From Podarcis gaigeae (Eukaryota), in the NCBI GenBank assembly GCA_964106915.2, contig OZ066921.1: a DNA stretch of 64,000 bases. The stretch is one strand, 5' to 3'. The notes under the pieces were generated by a model, which worked only from the letters and a program-made list of their open reading frames with translations, was not told the origin of the DNA and made no database searches. This document shows, piece by piece, positions 1 to 64,000 of the stretch (position 1 is the stretch's first letter; every line of letters begins with the position of its first letter). The position numbers and the translations under genes are program-made.

Positions 1-1456
1 CACAATCAGTAAGCCAAAAACAAACCCAATAGGGTTTACTTCCAAGTAGACACACACAGGATTACACTGTTAATGTCAAGAAACCGAACTTGCTTCTTTG
101 AAGAACTCACCACTTTAAGAAAACCTTCCCTGTATCTATTTCAGTTTGAATAAATTCTGGCAATGCTTGCCAATTTTGAAATTTGCAAGACAAGCATAAA
201 ACATTTTACTTTATGTCTGTCCTCTGAGTTTTTAATCACCTTTGTCTGAGGAAAACTCTCTGCTTTGTTGCAAAGGATACCAAATTATAACAATGCTGCA
301 GTGGCAACATAAAATATACTCTGTAGAGTTTATTATAATCTACCTTTACAAAGTTATATTTTAAGTATGGAACTGGAACAACAAAGTGTACACAAATTGA
401 AGGTGATTTTCCTACAGATGGGAAGGTGTTTCCTATCTGCACAATATTCACCAACCTAAGGATAGCTTTGTGAACATACCACAAACACATACAGAAAATA
501 AAATAAGCCCACTGTTTTATTATGAGCTACAAAAATAAACATTACTGGAAACCAGTGGGCAATCACTTGGATCCCAATATTCCCCTGTATGAGCAGTGTG
601 TGTGTGAGAGAGAGAGAGATTCTTCAGGCAACTGCACTCACCTCTCTACTCTGAAGGTACTCTATCCTTCTGTAGCCTGTTTTAAACTGACACTGAGGTT
701 GCAGATGGAGAGAAACAGTGACACATACAACCTTATGAGTGGAATTGTATTCTGCTCATGCAGCAGGACCTTTGGATCCAAGCCACTATTTCTAAATTGA
801 GATGCAGTTAAGTGAAAAGTGTGAAGTGGAAAAGATGAGAAACCACCACCCAGGCATGACTACAGACAACAACAGCAACACACACACACACACACACACA
901 ACCGAGAAGCACACAGCAAAACAGGATTAGAGATTTATTTCTGAAAAATCAAATACATAACTGAAGTGACATGGAACACAAATTTGGTTCAGCGTATTTT
1001 AACATTTTAGTAAGTGTTAATATAATAAGATCAAAATCAGCTGTCTTTAATTGATGGAGAGAGTGAAACAGAAGTAGGCGAAGTGCAGATCCCTTATAAA
1101 TAGCTTTGTATGGTACTGTTGAGGAAGACATGGAGGAGCCGATCTCAGCTTCAGGGATTACATTTTTAACATGCTTTTATTGAAAAGCTTCCTATTCACT
1201 AATCAGTTTCCACAGGGAAGAGCTAGACAACAATTCCAGGACAGATTAGTTCAATAGTTGCTAAATCAGACTAGAATATATATTCATATGTAAACCTTGC
1301 ATTTTAGCATAAGAAACCATTGAACTTAGTTCCAGATTATCACCTCTCCTGTATTTCTCAGTGTGAACCTGAGCTGAACACTAGGGAAAAGTTAAGGTAA
1401 TGCTTTTAGCTTGTTTTTTAAACATATGTTGATAGAACTTAAAGGCAGATACCAAC

Positions 1457-2021
1457 CCATTTCCTGCTTTCGAGTTGCTTTTGCTGTCCGTGCTGAGCTG
1501 AGAAAGGACATAATGAGGCGCTTTGGCACTGTCAGCATCAAAGATATCCATGGTTGACTCTTCACAATCTCGCCGTTTGATCCCCGGTCTCTGCTTTGGA
1601 TTTCGTTTACGTGATTTACGTGGCACCTCAGTGTTATCATTGTAGGAACTGGTGCTCATGTTACTGAAGTTGGAGGGGGAATCCTCCATCCACATACTGC
1701 AGCTCTGCTCAGATTCCAATCCGCACCCCTCATCCTGGCAGGACATCCGGCTGTTGTCCAGCAAGTCCTCCGGTGGTGGTGTGATGTACAGGACTGTGTG
1801 CCTCTTCGGTGTGGACTGTTGTTGCTGCTGCTGGGCTGTGTTATTGGTTAACTGCTTGTCACTTACCCCTCGGTTACTTACCCCCATGGCTGAGGAGCAG
1901 CTCTCCACTTGCATAGCTTTGCTGTCAGTGACTGAGGTAGAGTAAATGGTGGGACTGGAAGAGGTGGTAAAGGAGCTGCAAGCACCGCCCATGGAGGAAG
2001 AGGAGGGAGCTGAAGAAGCAT
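1457..2021 (-). CDS. NFAT5: NFAT5 (TonEBP) large N-terminal coding exon (565 nt), [18 protein letters not shown]...[12 protein letters not shown]...SKAGNG; contains the auxiliary export region and NLS
   Basis: Translation is nearly identical to recalled vertebrate NFAT5. Acceptor caccgcag|ATGCT at 2022/2021 (phase 1); donor AATGG|gttggt at 1457/1456. The gene continues beyond position 1. Confidence 0.97.
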
Positions 2022-2461
2022 CTGCGGTGTACAATTCAGAAGTAAATACAGGGTACATGATCCCAACTGTGCTGGCTATAGCAGTCCCTTTGAAGTAATG
2101 TGATTAGTGAACTGATTTTTTCCCCCAAATGAATGTTTTGGAATTTGGCTTGTTTTTGAATTTAAACACTTCAAGTGATATAAGGCTTAAGCAACACAGA
2201 AGTATTCTGAAAAGTGTCCAAATGATACTTCCATTTTTGTGCATGTGGCAATCAGACTTTTTTCTTTAAATTTTCTTTAAGTCATAAAAAGGCTGTAAGC
2301 AAACAAGGGCGCTTTTATTGCCTCAGCAGGACTATGAGTTTAAGCCATTTTATCTAAAATGATAGGAACCCCAATGCAAGACATGTGTCAGTGCTTTTAG
2401 GCCACATTTCATGCCAATCAACCAGCATCTGAAATTTTTGAAAAAGGTGGGACTGTGCTTA

Positions 2462-2593
2462 NNNNNNNNNNNNNNNNNNNNNNNNNNNNNNNNNNNNNNN
2501 NNNNNNNNNNNNNNNNNNNNNNNNNNNNNNNNNNNNNNNNNNNNNNNNNNNNNNNNNNNNNNNNNNNNNNNNNNNNNNNNNNNNNNNNNNNNN
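2462..2593. other. Assembly gap (N run)
   Basis: N bases. Confidence 1.
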
Positions 2594-5500
2594 TCATTAT
2601 TCCAGATATTAACTATTAAATGAGAAATGAAAGACAAAAATAACTTAACCGCAACAAAATGGAACTGGTACCAATCACCATTTATGGCTTAAAAAAATTA
2701 TTCAGCTGAGATTTGAAATCAGAGCATGCTGGTAAGAAAATGGAAGAGGCATGATCAAGTCACTTCCTTATGTGTTACTTCAAGTCCATAAAAATATAAA
2801 ATGAATTAAAGCCACCCAGCATTACTGATGGAATAAGTAGCAGCCCATGTCTCAGCAAAAGGAACATTATTAGAGTTGATGGCTAAATAACTACCAGGGT
2901 AGGTGCTGGCCTAAGAATTAGATATCTGTTTGCGACTAGGGCTTCTTAAAAGCAGGTTAGGCAAGAAGAATGCATAGATAAAATATATTTAACTGCCCAC
3001 AAAGCCTTCACTCCTCAACAGTGTCCTGAAGTCAAAGTGATTGCTCTGAGCTAAGGAGATTGTGGGCTGCAACTCTCTGCATATATCTGAGAATGCTACT
3101 AAATAAAAAAATTACCCACCAGCTTAAGACATCTCCCTATTCCAGAATAATTAGCTTAAAAAATAGCTGTATTAAGTTGATAGCACTACCTGCTGAAGGG
3201 AGCAAACAAGTGTGGTAAAACTTATGTTAACTATAAAAAGGAAGGTGGCTTCTGATGACTCAATGAACAGAATTTCTGTGTATAAACTGAAAGGGTCAGA
3301 AAAAGGAATTAAGATTATTGCAGGTTCCTTTTCTTTTAAATGCATTCAATATGCAACAATATATTTAAGGTACAGAAAAAACATAAACTGACAAACTGAC
3401 CTAGTGAAAATGTTAGTATTGCATTAAGAAGCCCAAGAAATATAGACTAAAAGCAAAACAGATCAATCTTCTGTTTAGTTTTAGTTATGAAGGTTTCAAA
3501 TGTGAACCTATCAGTCAGGTAACAGTGCACTCTTCCCTTAGAACTACCCCCATCCCATCTCCAGCCAGTCTCTGGAATAATCTGGAGCCACTGACAGATA
3601 CCAGTTCCATTTTCCAGCTTGTTCCTTGGCAAATGCAGTGGCTGAAATTGGAAGTTTCAGTCACTCAGAACTGCATTTTAATTAAAAAAAAAAAAAAAAA
3701 CATTTTCCAAGTCCTTTTTGTATCATGCATTAATGCAATGCTTTCCTTAGAAAGATGTAAAGTTTGCTAATTTCAGTGACTATATATAATTGCTGATTTG
3801 CAGCCACTTTGAGTTGAAAAGTTTGCTATGGGACATTATTTTTTTAGCTAGCTTTTGTTAAAACAGCACTAACTTCCATTTGCTTTTAAATAGTCACCCA
3901 CCTAGAAATGCAAAAATGCGGCTAGCATACTGCATGCACTGTAAAACATGCAGGAAGAATGCTCTAAACTTGCATTGCTGCAGACAATCCTTTCCCCCTC
4001 TCTAGTAGCACCCCACCCCGAAAGGAAACTCCATGCAGAATATGACCATCTCTGGATTCTTCCCCAAACAAAGATGATCATACAAGGGTCAGGCGTTAGT
4101 ACGGAGGCTGCCTCATCTTTGATTTAAGGTGCAGAGAGTTTACACACTTAAACTGTGTGTTTGGCACCAACCCATTATGCTGATCTGTGAATAGTGTGGA
4201 TAGAAAAGTAACCATGTTCCTATCTAAAATGGAAGAGTTTGGAACTTTCACATCAGTCCACACTGGGGTAGTTATGCCAGGCAGGATTAGCAGCCTGAAG
4301 AGGGAATGCACATAAAATAAAATCCTACCAAGAAAGCCAAGGTATGCTAATTTTATCAAGCAAAATATTAGCACCAAGTTAAAGCTTGAAACCTGTGTTA
4401 AATAAATAGTAACTTCCTTAAAAGGAAATTCTCCAATTAGTATAGTTTTGCAGATAATTTGAAAAACACAGACTACCAGAACCCTAATTTTTTGCTACCC
4501 CTGTGAATCAGTCATGTGGACTGCAACCAAATAATTGTTTGGTTTATTTAATCACAGCTGTGCCAAGTTATAAACTTGAAGCTTTAAAGCTTAAAAAATA
4601 GGCAAGTTTAGTCACACCAATTAAAAAGAACTAATTATATGTCCTTATACCAATATTAATAATATAACCCAGGCCCAACATCCTACTATTGCATTTGAAG
4701 TTAGGCAGGCGGACCTCTTTACTTTTGTAGCTGAAAAGGCTCAGGAAATGATTGATGCATTACACATCAGTGAGATAAATGCTATTTTTTCAGGTAGTGT
4801 ATACATAATTTGGATGCAGTGTTAAATTCAATCTGAAAAAGTAATGGCAATCTGTTGACTGATCACTCCATACTAAAGCAGTCTCAAACCCTTTTTATTA
4901 TTAACAAAATGTCCTTTCAACTGAGCCCAAATCATGGCAATAAGAGTGCCAGCCATTAGGAGTTAGCCAAGTCCAAGACATAAGGAAATTGGCTTTCTCT
5001 AGGAAGGTGGTCACCAGAAAGTAACCCCTCATATTCCCACTTTGCAACCTTAACCCAGAAACACAGTCCTCCCACTTTAAGCATTTTCCTCTTACTTCTT
5101 GAATAGAATTTACTCACTAGGACCCAAGAGACACAGCTCAATAAGCACAAACTCGATGTTTGGGGAGGGTTGGATATTTTTACTGCATTTTGTTAAATAC
5201 AAGATTACAGTCTAACAAGGTTCAGTTTCAGTTACATTTTAAAGCCATTTTAGAATTACAATCACATGCCAAGAATGTTTTATGACAGTCTCCAGAGGCA
5301 TGGCAACAAAAACTACAATACACAGTTATCTGTGCAAGTCATTTTATAATTAGCTCATCCAAGATCCAAACAGGAGAGATCACACTGGAAGTTAAAAGCC
5401 CTTTGAGCTCCAATACCATCAATAGTCAAAGATGAAATAAAATATGTAGTTCAAGAAAGAACAACAAGCTCCTGCACCCTTATTGGCATCTGCTTCAGTC

Positions 5501-6597
5501 TTAGAAACAAAAGGACTCAAAGCAAGCCTGTGCAGTGCAGTGCAAAGTAATGGCCACCCCTGCTCTGTGCTACAAGTGACAGTTCATGTCAGTTTGCAAA
5601 GACCCTTTGCTTTCCAGGTACTAGTAGCTTTTAACCTAAATAAGCATTTTGTTTTTATGGCAGTGAGGCAGTTTTTTAAAGCCTCTCCTCAGAATAAGAT
5701 TTAGGAGATGAGAATCAAAGAGGTTATGGGCAGCTTGGGTTACTAGCTAAAGCTACAATAGCTTTATACAACCTTGGGAGACTAAGACTCTAAGATTTTA
5801 AGCCCTTTTAAAATTCTCTGTCCTCCATCAGCTCACTGCTAGTTTCAGAGAGATTTGCTATCTTTAGGCAGAGCTTAAAGGAAGCCATTTCTTGCCCTAA
5901 GGTATTTCTCTTAACATAAGCCCTTCAGGGCTACAAGGCTTTTCAAGAAGACCAAACATCAGTTCAAGTGATGAGAAAACTAACAGGCAAGCTACCCTGC
6001 AAGGCAAAGTCACCTTCCAAAGTGGAGAACATGGGAGATCAAAAGCTAAGGCTTGGGATTCCACCTGTATATGAACCACTATTATGCACAAGCAGCTGGT
6101 GGAAGAACTCACAGCTTTCCAGAAACTGGCACACTTGCCATGCTATTTGCTGTTCAGAAAACAGAATGAAAACAATAAGCATTCAACAACACAGGGTGAA
6201 CCTTTGGCATTTTGATAGACTCAATCCCCAGAGCCTATCCCTACACAAGTGTCATTTATGAACCTTGCATTTTCTATTCTTGGCAGTCTCCACTTCCAAT
6301 ATTGCTCAAATCTTTCTGTGGGTTAATTTTGCAGGACCAGTGAATTCAGAGCGACAGTTTTGGAGTAAAGACAGAAGGACACGAGCCCTTGTGTTGTCAA
6401 AGGTAGAAGTATGAACCGGGACAAAGTGGCTGCAAACCTGCTTCCGACACCTTCTGTGTCAACTTTGGCTGCTTACTTTTCTTCAGCTTCATTTATTGAT
6501 GTAAAATCAAAAACTTTATTAAGAGTTTAACTTCAGTCAATCCACTATTTATAACAAAACAAAAAGAAAAAGAAAGGAAAGACTTATGAAGAAGTCT

Positions 6598-6761
6598 NNN
6601 NNNNNNNNNNNNNNNNNNNNNNNNNNNNNNNNNNNNNNNNNNNNNNNNNNNNNNNNNNNNNNNNNNNNNNNNNNNNNNNNNNNNNNNNNNNNNNNNNNNN
6701 NNNNNNNNNNNNNNNNNNNNNNNNNNNNNNNNNNNNNNNNNNNNNNNNNNNNNNNNNNNNN
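6598..6761. other. Assembly gap (N run)
   Basis: N bases. Confidence 1.
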
Positions 6762-7328
6762 GCTAGCATCCCAGCAAATATCATAAAAGCAATCCAATTT
6801 ACTTTAAAAGTTCAAGGCAGATTCAAAGTAGGTTGGTTACTTACATTAAACCCCAAACAATTTTAAATTCCCCATTACATTCACATGCCAAAACAAGTAT
6901 TATTTAACACAATTAAAAACAGGATTCAGTCTGCTTTGACAGACGGGAAATCCATAATTTGACACTCATATTTACAGATGCACAAGTGGTTATTTCTTAC
7001 CTGGAACTTTTGTTGGGTGATTCATGTTCACCAATTCAGACTAGGTGGTCTGCCACTCAAGAGCGACAATCAGTTGCAATCAACCAGCAAGCATGAATTC
7101 AGAGCCCTCATACCTATTTATCCCTGCCCAGTATTCCTCTCCAGACACAAGGAAATGCTGCATTGTCTTGATCAATAAACTTAACATTTCTCCAGAAAGG
7201 AAATGACTGTCCTTTCTGGTCCAATCTTTACAATATGCGATAATTAGTTTGGTAAATTTTTCACACTAGTCATCATTCTACGAAGCTGGTAAGAGACACG
7301 TGATACTCTCACAAGTGTTCTTACCATA

Positions 7329-7688
7329 GGTAAAGGTAAAGGTACCTCTGCCCGTACAGGCCAGTCTTTACAGACTCTAGGGTTGTGCGCTCATCTCACT
7401 CTATAGGCCGGGAGCCAGCGCTGTCCGCAGACACTTCTGGGTCACGTGGCCAGCATGACAAGCTGCATCTGGCGAGCCAGCACAGCACACGGAACGTCAT
7501 TTACTTTCCCGCTAGTAAGCGGTCCCTATTTATCTACTTGCACCCGGGGATGCTTTCTAACTGCTAGGTTGGCAGGCGCTGGGACCGAGCGACGGGAGCG
7601 CACCCTGCCACGGGGATTCGAACCACCGACCTTTCGATCAGCAAGTCCTAGGCGCTGAGGCTTTTACCCACAGCGCCACCCACGTCTC
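7329..7688 (-). mobile_element. Full-length Sauria SINE with 13-bp TSD
   Basis: (ACCTTT)n tail read as ggtaaaggtaaagg; tRNA-like head with B box (GGTTCGAATCC on minus); TSD TGTTCTTACCATA at 7316-7328 and 7689-7701. Confidence 0.92.
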
Positions 7689-7840
7689 TGTTCTTACCAT
7701 AAGCATAAGCAAAACCCTGCAACTACTGCTCAGTGGAAACATAGACTGACAGCTAACAAACTCACCCCAAATCTATCCTATTAAAACAAATGTGTTTTGT
7801 TCAAGAGCAGATATAACTGATCAGTCAATAAAAAACCACA

Positions 7841-7974
7841 GTAAAGCATGAGACTCTTGATCTCAGGGTCATGGGTTTGAGCCCCACATTAGGCAAAAGA
7901 TTCCTGCATTGCAGCAGGCTGGACTAGATGACCCTTGCGGTCCCTTCCAACTCTACAATTCTGAGATTCTATGA
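7841..7974 (+). mobile_element. tRNA-Lys-like SINE with CR1-type 3' tail
   Basis: Head agcatgagactcttgatctcagggtc...; tail ggactagatgacc...cccttccaactctacaattct-gattctatga. Confidence 0.8.
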
Positions 7975-8897
7975 GAAGAGAAAAGAGTTTTAACAGGATA
8001 AAAAGAGGTAGGCACTGGCAAACCACCTATTTACTTTTACTGGATTTAGTGCAAAGAAGAAAGCAGGTATAATGTATGTAGCAAGGGTCCTTGTGCAGTG
8101 TATTGTGAAGAACATGACTAAGCTTAAATTGCATAGCAATTCAGGCAGATGAGGAAACCATCCTTAAAGCAGCCACCGAAGTCTCATAAAGCTAACTGGA
8201 CAATGAACTCTGCTATGCCTCTCTGGAGCCATATGTGTGCCAGTGTGTGTCTAAAACTATTGATGCTGTATTGTTAGATCACGCAGCACAATGTCAAACA
8301 AAATAACCTGTCTTTAGAAGACAGATAAGAATCCCTTCTAGTCCCCTCTTTGCCAAATACACACACAACATAAATCACTATTTTAAAAAAATATGATTTA
8401 TCTCCTCCTCTTTCCACTGATCTGTAGAATCTTGCCAGTTTTTAAACTATGTGAATTTGAAACTTTGTCAGAACTATATTGTACTCTGAGGTATAATGCA
8501 CATTATCATGCAAATTAAGCCTCATGTCACATTAACCATGTCAAAAGAGAAAGTATAAAGAGAAGCTACAGAAGACAAATGAACCCTTTGCTATTACGGA
8601 CAAATATAGTCAAAATGACCTAAGATGTGTTTTTATACTCAAGTTTCTGAGCAACTACTTGCTCCTAATATGACAGAAGCTAATATTTCTAGTTTAAAAG
8701 TGCATTCCTTGCGAAAATTAAAAAATAAAATTTTACCGACTTAGGGTAAAAGTAAACTAAAGGAGCACTTATTGTTGCATTATTTTTTTTTACCTTCAAG
8801 CAAATCAAAATGATTAAAAACAAGGCACTTGACCTTTCTCCACCTTGTGAAAGTCATGGCCCCTCATTCAAGAGAGATTTGCATGGTGTTTTTAAGA

Positions 8898-9148
8898 TAG
8901 AGGTAGGCAAACTAAGACCCAAGGGCCAGATCTGGCCCAATCGCCTTCAAAATCCAGCCCGTGGACGGTCCAGGAATCAGTGTGTTTTTACATGAATAGA
9001 ACGTGTCCTTTTATTTAAAATGCATCTCTAGGTTATTTGTGGGGCATAGGAATTCATTCATATATTTTTTTCAAAATATAGTCTGGCCCCCCACAAGGGC
9101 TGAGGGACAGTGGACTGGCCCCCTGCTGAAAAAGTTTGCTTACCCCTG
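8898..9148. mobile_element. Non-autonomous hAT (Charlie-like) MITE
   Basis: Imperfect TIRs tagaggtaggcaaact / agtttgcttacccctg; perfect 8-bp TSD TTTTAAGA at 8890-8897 and 9149-9156. Confidence 0.88.
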
Positions 9149-10467
9149 TTTTAAGACATTTGTTGTGATGCTATAAAGTTTAATATCAAACTGTGAAAGG
9201 GAGGTTGGCAGATATGTGTTGGGAGTGAAAAAGCAACCGATTTGAGACAGGTCATTTCTCAGACCCATTCTTGAAGCACTGCTTCTTCCTACTTAGCAAA
9301 CACAGCATTTCACATTAAATGCTAGTATCCTGCTAAGAAACACCTGTCTGCACCTTCTGGCAAGAGACACCTAGAAATAAACTGGCTGCACAGAAAGGAT
9401 AAGCTCTCTCTCCCTCTCTCTCCACACACACAGAGGTGTTATCAAGACGTATCTGCCTTCAAGAGATAGACAACTCTTCCCAGCTTAACTATGTATAGTT
9501 CATCATGAAAGTTCAGAAATAAGCTGAGAACTATGTTAAAATTAAGAATTCATAGCTGGTTAATTTACAAAGAAACCACCTCATGTTTGGATTGATGAAT
9601 ATGAAACACACCTTTTATGTTAAAATAATCAAATGTGCTCTTAAAAGACCAATTACCAAGACTCAGTTTTAAAATGGTTTAGACTGATTTGAAAATTGGA
9701 AGCCAAACAGTAATAGCAGAACTAGCAGTCTGTTCTTGCAGGCCCTCATACCTGAAATCAGCCAATCCTGTTCCTCCAGAAATCTGAAGTTAACTGCAGA
9801 AAATCTTTATGTAACCTGCTTATGTGTCCCAGAACCTCAGATCAAAGCACTGAAAGAAAAACCTGGGGCAATCTGATTTGCAGCCAGATACTGTGTCACC
9901 CTGTGGCTAGGGAAGCAGAGAACAAATGAAGTAAAGTCTTAAATGAGGAAAATATTTTTTACCAGCTCTCTTCTCTTAATCTAGTCATTGGCACCAGTAA
10001 TGGCAACTGTGTCAGCAAGCTTAAATAAAGGAGAGGGAGCTCTACATGTAGCCAAAACACAGAATATTTGCTTGGGTCTTCATGAAGAAACTGCAACCAG
10101 CTTTAAAAAGAGTTGCTTTTGGATTCTTACTAATTATAAAAAAGCAGAAAACTGTCCCTTCAGGATAAATAAGATTAGATACAACAGATTTGCACAAAAC
10201 AATAAGGAGTTTTGTTTTTTGGACATAAAAGGAATGGGCTCCTGCAGTTCTAGATTGTCCAAGGTCACCTTCCCCTCCCAGCCACTTGACAATGTGGCTG
10301 ATTGGAAGCTATCCTTGTCTGCCTGATGAAAGGACTAGAATGAGTGAAAGTGATGCTTTGTCCCATTTTATAAGTGATTTCAATCTCATAAAACCCTCCA
10401 CAATCCCACAGCCATAACTCCCATCTTCCCAAAGTCCCTAGCTAGATTGCGCTTTGAAAATTGGGAT

Positions 10468-10605
10468 GGTTCAGTCGGTAGAGCACGAGACTCCTAATCT
10501 TAGGGTTGTGGGTTCAAGCTCCACGTTGGGCAAAAGATTCCTGCACTGCAGGAGGTTGGACTAGGTGACCCTTGTGGTCCCTTCCAACTCTACAATTCTA
10601 TGATT
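10468..10605 (+). mobile_element. tRNA-Lys-like SINE with CR1-type 3' tail
   Basis: Head tcagtcggtagagcacgagactcctaatct...ggttcaagc plus CR1 tail; same family as 7841 and 27419. Confidence 0.82.
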
Positions 10606-11408
10606 ATTTCTACAGAAGAGAAGGCCAGACACAACAGTTCTGTACAGAGAGCACAATACCCTGAATGTTAATGTGGTGGCTGATTTATGTCCCCCTCTTC
10701 ATCTACAAGTAACATCTTAAAGAACTCTGGCATGGTTCAGGGTCAAGCAGAATGACCTCTGCATCCAGTTTTGGGGAAGCTTAGTACACCCAGCTGTAAA
10801 AGCCAAGTCAACCTGCATCTTCAAAGAAGGAGTGTGTGGCCCACACTCTGAAATGGGAAGAACTCCTGGGAAGAATTAGCCCCTCCATGATAAATGCTTT
10901 CTAGAATTCCAGAATTTCCCAATGCTAGGTCTTCCTAAAACTCAACTACTACCCAATGACTACAATATATTCTTTTTGTGCCTTTTGCCTTGCCTGTAGA
11001 AAAGGAGCAGAGTCACATGAATGCTCTGGCCCAAAGTTTCAGCTGGGACTTCAGCTTATCCATGTCGGAGGAGAAGGATCCTCTTTGGGTCTATGGTATT
11101 GAGTCAATCCCAAATGGCAGATACATGCTGCTGAGAAAGAAGAGATACACTATCATACCAGCAGGGTCTGTGGGCTTTAAGCTGGGTGCCCTATTCAACA
11201 AGATTTCTTGTAAGCGTTCATGTATTTGCTGAAGGTTTTACTCCTCTAAGGGCTTTCTCCTCAGTTTCTCCAATATCCCGAAGTAGCAGAACTCTCACTT
11301 CCAAGATTCCAGACATGCTTGATTAATATTGCTCCTACCTGCACACAAGGTAGTTTCCTTCAATATATTTTTAATGATTGGGGGTGGCAGAACTGCAAAC
11401 CCACCATG

Positions 11409-11752
11409 CAGACCTTCCAAGTGTCCCTATTTTCCAGGGACATCCCTGATTTAAAGAAGCTGTCCCAGTTTCTGATTTGATCCCAGAATGTCCCACTTTT
11501 CCTTAGGACACCCCTATTTTCATTGGAGAAATGTTGTAGGGTATGGAGTTGCTTGACTCCTGAGCCATCTGAAGGCAATCCTGTACAGGGAAGATTTTTT
11601 AAAATGTTTTATGTTTTATTATATATATATATATTGAAAGCTGCCTGGAGTGGCTGGGGCAACCCAGTAAGATGTGTGGGGTATAAATAGTAAAATTATC
11701 ATTATGGAATGGAGCATTCCTATTCTCACTGGAGAAATGTTAAGAGGGTATG
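11409..11752. mobile_element. MITE-like DNA element containing an L2-like 3'-end fragment (~11590-11705)
   Basis: Degenerate TIRs cagaccttccaa / aagagggtatg; repeated subterminal cctattttcattggagaaatgtt. The internal segment is the reverse complement of the L2-like 3' ends at 20335 and 21423. Confidence 0.6.
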
Positions 11753-13570
11753 CGCCATGTGAATTAAAAAGAAATCTTGGCAAACTTCATATTGTTATCA
11801 CGGCTGTTTTGTCTCTGTCTCTCTTCAGTATCCATGTCTGCTTATCTTGACTGATTCTCTTCCCAGCATGTTAAGGCTGCAATTTCTGAGTTAGCCTTTA
11901 CAGCAATTTGATTGTCCTCTCTATAAATTATCTGGATTTGGAGCCTATTGTATCTACATTCAGCACTGCTGCAATATAAATAACTGTTTTTTAAATTTTG
12001 GTCTATGTTCACTCACTTAAAACTTTAAAACTACAAATCTAGGGGCAGTCTCTATGATGAAAACTTAAGTGTGAACCACCCCTTCGGAACAAACTGTAGG
12101 ATGCTGACCACAGTAATTGTAATTATTCGGATTTAAGTTTTTAAGTTTTTTAAGTCAGAGAAACATTTAATACTATTAGCAAAGAGATAGAAAGAATATT
12201 GAAAAAGTATTCTTATTCAATTAATATGGTCCCCTATATAAATACCATATTGTGGAATATGCTAGTTTTCTTTAGTTTTTGTTAATATGAACTCCCATAG
12301 GTTCAGTTTTTGAAAGGAAGTGGATTGACTGTCAGACAACTAATGCCTAGAAGTAACAGACACATAGTTCTTCTCATCAACTATATCAGATGCTTGAAAA
12401 TGATCTCAAAATATGAAAATCAACAGTAAAGTATTTCTGTGGATTTAAAGTGCTAGCAGTTTTCAAAACATTTTGCAACTGTTGTTCTCTTTTGACTGAA
12501 TTAGCTTCTGAAGTGCAGAATGAAGCTACACTGGAAGATTTGTTAACTAAAGTAGTCTTGGATCTAATTACCAATCTCCCCAATACACAATTAAATCCAC
12601 AGATTTCATTAGGGAAAGTATTGAAATATATCAGCATTGAGCAGTGCTGTAAAGTTTTACCCTAGACTTAAGCCTTGTACTACCAAACCAAGAGGCTCAT
12701 TTTCAGTGTTGAACATACTAGAGAAGGCACTCCTATCTAAACTGAATAATGCACTGAACACATTGCTTAGTCCAGCTATGCTCTGATAAAAAATAGCCTT
12801 ATGGAGAAGGCTAGACTAGGACAGACACATGATGTTCTATTACAAATATTACATGGTCAGTCAAGCAATCTCGGCCCATGAGAGGAAAACCCTGGAGCAC
12901 ATCCATTAGTGAGGGTATTATAAAGTTGGAGGCATTCCAGATGAACAAGAATTTGAATGCCAACTGCCAATTCAGGTTTGCCCCTTCATAACAAAAACAG
13001 TCGTCATTCCCCTAAACAGAATAAAATGATCCAGCAAAAGGACTTTTATTTTAAAAGAACAAACTGTATAAGGCTGAGTAGGTGATAACTTAAGTTTAAA
13101 AAATATTTTGGTAACTGGATTCAAACATACCTACATTTAGCAGGTATCAACTATCCCTTCACACATCATCTAAACACTTTCAGGACCAAACATAAAGTCA
13201 TGTAGCTGAATCATTCATGGTTTCATCAAGCCATGTGGTGGTGGGGAAATGAAAGTAGAAGCCACAAACCCAGAACACTGCTGCAGATTTCATTTCTGTC
13301 CTGGTTTGCAAGGCAGCATTCTCTGGCCCATTCAAACACTCCCATTTAGTTCTAAACTGGCAACTACTACATCAAAATATAATATATCTGAGGCGTCCAA
13401 GACCACCATAGGGGCAAAAGAGGAAATGTGCAATAAAATTTCCCCTACTTCTAAGTCTGTTAGTCTTGTGGTTTTTTTTTTTAAGACTGCAAACTTTTCC
13501 AGCACTGCTCATGCTGACAACAATATTAATATGCATTAGGTCCTTAATTTTACTCAAGTGGAGTACTTAC

Positions 13571-13696
13571 CAGCAGCAACTACACCCGGAGGGGGCGAAC
13601 CTGCCTCACCACCACTTGTTTGACTCATGGATGCTACAGAGAGTTCTCTGGAAGGTGGTAACTGCAGCTCCTTTGGGAGAAGGTCATAGACAGATT
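13571..13696 (-). CDS. NFAT5: NFAT5 coding exon (126 nt), [42 protein letters not shown]
   Basis: Recognisable NFAT5 peptide. Polypyrimidine acceptor ttctttctttttag|AATCTG; donor GCTG|gtaagt; phase 1 at both ends. Confidence 0.97.
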
Positions 13697-16220
13697 CTAA
13701 AAAGAAAGAAAAAATATGTCTTAAGAAAACAAACAAATGTCCCTATATTTTGCTACCAAAATACCAGGAATGCTAAAAATGATGTTGGTATGCCTCAAAT
13801 CTATGATAGAAAGAAAAGGTTGTATTACCTCAGTACCAGAGATAAGAGTCCAAAAGCACTGAAAGAGTCTAGCAATTACACAGGATATCAGTAAAAGACT
13901 AAATCAAATCTTTGGCATTTGTAAGAAATTCCATTGATACTAACTTTCCATCACAGTTATGGCAATGTATGCCAACCAATTGCATTCACCAAATTTTACA
14001 TGGTTTTTAAGGCTTTAGACAAACATCTGAAGAGCACCAACTGTACCCTGCCAAATCACAAACCAGCTTTTGGTGTGTACATGAACACTATCACACATCT
14101 CCCTTTGCATCCCTGCTCCAAACTATATAAAATTTCTGAGACACTAAAGACTAATATTGGGTAGTGCAAGAGTAATGGAACAAAACCTATATGGAAAGTA
14201 TTACAAAGATTGTCTAGGAAGGAAATATAAGCAGGACACAAGCTCCTTGCTGGTTCCTGTTCAGATTTTTCCAGTAAGAAGCACAATGAGTTTCATTTCT
14301 ACGGAATGGTTAGAATTTGACCCTTAACAATCAACTCAACTCTTATAACTGACTCAATTTTCCTTTTTACTATGTTCTGTTTCATATAAATCCATGTTTT
14401 TTTCATAAAAGCAGTCTTCAATATTCATGCCAAACAGTAACATTTACTTTAACAGAGATAATATATGTTTCTGATCCAGACAATCCACTTTTCTGATTCA
14501 GATAATGCACTGTAACATTTTTTTTATTACATAGATCACTAAGTTCTGGCAATTTTCATTCATTTTGCTCAACTATACATTATAAACTATAACCAAAAAA
14601 ACAGATACCCAAAGACGTCCATTTATCATCTGTTACATGATTTTGTATTATTGTACAAATGGCAAGTTTTTAGCCTCCAACAACCCTGGATAATAATGCT
14701 CCTAAACACCAACCACAAGGAGAGGAGATTTGCATGAGACCAAGAGAAGGGTATTCCATGCTGCCTGCCTCCCAAATCAAGATACCAATGAAGTTCTCCT
14801 GAGCTGCGTTCACAGAGTAACTTCACAGAATTGTAAAATCCAACCTCAAAAGGAGAAAGAACGCTACAAACCCCTGAACACATTCCTGGCTTGGATTAAA
14901 ATTTGGAATGAATCATCAATTTAGTTTTCATTAACTTCTCCAAGGAGTCTCATCTAGCATTAATAATATCTTTCCATACAAGGACAGGCCCTTTATTCAG
15001 GTTTTAAAATCCAGGAGGGAAGCAATGGAATGCAGCCCACACAAGGCAACAATGGGCAACAGATCCAGCTGTAGCCTTTGAACTGCAGTTGGCACTATGA
15101 CTAGTAGTACAGAGTGAGAAGATACTCTGCTAACCCTAACTCTTGAGACATGCAAACAAGGTGAAATGTTACTCCTTGCAGGGGAATGAATGTGAGCATT
15201 ATCTCCTTGCCAAAGCCCCCTAGAATATTCTCAAATCTGCCCTTGTGTAGGCACAGAAATCTTCCCCATTAAAATGTGTGTGACTTAGAGAAAATAACTC
15301 CACTTAGATCTCTTTTTAAACAGTGATAGAACAACCTTTTTAAAACTAATCCACCTTTCAACTTGGGCCCCCCAAATTTCCTTGTAAGAAAAAAACTTAC
15401 TTTGGATAGCTTACTTTAATACGTTTGTTGTTACAAGTTAACACTTTGCTTGCAGAAGGCAAAGATAGGGTTCCAAGCAGACTTTACAATTCAAAGTAGC
15501 TCAAGCACGCAAACAAGGAAAATGGCCAGGCACTGTTGGAAAGAAGGCCTGCCTTAAAGGGCATAGCAATACAATTGTGGCTACTTTGCCCAGACTTACA
15601 TACCAACCACAGCTTACACCCGGTGTCCAAATGTTCTTGTCAGCACAGAGAAGAAACCTGGTGCAGCTGGGAAGGAGGGCTGTGAGCAGAGGAAGAAAGG
15701 GGGTAGATCAGTGCAGAGCCTGGGGGGGGGGGTAGTCAGGTTTTTTGCCTCAGGTGAAGTTTCCAGAGGGGCATCATTGAGGCTCCCAGCCTGTGTGTGT
15801 TTGTATGGGGAGTTGCCAAACTGGGTCTTCGACCCAAGGGAAGTAAAGCCTACGTTCACCCCTGGATCAGTGGCAGTGCTTTTATCCCTAATTAAAAGCC
15901 ACTACAGCTCATCTAGGGAAGTAGTCTCAATGAGAGCTTACTTTTAGTGATTGTACAGGCAATACGGAGCATTCAACACCCACTTTATATATACATGCAA
16001 TTATATATAACTGCAGATTACCCTTTAGAAAAAAATCTCTACCTTATTTGGGTCACTGAAGGCAGTATCAAACAAAGTAGTTCCATTAGCACAATGACAT
16101 CTGGTTGCTCAACAGAACTTCCCATTAATCTCCTCAAATCTCCCTCCTCCCAGAACCGATTTAGGTGCATGGAAAGGAGAGGGGAGTTCTTTGGCACAGC
16201 CAGAAGATATTGTCTTAATT

Positions 16221-17391
16221 AATTGCAGAGTTTTGAGAAATTAAAAGATAAAGTGCGAGACTGGCTTCATTATTATCAAATAAGGGAGGTTTACAATTTG
16301 GACAGAAAAATTGGCTTCCAGGTGGAAAAATCAAAATTGGAAACAGAACTGTTAGATCCCAAAACTAAGATATTATCAAGAATGTATAACTTGCTGTTGA
16401 AATGGAATACTCAGGATGAAACGGTTAAATCTGCTATGATTAAATGGGCACAAGATGTTGGACATAATATAATGTTTGCTGACTGGGAACAGTTGTGGAC
16501 CACAGGTATGAATTTTACGGCATGTAATGCCTTAAGAGAGAATATTATGAAAATGATTTACAGGTGGTACATGACACCAGTCAAGCTTGCATTTGCCCGA
16601 TAATAAGTGCTGGAAATGTAAAGAGAATGAAGGTACATTCTTTCACCTTTGGTGGACGTGCCCAAGGATTAAGGCTTTCTGGGAGATGATCTATAATGAA
16701 ATGAAAAAGTTATTTAAATATACCTTCCTGAAGAAACCAGAGGCCTTTCTCCTGGGCATGGTCGGCCAATTGGTGCCAAAGAAGGATAGAACTTTCTTTA
16801 TGTACGCTACAACAGCAGCAAGAATACTCATCACAAAGTATTGGAAGACACAAGATCTACCCACCCTGGAAGAATGGCAGATGAAAGTGATAGACTATAT
16901 GGAACTGGCGGAAATGACTGGCAGAATCCGAGACCAGGGAGAAGAGTCGGTGGAAGACTGGAAGAAATTCAAAGACTATTTGCAGAAACATTGTAAAATT
17001 AATGAATGTTAAAATGATGTCGGATTGAAATGAAGCGGCCTTAGCAACAAGGTTAAAAAGAATATGTAAAAATGGATTGATAACGGATGAAAATATAAAG
17101 TTATAATATGTTAAGAGATAGAAATTAAGATAAAAACAAAGAGGGTAAGGATTTGCTGAATTAACCATGTGAACTGGAATACAAAAAAGGGAGGCGTGAG
17201 GAGGTCAGGGAAATAAGTAAATGAAATTTAAGATATGAAAAGATTGATTTGTTTTTAATTGTTTTCTATTTATTTTTTCTGTATTTTGCATTTTTTCTAT
17301 TTTTTGTACTCTTCTTTTTTTCGTTTTTATTCTGTAACTTTTTTCTCTTTGTAAAACCTTAATAAATATCTTTTTTTAAAAAAAATTCGTC
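16221..17391 (+). mobile_element. 5'-truncated L1-clade LINE (ORF2 C-terminus with CCHC zinc knuckle, 3'UTR), antisense in an NFAT5 intron
   Basis: ORFs 16223-16603 and 16587-17012 are one frameshifted ORF2 tail (CWKC...TFFHLWWTC). AATAAA at 17361 and A tract; ~16-bp TSD agatattgtcttaatt (16205-16220) / agatactgccttaatt (17392-17407). Confidence 0.9.
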
Positions 17392-20289
17392 AGATACTGC
17401 CTTAATTTATTTAGTTTATGTAGAGCATTATATGCACAACTCACCCAAATGATTCCATTGAAGAAAAAACTATAAATATGATGTATTTATATTGTAGCAC
17501 ACCAAAAAATACAATAAAACCAGGCAGTAGTTATGATGTTAGTGTACCTCCATAGCGAAGGCATTCCAGTAACAGGGGTAAAACTCAGCAGTTTGACAGA
17601 GCTAAGGGCACCCAACACTCTGACAAATAAAGCATCTGGTATGACACAGATCCCTATCATGGAGGTCTCATTTCTACTGCAGTTTCTGAACAGGGTAAGA
17701 AACAGAAGGAGCCTCTTGCAAAAGCAGGATGAGAAGCTGTTTCTTATATTTCCTGAACTCCACACAAATTAGGTATGACCATGCCTTTGTCCCATGCCCT
17801 CAGCACATACTGGAGTACTCAAGGGAGGGGTGTAGAAGAAGCTACAAATGATGGCTGGCTCCTTAGCCAAGTCATGATTTGTGGATCCCTTGTGGACAAT
17901 AATTACCTAATTCCAAGATTAATGTTAAGAAAGTACTTCGTGCCACAAGGTGTATGTCAACAGCCAATAGTTCAGGTGTTTAGTTCTAAATAAATATTTT
18001 ATTGCCAATTTTAATGTTTGTTGTTGTTGTTGTTGTTTGTAAATCACTTAGAGGTTCTATTTACAATCAAGCAGTATAGAAATTTTGTTAAATAAATAAA
18101 TATATAAAATTGGCAGAATCGTCACATCTTTTTGCCCAGGAATCTTCGCTGATTTTTGCTTCGGAATGCTGACGGCAATTGTTTTGGAACATTTATTCTG
18201 CCAACAGTTTCTGCCCTGCAAAGATACAACATTCTTGTCCACTTCAAGCTTGGGTCTCAACATGACTGGCAACTGCACTGGAAAACATACCAGTTGCATG
18301 CCTGATGCGCATTAGCTTTCTAAAAGATTATGACAGCCAAGAATAACTGCCAGCATTCTACACATAATCATTCTAGCATCTTACTACTGTACTGCTTGCT
18401 GAAATAAGCACATCAGCTTCTAGGTATAGGACCTTGTTCTAAGAAGAGAGAATATCAGAACTTCCAACTATCAAGCAACACCACTGAATCTGAATTGATT
18501 GTCACCTTAGCTAGCATACTTTCCAAATGGGCTTTGTTATCCACCTTTGTTATATCTGAAACTAGAGGAGCATTTTCCCCTCCTTAAATCATATTTTTCA
18601 CATCATATATATCTTCAATTGCTGAAAGGGTTTAGAAGGATTCCATCCCTTTAAGTAAAAGCCAAATATCTACCATCTGGTCAACATAATCTGTACACAT
18701 CTCTTTTTCTGAGAACAGTAGAGCAAGTCAGATAGCCATCAGAGCAAAACACAACAGTCAGAATGCAAAGAATTGCACAACTGAGCACATGCAACCAATA
18801 TGGCTGTGGGCTTCTGCTTCTCTGTCAGAAGGCTACCATGCTATAGAGCAAACCACTCTTTTGAAATGGAGGAAAATGTCGAAAGTAGTCAAAATGCCTT
18901 CTAGGCAGTTTTCATGGTTAAAATATTCTCTGGATTCTAATCAATATTGTTTAAATATTTCCCCTAATAACATAATCGTCCCTAAAATACAACTTTACAT
19001 ATATATTTTTGTATACTTGAATAAAATATGCTGATTTTCTTAAACATTATTTCAACATTTTAAAAGTAATTAACTTATAAAAACATGTTTTGAACTAATT
19101 ATATACAATATAACAATGTAGTATCTTGTTGACCAACTTTTGCTGCTTTTATCATCTTGATAACTAGGCAGCTTTCTTCCTCCTATCACCGCTACCAAAA
19201 TGTCTGTTTTCCTATTCATTTCTTTTGGAACATACCACAGAGGTCTCCCTTAATGTGTGTTTTGCTATTGGTGCAGGTCCAAATGCGACTACGTGGAGAT
19301 TTCTGGGTGCTAGGTTGGTGATTGACATATCCATCGAGCCAGCTGACTCGCACACAGTCCTCCATCATCACATCAAGGGAAATAAGTACAGTTCTGAGTA
19401 GAGATGTATTTGACTATGCTACAGCCATTCCACTCAAATGGAACTCATAAAGCACAGTTAAAAACCTCTGCCTTAGTCCACTGTTAATACCATTTCCATA
19501 GTGAGTTTCTCCTTGCATACTGGGATAAATGAATTGTTGTAAGAGCCAGCAATGTAGTTGAGATCATAGAATCGTAGATTTGTAGCGCGGGAAGGGACAC
19601 CAAGGGTCATCTATTCCAACCCCCTGTCAAGCAGACATTCCGTTGTGGTGACTGCAACCTACATTTAAGGTGCCATTTGGTGCCCAGCGAGTTTCTAGCA
19701 CTATCCCTTCTTCCTTTTGCCATTATTGAATTACATGTAAATTCTCTTTCTGAACTTGACCCCTCTACTTGGTTTGGAAACAGAAGCAGAACTTCAGAGC
19801 CAAGAAATGCATGCTGTTCGTACAAGCATACTCTCATCTGATTCACCAATTTGGTCCTCCAAATTGGTGGACCTACAACTCCCATCAACCCCATCAAGTT
19901 CAGCAACATTTGGAGGGCCAAAGGTTCCCCACACCTGAAATATACCTTCTCTCATTCTTATTATGAACTTCATCTGTAATTTTGATTTCTATGAGGGCCG
20001 TACTATAGAAAAACAAGGCCTAAGTTCAAAAGTAAGCAAACCATTCTGAACAAGATTAAGGTATTCAGGAGGTAATTTCCTTCCTCTTTATTAATGGAAA
20101 GCAATACAGCTGGCTCAAAACTAATGACAAATTGCTGCCTGCATGAATGCCCATCACACCAACTATGAGAGCTTTGCTGTAAGTAGATGTTAAACCAATT
20201 TTAGAATCACAGAATTGTAGAGCTAGAAGGGTCTCCGGGGGCCATCTAGTCCAACCCCCTGCAGTGCAGGAATCTCAATTAGATAATAA

Positions 20290-20291
<2 letters not shown>

Positions 20292-20336
<45 letters not shown>
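20292..20336. repeat. (TTA)n microsatellite
   Basis: Read directly. Confidence 0.95.
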
Positions 20337-20338
<2 letters not shown>

Positions 20339-20670
20339 CTGCCCATCTGGCTGAGTCTCCCCAGCCACTCTGGGTGGCTCCCTATCAAATGTTAAAAACA
20401 GTACAGCATTAAATATTAAAAACTTCCCTAAACAGGGCTGCCTTCAGATGTCTTGTAAAGATAGGATAGCTGCTTATTTCCTTCACATCTGAAGGGAGGG
20501 TGTTCCACAGGGTGGGCGCCACTACCGAGAAGGCTCTCTGTCTGGTTCTCTGTAACCTCACTTCTCACAATGAGGGTACTGCCAGAAGGCCCTTGGCGCT
20601 GCATCTCAATGTCCAGGCTGAACGATGGGGGTGGAAACGCTCCTTCAGGTATACAGGACCGAGGCAGTTT
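20335..20670 (-). mobile_element. L2-like LINE 3' fragment with trinucleotide tail
   Basis: (TTA)n microsatellite tail; minus translation GPVYLKERFHPHRSAWTLR resembles an L2 ORF2 end; similar to the copy at 21423. Confidence 0.75.
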
Positions 20671-21382
20671 TGTATCATATTGTATATGACAGATGGCCAT
20701 CCAATGACTCTGTTCCACTGTCCAACAGCTCTTACTGCCAGAAAGTCAGGATCTCCATTCTTATATCTTGAATTCATTAGTAATTTGAAAGCATTGAATC
20801 CATTATTTTCAAGCCAACAAACCCAAGTTATCATGCAGAAACTTAACTTTCTTACTGTGCTTATGTAGGAAGACATGGTTTACTATTAACACACCCTAGT
20901 ATGTATAAGGTTTTTACAGATACTTGAATGTTTACTCAAGAGTGTTAGTTGGAACAAACAAAGCTAACACTGGAATGTGCTATACTGTTCCAACTAAATA
21001 CATACTAGGCACATGAAAAGGCGCAGAAGAAAAGCAGTACATCAGTGGAAGCTTTTAAAACCTAAGGGGATTAACCTTTACCCCATCTTATGATATGCTG
21101 AACAGACTAACAACCTCAAAATTTTCATACTAGAAATTCCTAGCCCTTGACACATTTTTATAGTTCTTCTCTGCACCATGCACAATTATTTTTACTCAGC
21201 TGTGAATATTGGAAGTACCCTACCTAGTATTACAACTGAGGCTTCACTGCTACTGTGATTAGAAGCCAATTGTTTGAAAAATCATTTTAAATTCTGTTTT
21301 AAAAAAAATCTAGCAATAACAGCTGGGATAAAAAATGGAAACAAAGTAAGAGGGAAATGGAGAAGCAGCATGGATTAGGTGC

Positions 21383-21384
<2 letters not shown>

Positions 21385-21423
<39 letters not shown>
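21385..21423. repeat. (TAA)n microsatellite
   Basis: Read directly. Confidence 0.95.
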
Positions 21424-21424
<1 letters not shown>

Positions 21425-21718
21425 TTATACACCACCCATCTGGCTGGGTTTCCCCAGCCACTCTGGGCAGCTCCCAACAGAATATTAAAAACACAATAAA
21501 ACATCAAACATTAAAAACTTCCCTAAACAGGGCTGCCTTCAGATGTCTTCTAAAAGTCAGATAGTGTTTGTTTCTTTGACATCTGATAGGAGGGCGTTCC
21601 ACAGGGCGGGCACCACTATTGAGAAGGCCCTCTGTCTGGTTCCCTGTAACCTCACTTCTTTCAGCGAGGGAATGTCTGGGCTGAACGATGGGGGCAGAGA
21701 CGCTCCTTCAGGTATACT
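21423..21718 (-). mobile_element. L2-like LINE 3' fragment with (TAA)n tail
   Basis: Aligns by eye with 20335-20655, with a ~30-bp internal deletion. Confidence 0.75.
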
Positions 21719-24227
21719 GTAGATCTTTCAGGACTGGGGTTATATGGTCTCCTTATAAGGTCTCTAGTTATATGCTAGAGCCCTGTTCAGTGAAGCGAGG
21801 CCACTAAAAGCCCAAGTCTGCTCCCCCTATGAACAACAAATATGTTCATATTTGGCCCCTACAAAGCCACAAATGCTTTTGTCCAAACCACTGTTTTGCC
21901 TTTGGGCTGGGCTAATAATGGAACAGCCAGACAGCAACTCTCAGAGGGATTTCATTTGCCAGTTTTAAACTTGAGAGAACAAGAAGCCCAGTGCCACTTG
22001 AAAGCATCTATTAACCAACCACTAGAACCCTATCCAAGACCCTTTTGCTCTCTAGCAATTCCAGCACACCAGTTTTTCCTTCACCACTATGGATGCTGGA
22101 ACAGAAGAGAGGCGAAAATTCTCATAAAGACCAGGACAGGTATCCAATGCTACTCAGAGTAGATCCTTGAAGTTAATTGGCACAACAAACTTAGGTTCAT
22201 TAATTTCAATGGGTGTGCTCCTGAGTAGGATTTAGTTGGATACAACCATAGGTCCTCACCACATTCTGCAATTTGTGCTTCTCAGCACAGATGCCTATTA
22301 ATAGCATTTACTACTGCTCAGTCCTTGCCAGGTTACAGTGTCCTGTTCTGTAGTAAACACAGCCTACGTTAACAAGTCTATCAATGTAACTTTCCTGTTA
22401 TGTCAAGACTTTTAGCTGGCTAATGATGACCATGGATACAGTGGTGTAGCTTTATTAATCTTTAAAACTATTATTTTTTTAAAAAAATCAACCATAGTGT
22501 TACAAGAACTACTATTTGCTGTGGAATTAATTTTTGACTGTTGTTTGTGAAAAGCAATAGTATGCAAAGAAATAAAAGCACCAGCAAGCTTGGAGAAATT
22601 GCAGGAACGGGTCAGAAAAAGAATAGACCTGTAGCACTTTAAGACTAATAAATTTATTATTACATAAGCTTTCATAAATAAATCTGCTAAATCTTTAAGG
22701 TACTACGGGAGTCTGTTTTTGCTGCAACAGAATAATGGCTCATAATCTGAAGTTTACACTCAAGATGGAGTTTATCCTGATACAAGATGTTGGTTAGAAC
22801 TTCAGTCAGTGAACCTTATACCATGCATCTCCCAAAACAGCAATATTTACAAGCAAGTTTCTTTATCTATTTCCATCAGCTAGGCTTTTTACTTTTTAAA
22901 GAAACAAGGGGTTGTAGGCAATGCTAGTTCTACTCAGAGGAGACCTACTCAAATTAATAGATATTAGTTCCATTAATTTCAATGAGTAAGGAATCTATGT
23001 GGGACAGAAAATTGATCCCAACTGTCCTTAAGTATTTATTCACCCCAGAGAAATCCAGGGCCCACAGGACAATACAACTCAGTTACAAACTAGATTCAAC
23101 CAAAACAGCAGAGGCAAGATGTATAGACCTCTCAAATGTAATCATTCTTAACACACCCTGTAAGCAATTTAGAATATAGGAGAGCTACAATATGCTAGCT
23201 ACAGCCTGCAATGAATTCAGTTCAATATACCAAATATGTCAAAGTTGACTAAGAGGATAAACAAGATCAAGAAAATGGTAGTACTCACTCTCTCTTGACT
23301 TCAACTATTATAATTAAGGAAAATTCGTGAAGTACTTGCCTGGGAGCTACAATTTATAAACAATTACAAGAATGAACAGATCTTTCTTTTTCTTTTTCTA
23401 TTAAGTTTTCTTCTTTAAATTTCACCGGAGACGCCCAAAAATACATTATGAAAACTTGTATTCTTGTACATACTGTATATAACAGTATACATATACATAT
23501 ACATATCTTTGTTTCTATGGGTCTTTGCAAGTACCCATCACCCCTGCTAATGAACAAAAATATTCTGTATAAAAGTAATGAAGATGTTACAACGCTTCTA
23601 AAATTTTAAGAGTTTAAACTTTACAAGTAAGAAGAGATTACTCTGATTTCTGGTGTTACTGCAGGGGAGAAGGAAGCCTGCCATCCACCTTGTAAGGCAG
23701 CTGTCATACTCCTTACCAGATTTGAAATCAGTAATTTTTATTATCTCAAGACTTGACTAAAACAAAAGCTGCTGCATGGACTCAGAAAACCGTTTAGTTA
23801 AATGATTGATCGTGAAAATAATTCATGTATATTCAGAATCCTGTGTTTTATTACAATTCTTATTTAAAAGCACCTAAAATTCTAGACACTGTACAAAAAT
23901 CAAAAGCCATAGGCTCTGCCTATAGGTTTATAATTAACAGACATGATAACAAAAATCATTGGAAGAGAGGAGAAAAATAAGCAAATTTAGAAACAATTCA
24001 TACATACAGTTTTAGAATTGTCATAATGATTAGGTAGAATGTTCCCTAAAGGAGACAGTTCTAAGACAGGAGGAGCCAAGTTATACCGTACTTGGCCCCA
24101 GCCAATTGGCTGTGTCACTTTTCACTTGCTGGGTGCAGGTGAAATGGCTGCTAATGAAGACAGTACAATGAAGAAACAGTAAAGTGTAAGAATATTATAA
24201 TGTTTGCTAATTGAGAACAGTCTAGCC

Positions 24228-25487
24228 CAGATTTTCCTAACTGGGGGCTATATGGGACTCCCCAGGATATTTCAGGGGGGCCACAGGTGAAGATCACATA
24301 AATGGGGCCACAGCATGAGGCTAAGGGGGCCACAGAGGGAAGTGAGAAGTGAAGGGGGGGAATCATTTTTTAAAATCTGATTGGCTGGCTATCTGCTTGG
24401 CCAATCACAAGCGGGTATGTGGGTGCCCCACCAGGGCCTAATGCTCCTTTTTGCCACGTGCGTGTCCTGGTTTGTTTCCAGTGGGAGAGGACGATCGCTG
24501 AGGTTCCCATTTAGACCAGTAGAGCCCATGATCCAGAACCCCCAGGTCAGAAAACTGCAGTGGTGGAGTGGCAATGGGTAAGACTGGGGTGGATTTCACC
24601 CTGCTGCCAGTGCTGGGCCCAGTGGCAGCTTGGGCCTGACTCTGCAAGGTGCAGGGTGCAATCCACCCCAGCGCCTAGTGGATCAGGGCCTTCAGATGCT
24701 GCTGAGGGGTACAGGGCCTGTCAGCAGTGTTGGCATGGCTCTACAAGGTGCAGGGTGAAATCCACCCCAGTGCCTAGCCGAGCGGGGTCATCTGGTGCTA
24801 CTGACTTGCATCTAGTAAATAACTAAGCGTCTACTCAGAAGAAAGCCACACTGAGTTCAGTGGGCCTTACTCCCAGGTAAGGGTGTGGAGGATTATAGTG
24901 TGCTATCACCAGGGGCCCCTCAGGATAACAAGATCTTTTTGCACCAGGTCAATGAGGACCACTTGCTTTTTAAAACTCTCCCATACTGTATATACAGCAA
25001 TCCTTGTGTTTCTTTTGAACTGTATCTATAGGTTTCCCCCTCTGTGTCAAATAACTGGGGTCAAATAAGTGTTTATTTTTGTAATACATGGAAGGTGGAT
25101 CTCCCTTGGGATGTTCTGGACACTCCTTCCTTGGAGGTTTCTAAACAGAGGATGGATGGCCATCTGTCATGGATGCTTTAGCGGAGATTCCTACATTGCA
25201 TGGAGTTGCACTTGAAAGATGACCCTGGGGTCCCTTCCAGCTCTATGATTCTATGTTTTTCTCCTTCAACAATCCTATCATTTTATGTAATTGTATTTTG
25301 TAAAAAAATATAACTAAAACGTGTTCTATTCACAAACAAAACATTTAAAGAGCTACCTTTCTACCAGTAGGATTTGTTGGGGGGCAGAACATCATATTTG
25401 TAGTGATTTTTTTTAAAAAAAAAAAACTTATTGTGGGGGCACAAGAAGGAAACAAGATTGGAAGGGGACCACATTCGGAAAACGCTG
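24228..25487. mobile_element. 1.26-kb non-autonomous hAT transposon with nested CR1 3' fragment (~25115-25255)
   Basis: Perfect 8-bp TSD GTCTAGCC (24220-24227, 25488-25495); imperfect TIRs cagattttcctaa / ttcggaaaacgctg; subterminal ggggccac repeats. Confidence 0.8.
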
Positions 25488-25660
25488 GTCTAGCCAACAA
25501 GAATTGAAAAATAACTGCTTAGACTACAACAGGTTTAAAATAAAATAAAGACCTTTGACATTTATAATCATTGATTATAAATCAGCATACTTTTAAAAAG
25601 AAAAAAGTAAGAGAACATTCTAAAATGCCTCAAAATAAGCAAATAAAGTTATTCACCAGA

Positions 25661-26003
25661 AAAGAAGAGACTGAGGAGATATGATAGCCATTTTCAAATA
25701 TCTAATGGGCTGTCACATGGAAGATGGAGCAAGCTTGTTTTCTCCTGTTCCAGAAGCTAGGACCCAGTCCAATGGATTCAAGTTACAAGAAAGGAGATCT
25801 GAACTAAACATCAGGAAAAGCTGTTTGACAGTGGAAAGGACTCCTTCAAAAGGAGGTGGACTCTCCTTCATTGGAGGCTTTTAAGCAGTGGTTGGGTTGG
25901 GTGGTCATCTGTCATGGATGCTTTAGTTGAGATTCCTGCACTGCAGGGGGTTCGACTAGATGACCCTCAGGGTCACTTCCAACTCTACAATTCTATGATT
26001 CTA
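25661..26003 (+). mobile_element. CR1 LINE 3' fragment
   Basis: ORF2-end peptide DMIAIFKYLMGCH...RTQSNGFKL and CR1 terminal (ATTCTATG)-type repeats. Confidence 0.88.
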
Positions 26004-26139
26004 AGACCTATGCAAAAGACCAACGAAAGTAGTTACTCTAGAATGATAATGGTAGATTTCAAACCACCACTACAATAACCATGACTGAATCAGCAAGAAC
26101 CAATGAAGTTACTAGGAACTGTTGCCACTGCATAAGAGT

Positions 26140-26141
<2 letters not shown>

Positions 26142-26197
<56 letters not shown>
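26142..26197. repeat. (AC)n microsatellite
   Basis: Read directly. Confidence 0.97.
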
Positions 26198-26200
<3 letters not shown>

Positions 26201-26324
26201 CTGACACATATACCAAGGCAGCAATTCTACAAGACATGGTGGGACTTACTGCGGAGTAAGCATGCAGAAGATCACACTAAGTTTCCTGGGTACAGTAAAT
26301 TAATACACTGCAGGCATATAGCAT

Positions 26325-26325
<1 letters not shown>

Positions 26326-26374
<49 letters not shown>
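26326..26374. repeat. (TAA)n microsatellite
   Basis: Read directly. Confidence 0.97.
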
Positions 26375-26375
<1 letters not shown>

Positions 26376-27279
26376 TCCATCCAAGAACACCAAGTGTAAA
26401 ACATAGTACTATACACATAGTTTAGTTTACTTTCTACTATTACAGACAAGGCAAACACATTCCAATCAAAGCAATTTCTTGTCTTGGCTTACTGCCACAT
26501 CTCTTTTGACCCTTATCAGGAGCCTGCAACCCTCCTGCTATAATAAGTACAAAGATTTGACTCCACAAAAACAACAAGTGAATTGCCAAGATCTTTTAGA
26601 AACTGCATTCAATTTGCCACAGCAAGGGTGAAATATAAATATGCAAAGGAAAAAACCACAAATACCAACTATTTTAGATTGTGATGTTCACAACTCTCAG
26701 ATAACTCAAGGAAACCTCTCCTTGGTGAAGATTCAGCTATGACAGAATAGGTGACGGTAGCGTAAAATGTTTTATCTTAGTTTAGTTTAGGAAGTCATCT
26801 TTAATGGGTAGATCAATTAGCTAAAGCATTAGATGATTAATTGGTAGGAGGTTATTTTAATTTGTTCATTATTTAAAGCAACTTTTTCTGATGTGTTACT
26901 ATAAAAACAGCAAGGATAAAAAATGAAAGTAAATAACAAGGCTCTTTATGAAGGGTTGGTAATATGTAAATTTAAGTCACTGAAAATAAGTCATCGGCTT
27001 CATAAACAATTTCCATCTCTTTACAGTCTGCAAATAGGATTTAAAGTTTCTCCTTCTAAATAGTTTGAGATAACAGATTCATATGCTTCCAATGCTGCTA
27101 AGTTATCTTTGATGACCAAGTTCACTTTATTTTGAGTGACCGCTCTGCAGTTTTGAAGCACAGTAGGTTGTATCCAATGTTTCTTCTACTCTTTGGTAAA
27201 ACCAATAACACTGGGACAGTAGTGCTAAATAGCACCAAGCATTAAGGTCTGGTGTAGAGTCTCTGTTCATGATCCCAAC

Positions 27280-27416
27280 CAGTGCTATTTTCCTAGAAAA
27301 AGAGGTGCCAAAACTCACCATGAACACCTCTCCTTTTCACTTGGAATGACAATGGTGCCCACCAGAGAGCTGCCGTAACTGAGTTCCTGTGAGTTCCCCC
27401 TGGAAAAAAAGCCCTG
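27280..27416. mobile_element. Short hAT-like MITE
   Basis: Termini cagtgctattttcc / ggaaaaaaagccctg; no TSD found. Confidence 0.55.
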
Positions 27417-27418
27417 GT

Positions 27419-27520
27419 GGGTTGTGGGTTCGAGCCCCATGCTGAACAAAAGATTCCTGTATTGCAGGAGGTTAGACTAGATGACCCTTAGGGTCCCTTC
27501 CAACTCTACATTCTATGATT
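27419..27520 (+). mobile_element. 5'-truncated tRNA-Lys-like/CR1-tail SINE
   Basis: B box ggttcgagccc plus CR1 tail, as at 10468. Confidence 0.75.
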
Positions 27521-30039
27521 TATGGAACCCTTCTCAATTGAGATAATAGAATTGTAGAGATACAACAATCTTTCACATCAGCTACTTTGAAACAGCAGGT
27601 AAAAACATACCCATTTGTCCAAGTCTTTGGAACTTGATGTTTGTGTTAGTTGTACTTGAAGTTTAGTGTTGTTTTTAGAATGGTTTTGTCTTGCATAATT
27701 TTCCTATATTCATGTTTATACTTTATTTTGTGTTGCAAGTTGCCCTGAGCTCTGCTCTGGAAGAAGGTGGATATTAAAACTCTGAAATAAATAAATACCT
27801 ATTTTGTCATAGTAAAGAACAAACCTATTCTTTAGTTTCTGAATAGGTATATAAAAATGTTAACATATTAGCTAGAGTTAGATAGTGTACACTAATCAAC
27901 TGCCAATTTCACTACTTTGAGCTGCAGTTCTATACTTACTTTCTTGGGAGTAAAGTAAGCTCGATTGAACATGATGGGACTTACTTTCGATGGGAAATGT
28001 ATATGATTGTATTATACTGTTAAAGAAATGTCTGTTGGGTCTGGGAAGAGGAGAGACAGGATTACTATTTACCACTGTCCTGTCCAAAACTAGTTTTTCA
28101 CAAGAAATCATTCTCATCTGAGCACTTTCAGAATGTTCAATCCTTTCTTTTCTATCCTTGACTAACTTTTTTGTTTATACATTGAACGAAAATTGAAAAC
28201 AAAATAAGCACTGGTTATAATCAAAGGCTTTAGATAATTTTCCTAATCTAAATTTTACACAGACTTTTGACATATTTTGACAACAAAAGTCAGTATTACT
28301 AACTAGGCCATATTTTCAGTAATTTTCTTCTATCCCCCTTAATCATATGCCTCTAGTTTATTACCAAAAAGCGGGAGAGCACAAACAAGAACTGCATCTG
28401 CTGTCCCTGGGCCCCAGCGTTCTTCCACAATCTAACAATTGCTGTGTTCACTGTCATCCACACAGAAATGAATCTTCAAGGCCAGCCCTGGCTAAAGGAG
28501 CAGTTGACACATCCAACACGCTACAAGCTCCAAATATTGACAAGGCCAAGGGAAGCCCAACTATAGTTCCTACTTCTCATACTAGAAAACAGGAGAAATC
28601 CCATCCTGCTGAGGAAGCCAATGAAAGCTTAATAAACACTTCATTCAAAGACTTGTCATGCTTCTTTTCCCTTCAATGCAAAAGTCAATCAATAACTCAC
28701 ACAGCTGCTGCATTTCTCTGAAAGCAGAGATTATTAGAACTTTTGTAATCCCACTCAGACAACCTCAGCAACTGCCCATACCCTTGCACATATTTTAAGA
28801 ACCACAGACCTGCCCTTTTGCGAAAACGGAACAAAAAAGTGTCAAATCACATGTTGAAAATCCATAATTTAAGCGAACATTTAACCCCATCATATAAATA
28901 TAACAGTAAGGCCTATAGGAATACAAGTGGGCCATTGGCTGCCCTGGCTCCATATTTTCATTACACTGATTTATTTTAGCCTTGAGGGCCCATTCAGATA
29001 TTAGTCTAACAGTGCAAGAAATGCTGTGAAGAAATATACTGAGTAAACCTGAAACATTGGTCTGAATACCCAACAAACCTATTTTGTCGCTCTAGATTTC
29101 ACAAGACCATTGGAGAGTCTGACCTATTTTCCTTGGGGGCATGAATGGAAATAACTCCTGCATTTTGTGCAGAAAATGAGAAACTGGGTTGAATCAACCC
29201 TCTGTTTCGGGAGTTTATAATGTTTGCTTTGAGGCAACTGCAATATTTTTACATATTTTTTTAAAAGTCATGATCTAGTTGTACAAGCTGAACTTTAACA
29301 TAATATCTTTTTCTCATACCATGTTAGAACAACCTGCTGGATTTCCATAAGTACACTGCTGTTTTCCTTTGAATTATCTCTTTGTGTCTCTTGTGTGATA
29401 GGTGTAAAGGAGGGAGGGCAGAGTGGCAAGCTAGTTGACCCTGGCCATTATTTTGAGGGCAAAATATTTTACAGGGTTGCTAGCCTTACTTCAATGTTTG
29501 CTTCCTGTTTTCTCCCTGTTGGAGCTCCTTCAGAAGATGAACCAAGGGGATTACCAGGATCAAGGTGAAGTGAGGGAAAAAGAAAAAATCTACCATTTCT
29601 CTCTCTTTCCTCCTAGGAGGCCAACATACACGACTTCCCCACTTAACTCCTGCATTTTCAGGCCAACTCTCTGTGGCATTCTACACTGGGCCCAATACCA
29701 TAGCTGGCTGCGACAGACTCATGATCATTTGTTTTTCACAATTTGTTCATCTACAGAAGTAGGAACAAGGAGAGGCGGCATCAACCTACATTCAGCCATG
29801 GAACTCTTCAAGCATCTTTGGGGCAGTTGAAATGTTAAAATGGAGAGGGGAGGGCCACGTAGGGTGCCTTGAGCTCCTTGAAAGAAAGGTAGGATAGAAA
29901 CATAACAAGCTAATAAACAGACCTATTGATGGCAGGAAGGAACGGAAGCAGATGGGAAATTCAGAAGAATAAAAGTGAGAACGAGGCCCTATTTAGAAAC
30001 TCTCTCTCGGTTCAACGAAACATGAGGGTTTTGGACCTT

Positions 30040-31260
30040 ACTTGTGAACCGCCACCGCCGCCAAAAAGAAGGATGCTAATCTGGCAATTGATAGACAGCG
30101 AATGAAAGTAGGGGGCACTGCCTCTGAGCACGTGTAGAGCGCAGCCCCGCCCCCACCCGAAAAGTGACCTTATTAACGGCGACTGCGCCCCTTCCTCACC
30201 TTGGTCGAGCGGGGGGGGGGGCAGCAGCCCCTCCCCGTCCCTCCCGAGCGACCTCCTTCTCGCACACGCCCCACAGGGTCGGGACAAATTCCTGAGAAAC
30301 AACGGTGATCGAGCGAGCGAGGAGGCCGCTCCGGAGTCCAGAGTCGTCGATGCAACGCGGCGGCGCTCTTTTCCTCCCACCGCCCCCCCTGAGGCCCACC
30401 AGAGACTCACCCTTGGAGTAGAGGGACTTAGGGGACTCGAGGTCGAGGTCGGCGCTGAGGAGAGAGATGAAGTCCGAGGGCATCGCAGCTCCGCGGCCCG
30501 GCCGGGGGGAGGTGGCGGCGGTGGGGGGCGGGACGGGGGGGCACGGACGGATGGTCGCCGCAGCGGTTGCTGACCACAGGCAAGGGGAGCGGAGGGGGCT
30601 GTGCTGCGGCGGCGAGAGGCGGGACCAGGGACAGAGGAGGCGCGGGCCGGGCTCTTATTCAGCCACCGCCGCTCCTGACAGGAATTCGGTGCCTGTCGCC
30701 CAGCAGGACCGCCCCCTCTCCGTTGACATTGCGCATGCGTCGCCCGGCTCTCGAGCCACGGCGACGGTGAAAAAGAGAGAGGAAAACACAAAAACCAACG
30801 GGAAAAGGAGGCGCATGCGCAAGGCCTCAGACCGCGGGGGGGGGGGGGAGACGGCGGGGCAGCGGCAACAGGCGACGCAAAATGGACGTTGTGCGCGTTT
30901 GCGCCGTGCTCGGCAAACAAGTACCCTCAAGCCTTCGACGCATGCGAGCCTCTCGCGTATACGAACCAGAGGCGGCTTTAATGCGCATGTGCCAGTTCTT
31001 GTATGGACAGGGGCCTCGCGCAGTCAATTCGAGGGTGGTTTCTGCGCCTGCGCTACAGGGGATATTCGCGAGAGAGAGGCCTCTTTGTCAGAGTGGAGGG
31101 AGGTGGCTGTACAGCTTCCTTTTCAGATTGGGGGGGAGGGCAAAGAAGAGTCAAGGCAATCTCTTAGGAAGAGTGAAGAGCTGTAGGCTGTGCCGTCGTC
31201 GCCGGCTTTTTTTTGTAATTGCTACTTTTGTTTTAACTGACGTGCTTGATCACTGGTGCG
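30040..31260. promoter_or_regulatory. NFAT5 CpG-island promoter and 5'UTR
   Basis: High GC and CpG density around exon 1. NRF1-type GCGCATGCG(C/T) at 30731-30740 and 30811-30820. Minus-strand ATTCCTGTCAG..GCGGCGGTGGC near 30685 resembles the recalled 5' end of mammalian NFAT5 mRNA. Confidence 0.88.
30411..30483 (-). CDS. NFAT5: NFAT5 canonical first coding exon (73 nt), MPSDFISLLSADLDLESPKSLYSK, containing the leucine-rich NES
   Basis: Exact NFAT5 N-terminus. Start context gagctgcgATG; donor AAGG|gtgagt (phase 1); lies in a CpG island. Confidence 0.97.
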
Positions 31261-34200
31261 TTGTATTTATTTCGCATCTACTGACCAAAAGATGGGGACA
31301 GAAATATTTAAGGAGAGGAAGAATTAAGAGGTCCACTTCTGCGTCAGTTTTCAGAAGGGTATTGCCCTTTTCTAGGCTGCAGGGGAAAAACAGCTACGCC
31401 ACCGCCAAACACCGAATGTCCTGTGTTCCCTTTGAGCACCCTTGCCTTGAGTGGTTCTATATCACATTTATTATGGCAGAAGCTTTTGCAGCCTGTGCTG
31501 TCTGACCATTTGTGCTCCACTAGTCCATCTATCTTTAAGGCGCCACAAGGCTGTTTTCGGTGAAGGAAGGTTGCTCCGTGGCAGGCAGCACCACCTTTGC
31601 ATACACAAGGACAGAGGCTGAAGTCCCAGTTAAAAAAATCATAATTAAGTAGCAAATTACTGGGAACGTCCACTCCCGTTGGAAACCACGGAGATCTGTT
31701 GCTTCACTGGGCTTAAATGGCCTTATAGTGCAATGTGTTCATATAGTGGCTTCTGCCTGCCCCTGCCTTCTGAATCTCAGGTCCTTATAATTTATTTTAA
31801 AAACCAAAAAAACCCCTGGGGCTTCAGCCTCTGCCATTGTGTATGCAAAGGTGTACCCTAAAAGGAAACATGGAGACTATAAAATGATAGGAGGTGAAGT
31901 GCAAGCACTAGAGGGAAAAGGTGCAGAGGCCCCACTCTCAATAGGCAAGTTCTTGAGAATCAGAATGTACAATTATGAGTTTTCTGTTCCCTCTTGTACC
32001 ACGGAAGCCATAGGATAATTAAGGGGGGCTCTCCCAATTAGTTCACAGTGGGGAAAGCCAGGTGTATCTCCTCAGTATGTTGCCTACGTAAAGGAGTAAT
32101 AGTAACATATTGATTACATAATAGCTTACCCTGCCCTTGAGTGGACTACAGTCAAAGATCAGAATACAGTACTGTACAATAAAACACATGGACCTATAAC
32201 CTAAAATAACTTAGAGAAGGCAGCAAAAGCAATAAAACAAAAGCATAAAATCATCAGCAGACATAAAATAGACTAACATTAAAAGGTCATGGAAAACAAA
32301 AAGGTATTTGGTGCTAAACTGACATCCAGATGACTCACAGGTGAGCCTCTCTGGAGAGACCTTCAGCAACTAAGGCTCCACCACTGAGAAGGCCCTTTCC
32401 TCAAGAGCCACCCATCACACCGCTGCAGAGAGAACCTGGAGAATGGCCTTCACTAAAGATCTTTATGTATAGAGAGGCCCAACTGGAGACAGGTGATACT
32501 TTGAAAAATGCAGGCAAGCCATCAAGAAGGTGGAAGTTGTCATACTGGGTTTGAGTAATACTTCATGCAGGTAAACAACATGACAGTTGTTGACTCCATA
32601 TTCCACCATCACCAGTGATTGTTTTATGTTTTTGACCCTGTTCTACATGTCTGAATCTTCTGAATTTCTGTTTTATTTTCTCTTTATATGCTTTCTGTAT
32701 TTTTATATTTCAGATTAACTGGTTTCAGGTTGTGGTTTTGTTTTAAAATATTGCTTGTTTTAGACAGCAAACTGCTCAAAGATTTTTGAAATGATAAGCA
32801 GTATGTAAATTCTTTTAAAAGAAATAAGAATAGTGCAAACACTGAAAAACAACTGTATACTATTGTTTACTTTGGTATGCAAGTATTATTAAATCAGGTC
32901 CAAACCATCCTATTGTGTGTGGCCAAGAATAGGGATATAGACAGGTTTCCTATCATGAGCACCACCACTTGTCAGGTGAAGGAAGTGGCTTTTGGAGAAA
33001 GTGAGGGGGATGTGCATTCCAACTTCCCCCAGGCCGTCAGCTATGCCAGCCCTCGTCTGTGTCTGTTTAAACCGCAGACAGGAGATGACTACAAACCACA
33101 TACTCTGTATGGTTGAGTCACATGTGCACACACATACTTTCTGTGTGTGACAAGAGGCACCTCCTTTGCCTAATTTCCTGCACTTCTAGTTCAGTTCCAG
33201 AGTACAGAAAAAGTTCGTGTGGGTATGCAAACCATCTAAAATGTGAATGTGTTAAGTCTCCTAGCTGTCTTGATTCTTGCCATTCTGGAATCTACTTTTT
33301 CCTCACCAAATCCTTGGCCTCAATTACACCCAACACAGCCATGAATCTACTGCATTCCAGTAAAGTACCACAGGGAAAATATTTCTTCTTATCAGTTGTG
33401 AATTTTGCCATTATTCATTTTCTGCAAATGTTCCCATGATTGTAGGAGATAATCAGTTTTCTTCATGCCATTATTCTCTCCACCCCACTTGTTCTTTCTA
33501 AAAGAAACAAATCCAATCTTTCCAATCTGCCTTCATTCAGAAGGCTTTTCATTTTTGTTGCCCTTTTTCTCAGCCTCCTCCGCACTTTGGGAGGCTGCAT
33601 TTTTCCCCAGCTTTCCTCTTCATCCTCGATCACTTGTTCTTAAGCTTAGACATACACACAAAAACTGTGTCTGTAACTGAGAGAAAGAAACAAATGCTAC
33701 AGCACGCACAATAAAACAACTTGATGCCATTCTAACACTGCTGACATTACTTTCTCCTGAAAGCTGTTTAGAGAGTCCATTTTTAATGCCATTTTAATCT
33801 TTGTTGTGGAATATTTTACATTGTCTTAGATTAGTGACATTCCCATGTTCCCATGAGGGATGCCAGTCTTGTATGTTTCTAACCCTGTTCCAAACACCCA
33901 TTTCAACATGCTGATGAGGATCCGGACTGGACTGTTAGACATCACTTTTTATCATTAAAAACCCCAAGATATTCTAAACTGTTAAGTAGGTAAGGGAAAT
34001 GTGCCATACTCACTGGGGCTGAATGTTCAGCAACATCTGGAGGGCCAAAGGTGTAAACACCACACCTGGTGTAAACAGTACTAAACTAGACGGACCAATG
34101 ACCTGATTCAGAATAGGAAAAGTTTCCTTTGTTCCATTTTAATTGCTTTTCAAAAACATTACAATCCTATTTGTATAATTATTAGCAAGTACATATAAGA

Positions 34201-34948
34201 TAAAACCAAGAGCAACTTGAATGTTTGCCTTATGATGGAAATAGTGCATGTATGTTATACAAAAGGCAGGAAATTAATTGGGATGAGCCAATTAACAATT
34301 TAAGCCAGTCGTTATTTTAATCAAATTGTGGGGGGAGAAAATAAGCAGGTGTTTCCTTAATATACCACTAGCTGGAGCGAGGCAGTTGATTATTTTCCAA
34401 TAGTAATTGGAAAATAATGTGCATCTGTCAAGTGCTCTGGTGACCCCAGGCCATGCTGGCACTTCCTGACTTGTTGCTAAGCTTGGCAGGGCCTTTGTTG
34501 TGTTGCCGCCTTTTCCCCTCGTGGCATCCTTAGAGGAAGGACAGTGGTGGACCTGTGAGACAAAGCTAACAATGCCTTTGTGCAGAACCCAAAGAGCTGC
34601 TGCTATAGTTCTGTGTACAGTGATTTTTTCTTTTTTATAAAAACCCTACATCTATAGAGATCACCTACTACAGTACTGTGTGTTCTCTATTGCTAGAACT
34701 TGACGCGAAGAATGGGGTGTCAGTTCTTTTGTGATGAGCGGTCAAGAGCCTTCCAGGAATAGAGATGCGTTTATGCAAAATGCTGCTTCCATTTTACGAT
34801 CCTTAGCAGTCTTTTAACCCTCACTGAGGGAGGAATTAAAGCAGGTGTGGGGACCCTCAGACCAAGGGAATCCAAATTCAGCCTACCAGAACTATTCCCA
34901 TTTGTCATTATTATTATTATATTGCCTTTCATATCTGTAAATGGTGTA

Positions 34949-35009
<61 letters not shown>
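34949..35009. repeat. Compound (TG)n(TA)n microsatellite
   Basis: Read directly. Confidence 0.95.
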
Positions 35010-35013
<4 letters not shown>

Positions 35014-36947
35014 CATATATCTTGCTAATATACAGAATAAAACAAATATTAAAAAAAAATACAAAATGGACACTTGTGGCAGAGATGTATTCATCCAGGT
35101 GGGAAGGCTTGTCAGAATAAAAATATCACCAGTTTCTGGAAAAGTGCAGATAGTGAGCACCTGTTGCCTCTCAACAAAAATGCTGTTCCACAGAACAGTG
35201 GCACCCGCACTGAAAGCCCTGCTAGTGTTCTAACTTTGAGGTGCAACATGTGGAAGTGCCTTTACCGTGGGTGTGTCACACTAGCAAGGAAATAATTTAT
35301 GTAATTAAATTTTGAATTGGTCAAGTACAAAAACTGATGCTAGTGCTATACCTTTCAAGTGCCCAGAAGCGCTTCTCTCTCACTCTCTCCCCCTCCTTCT
35401 GTCTTGCCACCCACCTATGCTCCCCCCCCCCAGTTCCTATTTCCCTTCCCTATTTTCCTAGAACAGCTTGGACCAGCTTTCCCAAAACTTGTGCCCTCCC
35501 AATGCTTTGGACTACTAAGTCCCAGCCAGTATGGGAGTTGTTGTCCAAAACATGTGGAGGGTATCAGATTTAGAAAGACTGCTGTCATAATTGTATTCCT
35601 TAAGGTCCCCAGGATCCTTTGAGCTGCAGGTTGTCTCTTTTTGTTAGGGACCACCTGGTGGGACTTTCACCAGTTGAGCTTAGGCACCCATATCATCAGG
35701 ACCTGTGTGCTATCCTGCTTTTCTTAGCATAGCCTTTCCTACCTACAGCTCCTAAGATTTTCTCAAAGGTAGTGGTTTCCACACCTGCACTTCGTCTTCT
35801 CCTTTTTGCTCTCCTGGCTTGCCACTGGGCTTACTAACCTTTATCCCTGCTTATAACCCAACTACGGTAATTCTTCCCTAGTTTCACTTTCCTTGCTCTG
35901 TAGCCTGTCTGTGGCTTATAAAACCCTCAAATAGCTGCATTTTCTTGCTCTCTCTTATTCTATATCCCTGGGACTTTTCTCTGATGTTCCAGTGCATCTA
36001 GGTAATGCTCCAGAGCTGCCACCATCCCATCACCTCTGCCCCCCCCCCTGTATATTTATTTCAGCTGGCCTCAGTCCATTATACAGTAGCTGTGGAAATG
36101 CATACCATTTTCCTAACCAAGGGCAATATTCTCCTTACAACAGCGTTATCAGCTGCCTTTAAACAGTGTTTTATTGAAGCAGGCCTTTAAAAGTTTTGTA
36201 ATACCATAAAGACGGGTCCCCACCACCACCACCACCAGCAACAACAGTCTTTTAAAGATCTCATTTACTGCTTTTTACACCCCCAGTTGTGGTTTCCTGG
36301 TTCCTGGTTCTGACATGGAAAGCATACAGTAAAATCCTTAAGTGGCAACAGAAGCACTAGTCAATATAAAAGCAGGCAGTAAATGAGCCACACTGGGGCC
36401 TTTGGCCTCCTCTCTTCCCCACTGACTGGAATTGCTTGCACAAGGCTAGTGCAATATGCCCCTTGCACAAAGAAAGTCCTCCCACAAGCCAGGGAAGGTT
36501 TCCTCAGCGGACAGCCTTACTTGGAGGAACGCCTCTTTCCCATACAAACCTGCCCACTCACTAGGATTGTTGGATAAGACCCTCCTGGTCATGCGGTGAT
36601 TTGCAGAGGTGGTCAGAAGGAGGAACTTCTGTGGGGTAGCCCCCTTCCTGTAGAACCATATCCCATAGCTGTCACCTTTTCCCTTTTCTTGCGAGGAATC
36701 CTATTCGGAATAAGGGAATTTCCCTTAAAAACCGGAAAATGTTGACAGCTATGCCATATCCCCTCTGAATAGAGGCCAGCCTCTACATCAGAAGTGAGGA
36801 AGCTCAGGCCTTGAGGCCAAATGCAACCCTCCATCTGGCCCTTTGGACAGCACCCAAGCCACGGCCCCTTCCAGCTGTGTTCAGCTGGAAGGTGTCCTTG
36901 AACTGTGTTAATGCCTCTTGCATACCTGGGTGGAGGATGCCTTAAAC

Positions 36948-37420
36948 CAGTGCTTTTCAACCAGTGTGCCATGGCACCCTTGAATAATGGTCAGGGGTGC
37001 TATGGGCCTCTGTCCCTCTTTCCTTCCCTCTATCCTCTGGTGCCTTCTTGGGTCTCTGCCTCCCAAAGGCTTGTGTGGCTGTTTGTTGCAGCAGCCCTGG
37101 CTACAAGCTCCCCAGGTGAATGGTGCCTCTGGGGCTGGTCAGGGGGTGCTTCCCAGGCCTCTGTGGGGCACTGTGAGGAGGCACCTCTCTTTTAGCTCTG
37201 GGACCAGGGTCAGCAGCAGTGGCTCCCCAGAGGACTCCCAAGGAGCGAAGAGAGGAGGCTGAGGGAACACTCCACAAGGGAGGGTGTTTGAAAAAGGGTG
37301 AGGTGCTGTCAGCTCGGCAGGCAAGGGGTGACATAACTGGGCTCCTGAGCCCCACAGGTTGCCACAGAAAGAATGTAGTTGGTCAAGGGAGCCGTGGACC
37401 CAAAAAGGTTGAAACCTGTG
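36948..37420. mobile_element. Non-autonomous hAT MITE
   Basis: TIRs cagtgcttttcaacc / ggttgaaacctgtg; 8-bp TSD CCTTAAAC / CCTTAAAA (7/8). Confidence 0.78.
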
Positions 37421-37526
37421 CCTTAAAACCATAAGCTCATTGGGACAGGTACTGTCCATTTAACTCTGTGCTGGGTCATGTGAACTACCAACCCTGTATT
37501 AAAATAACTTTTATTTTTATTAAATA

Positions 37527-37669
37527 ATCATAGAATTGTAGAGTGTGATGGGACCCTAAGGATCATCTAGTCCAACCCCCTGCAATGCAGGAATATGCAG
37601 CTGTCCCGTACAGGGATCAAACCTGCAACCTTGGCATTATCAGCACCATGCTCTAACAAACTGAGCTAT
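37527..37669 (-). mobile_element. tRNA-Ile-like SINE with CR1-type 3' tail
   Basis: Minus head agctcagtttgttagagcatggtgctgataatgccaaggttgcaggtttgatccc joined to the same CR1 tail. Confidence 0.75.
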
Positions 37670-37682
37670 GTGATATTATTTA

Positions 37683-37927
37683 CAGTGGTACCTCTGGATG
37701 CAAACGGGATCTGTTCTGGAGCCCCGTTCACATCCTGAAGCGAACGTAAGACACGACTGCGCGGTCGCGTCTCGCCACTTCTGTGCATGCGCATAACATC
37801 ATTTTGAGCATCTACGCATGTGCGAGCGACGAAACCCAGAAGTAATGCGCTCTGTTACTTCTGGGTTGCCGCGGAGTGCAACCCAAAAATATTTAAGCTG
37901 AAATGTATTCATCCCGAGGTATGACTG
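37683..37927. mobile_element. Tc1/mariner (Tigger-like) MITE
   Basis: TA|cagtggtacctctggatg ... catcccgaggtatgactg|TA. Confidence 0.82.
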
Positions 37928-40019
37928 TACTTAGTAACAATATTTGTATGCCATCCCATAAGGTAAAGTTCTTCCAAGTTCTTGTTCTTGTTGCTGCTGC
38001 CGCCGCCGCGGCTGTTTACTTACTGGAGAAACACCTTTGCAAGCATTCATCTTTGCTATAGTCCTGTGAGACTGACCATGCAAGAGGATGCTGGGGTGTA
38101 ACACATGATTCAAGGGCTGTGTCCCAAGTTTGTTGCAACAAATTCTGGAATGTATCTCTTGGACTTATTGCTGCCCTCTATAAAAAAAAATCTCTGCCAC
38201 CCCAGGAAGCTGACCTTGAGTTGCATATGCAGACAAACAATGCTGACACCACAGCCACATAGTTTCAATCCCCTTTTCACAATGGCCCTCTCAAAGTAGG
38301 TTAGACAGAGAGTGAGCTTTTTGGTTGAACCAGGATTTGAACCCAGGTCTTCTCACTCTAAAGTTCTACACTCAGTCCTTGTACCATAGTGGCTGTCTTT
38401 GAGCCTGAGCATCAAAACAGGGAAATGCCAGGCCTTGCTAGCTCTTCATAAGATATTTTGCATGAGCTCACACACTTCTTAGTACTTGTGTCTGAGGTTA
38501 TAGCACCAGCTGTTCCTAGCCATGTCTTACAGATTAGCAATAAATACAAAGTTGAGGTGCACAGGGACCTTTGTCATAGTAAAAAGTGCCCCTGTTTCTC
38601 TTAAGGAATCAAGAAAGTTGCCACAGTGCACACCTCCCCCCCAAAAAATGTTGAATACAAACAGACACGTACAGAAGAGTTTGAGGACATTGCCTTTATT
38701 AGAAAAAGCTCTGAAGGTTGAGAGAATGCATTCAGGTGACAGAACAGACAGGAGAGAAATATGTATTTGGGAGGCAGGGGATTAGAGAAGAAGCTGTTTT
38801 ATATAGTACTCCCTTATTACAGCCTTTGTTGTTCCTGGAAATATTCTGGTATTATAAAATAAGGTGCCAGATTGTCTCAATTAATTCTGCAATTCTTTCA
38901 ATTAGGGGTTTTGTTGGTTGTTACATAGCAGCTATGATGGAATATTTCAGAAACCCTGAATAATGTGGAAAAAAAAGGTTTTCAGCTCAACATACCCACT
39001 GCCTGTTCTCTCTCTCATTTGTTTGTGACAGTCCCTCTGAACCAACCAAAAATAAAAGCATATTAAAAATTACAGGACTAGCATCATATAACTTTTGCAC
39101 TCCAATTACTCACAACTCAGTCCTATCAAGCTGCAATTATTAATCAAATGATGAGACCAGAAATCAAATCTGTTCTACCCCATGACCTTCTGAAGTTTAG
39201 CTACAGCTATGTTAAAAATGATACTTCAAGAACTATCCACATGTGCTTTGTAGGATCTAATATTCAACTACAAAAATGGTCTGAAATCCATGCATATGTC
39301 AGTCACTCCACTGTGGATAAAATCACCCCTGAACAGGTAACCTGACTATGAAACTACTTGGTGCTCCATAGGCCATTGGCTACATCTAAATTTTAAACAA
39401 TGTCAGGGCTTGGAATTTCCCTCCTCTACATATCAGGAAAATGTTCAGTTTTGCTAGCGTGAAAGAGAACACCAACCCGCAATCCTCTCCCTGGTAAGCT
39501 ATTAGATTGGTAGGGTGTGGAGAGTGACTTTCAGAATATAATAGAATGGGGTGGACCACACAGACCCCACTCCCATCAAATGCTATTGCCATAACTACCA
39601 AATCTCTTGAGGACATGCAGGGCTATAGCACTCCTTAGCAAGATTGCATTTCTAATTAAAAGCGTAAAGTTGCTGGTTGAAGATCTTTTGCTAAGGCTCC
39701 TGCAGTCAGAACCATATTCAACAAATCTGACTTCCAGGTAGATATGCCTTGGACAGCAGTTGTCATGTGCTATAAGTTACTCTTCCTTAAATTTTGTAAA
39801 GAAGGGCGTCTTTACACAACTGCCTGCATTTTTGGACTCTTGTTGAGGATAGTGTGTGGCTGGGGTAAAGGCACTTCATGGATGAGCTGCTGCACTTTAA
39901 AATATACCTGCACCCCATTGCTAAAAGAAAAAAACTGACATTCATGGATACATGTTTTTGATTTGGGTGGGAGTGGGTTTGAATCTAAAGTTTGTCCTAG
40001 ACAACATTATAGTTGCAAA

Positions 40020-41480
40020 GATCTTTTATTAAGGGCGACTCGAGCCAGGTTTTGCTCGTTGCTCACCCTCCCCTCCTATTTTGATAGCCTTATCCATTGG
40101 CGTTTCCTCCTGGCCGCTCTATCTGGCTGGTCTTTAACCCCGCATTAAATTAGCCCAGCAAGAAGCTAGGTGGCACGTTTCGTGAGCAAAGGCGTCACGT
40201 CGAGCCCCCTTGGGTGGCTTGGCGAAGGAGTCTCCGAGGAGGGCATTTCAATGACCCCCCCCCCTCTCCCAGACTGAAGAGCAGGAACCCCCCCGGGGAG
40301 TCTCCTTTTACAGCCCTCTCCGAGGCACTCGGGCTTGGGAGAGGGTGGGAGCGGCGCTGAGCCAAGGAAACTCGAGGGAGCGGACCTCGTCGGTGGGCCA
40401 GGGGCACGGAACGCCCCGCAATTCCCGCGGCCCAGAGCCGTTCCCTCGGGGGCAGTAGCGCTTCTGACAGCAGGAAGCGCTCTTCTTGGAAAAAACTGTT
40501 CCGAGGAAGGGCCGCGGCTGAGGTGTGCACGTAGGCGGTCCCCGGCTCCATCCAGACCGGACTGGGGAAGACTTTCGCCGGTGCCCGGAAGTCTGGAGAA
40601 GTTAACCGCTGCTGGTGAGCGTGGACAAGACTGGGTTAGCTGGAACCCAGCAGCCTGACTTTCGGGCGTCGCAAAGCAAAGGCAGGCGCTGCCTTGGTGG
40701 AAGGGCTGGAGCCCAGAGGCTCTTTCCGTGGCTTGCTCGCTCCAGCCCTGGGCCGGCTTACCTGGGGGGGCGGCGGCGACGGCTCTCCCTCCGAGGGCGC
40801 TCCAAGGCCAGTCGTGCAGCGGCGCAGCGCAGAAGGCGCTCTCGTCGGCCAGCATGGAACGCATGGCGGCCACGTCGTGCCAGGGGCGCCTGCGCGGGTC
40901 CAGCCTGCTCGACGGACGGGCAGAAGGGCGTCTCAGCTGCTCGGGGCTCGCGCGCTCCTCTGCTCGGCCGCGTGCGGAGCTGGGGACCATCGGTCTCCCC
41001 CGGGGGGAGGAGCTCAGCCGCGTGGCGCCCTTCCCTCCGCCCCGGCAACAGGTATTTATTGCGCAGTCCGGGCCGCGGGCCTGCGGATTAATGGCCACTT
41101 GGCACCAACACCGGGGCGGAAGGGGAGGGGGCGCACACTGTGTCCTGCTGCCGCCCTCCCGCTTCAAGCCCCACGAGAGGGGCTGTTCTTGCCCCCCAGA
41201 ACAGACGAGCAGAGCCCTCTGACCTTGAGCAACGCGGGGAACGAAGACGCTTCCCCACCCCAAGCAAACGCCGCTTTCGGTAGCCAGAACCGACAGACTG
41301 CTGACGCCGCCATTTCTTTCTCCTCGAGGGGGCAAAGTGGTGTCCAGAGGGGCTTCTCCTGCTGCCGCTTCGTTCCCTCATGGGAGGGGAAGAAGAGGCT
41401 GAGCTGTTTGTTGCTTGCGAACTTGGTCATCGGCTTCCCGATCCTGGCCCGATTGCTCTGACTGTCAACTAGGTTTCCAG
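40020..41480. promoter_or_regulatory. Orphan CpG island between the CYB5B 3' end and NFAT5 (candidate distal promoter or enhancer)
   Basis: About 1.4 kb of GC/CpG-rich, non-repetitive sequence with GC boxes (41036-41043, 41113-41120), ATTGG and CRE-like motifs. No recognised annotated gene starts here. Confidence 0.8.
40762..40864 (-). CDS. Putative alternative first coding exon of NFAT5, MRSMLADESAFCAAPLHDWPWSALGGRAVAAAPP (103 nt, phase 1)
   Basis: GCCGCCATG start context, open frame and consensus donor CCAG|GTAAGC. Phase matches the NFAT5 acceptors at 13696 and 2021. No transcript evidence is available here. Confidence 0.45.
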
Positions 41481-41738
41481 GCCCGACTCAAAGTGCTGGT
41501 TTTCCCCTATAAAGCCCTAAATGTCTTAGGAGCACAATACCTTAAGGAGTGCCTCTCTCCATATGAACCTACCTGGCCCCTGCGATCATCATGCGGCCCT
41601 TCTTTGTGTGCCTCCTTGTGTTTGTTGGGTTAGATTTTGGGTTTTATTATGCATTTAGTGTTCTCATTTTGTATTTTTATGTTGTTTACCGACGTGATCT
41701 TCAGGTGAAGGGCAGTATACAAATTTAATAAATAATAA
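41465..41738 (+). mobile_element. Degraded L2-like LINE 3' fragment
   Basis: Peptide KVLVFPYKALNVLGAQYLKECL and 3' terminus gaagggcagtatacaaatttaataaataataa. Confidence 0.65.
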
Positions 41739-44700
41739 GGAAGGAGCTCAAACTCCCTCATCATTTTAGTTATCCCTTTTCAGCACCATGATAGCATCTT
41801 TGAGATGGGGCACCACAGAACTTGCCCCCAGGGCAGCTGGAGAGAGAAACAAAACAACCCAGTACTGAGGATGGTGCCAAGCTTGCTTTGCACCTTTTGT
41901 TTTCCTTTAAGTAACAGGGCTAACTTGAGTAGTCACTTTTCTTCTTGAGGACTGCCCACTTACTACTCCATAGCATAGCAACACCAAGACCAAGCACAGG
42001 AAGCTGTCTTATCCAAAATCAAATCTTTTGGTCCGCCTTGCTAAGTTTTACACCAACTTGCAGCAACTTACACCAACTTGCAGCTGCTGTCCATGGTTTC
42101 AGATGGGATTTTCCTAGCCCTGCCTCAAGATGCCATCGGGGATGCATGCAAAGCAGATGCTTCTCCCCTGAGCTGTGGCCCTCCCCTCCCCCTTCAACGA
42201 AACAGGGTCAGAAGAAAGGGAGAAGAGCTCCATTTTCTTCCCTGAAATAGGCTTCCCCCATAGTGTCCCAACAGCACTCAAGTCAGGCAGGGCTGGTGGC
42301 TAATGAGGAAAAAATGAAGAGTTACAGGGGGCTTGCGATGGGAACCAAAATCCAAATTTCACCAACCATTATAATCACCCCGTATTCCAAGGGTAGCCAG
42401 CATTACACTCTTCAGGTGTTCTGGACTGCAACTCCCATCATCCCTGACCATTGGGCATGTGGGCTGGGACTGATTTGACTTCTAGTCCAAAACATCTGGA
42501 GGGCAATAAATTGGCAACCTCTGCCTAATTTCAGTTCAGTTCTCTTGGTGCCATCACACATGTAATAAAAGCAGCAAGAGCCACACTGAAGTAGGAAGTA
42601 GAGTGGGTTATTGTTCATAAAAGCTTCCGCCACAACAAAACAGCTAGCCTTTAAGGCAGCAAAACACTTTTTTGTTGGTTTTGTTGAGAAAAAGTAGGCA
42701 CCTGACACCAGGCACCTGTTCCTTCACACTCTCACTGCCTCACTTTGGACAACTTCCTGTCTTGGAAAGGAGGGGTTTGAAGGCTCCACACTTAAACACC
42801 TTTTTTGTGGGGGCTCCATTTATATACACTACTAGTGAATTCATTATCCAGCCACCAGACATTTTGTAGGCAGAATAGCACCATCCAAGGGAGGTACCAG
42901 CAGGTGTGGGGTAATCCTAAAATATGCAGAAATACAAAGGGGGGTGTATAAAATAACACAAAACCCTTTTATAAAAATATAAATAAAGGGAGAGAAAGCC
43001 CCCAGAAGAGCTTAGTGAGACTTGAGTATGCTATGGGGGCACAGAATGCTGGTTGGCTCTTTGGAGGGATGGAAGGGAATGAGTGGAAACCTGAACAAGA
43101 GCATTTCACACTGCAACACTTTTTAACAATAGTGGTGCAACAATAAAACTGCTAGCACATTTGCAAAGCTGAGCAGCGTCCAGTAGGGTTCAAATAGGAT
43201 GGGGGACCACGTGTTGTGATTCCAGCATTGCAGGGGATTGGACTAAACGACCCTCAGGGTCCCTTCCAACTCTACAATTCTATGATTCAGATATATATTC
43301 TGTTGTGGTCATTTATATTGCTACGTGACAGGTTTTTCCTCTGCCTCAATTGTTTTTCCTCTTCTTCGGGTTCTCTGGTGTTCCTGTATTTTTGTTTTTG
43401 GATTTCCTTCCTTGAAAAATCAATAAAAATCAAGTTTAAAAAAATGTCTTGTGGATATAAACCAGGCAGATTAGCCTGCACAAATTCAACCAGATTTATA
43501 TTTGTCTTTGGGATCACCTTTGGGAAATGAAAAAATTAATTTCTAAGATGCTGGTGCAACAGCAACAGCAAGTGCAACTAACATAGTCAATGACAACTTT
43601 TAACACAGGCTCGGGGTTTTAAGAAAGGAACCCTGAACATGTAGAATGTCTGCACTCCAACCCCCTCCTCTGAACCAGACAGCTTCTTGAGTGTTTACCA
43701 TCATAACTGCTATTCCAGACAGATTAGTTTCCAAGACAACAAGATCTGAACCTTGGATTTACAGCGAGGGAGAACTGAGATACATGCATATATCTAGCTC
43801 CCTTATCATCTAAATTCAACAGACACAAGAACAGACCCAAGCCTGTCAGCCAGTCTTCAGAGAATCACCCATAGAACCAATTTAACTGCTGGCTGCATTT
43901 TTTCTTCTTTTTGCATTGATGTTTTTAAGGCTTTTATGTTCTCTCAGATATATATGTAGGCAAAAAACTGTTGACCAAACATTGCTAGAAAACTAATTTT
44001 AAAGAAACATGATTATGCATATCTGTTTACGAGACTCTTTCCAAAACAGTGTAAGTCACCTGACCTTAGCAAAAACAGCCTTGATCTCAGCAAACAGTCA
44101 AACTGGTGAGGACTGTGGACAGCGTAGTAACAGACAAGAGAAAAACCCTGGAGGGTTAGTTTCAAACTGTCAAGATATGTAACTGAAGATTATACTAAGA
44201 ACTGGGTTTATTCAGTGCTTAGGCCTGAGGGGTTCAGAGCCATAAATGAACTACTCTAAACCCCCAAAGTTATCCAATAGAAAACTGCCATCTCAAGACA
44301 AGCCACTAGTTTTACACTAGATGTTACTTATGCCGAAATTTCCTTTAAGAAGCTATAGTTCTTGACCTCCCATGAAGAAAGGCAACATTAAAATTATATT
44401 AGTGGATAACTTTAGCTTCATGGCTGTCCTTCCCCTTCACACACTAGATTCAAATTTAAGGCAAAATTAGGGGGAGTATGTGAGAAGGAAGGGAATTATC
44501 CCAGCACAATGCCTGTCTTGTGCTGCTTGCTTGCATTGTTTCAGGCTTCAGAGCAAATGAAAAAGCACAAACCTTAAAGGTATCCTCATCTCTTGTTTCA
44601 ACCCTAGAGGCACAATTTCCTTCAGCTTCCTTCTCTCCCTCAGTGTTGATACCAACTTGCTTGCACTAAGAACATAGCAAGCTTTTCTGGTACAAAGTTG

Positions 44701-44872
44701 GTGAAAGAGCCACTAGCTTTGTACCACACCAGCTTCTTGGAGTTCTACGCTCAAATAGGGCATTAAGAGCAGAAGCAGAAGGGCAGGCGAGTGATGGCCA
44801 GTTCCAGCTTTGCCAGAGGTAGCAGAATCAGTCAGGAAAACAAGGCCGCTGACCAGAGTAATTGGAGAGTCC

Positions 44873-44878
44873 TTTATT
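44873..44878 (-). terminator. Candidate CYB5B polyadenylation signal (AATAAA)
   Basis: Minus-strand AATAAA ~555 nt after the stop codon, followed by a U/GU-rich stretch (CCTTGTTTTCCTG). Confidence 0.5.
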
Positions 44879-45432
44879 ACAGATCAGGCAGATTAAAAAG
44901 GCAGACAGTTAGGACTATGTAAACCAGAAGACTGAAACAAAAATGTACCCATTTAACAGTTTCAAAAACCATGTACGGAAAGAAGCTGAAGGAAAACACC
45001 CGAGAAGAGGCAGGTGTGCCGCCGTTCCCAGTCTGCGCTGTGCTGGTGGAGCCATTTCTCTTGCTGGTCTCCTGCTAAAGAGGAATGTTGACAGCATGCC
45101 ATCTCATTCTGCTGGTACTTAATGGGACAGGCTGGCATGGATCAGAGGCACCATCACGACGAACCAGAAGCTGCTGGATGAAAAGTGACTCATGGTCAAT
45201 GGTGACAGAAATGCCATGCCATGGAATGGCAGGAAGTTGCTGTTTCTGCAGTTACAAGAAAGATAACAGTGGGCCCCACCAAATTCCCGCTTGGCTTTGC
45301 AGACACCAGGGCTGCTGGACTGACTGATACAAGTGAAGGACAACATCTAGGTGTTCATCAGAATTTAGTAAGACCCCACCATTTTTAGTGGCAAGGCATG
45401 GTTTCCAGTCCTAAAGGTTCAGCAAGGTCAAA

Positions 45433-45523
45433 TCAGGAGGATTTCCCATCCATCACGTAGTAGCGATACATCAATCCCAAGACTATGGCTCCCAAAACAG
45501 GGATCAGCCAGACTGTCCAGAAA
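45433..45523 (-). CDS. CYB5B: CYB5B exon 5 (last coding): transmembrane tail anchor FWTVWLIPVLGAIVLGLMYRYYVMDGKSS*
   Basis: Acceptor cctttttcctcag|T (phase 2). Hydrophobic helix followed by a short R/K tail, typical of outer-mitochondrial-membrane b5. TGA at 45435-45433. Confidence 0.95.
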
Positions 45524-46044
45524 CTGAGGAAAAAGGCAAGAGGGGGGGTGTATAAAGTTACATTTATGTTAAATGCACTTAAAACAGGAGAATTCTTTTC
45601 TAGAATCTTTTTCTGTCATAGTTCTGTGAGCAAAGTCTTAACAATTCTATCCATTCATTTATAGGTATAGATAAAAACCTAAGGCAGTTCATTCCTACCC
45701 AATAAGTATGGTTGCTTCAGAACTTTCCACTAGTTTCAGCCTGCATGTAGCTACCAGTTAAATACATTATCATGGCTAAGTAAGGAATCTCATACAACAC
45801 AGGAGCAGCAAAGATGGCACAAGATTTACAGATATGTAAAAATAAAATATTTATAGGACTAATTTAGATGGTCATTCCACAGATCATAGTATGTAACAAC
45901 AAAGCCTAGAATGATGCATGATTAAGATGCTGGTGCAGGAGGCTGATCCATACAAATGTTGAAGTACCATAGATCTATTTAGAAACCAGGCTGACTTAGA
46001 AATAACTTGCTTGTTTACTCTATTGGCAGAGCAGAATACCATAC

Positions 46045-46076
46045 CTTGATTCTTTCGAGGGAGACTTGTTTGGAAC
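46045..46076 (-). CDS. CYB5B: CYB5B exon 4 (32 nt), VPNKSPSKES(S)
   Basis: Acceptor ttttgtcttctcag|GTT; donor AAG|gtatgg. Phases 0/2 link exons 3 and 5 in frame. Confidence 0.88.
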
Positions 46077-46541
46077 CTGAGAAGACAAAACAAACACACA
46101 TTTCGTGTACATTTTATAAAACATGCAAGCTGAAATTATAGGTTATGAAATGGTCTGGTTCACATGTCATGGCAACCTATGGGTTATGGCTTGCTATGAA
46201 TATTTAGCATGGCCTGGCTGGACAAATAAACCACCAGGCTTGACTTAGCCCCCCCCCCTTTCTAAACAAACCACATGCCTCAGTTTGCATGTAACGCCAA
46301 GCCTTCTGGTTTGTTTGTTTCTGTGCTAGCCAGGTTGGAGTAAAGTGGGAGTGATTAAGCAGCCTGCACCAGCTTTCTGCTCATTTACAATATACCATGG
46401 TTTATTGTTTACTGTGACATATGACCAGTCCAATTTGAGCAAAGGTGGGTAATAGTATTGAGATGACCCTGGAAGAAGGAACGAATGGGAGGATTTTTTT
46501 CTGGATATTCATTCTCTGCCCTGGTTCTTCACCTATTCATT

Positions 46542-46753
46542 TAGTGGTACCTTGGGTTACATATGCTGCAGGTTACAGACTCCGCTAACCCAGAAATATT
46601 ACCTTGGGTTAAGAACTTTGCTTCAGGATGAGAACAGAAATTGCGTGGCAGCGGGAGGCCCCATTAGCTAAAGTGGTGCTTCAGGTTAAGAACAGTTTCA
46701 GGTTAAGAACAGACCTCCAGAACGAATTAAGTTCTTAACCCGAGGTACCACTA
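46542..46753. mobile_element. Tc1/mariner MITE (same family as 60485 and 62979)
   Basis: TIRs agtggtacctt / gaggtaccact; internal sequence shared with the other two copies. Confidence 0.85.
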
Positions 46754-46871
46754 TACTCTCTCAACATGTTCCATTCTTCCCAACAACTATGTCTGGGCAC
46801 ACATTTAGTTTCTCTTCAGTCTCTCTTCCATGTTCTATAAGTACTTGGGCACTTTTCATAGGGATGCTCTT

Positions 46872-47007
46872 CAGGCATTCCCAACCTTCAGCCATCCAGA
46901 TGTTTTGGACTACAATTCCCATCATTCCTGACCACTGGTCCTGTTAGCTAGGGATCATGGGAGTTGTAGGCCAAAACATCTGGAGGGCTGAAGGTTGGGG
47001 ATGCCTG
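46872..47007. mobile_element. Palindromic hAT-derived MITE (ggactacaattcccatc family; degraded relatives near 19860, 35470, 42410, 48545, 53015, 60875)
   Basis: Near-perfect long inverted repeat caggcattcccaaccttcagcc...ggctgaaggttggggatgcctg. Confidence 0.8.
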
Positions 47008-48395
47008 TCTTAGACAATCACTGTTTGCCAGTTGCTGTGTGTTCCTTTGCTTTCTTATTTGCTGCTGTGATCAATAAGGTTCCTCTCCATGACTACAAGG
47101 CTCAGTCACCAAGCAGAGACTTCCCATAACAATACAAGCCATGTGTTGTGCTGCTTTTTTGCCCTTGCTTGTTGGCCTGAATTTTGAGTTCCCCACTGTT
47201 CACCATCCAGACATGTCTTAACAGCAACTCTATGTAAAGTACACAGCTTGGTGTCCTTAAGACACATTCCACATACTGGTTTAGCCTCACACCCAGCAGC
47301 CACACATGGACTCTTCATTACAAGCACAACTCTTGCCCTCAATTCAAAATGCGACATCATGAAAAGCCAGACTGAGCAATTGCCTCTCCATGTAATGGAG
47401 GGAAGTTACAAAAAGGTGCCTTTGCCTTTAAGATGTGAATAGTTCCCTTATTGCAAAGCTGCAAATGCCAAGTGACAGCAGCATCATTGTGAAAAGGGCT
47501 GTCTAAAGCAGTGCTGTTCACCGGCCAAATCTCCTAGCCAAGCGTGAAGAGAAGCCAATTGTTAAACATGCACATAACTCCTTAATGAGATTCCATTTAA
47601 CACTCCCAGCGCCAGCGCCAGTCCTAAGCCTTCCTTTGGCACCCATCCCATGTGTCTCCAATCTGTCGCCTGAGCTCTGAGCAGCAATGCTAAAGGGGGC
47701 TTGCTGAAATAATGTAACTTCTTTGCTTTACCAAGTTCAGGTAGCCTTTCTGTGCACCCAATGCAAGCAGCTTGGACACAAAGAGTGGCTGGCATTCTCT
47801 CTTGTACCTCGTGTTTGGCAGATCCAGGACAGGAGACCTCTTTGCTTCTTGTAGCAAAGATAAGAAACTGGGATGGGGCAAAAAAGCCCAGGGGAGAGGA
47901 GAATCTTATCCAATTCCCCTTGGAGGATGCAGGCACAAGCCAAGAGGGATTGTATGGCAAGAAGTGACTATCAAATACTTGTTCTTAATTTATTTATAAT
48001 TTGTATTCACCTTTAGAAAACCATATGTATTTACAAAGAAAAGTTAACAAAAAATAAAGAAACTGCAAATATTACATTAAAAATAATGGTATATATTATG
48101 CCATCTCTAATAAATATTTTGGATCATGTCAAGACTGTGCCTTGTTATACCTATCTTCAATAAACATTGCCCAATTCTGTCTGAACTTATTAAGTTTCTA
48201 CAGAAACAGAACCTTGTTTTTAACTTGTTAAAATTACGATGGCCTGTGGCAGTGCAAATAAATATACTGACCATGAAAAATGTTGTGAGTCTAAGACACC
48301 AAGCACAGAAGCAATTTGCTTGCAGTATTGTACTATGTGGTAGGTTATATGACTGCTGTTTGTTTCTACATGCAAAGGTTATTGAAAAAGGGAAG

Positions 48396-48536
48396 NNNNN
48401 NNNNNNNNNNNNNNNNNNNNNNNNNNNNNNNNNNNNNNNNNNNNNNNNNNNNNNNNNNNNNNNNNNNNNNNNNNNNNNNNNNNNNNNNNNNNNNNNNNNN
48501 NNNNNNNNNNNNNNNNNNNNNNNNNNNNNNNNNNNN
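48396..48536. other. Assembly gap (N run)
   Basis: N bases. Confidence 1.
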
Positions 48537-49529
48537 ACCAACTGTGCTAGCTAGGAATGATATGGGTTGTAGTCCAAAATATCTAGAGGACATCAGAATG
48601 GGGAAGGCTGAAATACAGAATATCAGAGCAGATATCAAAGATGGAAGTACTACTGCCAGAACAAGGAATTTTTACCTGCCTCTAAGAGTTGCCCTACTTC
48701 TGTTGATCAAAGAGATTGTTCAAAACAGAAATTATGGATGGCTACTTTCAGGGGGACTGTATGACAAAGAGTCTTCCCATCATTTCCTCCCTATAAAATA
48801 GCCCAACATAAAGTGGAAAAAGAGATGTCCAAGAGAAATCCACTAATCTGCATTCAACCTACAGATTAAGCAATGCTATATTTCAGAGGTAGCGGCAATA
48901 AGACAGTTGCATTTGTGGTGAAAAGCTAAGAACCCTGTGGAAAGTTGAGAAGAGATGCTAAGAGATTTAGGGACCAACAACTCTGAGCTGAATTCCACAG
49001 GCTGAGACATGAAGCTGGAAGGACAATGCAGCAGACCGTCTGAGGTGCCCCTGTAAGTCAGAGAGGTCTGCTTTGGAAACCAAGAAAAGCCTTTCGCAAA
49101 CAGAAACTTGCCGCACCACCAAAGAAACCCAATCCATGAGCGGGAAGGGTGCTGTTCCAGTAAGGGCAATTTAGAAATAGCCACATTTTTTGGTGGCTAC
49201 TCATGACAGACAATGACATCAGCAGAGAGAGAGACAGCACAAACAGAGAAGTCTTAAGAAGAGATCCAAGTCTATATCAAGTCAATCCAATCAAAGGCTT
49301 TCTGTGAAGAAAGCACTATAGCCCTCAGTATTGAAGGCCCTCTCCAATGGAACCCTGTTGCGATTGTAAAAGCCCCCTCTCTCTACCCCAATCAGCTCTC
49401 TCCCTCCACTTCACCATATTCCTAGTCTGCCCATTTTGTATGAGCTGATTTCTTGTGGGCCGTCTATCTCTTTTTGTTCCCTTCTCCTCACACCAAGCCA
49501 CCTCCTGCCATGCCACTATTGCGGGGGGG

Positions 49530-49921
49530 AGGTAAAGGACCCCTGGATGGTTAAGTCTAGTCAAAGGCAACTATGGGGTGTGGCGCTCATCTTGCTTCAC
49601 ACTAAGAGAGCCACCGTTTTCCACAGACAGCTTTCTGGGTCACGTGGCCAGCATGACTAAACGGCTTCTGGCGCAACAGGACACCGTGACAAGTGCCAGA
49701 GTGCATGAAAATGCTGGTTACCTGCCCCCTGTAGCAGTACCTATTTATCTATTCACACTGGTATGCTTTTGAGCACAGCATACTTTTGAGGATAGCATAC
49801 TTTTGAGTGGATGGCGCTGTGGTCTAAACCACTGAGCCTCTTTAGCTTGCCGATCAAAAGGTCAGTGGTTTGAACCTGCTCAAGGGGGTGAGCTCCCAGT
49901 GCTCTGTCCCAGCTCCTGCAA
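49530..49921 (-). mobile_element. Sauria SINE with inverted 5' portion
   Basis: 3' half on minus (49530-~49772), 5' half on plus (~49807-49921); TSD ATGCCACTAT at 49510-49519 and 49922-49931. Confidence 0.82.
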
Positions 49922-52112
49922 ATGCCACTATCTATGCCTGTATCAAACTCCCACTCTCTATAGCTATGAAGGCCCTTCCTCCATGTCTCCTTACCACTGG
50001 AAGAGGCAATACCTGCATAGGCCCCCAGGTGAAGGGACCATTTTCCTTCTTTAGCCATGATAATTTTATTTATTTTTTAAAAAGGAAAAAGCAGGAGTAA
50101 ACACTACTAAACACATTGAGTTTTCCCCTACAGAAGATATCATTAGCTTTTGAGACTCACACAAGTTGCGTTTGCTGAGTATGCAGAAAACCAACACTGA
50201 AGAAGCAGCTAGGGAGGAAGAAGAGGCGGTGAGCAAACAAAAGCAACCCCTTTGGTTAGGCCTGGCAGAGGAAGAAAAGACACAAAACAGGCTCAAAGGC
50301 TTGAGGAGCAGAGGGGGGAGGGGGTACCTCAAGTTCTGCAGAGGCAAAGGAGACAGAAAACACAGGGGCCATTTAAATATGACATATATGCAAAGGGCTA
50401 GCACTCATTTGTTGGCTCTGCTACAAAAGGACCATGGTCTCCTATGTAAACAGTCCAGAAAATTATGATGCAAACCATGCCATCAGGATCCTGAAAGGGG
50501 AAAACAGGACTCCCTTTCAGGGCAAATAAAGTGTAGGTGGGGGAATCAGTGTAAAGGCAGAGGACCAGAAACATAATCAGCTTCTTCCTTAGTGTCTAAA
50601 TCCTTCTTTTAGTAATTGAGTCAAGTAAGCCGTTAGACACTGCAGAGCAGACAGAAGTCATTTCCAAATAATACGGTATGCCTGGGCACATTTCTTCAGA
50701 TGGGCCAACCAGGGCTTTGCTCCAGGGATAGGGCTGAGGCCACCCACAGTACTCCATGCCTCTCCTCAGGGGGAAAAAAACCCTCACTTGTCAGAAAGGA
50801 GTGACACCTAGACAAGATTTAAGTGGGACTCACTTTTTCTTTCTTTGCAATGTTCCTGCCACAAAAGTTTGCCTGGCATTGTTCTTATGAAAAAAAGTAC
50901 AAACATGTTTGCATGCCTGTAGCATTTTGTTTTTTTCCTGTTTTTTCCCCTTCAAAATGGGGACCTATACATAGAAAACCCAGTAACTGTCACGTTGGCT
51001 TGCATCAAACTGCAGTAACCAAACTAGCCACGCTCATCTAGCTAACTAACACACACACACACACACACCACATATTTCCTTGTGCACCAGTCACTCTGAA
51101 ACTTTAAATCTGGGTGGTTCTATAAATGAAACTACTGCAATGTGTTTTTATGTTTGTAGGAAAAACATTGTGAAGACTCTTTTTCTCGCCCAGGTATCAT
51201 AAATCACAGAAAGGTATTGACTTTACAGCTTCCCGAGACACTAACACAACAGATGAAGGACAGGGAGTGGGTGTTTCCCATATAAAGTCATTTCCAACTC
51301 TGGACCAAGAAGCAAGGCAGCAGAGAAGCTACTTAGGTCTTCTGTGAATAACCTGAGGTTGCTCCCTGGTGGCAGAGGGGCACATCTCTGGGCAAAGTGT
51401 AGCACAGAATCAAACGCTTAAGTTCTCAGGACAAATTCAACAAGTTGTTGGCTGGGACCTCATGCTCACCCCAAGCCTTTGTTGACACAAGTCAGGGAGC
51501 ATGATGAGAGAGAGAGGATAATACACAGAATGGGCTTCAAGTTAGGTAGGAGAATCATCGTAAATGATTGAACTGCTGGGCACCACACAGTGGGACTTGG
51601 GCAACCCACAATGGCTGTGTTTACATAGCCAGCGGATGGCTCCCACTGCTCTTCTCCAATTGTGGGAACTGCTCTTCAAAGACAGGCTCAGAATTCTCCC
51701 AACAACTGCAACACAGAGTTTGCCAGGTCAGCTCCCGGGTAGACTTGCTGGGAAGGGGCTGCTCAGGTATTCCGATGTGTTCCATACCTAGAGTGCTTTC
51801 AGCCCCACCCACTCAACCAGCTACAATTGAAAGCTGTTGTGTGCAGAACAAGGAAATCCTCTCTCCTCCAGCAAAGGTAAACAGTGCTGAAACCCAGGAC
51901 CTTTAACCCAGAACTGAATATCTTGTGAGGGAAGTAAGAAGAGCCCTGCAGCTACTGCTGGATCAGGCTGAAAGGGGGCCCAGCAGACTCTTTCCTACAG
52001 TGGCCAACCATATGTCCCATCAAGAAGTTCCCAAGGGAGGGCAAGGGAGTTGGTAGCCCAGAGGAACTAAGCACCAGGCCCCAAATCTTCTGCTTCCTTC
52101 AGTCATTTAAAA

Positions 52113-52116
<4 letters not shown>

Positions 52117-52184
<68 letters not shown>
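52117..52184. repeat. Compound (TC)n(AC)n microsatellite
   Basis: Read directly. Confidence 0.97.
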
Positions 52185-52187
<3 letters not shown>

Positions 52188-52806
52188 TCAGAGACACCTA
52201 CACATATAAATTAGCATATGCACATTTTCATTCTACATCCTTTAAAGACCTAACAACAACCCTAGGAAGACCAACAATCCATTCTTATTCAACTTCCCGG
52301 CAACTTGTACTCTAAGGAATATCACCTCTGAACACAGATAGGCATTGGTCTGCCTGTACTGTGCTACAGACAATTTTATAGTCAAGTTTGAAGGCAGCAT
52401 GGCACAGAACCACTGCAGAAGGAGAGTTCTTCATTGAACTGAAGCCCCAAGGTAGAAAGAGAGGACGTGAGAGGCAGAACACAAGACCTGCAGCCAGAAC
52501 ACCAGTGGCCTTGGGCTCTCTAGAGGAAAAGGCCCACAGACAGCACCCCCACCCCCACTCTGACCAATTAAGGGCAGAAACCAACCAAACACTCCTAGTG
52601 CAACAGGGCAGCTCTCATTGCAGCACCCTATGTTCAGCTGTTTTACCACTGCTGAAGTCAAAGTGAGGTGAGCTCTGCTCACCGAGGAGTAGGTGCATTC
52701 TACTAACACAACATGCCCATTCTCACTGCACCTTTTCAAGTGCCCCAAAACCTTTTCCATGCTAGAATAAAGGGAGGTAGGGGAGATCACCAGGATAGTG
52801 ACTTAC

Positions 52807-52833
52807 CTTGGAGGCATTAGGATTACGGTCACA
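52807..52833 (-). CDS. CYB5B: CYB5B exon 3 (27 nt), CDRNPNASK
   Basis: Long polypyrimidine tract ending caacag|TGT; donor AAG|gtaagt; phase 0/0. Confidence 0.9.
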
Positions 52834-53371
52834 CTGTTGAGAGAAGAAAAGGAAGAGAAAGAAGAGAAAGGATGTTAAGCTCCTGGGGAAAAAATCTTTC
52901 TGGCATGCAAGAAAGAGCCCAAGCCACGTGAGGTACCTGGCATCCTTCACTTCTCACTCCCAGAAATGAACTGGGAGCAAAGTTCTAATTTAATAAAGCC
53001 AGGACATTAGAGCTGCCTTGCCAACCTGGTACTCTAGTTGTTTTGGATGACAACTCCCACCAGCCCCAGCTTGCATGGTCATACTATCTACTCCAACACA
53101 GTTGTGCTGACTGAGGCTTATGGGAGTTGTAGTCCAAAACTGGAGGGCAGGAGGCGAGCAAAGGCTGAGTTCAAGTCATTTGAGAGAGCATGCTGCTACA
53201 TTAATCAGCTCCCCCACCCAAACCCACAACAAGCTCTTTGACAAAAGAGGCAAAGAATAGTTTGTGCCTCACCTTCTCTCTAGAACTCCACAGCCTGTAC
53301 CCAAGGGTGGATATTCTTATTAAATAAAAGCTACAATCATTCCCAATTTCCCCCCCATACTAGGACCTCAC

Positions 53372-53500
53372 CGGATGAACCTCTCCTATAAGGTATTGGT
53401 CAAGCATCTCTCGGGCATCCAAAGAGTGGCCAACATCTTCAAAGTTCTCAGTGGCATCTTTACCAGCTTGTTCAAGCAGAACCTCCTCTCCACCTGGATG
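53372..53500 (-). CDS. CYB5B: CYB5B exon 2 (129 nt), [43 protein letters not shown] (heme-binding)
   Basis: Cytochrome b5 HPGG and GHS heme-ligand motifs. Acceptor tctttgcag|CAT; donor CCG|gtgagg. Confidence 0.97.
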
Positions 53501-56500
53501 CTGCAAAGAACAACAACATAGGAACTATGAAAAAGAAAAGCAGCAAGAAAAACACACCAGCTTCTCTTCCTCAGCATATACACAACTGACAACCCAAGGC
53601 ATGTCCCACTGAACTCAGTGGGAATAATATCCAAGCAGGCATGCAAAGGATTGCACTCGGTTGAATCTTATACTTATCTACTCAGAAGTAAGTCTTGATG
53701 AATTCAATGGGACTTGCTCTCAGGTAAATGTAGTTGGATTGCAGCCTTAATGTCCCATCTCCACTATGGGAAGCCTCAAGAATTCCATACAGTTTCCTTA
53801 AACATGCTTGAAAAATTAAGGCCCTGGCCATCCAAGAACCTGAAAGCCTAGTAGTGGCAAGCAAGAGGTCCGCGGATTTTACTCCTTCTATCCATGGTCA
53901 GGAAATGCATTAATGTTGGTCCCTTAAACACACATCAGGTACCTGGAGATTTACAGTACTGTATTTGTATTTTAATCATGTGCAGCCTTGAGTATTCTTT
54001 GATATAAATGTAAGATAAAATAATAAAAGAAAACAAATGCAATGTTTTTCAGCACCACTTAAGAGCCATCTGATTTTTAAAAACTGTACCTCTGATATTA
54101 GCAGCCATTTTTCCACCCAAGAACACCCATCTGCTCTGATCCAGAACAACTCTGGCAACCACCAGGTTGGCAAAGGGTGAGTTAAAGAGTGGGATGCAGG
54201 GTTGCCAGGATGAGTGAAGCTAGAATTGCTATGATTACTACGGTGCTTTCTGGTTCCACAGATGCAAGGAATGAGCACATGTTTTACATGCAAAAAGTCC
54301 CAGGTTCAATCCCTGTTGGCATCTTTGGTTAAAACGAAAACCCTTTACCTGATCCCGACATGGATAGTGACAGGCCGGAAGAGAGCATTCTCTAGGACAG
54401 CCCCATAGCTATTGAATTTCCTCCTCACATAGATGTGTCTGTCTTCATTATACAGCTTTTGTCATTGTTGAAAATGTACCTCTTTATACAGGCCTTCATC
54501 ATCTGATTATCTGTCTGTCTGTCTGCATTTGTACTCAAATTGATATTTGGTCTTTTATCGCTTGTGTGTATGTTTGTCTCCCTGGGCACCCTTAGAAGGA
54601 AGATATATAAATTCAATAAATAAATGTTTTAGGGCCCACCCTATACTTCTGATTCAAAGTTGTTTTTAACTATATTTTACATTGCTGCAGCCCATCCTGG
54701 GACCTTATGGTGAAGGGCAGGTAAGAAATCTAAATAATAGCAATAATAGTGGACAGATACTTGCAGCTGGAATAAATAGTGTGAGGCTAGGTGGTCAATT
54801 GCCCGATGTGCTAAAAGGAGAAGCTTCCTACACTATCTGCGTTTTACTTCCAATAGTTTGGACTCCTGCTACCTCCCCCTTGGGTTGTAGATGCCACTGA
54901 CTTTTGGCAGAGCAGGAGCCACATACAGCATCTCAGGTCAGAGAGTACAGTGCAGTCAAAACATGCCCAGGCACACCTTCAATGTGCTGGAAGGATCCCT
55001 GGGGTGGATTTTGCTCCCAGGGTAAAAAAAAGAAAAAGAAGAAGCCTCCAAGGGCGAGGCAGGGGGCAGAGGTGATGAGAGTAATCTCTGATTGACGTCA
55101 TCAGCTTCCCCCTTTGGCAGCTCACATTTCTCCCCAGAATGACACAAGAGGTGTGGACACTGAAGGCCTTAGAAATGGACAACAAGCGAAAAGGGCTTGA
55201 TTTAAGCCACCAGCAATTGACTTCTTTCCTTTGTCTTTATGAACTGCAAAGTTAAGGATGGGCATGGAAAGAAGTTAAGCAAAGCTTATTTGAGAATGGA
55301 TAGTATTCAGCCCTAACTAATCTCTCAGGCATTGAATCTGGTTTCCATACCACCAGAGAGAAGGAGAGAGAAGACAAATACAAAGGTAGCTTTTGAATTA
55401 GGCTAGTGTGTGTCATGCTGCCTTAAGTTCATGGTATCTTCTGGTTTTAAGTTTCTCCTTAAAGAACAGTTTTGGCGTTCCATGTCACTTAGAAAAGCTG
55501 GATCAGTAAGATAGATGATCTGATATACAGTCAGTTTGAGAAGTTGAATTCATCCACAGCCAAAAGGCCATTTACATCCAGAAAATTTTTCTCCATGTGA
55601 TCAAGCAGACAGTAGAGAACAGAATGCCAAACCAAGTTGGAAAGTACCCAGCAAAGATGCCCCCAGCCTAGGCAAGAATAGGAACCCAAAGCTCTTTGCC
55701 GGAGCTAATGCTATTCAGACGTTTGATTTTAAATCTTCCAAAGTCTCGTAGCAACTTGCATTTAGAGCAGGAGACATAGTGAGGGCCCAGAATTTGGCAC
55801 ACAAGAGAAAGGGGCACAAAAGCAAGCATTCCTGTGCATCCTCCCTTGAAATACATTATGGGTACCCATCTGGTGTTCCCAGGCAGCTTCTGAGCTACCC
55901 AGGAATTCAATTCCTAGCTTTCTGGAACTCCAGGTCTCCCTCATTCCAATTGGCTTCTATCACATGAAAGTCTAATGTCTCATTCTTTAATATGTAATCT
56001 TTGCTGCAACATTACTAAACAGAATTGGATTTATGCAATCCCTGCTGCAATTGGCAGGCTTCAAGGACTAAATCAGCATCTGGCCCATTGACTGACAAGC
56101 TGCTGGAGCCCCAGGAGCAGAACACAATTATCTCTTTGCAAAGAGGCCTCCTCTGCTTTACGCAACAAGCCTGTGGTAGCACTTCAGGCTGAACCACAAT
56201 CTCACTCATGTATCATGCAGCAAGAAAGCACAAAGAGTTTCAGGTTGAAGAACATTGCAGTACAGTTGCTAAAATAGGCAGAAAGATCAATAAGTGGTCC
56301 TCCAAAACTACAGCAATTTTTCAAGCAGTCCATGGGGGAAGATGTTTAGGAACTACTGAACTAACTAGGAGTCTGAAAGGTACTATCTACAGCTTCATCA
56401 AAAGACCCACAGAAAGCACTTCTCTTTCCTTGTGAGCTCATCCATCCTTTCAAAACAGTAGAAGAGGCCTTGGTTAAACTCACACACAGGCACACAAGTG

Positions 56501-56928
56501 TAAACACACAGCGGGGTCTTCTCAGTGGTGGCCTCAATCCATTAGACTGCATTATCAAAGAGGCCAAAGCATGTAAGTAGCTAGTAATTGGCCTAAAGGC
56601 ATTTTATATTAGGACAAACCTATGAGGCTCTTTTGCAAATTTACAATGTTTTCATGAAATTTCCTTTTATCTCTGTGATTAACTATCGATTTTTTAAAAA
56701 TGAAGCACTAATTACTTTAATATAGTTTTATGTTGCTTTTATGTAGTGATTGTTAACTGCTCTGGATAGGCAATAAAAAGAGGTCTAGAAACTTAAGTGA
56801 AATAAACAGTAATTTAGACCACCCACAGTCCTCAGTCTCCAGACTACTCTTTTTGCAGATGGTATTGCAATCTAGATCTGATTCAGATTATGGTGTGGAT
56901 GTGCATTTACCAGAAGCTTAAGACTTTT

Positions 56929-56961
56929 TCTTGTCTTGTCTTGTCTTGTCTTGTCTTGTCT
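56929..56961. repeat. (TCTTG)n pentanucleotide repeat
   Basis: Read directly. Confidence 0.93.
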
Positions 56962-57811
56962 AGTCTTAAGACACTGTGGACTGCTGGGAAGGGGAAAGAG
57001 GAAAGTGATCATGTGTGTCTGTGTGCACACACAATTCCACCCCCAACCCTCTTAATCAGTACTTCTGGGAAGTAAACAGCAACTTCAAAGTCACTGAGTA
57101 GCCAGAATTGGGAATTAGCTCATAAGCAGTTGAGGAATTAATCAGACTTAAGACAATATTATATGTTAGGTACCAAACACTGAAATATGGATATTTCCAA
57201 TACAGTGGCCACTTCCTGCAAAACTTACCTTGCTTTTTAAAATACTGGCATCTATTAGGTATTTTGGAAAATGGTTTGTCTGATTGCTATGCATTTGGAC
57301 ACCTCTTAAAGACACTGTAACCAAATTTTGCAAAATGGTTCCTGAGATCAAGGATGCGTCTTTTATCTTTGTTTGGGTACAATGGGAAGCCATTAGAAAT
57401 CAAGATGGCACACTGAACTGGACCTTTCAAAACTGCACTGATGTTTTGATTTCTTAGAATTCCTGAGCAATTCCAGATACAAGGCTGCTAGCAGTTAATA
57501 ATTATTTCTATAACATTTTAGGGCTCCAAATAGTTGAAAATCCTTTTCATATAAATGTTCACATCAACCCTGTGAGATCCTAAATCTTAATAGAGGCTGC
57601 AACATAAGATATGTTCACAAAGAGGGTTAGCTGAATTTTGCAAACCGTTAACAAGCATTTGCTCCTATCCTGTTCTCATTTAGAGAAGTCAATAAGCAGT
57701 TGTGTGTGCCTACAAAGCCGCCAAGTGATTAACCCCCTGGGTCCACTAGCCTAGTACTGTCTGCTTCAAGGGGAGAGGAAACTTGCAGCCTTCTAGATAT
57801 TTTTGGACAGC

Positions 57812-57995
57812 CAGTGTGAAATAGTTGTCGGTGTATTGAACTAGGTCATGGGAAACCAGGGTTCAAATTTTCACTTGGCTATGAAGCTCCCTGGGTGACA
57901 TTGGGCCATTCACTCAGCCTAGCCTACCTCACAGGGGTGTTGTGGGGATTAAATGAGGAGAACCATGTAAGCCACCTTGAATGCAATAAAGAAGT
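57812..57995 (+). mobile_element. Old tRNA-derived MIR/CORE-like squamate SINE
   Basis: B box gggttcaaat, core gggtgacattgggcc...cctacctcacagggg.gttgtggggattaaatg. Confidence 0.65.
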
Positions 57996-58197
57996 AAATC
58001 AATGAGTTCCTATTATCCCAGGCCACTGGGATAATTAGGTCATTAGGGTTGATGGGAGTTGGGAGCCTGAAAACACTTATAGGACCTCAGATAATTTCCT
58101 GCCCTTCCCTTTCTCTAAAGTGACATGCAGTGGGTCTCCAAGGCTTTTCCTAGCCCTTTCCCCCTCACACTGGCCATCCAACATCTCAGGCAAGAAT

Positions 58198-58550
58198 GTA
58201 AAGGTAAAGGGACTCCTGACCATTAGGTCCAGTCGTGGCCGACTCTGGGGTTGCGGCGCTCATTTCGCTTTATTGGCTGAGGGAGCCGACATACAGCTTC
58301 CGGGTCATGTGGCCAGCATGACTAAGCCACTTCTGGCGAACCAGAGCAGCGCACAGCAGCGCCGTTTACCTTCCCGCCAGAGTGGTATCTATTTATCTAC
58401 TTGCACTTTTACGTGCTTTCAAACTGCTAGGTGGGCAGGAGCAGGGACTGAGCAACGGGAGCTCACCCCATCACAGGGATTCGAACCGCCGACCTTCTGC
58501 TCGGCAAGTCCTAGGCTCTGTGGTTTAACCCACAGCGCCACCCGCATCCC
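58198..58550 (-). mobile_element. Full-length Sauria SINE in CYB5B intron 1
   Basis: Same structure as 7329-7688; degenerate TSD aagaatgta / aagagtgta. Explains the 183-aa ORF at 58120. Confidence 0.9.
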
Positions 58551-58939
58551 TTTAAAGAGTGTACTACCCTTTAAACTGGAGATGCTGGGGACTGAATCTG
58601 CATGCCTCCTACATGCAAAGCATTTGTTTTATCCCCATTCCCATGTGGGTCCTCCAATTGACTCTGGCTGACTAGATTTACTCTCTGTGTATTGCTACTT
58701 TTTATGCATACATTTTTAACATTTTCAAAGGATAACTGAGGAAACTCAGCCCACTAAAGTTGTGGGGACGGGGTGAACCTGCCCACAGCCTTAGAAGGAA
58801 GGCAGGGGATGCTATGGCAAAGCAACGTCCTGTGTCTGTCAGGAGCTGGAAGAAGTTAGCCTGGACATTATGACGTTGTGTTCTGCCTTTCCCAATCTAC
58901 AGGCCGCTTGCTGTTGAAAGTCCAGGAGGCTGGAAGAGG

Positions 58940-59660
58940 CTCCCTCGAGGGCCTAACCATCCCAACCACCACCACCCCGCCATGTTTAGCCTGCAGGCTA
59001 GCCTTTTCCAGCCCCCTCACCCCGTCCGGCAGAGGCCAGCTGGGGTCTCCCCTTTCGGCCCCTCCAGGCCTGGTTGGGGCCTTCATGATCTCAGCAAGGC
59101 TCCGCATCTCTCTCCTTGCTCCCAGGAAGTCCCTTGGCGGGAATGGGTCCACCCACAAGCCCCCGCTCCCGTATCGCGGAAAACAGCTCCCTCCTGAGGG
59201 TGGGGGCGTCATTTGCATAAATTAGCATAGCCACCTCGCTGAGAAAGCGGGTCACGTCATAGACGCGCCCGCTGATGACCAGCCAGGTCTCCTTGTCGGT
59301 GTTTCGCTTCGCCACTTCGTCCAAGGTGAAGACGGGCCTCCTTTCGCGCGCCTCCGGCGCGTCCCCGCCGCTACCGTGCTCCTTCATCGACCCCATTCAG
59401 ACTCGCTCGCCTCGACCGAAGTGGATTCTTGGGCTTCCGAGGCCGCCGTACCTTAGGCCACTCCCACTCATCAGCCGGGTGGCGAGGCGGGGGGTGGGAT
59501 GAGGTGGAGGAGGGCATAGTGCTCAGAGGCCAATCGGAACGACGCGCCGTTGACTTTGTCAGCCAATGAAATAGTCTACTTTCATGAGGCGGCCGACGGG
59601 GGTGGGAAACAAAGCATGTTTTTCTCTTAGTAAATGCGTACGACTAGGATGTGCTTCATA
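58940..59660. promoter_or_regulatory. CYB5B CpG-island promoter with paired CCAAT boxes
   Basis: CpG-rich around exon 1. CCAAT at 59530-59534 and 59563-59567 (33 bp apart, NF-Y-type spacing); GC box GAGGCGGGG at ~59484. Confidence 0.8.
59235..59396 (-). CDS. CYB5B: CYB5B exon 1 (162 nt), MGSMKEHG...FTLDEVAKRNTDKETWLVISGRVYDVTRFLSE; cytochrome b5 type B, full CDS 441 nt / 146 aa
   Basis: b5 N-terminal motif WLVIxGRVYDVTRFL; donor GAG|gtggct. The five exons sum to 441 nt in one open frame, and the gene is adjacent to NFAT5. Confidence 0.96.
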
Positions 59661-60091
59661 CGGGACTTTTGAGAGGAATGGCATCAGCGTAGACAGGCAG
59701 ATAGCATATTAATTGGTTCCTAACCTGTATGGAAATGATGGATTGATTTTTTGGGGGTGTATGTATGTATATCTTCCCACTCTTCAATATAAATTATATA
59801 CACATACACAAGTCTGAGAAGCTGATACACTAATATATACTCAAAATAATTTAAAAAATCATAAAAGCATATCCATTTTAACACATATTGAAAATAATAA
59901 AACTTAAAACATATAAAGGTAACTATATATGTCTAGAAAGGCTTACCAAAACAAAAGGTCTTTCAGCAGGTGTCATATAGGTAGGAGGATGCGTACCTTA
60001 TGACAATGGGTATGTGTAAGGACTCTGCTGGCAGGGAGGTTTTCTGGATCCAAGAAGGGGACCATCAATATTACCTAGGAATATCTTTAAA

Positions 60092-60401
60092 TAAACCACA
60101 GAGCCTAGGGCTTGCCGATCAGAAGGTTGGCAGTTTGAATCCCCACTACGGGGTGAGCTCCCATTGCTCGGTCACTGCTCCTGCCAGCCTAGCAGTTCAA
60201 AAGCACGTCAAAGTGCAAGTAGATAAATAGGAACAGTGTTTCCGTGCGCTGCTCTGGTTCGCCAGAAGCGGCTTAGTCATGCTGGCCACATGACCCGGAA
60301 GCTGTACACTGGCTCCCTCAGTCAATAAAGCGAGATGAGCGCCACAACCCCAGAATCATCCATGACTGGACCTAACGGTCAGGAGTCCCTTTACCTTTAC
60401 C
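60092..60401 (+). mobile_element. Slightly 5'-truncated Sauria SINE
   Basis: Reverse complement of the 58198 copy; ends ccctttacctttacc; flanked by an 83-bp direct repeat. Confidence 0.9.
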
Positions 60402-60484
60402 TATGTGTAAGGACTCTGCTGGCAGGGAGGTTTTCTGGATCCAGGAAGGGGACTGTCAATATTACCTAAGAATATTTTAAAATA

Positions 60485-60701
60485 CAGTGGTACCTCAGGT
60501 TACATACGCTTCAGGTTACTAACCCAGAAATAGTGCTTCTGGTTAAGAACTTTGCTTCAGGATGAGAACAGAAATTGTGCTCCAGCAGCACGGCGGCAGC
60601 AGGAGGCCCCATTAGCTAAAGTGGTGCTTCAGGTTAAGAACAGTTTTAGGTTAAGAACGGACCTCCAGAACGAATTAAGTACTTAACCCGAGGTACCACT
60701 G
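60485..60701. mobile_element. Tc1/mariner MITE
   Basis: TA|cagtggtacctc ... gaggtaccactg|TA. Confidence 0.9.
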
Positions 60702-62692
60702 TAAGTGAATGAGAAAATGAGTTATATCTTTCCACCTCTGCCTTACCTGGGATTTGAAGGGAGCACCAGGACTCCACATAGGAATTTTCAGGAAAAACCC
60801 TCAGGCTGAAATAATTCTAAAGAGCTTGAAGAGTGCAACACTTGCTATTGCCAATTTCATCAACCGGGTGCCGTCCAGTTGTTTTGGGCTACAGCTCCCA
60901 TAACAGCCAAAGATGTCATCCAAAACACCTAGAAGGTACCAGGATACCAAAGGCTATGCAACTGAATGTAAGTGGTCTATGTAGATGCCACCTCCACTAC
61001 ATTGGGACACACAACAGAGCTTCAAACATAACTTAGAAAACACTAATCAACAATCATTTCACAAACACATTAGAACAAACCTGTTTCAAAATAATTTCTT
61101 GTTGTTTTTAGGACACCCCTCACAGAGCCACAATTCCCACAACACTTAACAAACTGGTTTCCAGGATTCTTTGGCGGGAGCCATAACAGTTAAAGTGCTG
61201 TGAGAGTGCTTTCAACATATGGTGTGGAAATGACTGTCAGTCCTAAATACATTTATTTATTTTATTTATGTAACAAAATTCATATACCGATTGATTGAAA
61301 GAAAATCTCTAAGCAGTTTACAAAATTACTTATATTTAGAATACATCTTGCTAATTTATTTGGATTTTCTTTAAGCTTAGTTACAAACCTAGGCATGCTT
61401 TCTTAGGATCAGTACTGATTGAAATAAATGTGACTCACTTGCCAAATATTTTTACACTGTTAATTATTCTTCTGTACATTTATCCTCATACAACACCACA
61501 ACCATACCCTCTGTTTCCAGTCTTCAGGCTGTGATGCTGGTTTCTTATGCAGTCAAAACAGTAGCACCAGCACAACAGGAACTGATCAACTGGGAGAAAC
61601 AAAAAGCTGGGAACATGGTGTGGACCCCAGAAACAGCCCTATCAGAACTGAGATGGATTGCAAGTTGGTGGGGGTTGGAACAGGAAGACGGAGGTTGAGG
61701 AAGGTGAATTAAAAAGAGAAACCAGAACCCTGGACTGAAACAGTTGCTGCATGTCCCAGTTTAATCTATTTTGGATTTTTTAAAAAAATAAAAATTGAAG
61801 GTGTGGGGCAGATATAAATGCTTGAACCTGTATCCTGAGCAGCCTGACACACTTTTAAAGCAGATACAAGCCAAGGAGTTGTGCATGTCACTGTTTCCCC
61901 ATGTATACATGGGTCACTGAGCAGTGAAATGTTTGAACTAAGGACACACATTCATTTGAACCTCACCAACAAAGTGCAGCTACATTTCAAAAGCTTTCTG
62001 GGCTTTGGCAATTGGTTCAGCTGAATTGAGCAATGATTCACATCACTGCACAAATGGACCTTGGCATATGAGGGCAAGAACGTGATTGATCCAAGTACAT
62101 GCATCAGCTTTCAGAGTAACATTACACGACTTTGCCAATATGCTGAGTATTTGAGACGTGATCTCTAGTTCTTCACCTGCTCTTATTGACAAGGGAGATG
62201 GGTGGGAAAGGGGCCCCACCACATTCAGATACAAAAGTTGTATGAATTATGGGGTGTGTTTCTCTTTTTGCCTGATTATCCCCCTATGACAGCCTTGCCT
62301 TCCTGTCTTCTGTTTATTCAGTCACGGGAAATATTTTCAGGTTGAGGGGAGTGTGGAAAGCCATCATTTTCACAGGAAATGTGCATTTCTCTTTATTTTC
62401 CAGTTAAGCAAGTTAAACCACATGAGCTGGAGGGCAGCCCAACAGCCTCTTCATTTATTTACCATCAAGTTGCAGAGGGTTGGAATGGGCTGAGATAACA
62501 ACAGGCCAGAGACGCACAGTCACGATGCTTCCATATCTGCACGGTGGCTCCAGCTTATCTGCAGTCATAAAAACAAAAATGTAGGTAGGGTAGTTCTATT
62601 CCCTTCATTACAGCAGTTCGCTTATTTGTTGAAAGATGACCTGAGTGTTGTTATCTGGGGCTTCTGGAAAGCCCTCCAAGGGGTGGGGGGAG

Positions 62693-62861
62693 CAGTGGCG
62701 TAGCGTGGGTTGTCAGCACCCGGGGCAAGGCAAGTAATTTGCGCCCCCTAACCCGTGGATTTGCGCCTCCTAACCTGTGGATTTGCGCCCCCTAACCCTA
62801 ACCCCCAGATGTTGCGCCCGGTGCGGCCGGCCCCCCCTGCACCCCCCACGCTACGCCACTG
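62693..62861. mobile_element. Young hAT (Tip100-like) MITE with internal 22-bp repeats
   Basis: Perfect 17-bp TIR CAGTGGCGTAGCGTGGG; 8-bp TSD GGGGGGAG / GGGGCGAG; CpGs intact. Confidence 0.88.
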
Positions 62862-62978
62862 GGGGCGAGTGAGGAGGGGATGAATTTGCCCCCTTGTCTT
62901 TCAAACCATATTATGAGATTCTTTGGGGGAGCAACAATATTTCTGTCTAACTCACCAATTCTATGTTGAATTACTATA

Positions 62979-63193
62979 CAGTGGTACCTCTGGTTACGTA
63001 CTTAATTTGTTCCGGAGGTCTGTTCTTAACCTGAAACTGTTCTTATCCCGAAGCACCACTTTAGCTAATAGGGCCTCCCACTGCTGCTGCCAGATTTCTG
63101 TTCTCATGCTGAAGCAAAGTTCTTAACCCGAGGTACTATTTCTGGGTTAGCGGAGTTTGTAACCTGAAGCGTATGTAACCCGAGGTACCACTG
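62979..63193. mobile_element. Tc1/mariner MITE, opposite orientation to 60485
   Basis: TA|cagtggtacctc ... gaggtaccactg|TA; internal sequence is the reverse complement of the 60485 copy. Confidence 0.9.
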
Positions 63194-64000
63194 TAGTTAT
63201 AAACATTCACATGGGCTCAGGTATGAGTGCTACATCTTAAAGGCATCAATCCTTCTATTTCAAAACATTTCTGAAAATTAGCTCTTAGATCTTCATGAAT
63301 ATTACTCCTTCTCTGCTGGAAGCCTTCCACACATCCTGTACCTAATATCTGCATTGTTGATACCTACTCTGATGGCTACCTAACAGGTGCTGCTTTGAGA
63401 TCATGGGAGTTTCAGCCCCACCAAGGGCCAGCCATACAAAATGCCTTACCAGTTCCACATTCCTTTCACAAATTCAAGCAGAGTGAAATGTAATTTATGG
63501 TTGTCCTACTCAGTCTTGTGCTTTACCACAGATTGGACTTGGATCTTGAAAACTACCCATAGGAATAGGAAACCAGAGCTGTCAAATGAACAAGCCCATC
63601 GAGATCATAATTGTTGGGAAATAACTAGGGAATGGTAGTTATTCCTGAAGTCCCATTTGTGTGGGGAACTACAAAGAAAAAACGGCTGACTGCTTAGAAT
63701 AAAAACAAACAAACATGGGACTTTACGCACTCTGTAGCCAAAACAGCCCCCAGAAGAGTTTAAAACTCAGATCTATGCAGCATTTGCAAAGTGTGGGAAA
63801 TATAGCTTATTAGACCTTTAAATGTCCAACTGTTACGTGCTTACAGTTCTCTTCTGCCTCTAGCTTTCTCGGAGTGAATAGACCACAAACTTTAGTAAGT
63901 TTAAATGCTTTACTTACAGTAAACACATGTCTCATTCATGCATTGTTCAATACAACAGCAGAAACAACACAGGCAGTATATTATTGATTACAAAACGCAA

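Follow-up and report, generated by a model that had tools for sequence, protein, structure and literature searches.

A probable distal first coding exon of NFAT5, conserved in squamates and a turtle, that would replace the NES-bearing N-terminus

In mammals, NFAT5 has been called the sole tonicity-responsive transcription factor known so far, and reviews list only those isoforms of it that arise from internal starts and cassette exons. Alternative first exons occur widely, and a CpG island upstream of NFAT5 in the lizard Podarcis gaigeae raises the question of whether this gene possesses one, and whether its use would remove the nuclear export signal (NES) encoded by canonical exon 1. We analysed the window, that is, the whole stretch of 64,000 nucleotides, whose minus strand carries CYB5B (~59.4–45.4 kb) followed by the 5' part of NFAT5. 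The CYB5B 3' region is 95–96% identical to that of Podarcis, Lacerta and Zootoca (lacertid lizards). The original prediction held that the island harbors a first coding exon for NFAT5, used in place of exon 1 and its NES. This central proposal passed every comparative test that we ran, and we consider it very probable that the window contains a conserved distal first coding exon of NFAT5, served by an alternative promoter and giving rise to an NES-less isoform (Table 1).

Table 1. Positions in the window of the distal exon, its surroundings and the NFAT5 exons (a slash marks the exon–intron boundary)
Feature	Position	Strand	Remarks
Distal first exon, coding part	40762..40864	-	34 codons + 1 base (103 nt), phase 1; 11 reptile genomes
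5' splice donor CAG/GTAAG	40756..40764	-	Same in 10/10 squamates; GAG/GTAAG in turtle
Distal CpG island (candidate second NFAT5 promoter)	40000..41500 (approx.)	.	GC 0.59–0.72, CpG o/e 0.68–0.87
AT-rich motif ATAAATA, TATA-like	41053..41059	-	195 nt before ATG, conserved
Upstream ATG	40988..40990	-	Lacertid-only; start in P. muralis and P. raffonei gene calls
Canonical NFAT5 coding exon 1	30411..30483	-	73 nt, phase 1; 24-aa NES-bearing N-terminus
Shared NFAT5 exon	13571..13696	-	126 nt, phase 1-1 (symmetric), 42 aa of AD1; predicted acceptor for both first exons
Next shared NFAT5 exon	1463..2021	-	Acceptor 2021 in same phase; 3' end 1463 approximate, read from sequence

The distal exon across reptiles

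Every feature listed in the original prediction was found where it had been placed. A GCCGCC-ATG at 40864 opens 34 codons that run to a phase-1 donor after 40762 (CAG/GTAAGC), and the claimed agreement of phase with canonical exon 1, acceptor 13696 and acceptor 2021 was borne out. The upstream motifs AATAAATA (41060–41053) and CCATTAAT (41094–41087) are both present. When the island was resampled 3000 times with a first-order Markov model, 0.23% of the resamplings showed an RCC-ATG that opens a stop-free phase-1 exon with AG/GTRAG at its end, and the GCCRCC-ATG version of the same pattern never arose (0/3000). We also scanned the 15 kb from the CYB5B stop to canonical exon 1 for an ATG, an open phase-1 length of ~80–135 nt and a GTRAG donor. 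The distal exon was the only candidate, recovered both from its own ATG and from a Met 9 nt downstream.

For comparison across species, CYB5B was used as an anchor and 10 kb of flank was taken from other genomes. The exon occupies the orthologous place downstream of CYB5B in the green turtle (Chelonia) and in ten squamates covering lacertids, an anguid, a cordylid, a gecko and a snake (the window, P. lilfordi, P. muralis, P. raffonei, Lacerta agilis, Zootoca vivipara, Elgaria, Hemicordylus, Eublepharis and Erythrolamprus). The original prediction had named loss of the ATG, frame or donor in close relatives as one line of counter-evidence; an ATG, an open frame, a phase-1 length and an AG/GTAAG donor are kept in 11/11 reptile genomes. 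The start context is RCC-ATG in 10/10 squamates and GTG-ATG in the turtle, and the exon measures 94, 100, 103 or 106 nt in squamates and 109 nt in the turtle. Identity to the deep squamates reaches 0.76–0.86 within the exon, compared with ~0.2 just past the donor and 0.2–0.6 more than 30 nt upstream. A profile made from squamates only, with no turtle sequence in it, picked up the turtle copy (E=7.7e-5), which lies 9.8 kb beyond CYB5B (L014:58227–58335) and is the sole ATG–donor exon of this type in 10 kb of turtle flank. Judged from these sequences, the exon is older than the split of lepidosaurs from turtles and archosaurs; lizards and turtles parted roughly 280 million years ago.

Two crow assemblies, in which the 7.7-kb CYB5B–NFAT5 interval is gap-free, contain neither the island nor the exon, and from these sequences the exon appears to have been lost in crows. 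An upstream NFAT5 start annotated in one crow assembly (L011:24435) was rejected as a counterpart: it is an unrelated 16-codon exon, canonical exon 1 is missing there at a 400-N gap in the 3' flank, and the start is likely a compensation for this gap. In Rhineura no exon was found within the 10-kb flank, along which collinearity is gone ~3 kb before the flank end.

The same comparison bears on a group of explanations that we regard as scarcely credible, namely a single-exon ORF running through the donor, an ATG and donor that coincide by chance within an island of enhancer type, or an exon of another gene captured by a transposon. The first draws on a frame that stays open past the donor in the window (403 codons, 41377–40169), on a P. 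lilfordi protein (CAI5782261.1) annotated as a 136-aa single-exon product, and on unspliced RNA-like contigs (see below). However, the read-through beyond the donor is 45–256 aa long and frameshifted between relatives, it shares no common stop, and the alignment ends at the donor; we therefore rejected the 403-codon ORF as a gene. Chance has to contend with the resampling frequency of 0.23% or less. Transposon capture is opposed by the lack of convincing terminal inverted repeats, by the finding of just one copy per locus, the window included, and by its identical place in 11 species. These comparative data largely refute all three.

Coding constraint and promoter features

We estimated omega on 26 codons from the 11 species with a fixed species tree. 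It was 0.27 in the predicted frame (p=7e-6, likelihood ratio vs 1) and 0.30 in squamates alone (p=5e-4), whereas the other sense frames gave 0.92 and 1.64. The mirror antisense frame gave 0.42, as expected from the third-position shadow. At least five length changes have occurred in the exon, all of them multiples of 3, compared with 14/62 indels in the lacertid flanks, a test that is optimistic because the 3' part of the exon is GCC-rich and prone to 3-nt slippage. The distal peptide is less constrained than canonical exon 1, where no amino-acid change separates the window, gecko, snake and crow, and the synonymous sites of the distal exon are rather constrained too (pS 0.09–0.37). The peptide is 31–36 aa long, with a conserved Met-Arg-Ser start, a Cys and an aromatic-Pro-Trp core, which we take to be reminiscent of short Trp-based docking motifs; the peptide, being under selection, may itself be functional. 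Neither peptide matched a Pfam family, the ESM Atlas returned a single uninformative match (0.76), Rfam gave none in the CpG island, and a bacterial promoter scan, irrelevant to this DNA, was empty.

Constrained synonymous sites, together with a distal omega well above that of canonical exon 1, would also fit a mainly regulatory role, in which the transcripts chiefly yield the short isoforms NFAT5a and NFAT5b from downstream ATGs, through leaky scanning or a cassette exon that shifts the frame, and the 34 codons serve as an upstream ORF. The human isoforms a and b do come from downstream starts (PMC3655004), and an NFAT5a-type start, Met-Gly-Gly-Ala-Cys (MGGAC), is present in the second shared exon (ATG 1992, 1992–1978, minus strand). 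No convincing small cassette exon emerged from a scan of the interval from 30411 to 13696. Against this role stand the strong and conserved start context, the phase 1 found in 11/11 genomes, the confinement of the low omega to the predicted frame, and NCBI models that continue into a full-length product. We hold it to be improbable and retain the reading of a protein-coding first exon.

The surrounding island is distinct in composition, its CpG o/e reaching up to 0.87 vs 0.27 for the whole window, and an orthologous CpG island surrounds the exon in 10/10 squamates, 3.0–6.7 kb past the stop codon of CYB5B. Around the turtle copy there is neither a CpG island (o/e 0.17) nor ATAAATA, so that squamates may have gained the island or the turtle may have lost it. 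ATAAATA is exact in lacertids (L. agilis has one change), Elgaria, gecko and snake, and occurs as a variant only in Hemicordylus; it lies 140–229 nt before the ATG across species, within GC-rich DNA that aligns poorly, and its chance expectation is 3e-5 to 1e-3 per species. We read it as TATA-like from its sequence, and it is presumably also compatible with a forkhead site. No conserved acceptor-like site was found within 350 nt upstream of the exon, as expected of a first rather than an internal exon.

The TATA-like element of the original prediction is thus conserved, while the homeobox site proposed alongside it is present in the window and essentially lacertid-only; it was dropped as a conserved feature, given that lone ATTA/TAAT cores in gecko and turtle are all that occurs beyond lacertids. 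Similarly, the further ATG at 40990, proposed to add 42 aa, is in frame only in the window and three Podarcis; the frame is not kept in Lacerta and Zootoca. The extension is confined to Podarcis and the window and was rejected as a conserved feature, which, with the restriction of this ATG to lacertids, leaves 40864 as the conserved start. An AATAAA at 41060 was considered as the CYB5B poly(A) site and rejected, with read depth near zero at 42.7–43.0 kb.

Gene models, RNA and the link to NFAT5

Gene calls at NCBI begin at the distal exon in Zootoca vivipara (1508 aa), Podarcis muralis (1557 aa) and P. raffonei (1554 aa). The Zootoca call starts at the orthologue of ATG 40864 and the two Podarcis calls at 40990, and all three continue off the fetched DNA towards NFAT5. 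When the first exon is swapped for the 24-aa canonical one, their predicted lengths become 1498–1505 aa; the canonical-start calls of gecko, snake and crow have 1492, 1503 and 1498 aa. The three calls carry no Pfam annotation, and from position, strand and length we infer that they are NFAT5. Since they begin at the exon and have NFAT5-like lengths, automated annotation already holds the isoform. None of the longest products per gene considered for gecko, snake, L. agilis, Elgaria, Hemicordylus and turtle begins at the exon.

The peptide had not been recognised in the original prediction; databases do contain it, in these gene calls and in a P. lilfordi protein. Among 1.8 billion protein representatives searched, the hypothetical P. 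lilfordi protein CAI5782261.1 (L001:5001–5411) was the one true relative; we discarded four other matches as repeat or low-complexity. The P. lilfordi annotation reads the distal exon through the donor into the intron and is probably an artefact, as is probably the upstream-ATG start of the two Podarcis models. Among proteins of 128–408 aa, a range that excludes full-length isoforms, none contained the Elgaria peptide.

Part of the exon region is contained in 12 sequencing runs guessed to be RNA, which come from two related organisms and five studies. In the four runs assembled over the region, low-depth contigs (3–11x) cover the exon and the following intron; two cross the donor unspliced (40595–41121 and 40503–40963, depth 4–5) and another stops just short of it. 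Run X1 holds 45% of the index words and gave no contig over the exon. In the contigs of these four runs no 40762 to 13696 junction was seen, and their loose-end table was swamped by repeats at 41.3–42.5 kb. The unspliced contigs are equally compatible with pre-mRNA, read-through or DNA.

No junction to NFAT5 was seen in these contigs, RNA-like contigs extend into 38.7–40.6 kb (one of 1.6 kb at depth 10.8), and a few conserved blocks lie farther downstream; on these grounds one might place the exon at the head of a separate small gene or transcript that is absent from annotations, lies between CYB5B and NFAT5 and uses another acceptor. Three NFAT5-sized gene models start at the exon, however, and its phase matches NFAT5. 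In addition, the stretch from the exon to canonical exon 1 is only 5–6 kb in gecko and snake, with no other gene called. A separate gene is accordingly very unlikely in our judgement, and splicing to NFAT5 is the reading that we follow below.

Several further observations concern the locus around these exons. The 1.6-kb contig (38680–40255, RNA-like run X12), with similar low-depth cover in other runs, could be pre-mRNA, an unspliced transcript or DNA. Between both NFAT5 promoters, three non-coding blocks (38894–38310, 36444–36166 and 34616–34280) are alignable with Elgaria and Hemicordylus, and a part of the last (34362–34280) also with gecko and snake; on sequence grounds they are candidate enhancers. 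A tRNA-like Rfam match at 37522–37668 (36 bits) adjoins a segment repeated several times in the window and is likely a tRNA-derived SINE. Upstream of canonical exon 1, in the block at 30756–30649, ~95 nt show 83–86% identity to gecko and snake, and we offer the reading of a conserved promoter or 5' UTR element of that exon. Upstream of acceptor 2021, 82 nt of open frame (2103–2021, minus strand) include an in-frame AG that would give a 54-nt longer exon from 2075, a possible alternative acceptor.

Nuclear export and the meaning of a second first exon

The absence of an NES from the distal peptide, as claimed, was confirmed at the level of pattern: none of the 11 peptides has a class 1a–d, 2 or 3 pattern, whereas canonical exon 1 matches the consensus. 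The shared exon contains an NES-like pattern of its own. The NES of NFAT5 (aa 8–15) mediates XPO1-dependent shuttling under isotonic conditions, while hypotonic export requires the AED and XPOT (PMC9377714; PMC3655004). Of the predicted change in tonicity-dependent shuttling, the loss of the NES is upheld; the dependence on tonicity is not, because the NES serves isotonic shuttling and hypotonic export uses the AED, which would be retained.

In isotonic medium the NES-less fragment NFAT5(132–581) resides in the nucleus, and in hypotonic medium it is exported (PMC9377714). Full-length NES-less NFAT5a, by contrast, stays mostly in the cytoplasm under isotonic conditions, an effect of the AED and the C-terminal domain (PMC2737149). 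As full-length NES-less NFAT5a is not simply nuclear, the effect on localisation is uncertain. Its retention and the NES-like pattern of the shared exon lead us to give about an even chance to the predicted shift, which would be basal rather than tonicity-driven.

We propose that the CpG island acts as a second NFAT5 promoter, 10.4 kb upstream of the canonical one, driving the alternative first coding exon. Transcription would start shortly after ATAAATA, translation would initiate at ATG 40864, and the donor at 40762 would splice past canonical exon 1 to 13696, as suggested by the phase and the NCBI models. The product would be a near full-length NFAT5 (~1510 aa) with the selected 31–36-aa peptide in place of the 24-aa NES-bearing N-terminus, and it would keep the rest of AD1, the AED, the NLS, the Rel domain and the C-terminal activation domains. 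The AED and NLS are predicted to lie in exon 1463..2021 from domain positions in the human protein (PMC3655004). In some tissue or state, such an isoform would escape CRM1-dependent isotonic export and still be exported in hypotonicity. Whether supplying an NFAT5 of this kind is the function of the exon is, in our estimation, evenly balanced.

The proposed arrangement resembles exons IA and IB of NFATC1 and NFATC2, members of the same family in which alternative 5' coding exons on a common body give mutually exclusive N-termini (42 vs 29 aa and 23 vs 43 aa; PMC2577130). Unlike in those genes, the segment swapped in NFAT5 is a nuclear export signal, and the likeness is one of arrangement, with no sequence relation shown. 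The CRM1-dependent NES is likewise missing from human NFAT5a and NFAT5b, in which the AED, NLS and Rel domain are retained (PMC3655004; PMC2737149). They are, however, N-terminal truncations from downstream starts, whereas the distal isoform would add a selected peptide and keep the 42-aa shared AD1 exon. NFAT5a is myristoylated at Gly2 and its start carries two lipid sites, Gly2 and Cys5, both described in the human protein (PMC3655004); the distal isoform begins Met-Arg and would have no Gly2 myristoylation. The nearest relatives in databases are the Zootoca, P. muralis and P. raffonei calls, which contain the same exon, are automated and, in Podarcis, use the non-conserved upstream ATG. Our literature search found no paper describing the distal NFAT5 exon, its squamate and turtle conservation or the NES loss. 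We conclude that the NFAT5 isoform is already implicit in automated annotation and that its conservation and the NES loss are probably new to the literature.

A wider scenario can be put forward tentatively, and we think it rather less likely to be true than false. The common ancestor of living reptiles would have had two coding NFAT5 promoters, the distal one giving a full-activity, CRM1-independent isoform with a docking-motif N-terminus; promoter choice would set basal, tonicity-independent activity by tissue, and the exon would have been lost in some birds and maybe survive in other amniotes.

At a practical level, the analysis bears on existing annotations, of which two are probably in error, the hypothetical protein of P. 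lilfordi and the use of the upstream ATG in two Podarcis models. The osmoregulatory genetics of reptiles has been little studied. If the distal exon is used as proposed, promoter choice would be a route to dropping the isotonic export signal while leaving the rest of NFAT5 intact, and the distal isoform would offer a natural full-length test case, direct and inexpensive, for the contribution of the NES and a candidate for tissue-specific NFAT5 control in reptiles.
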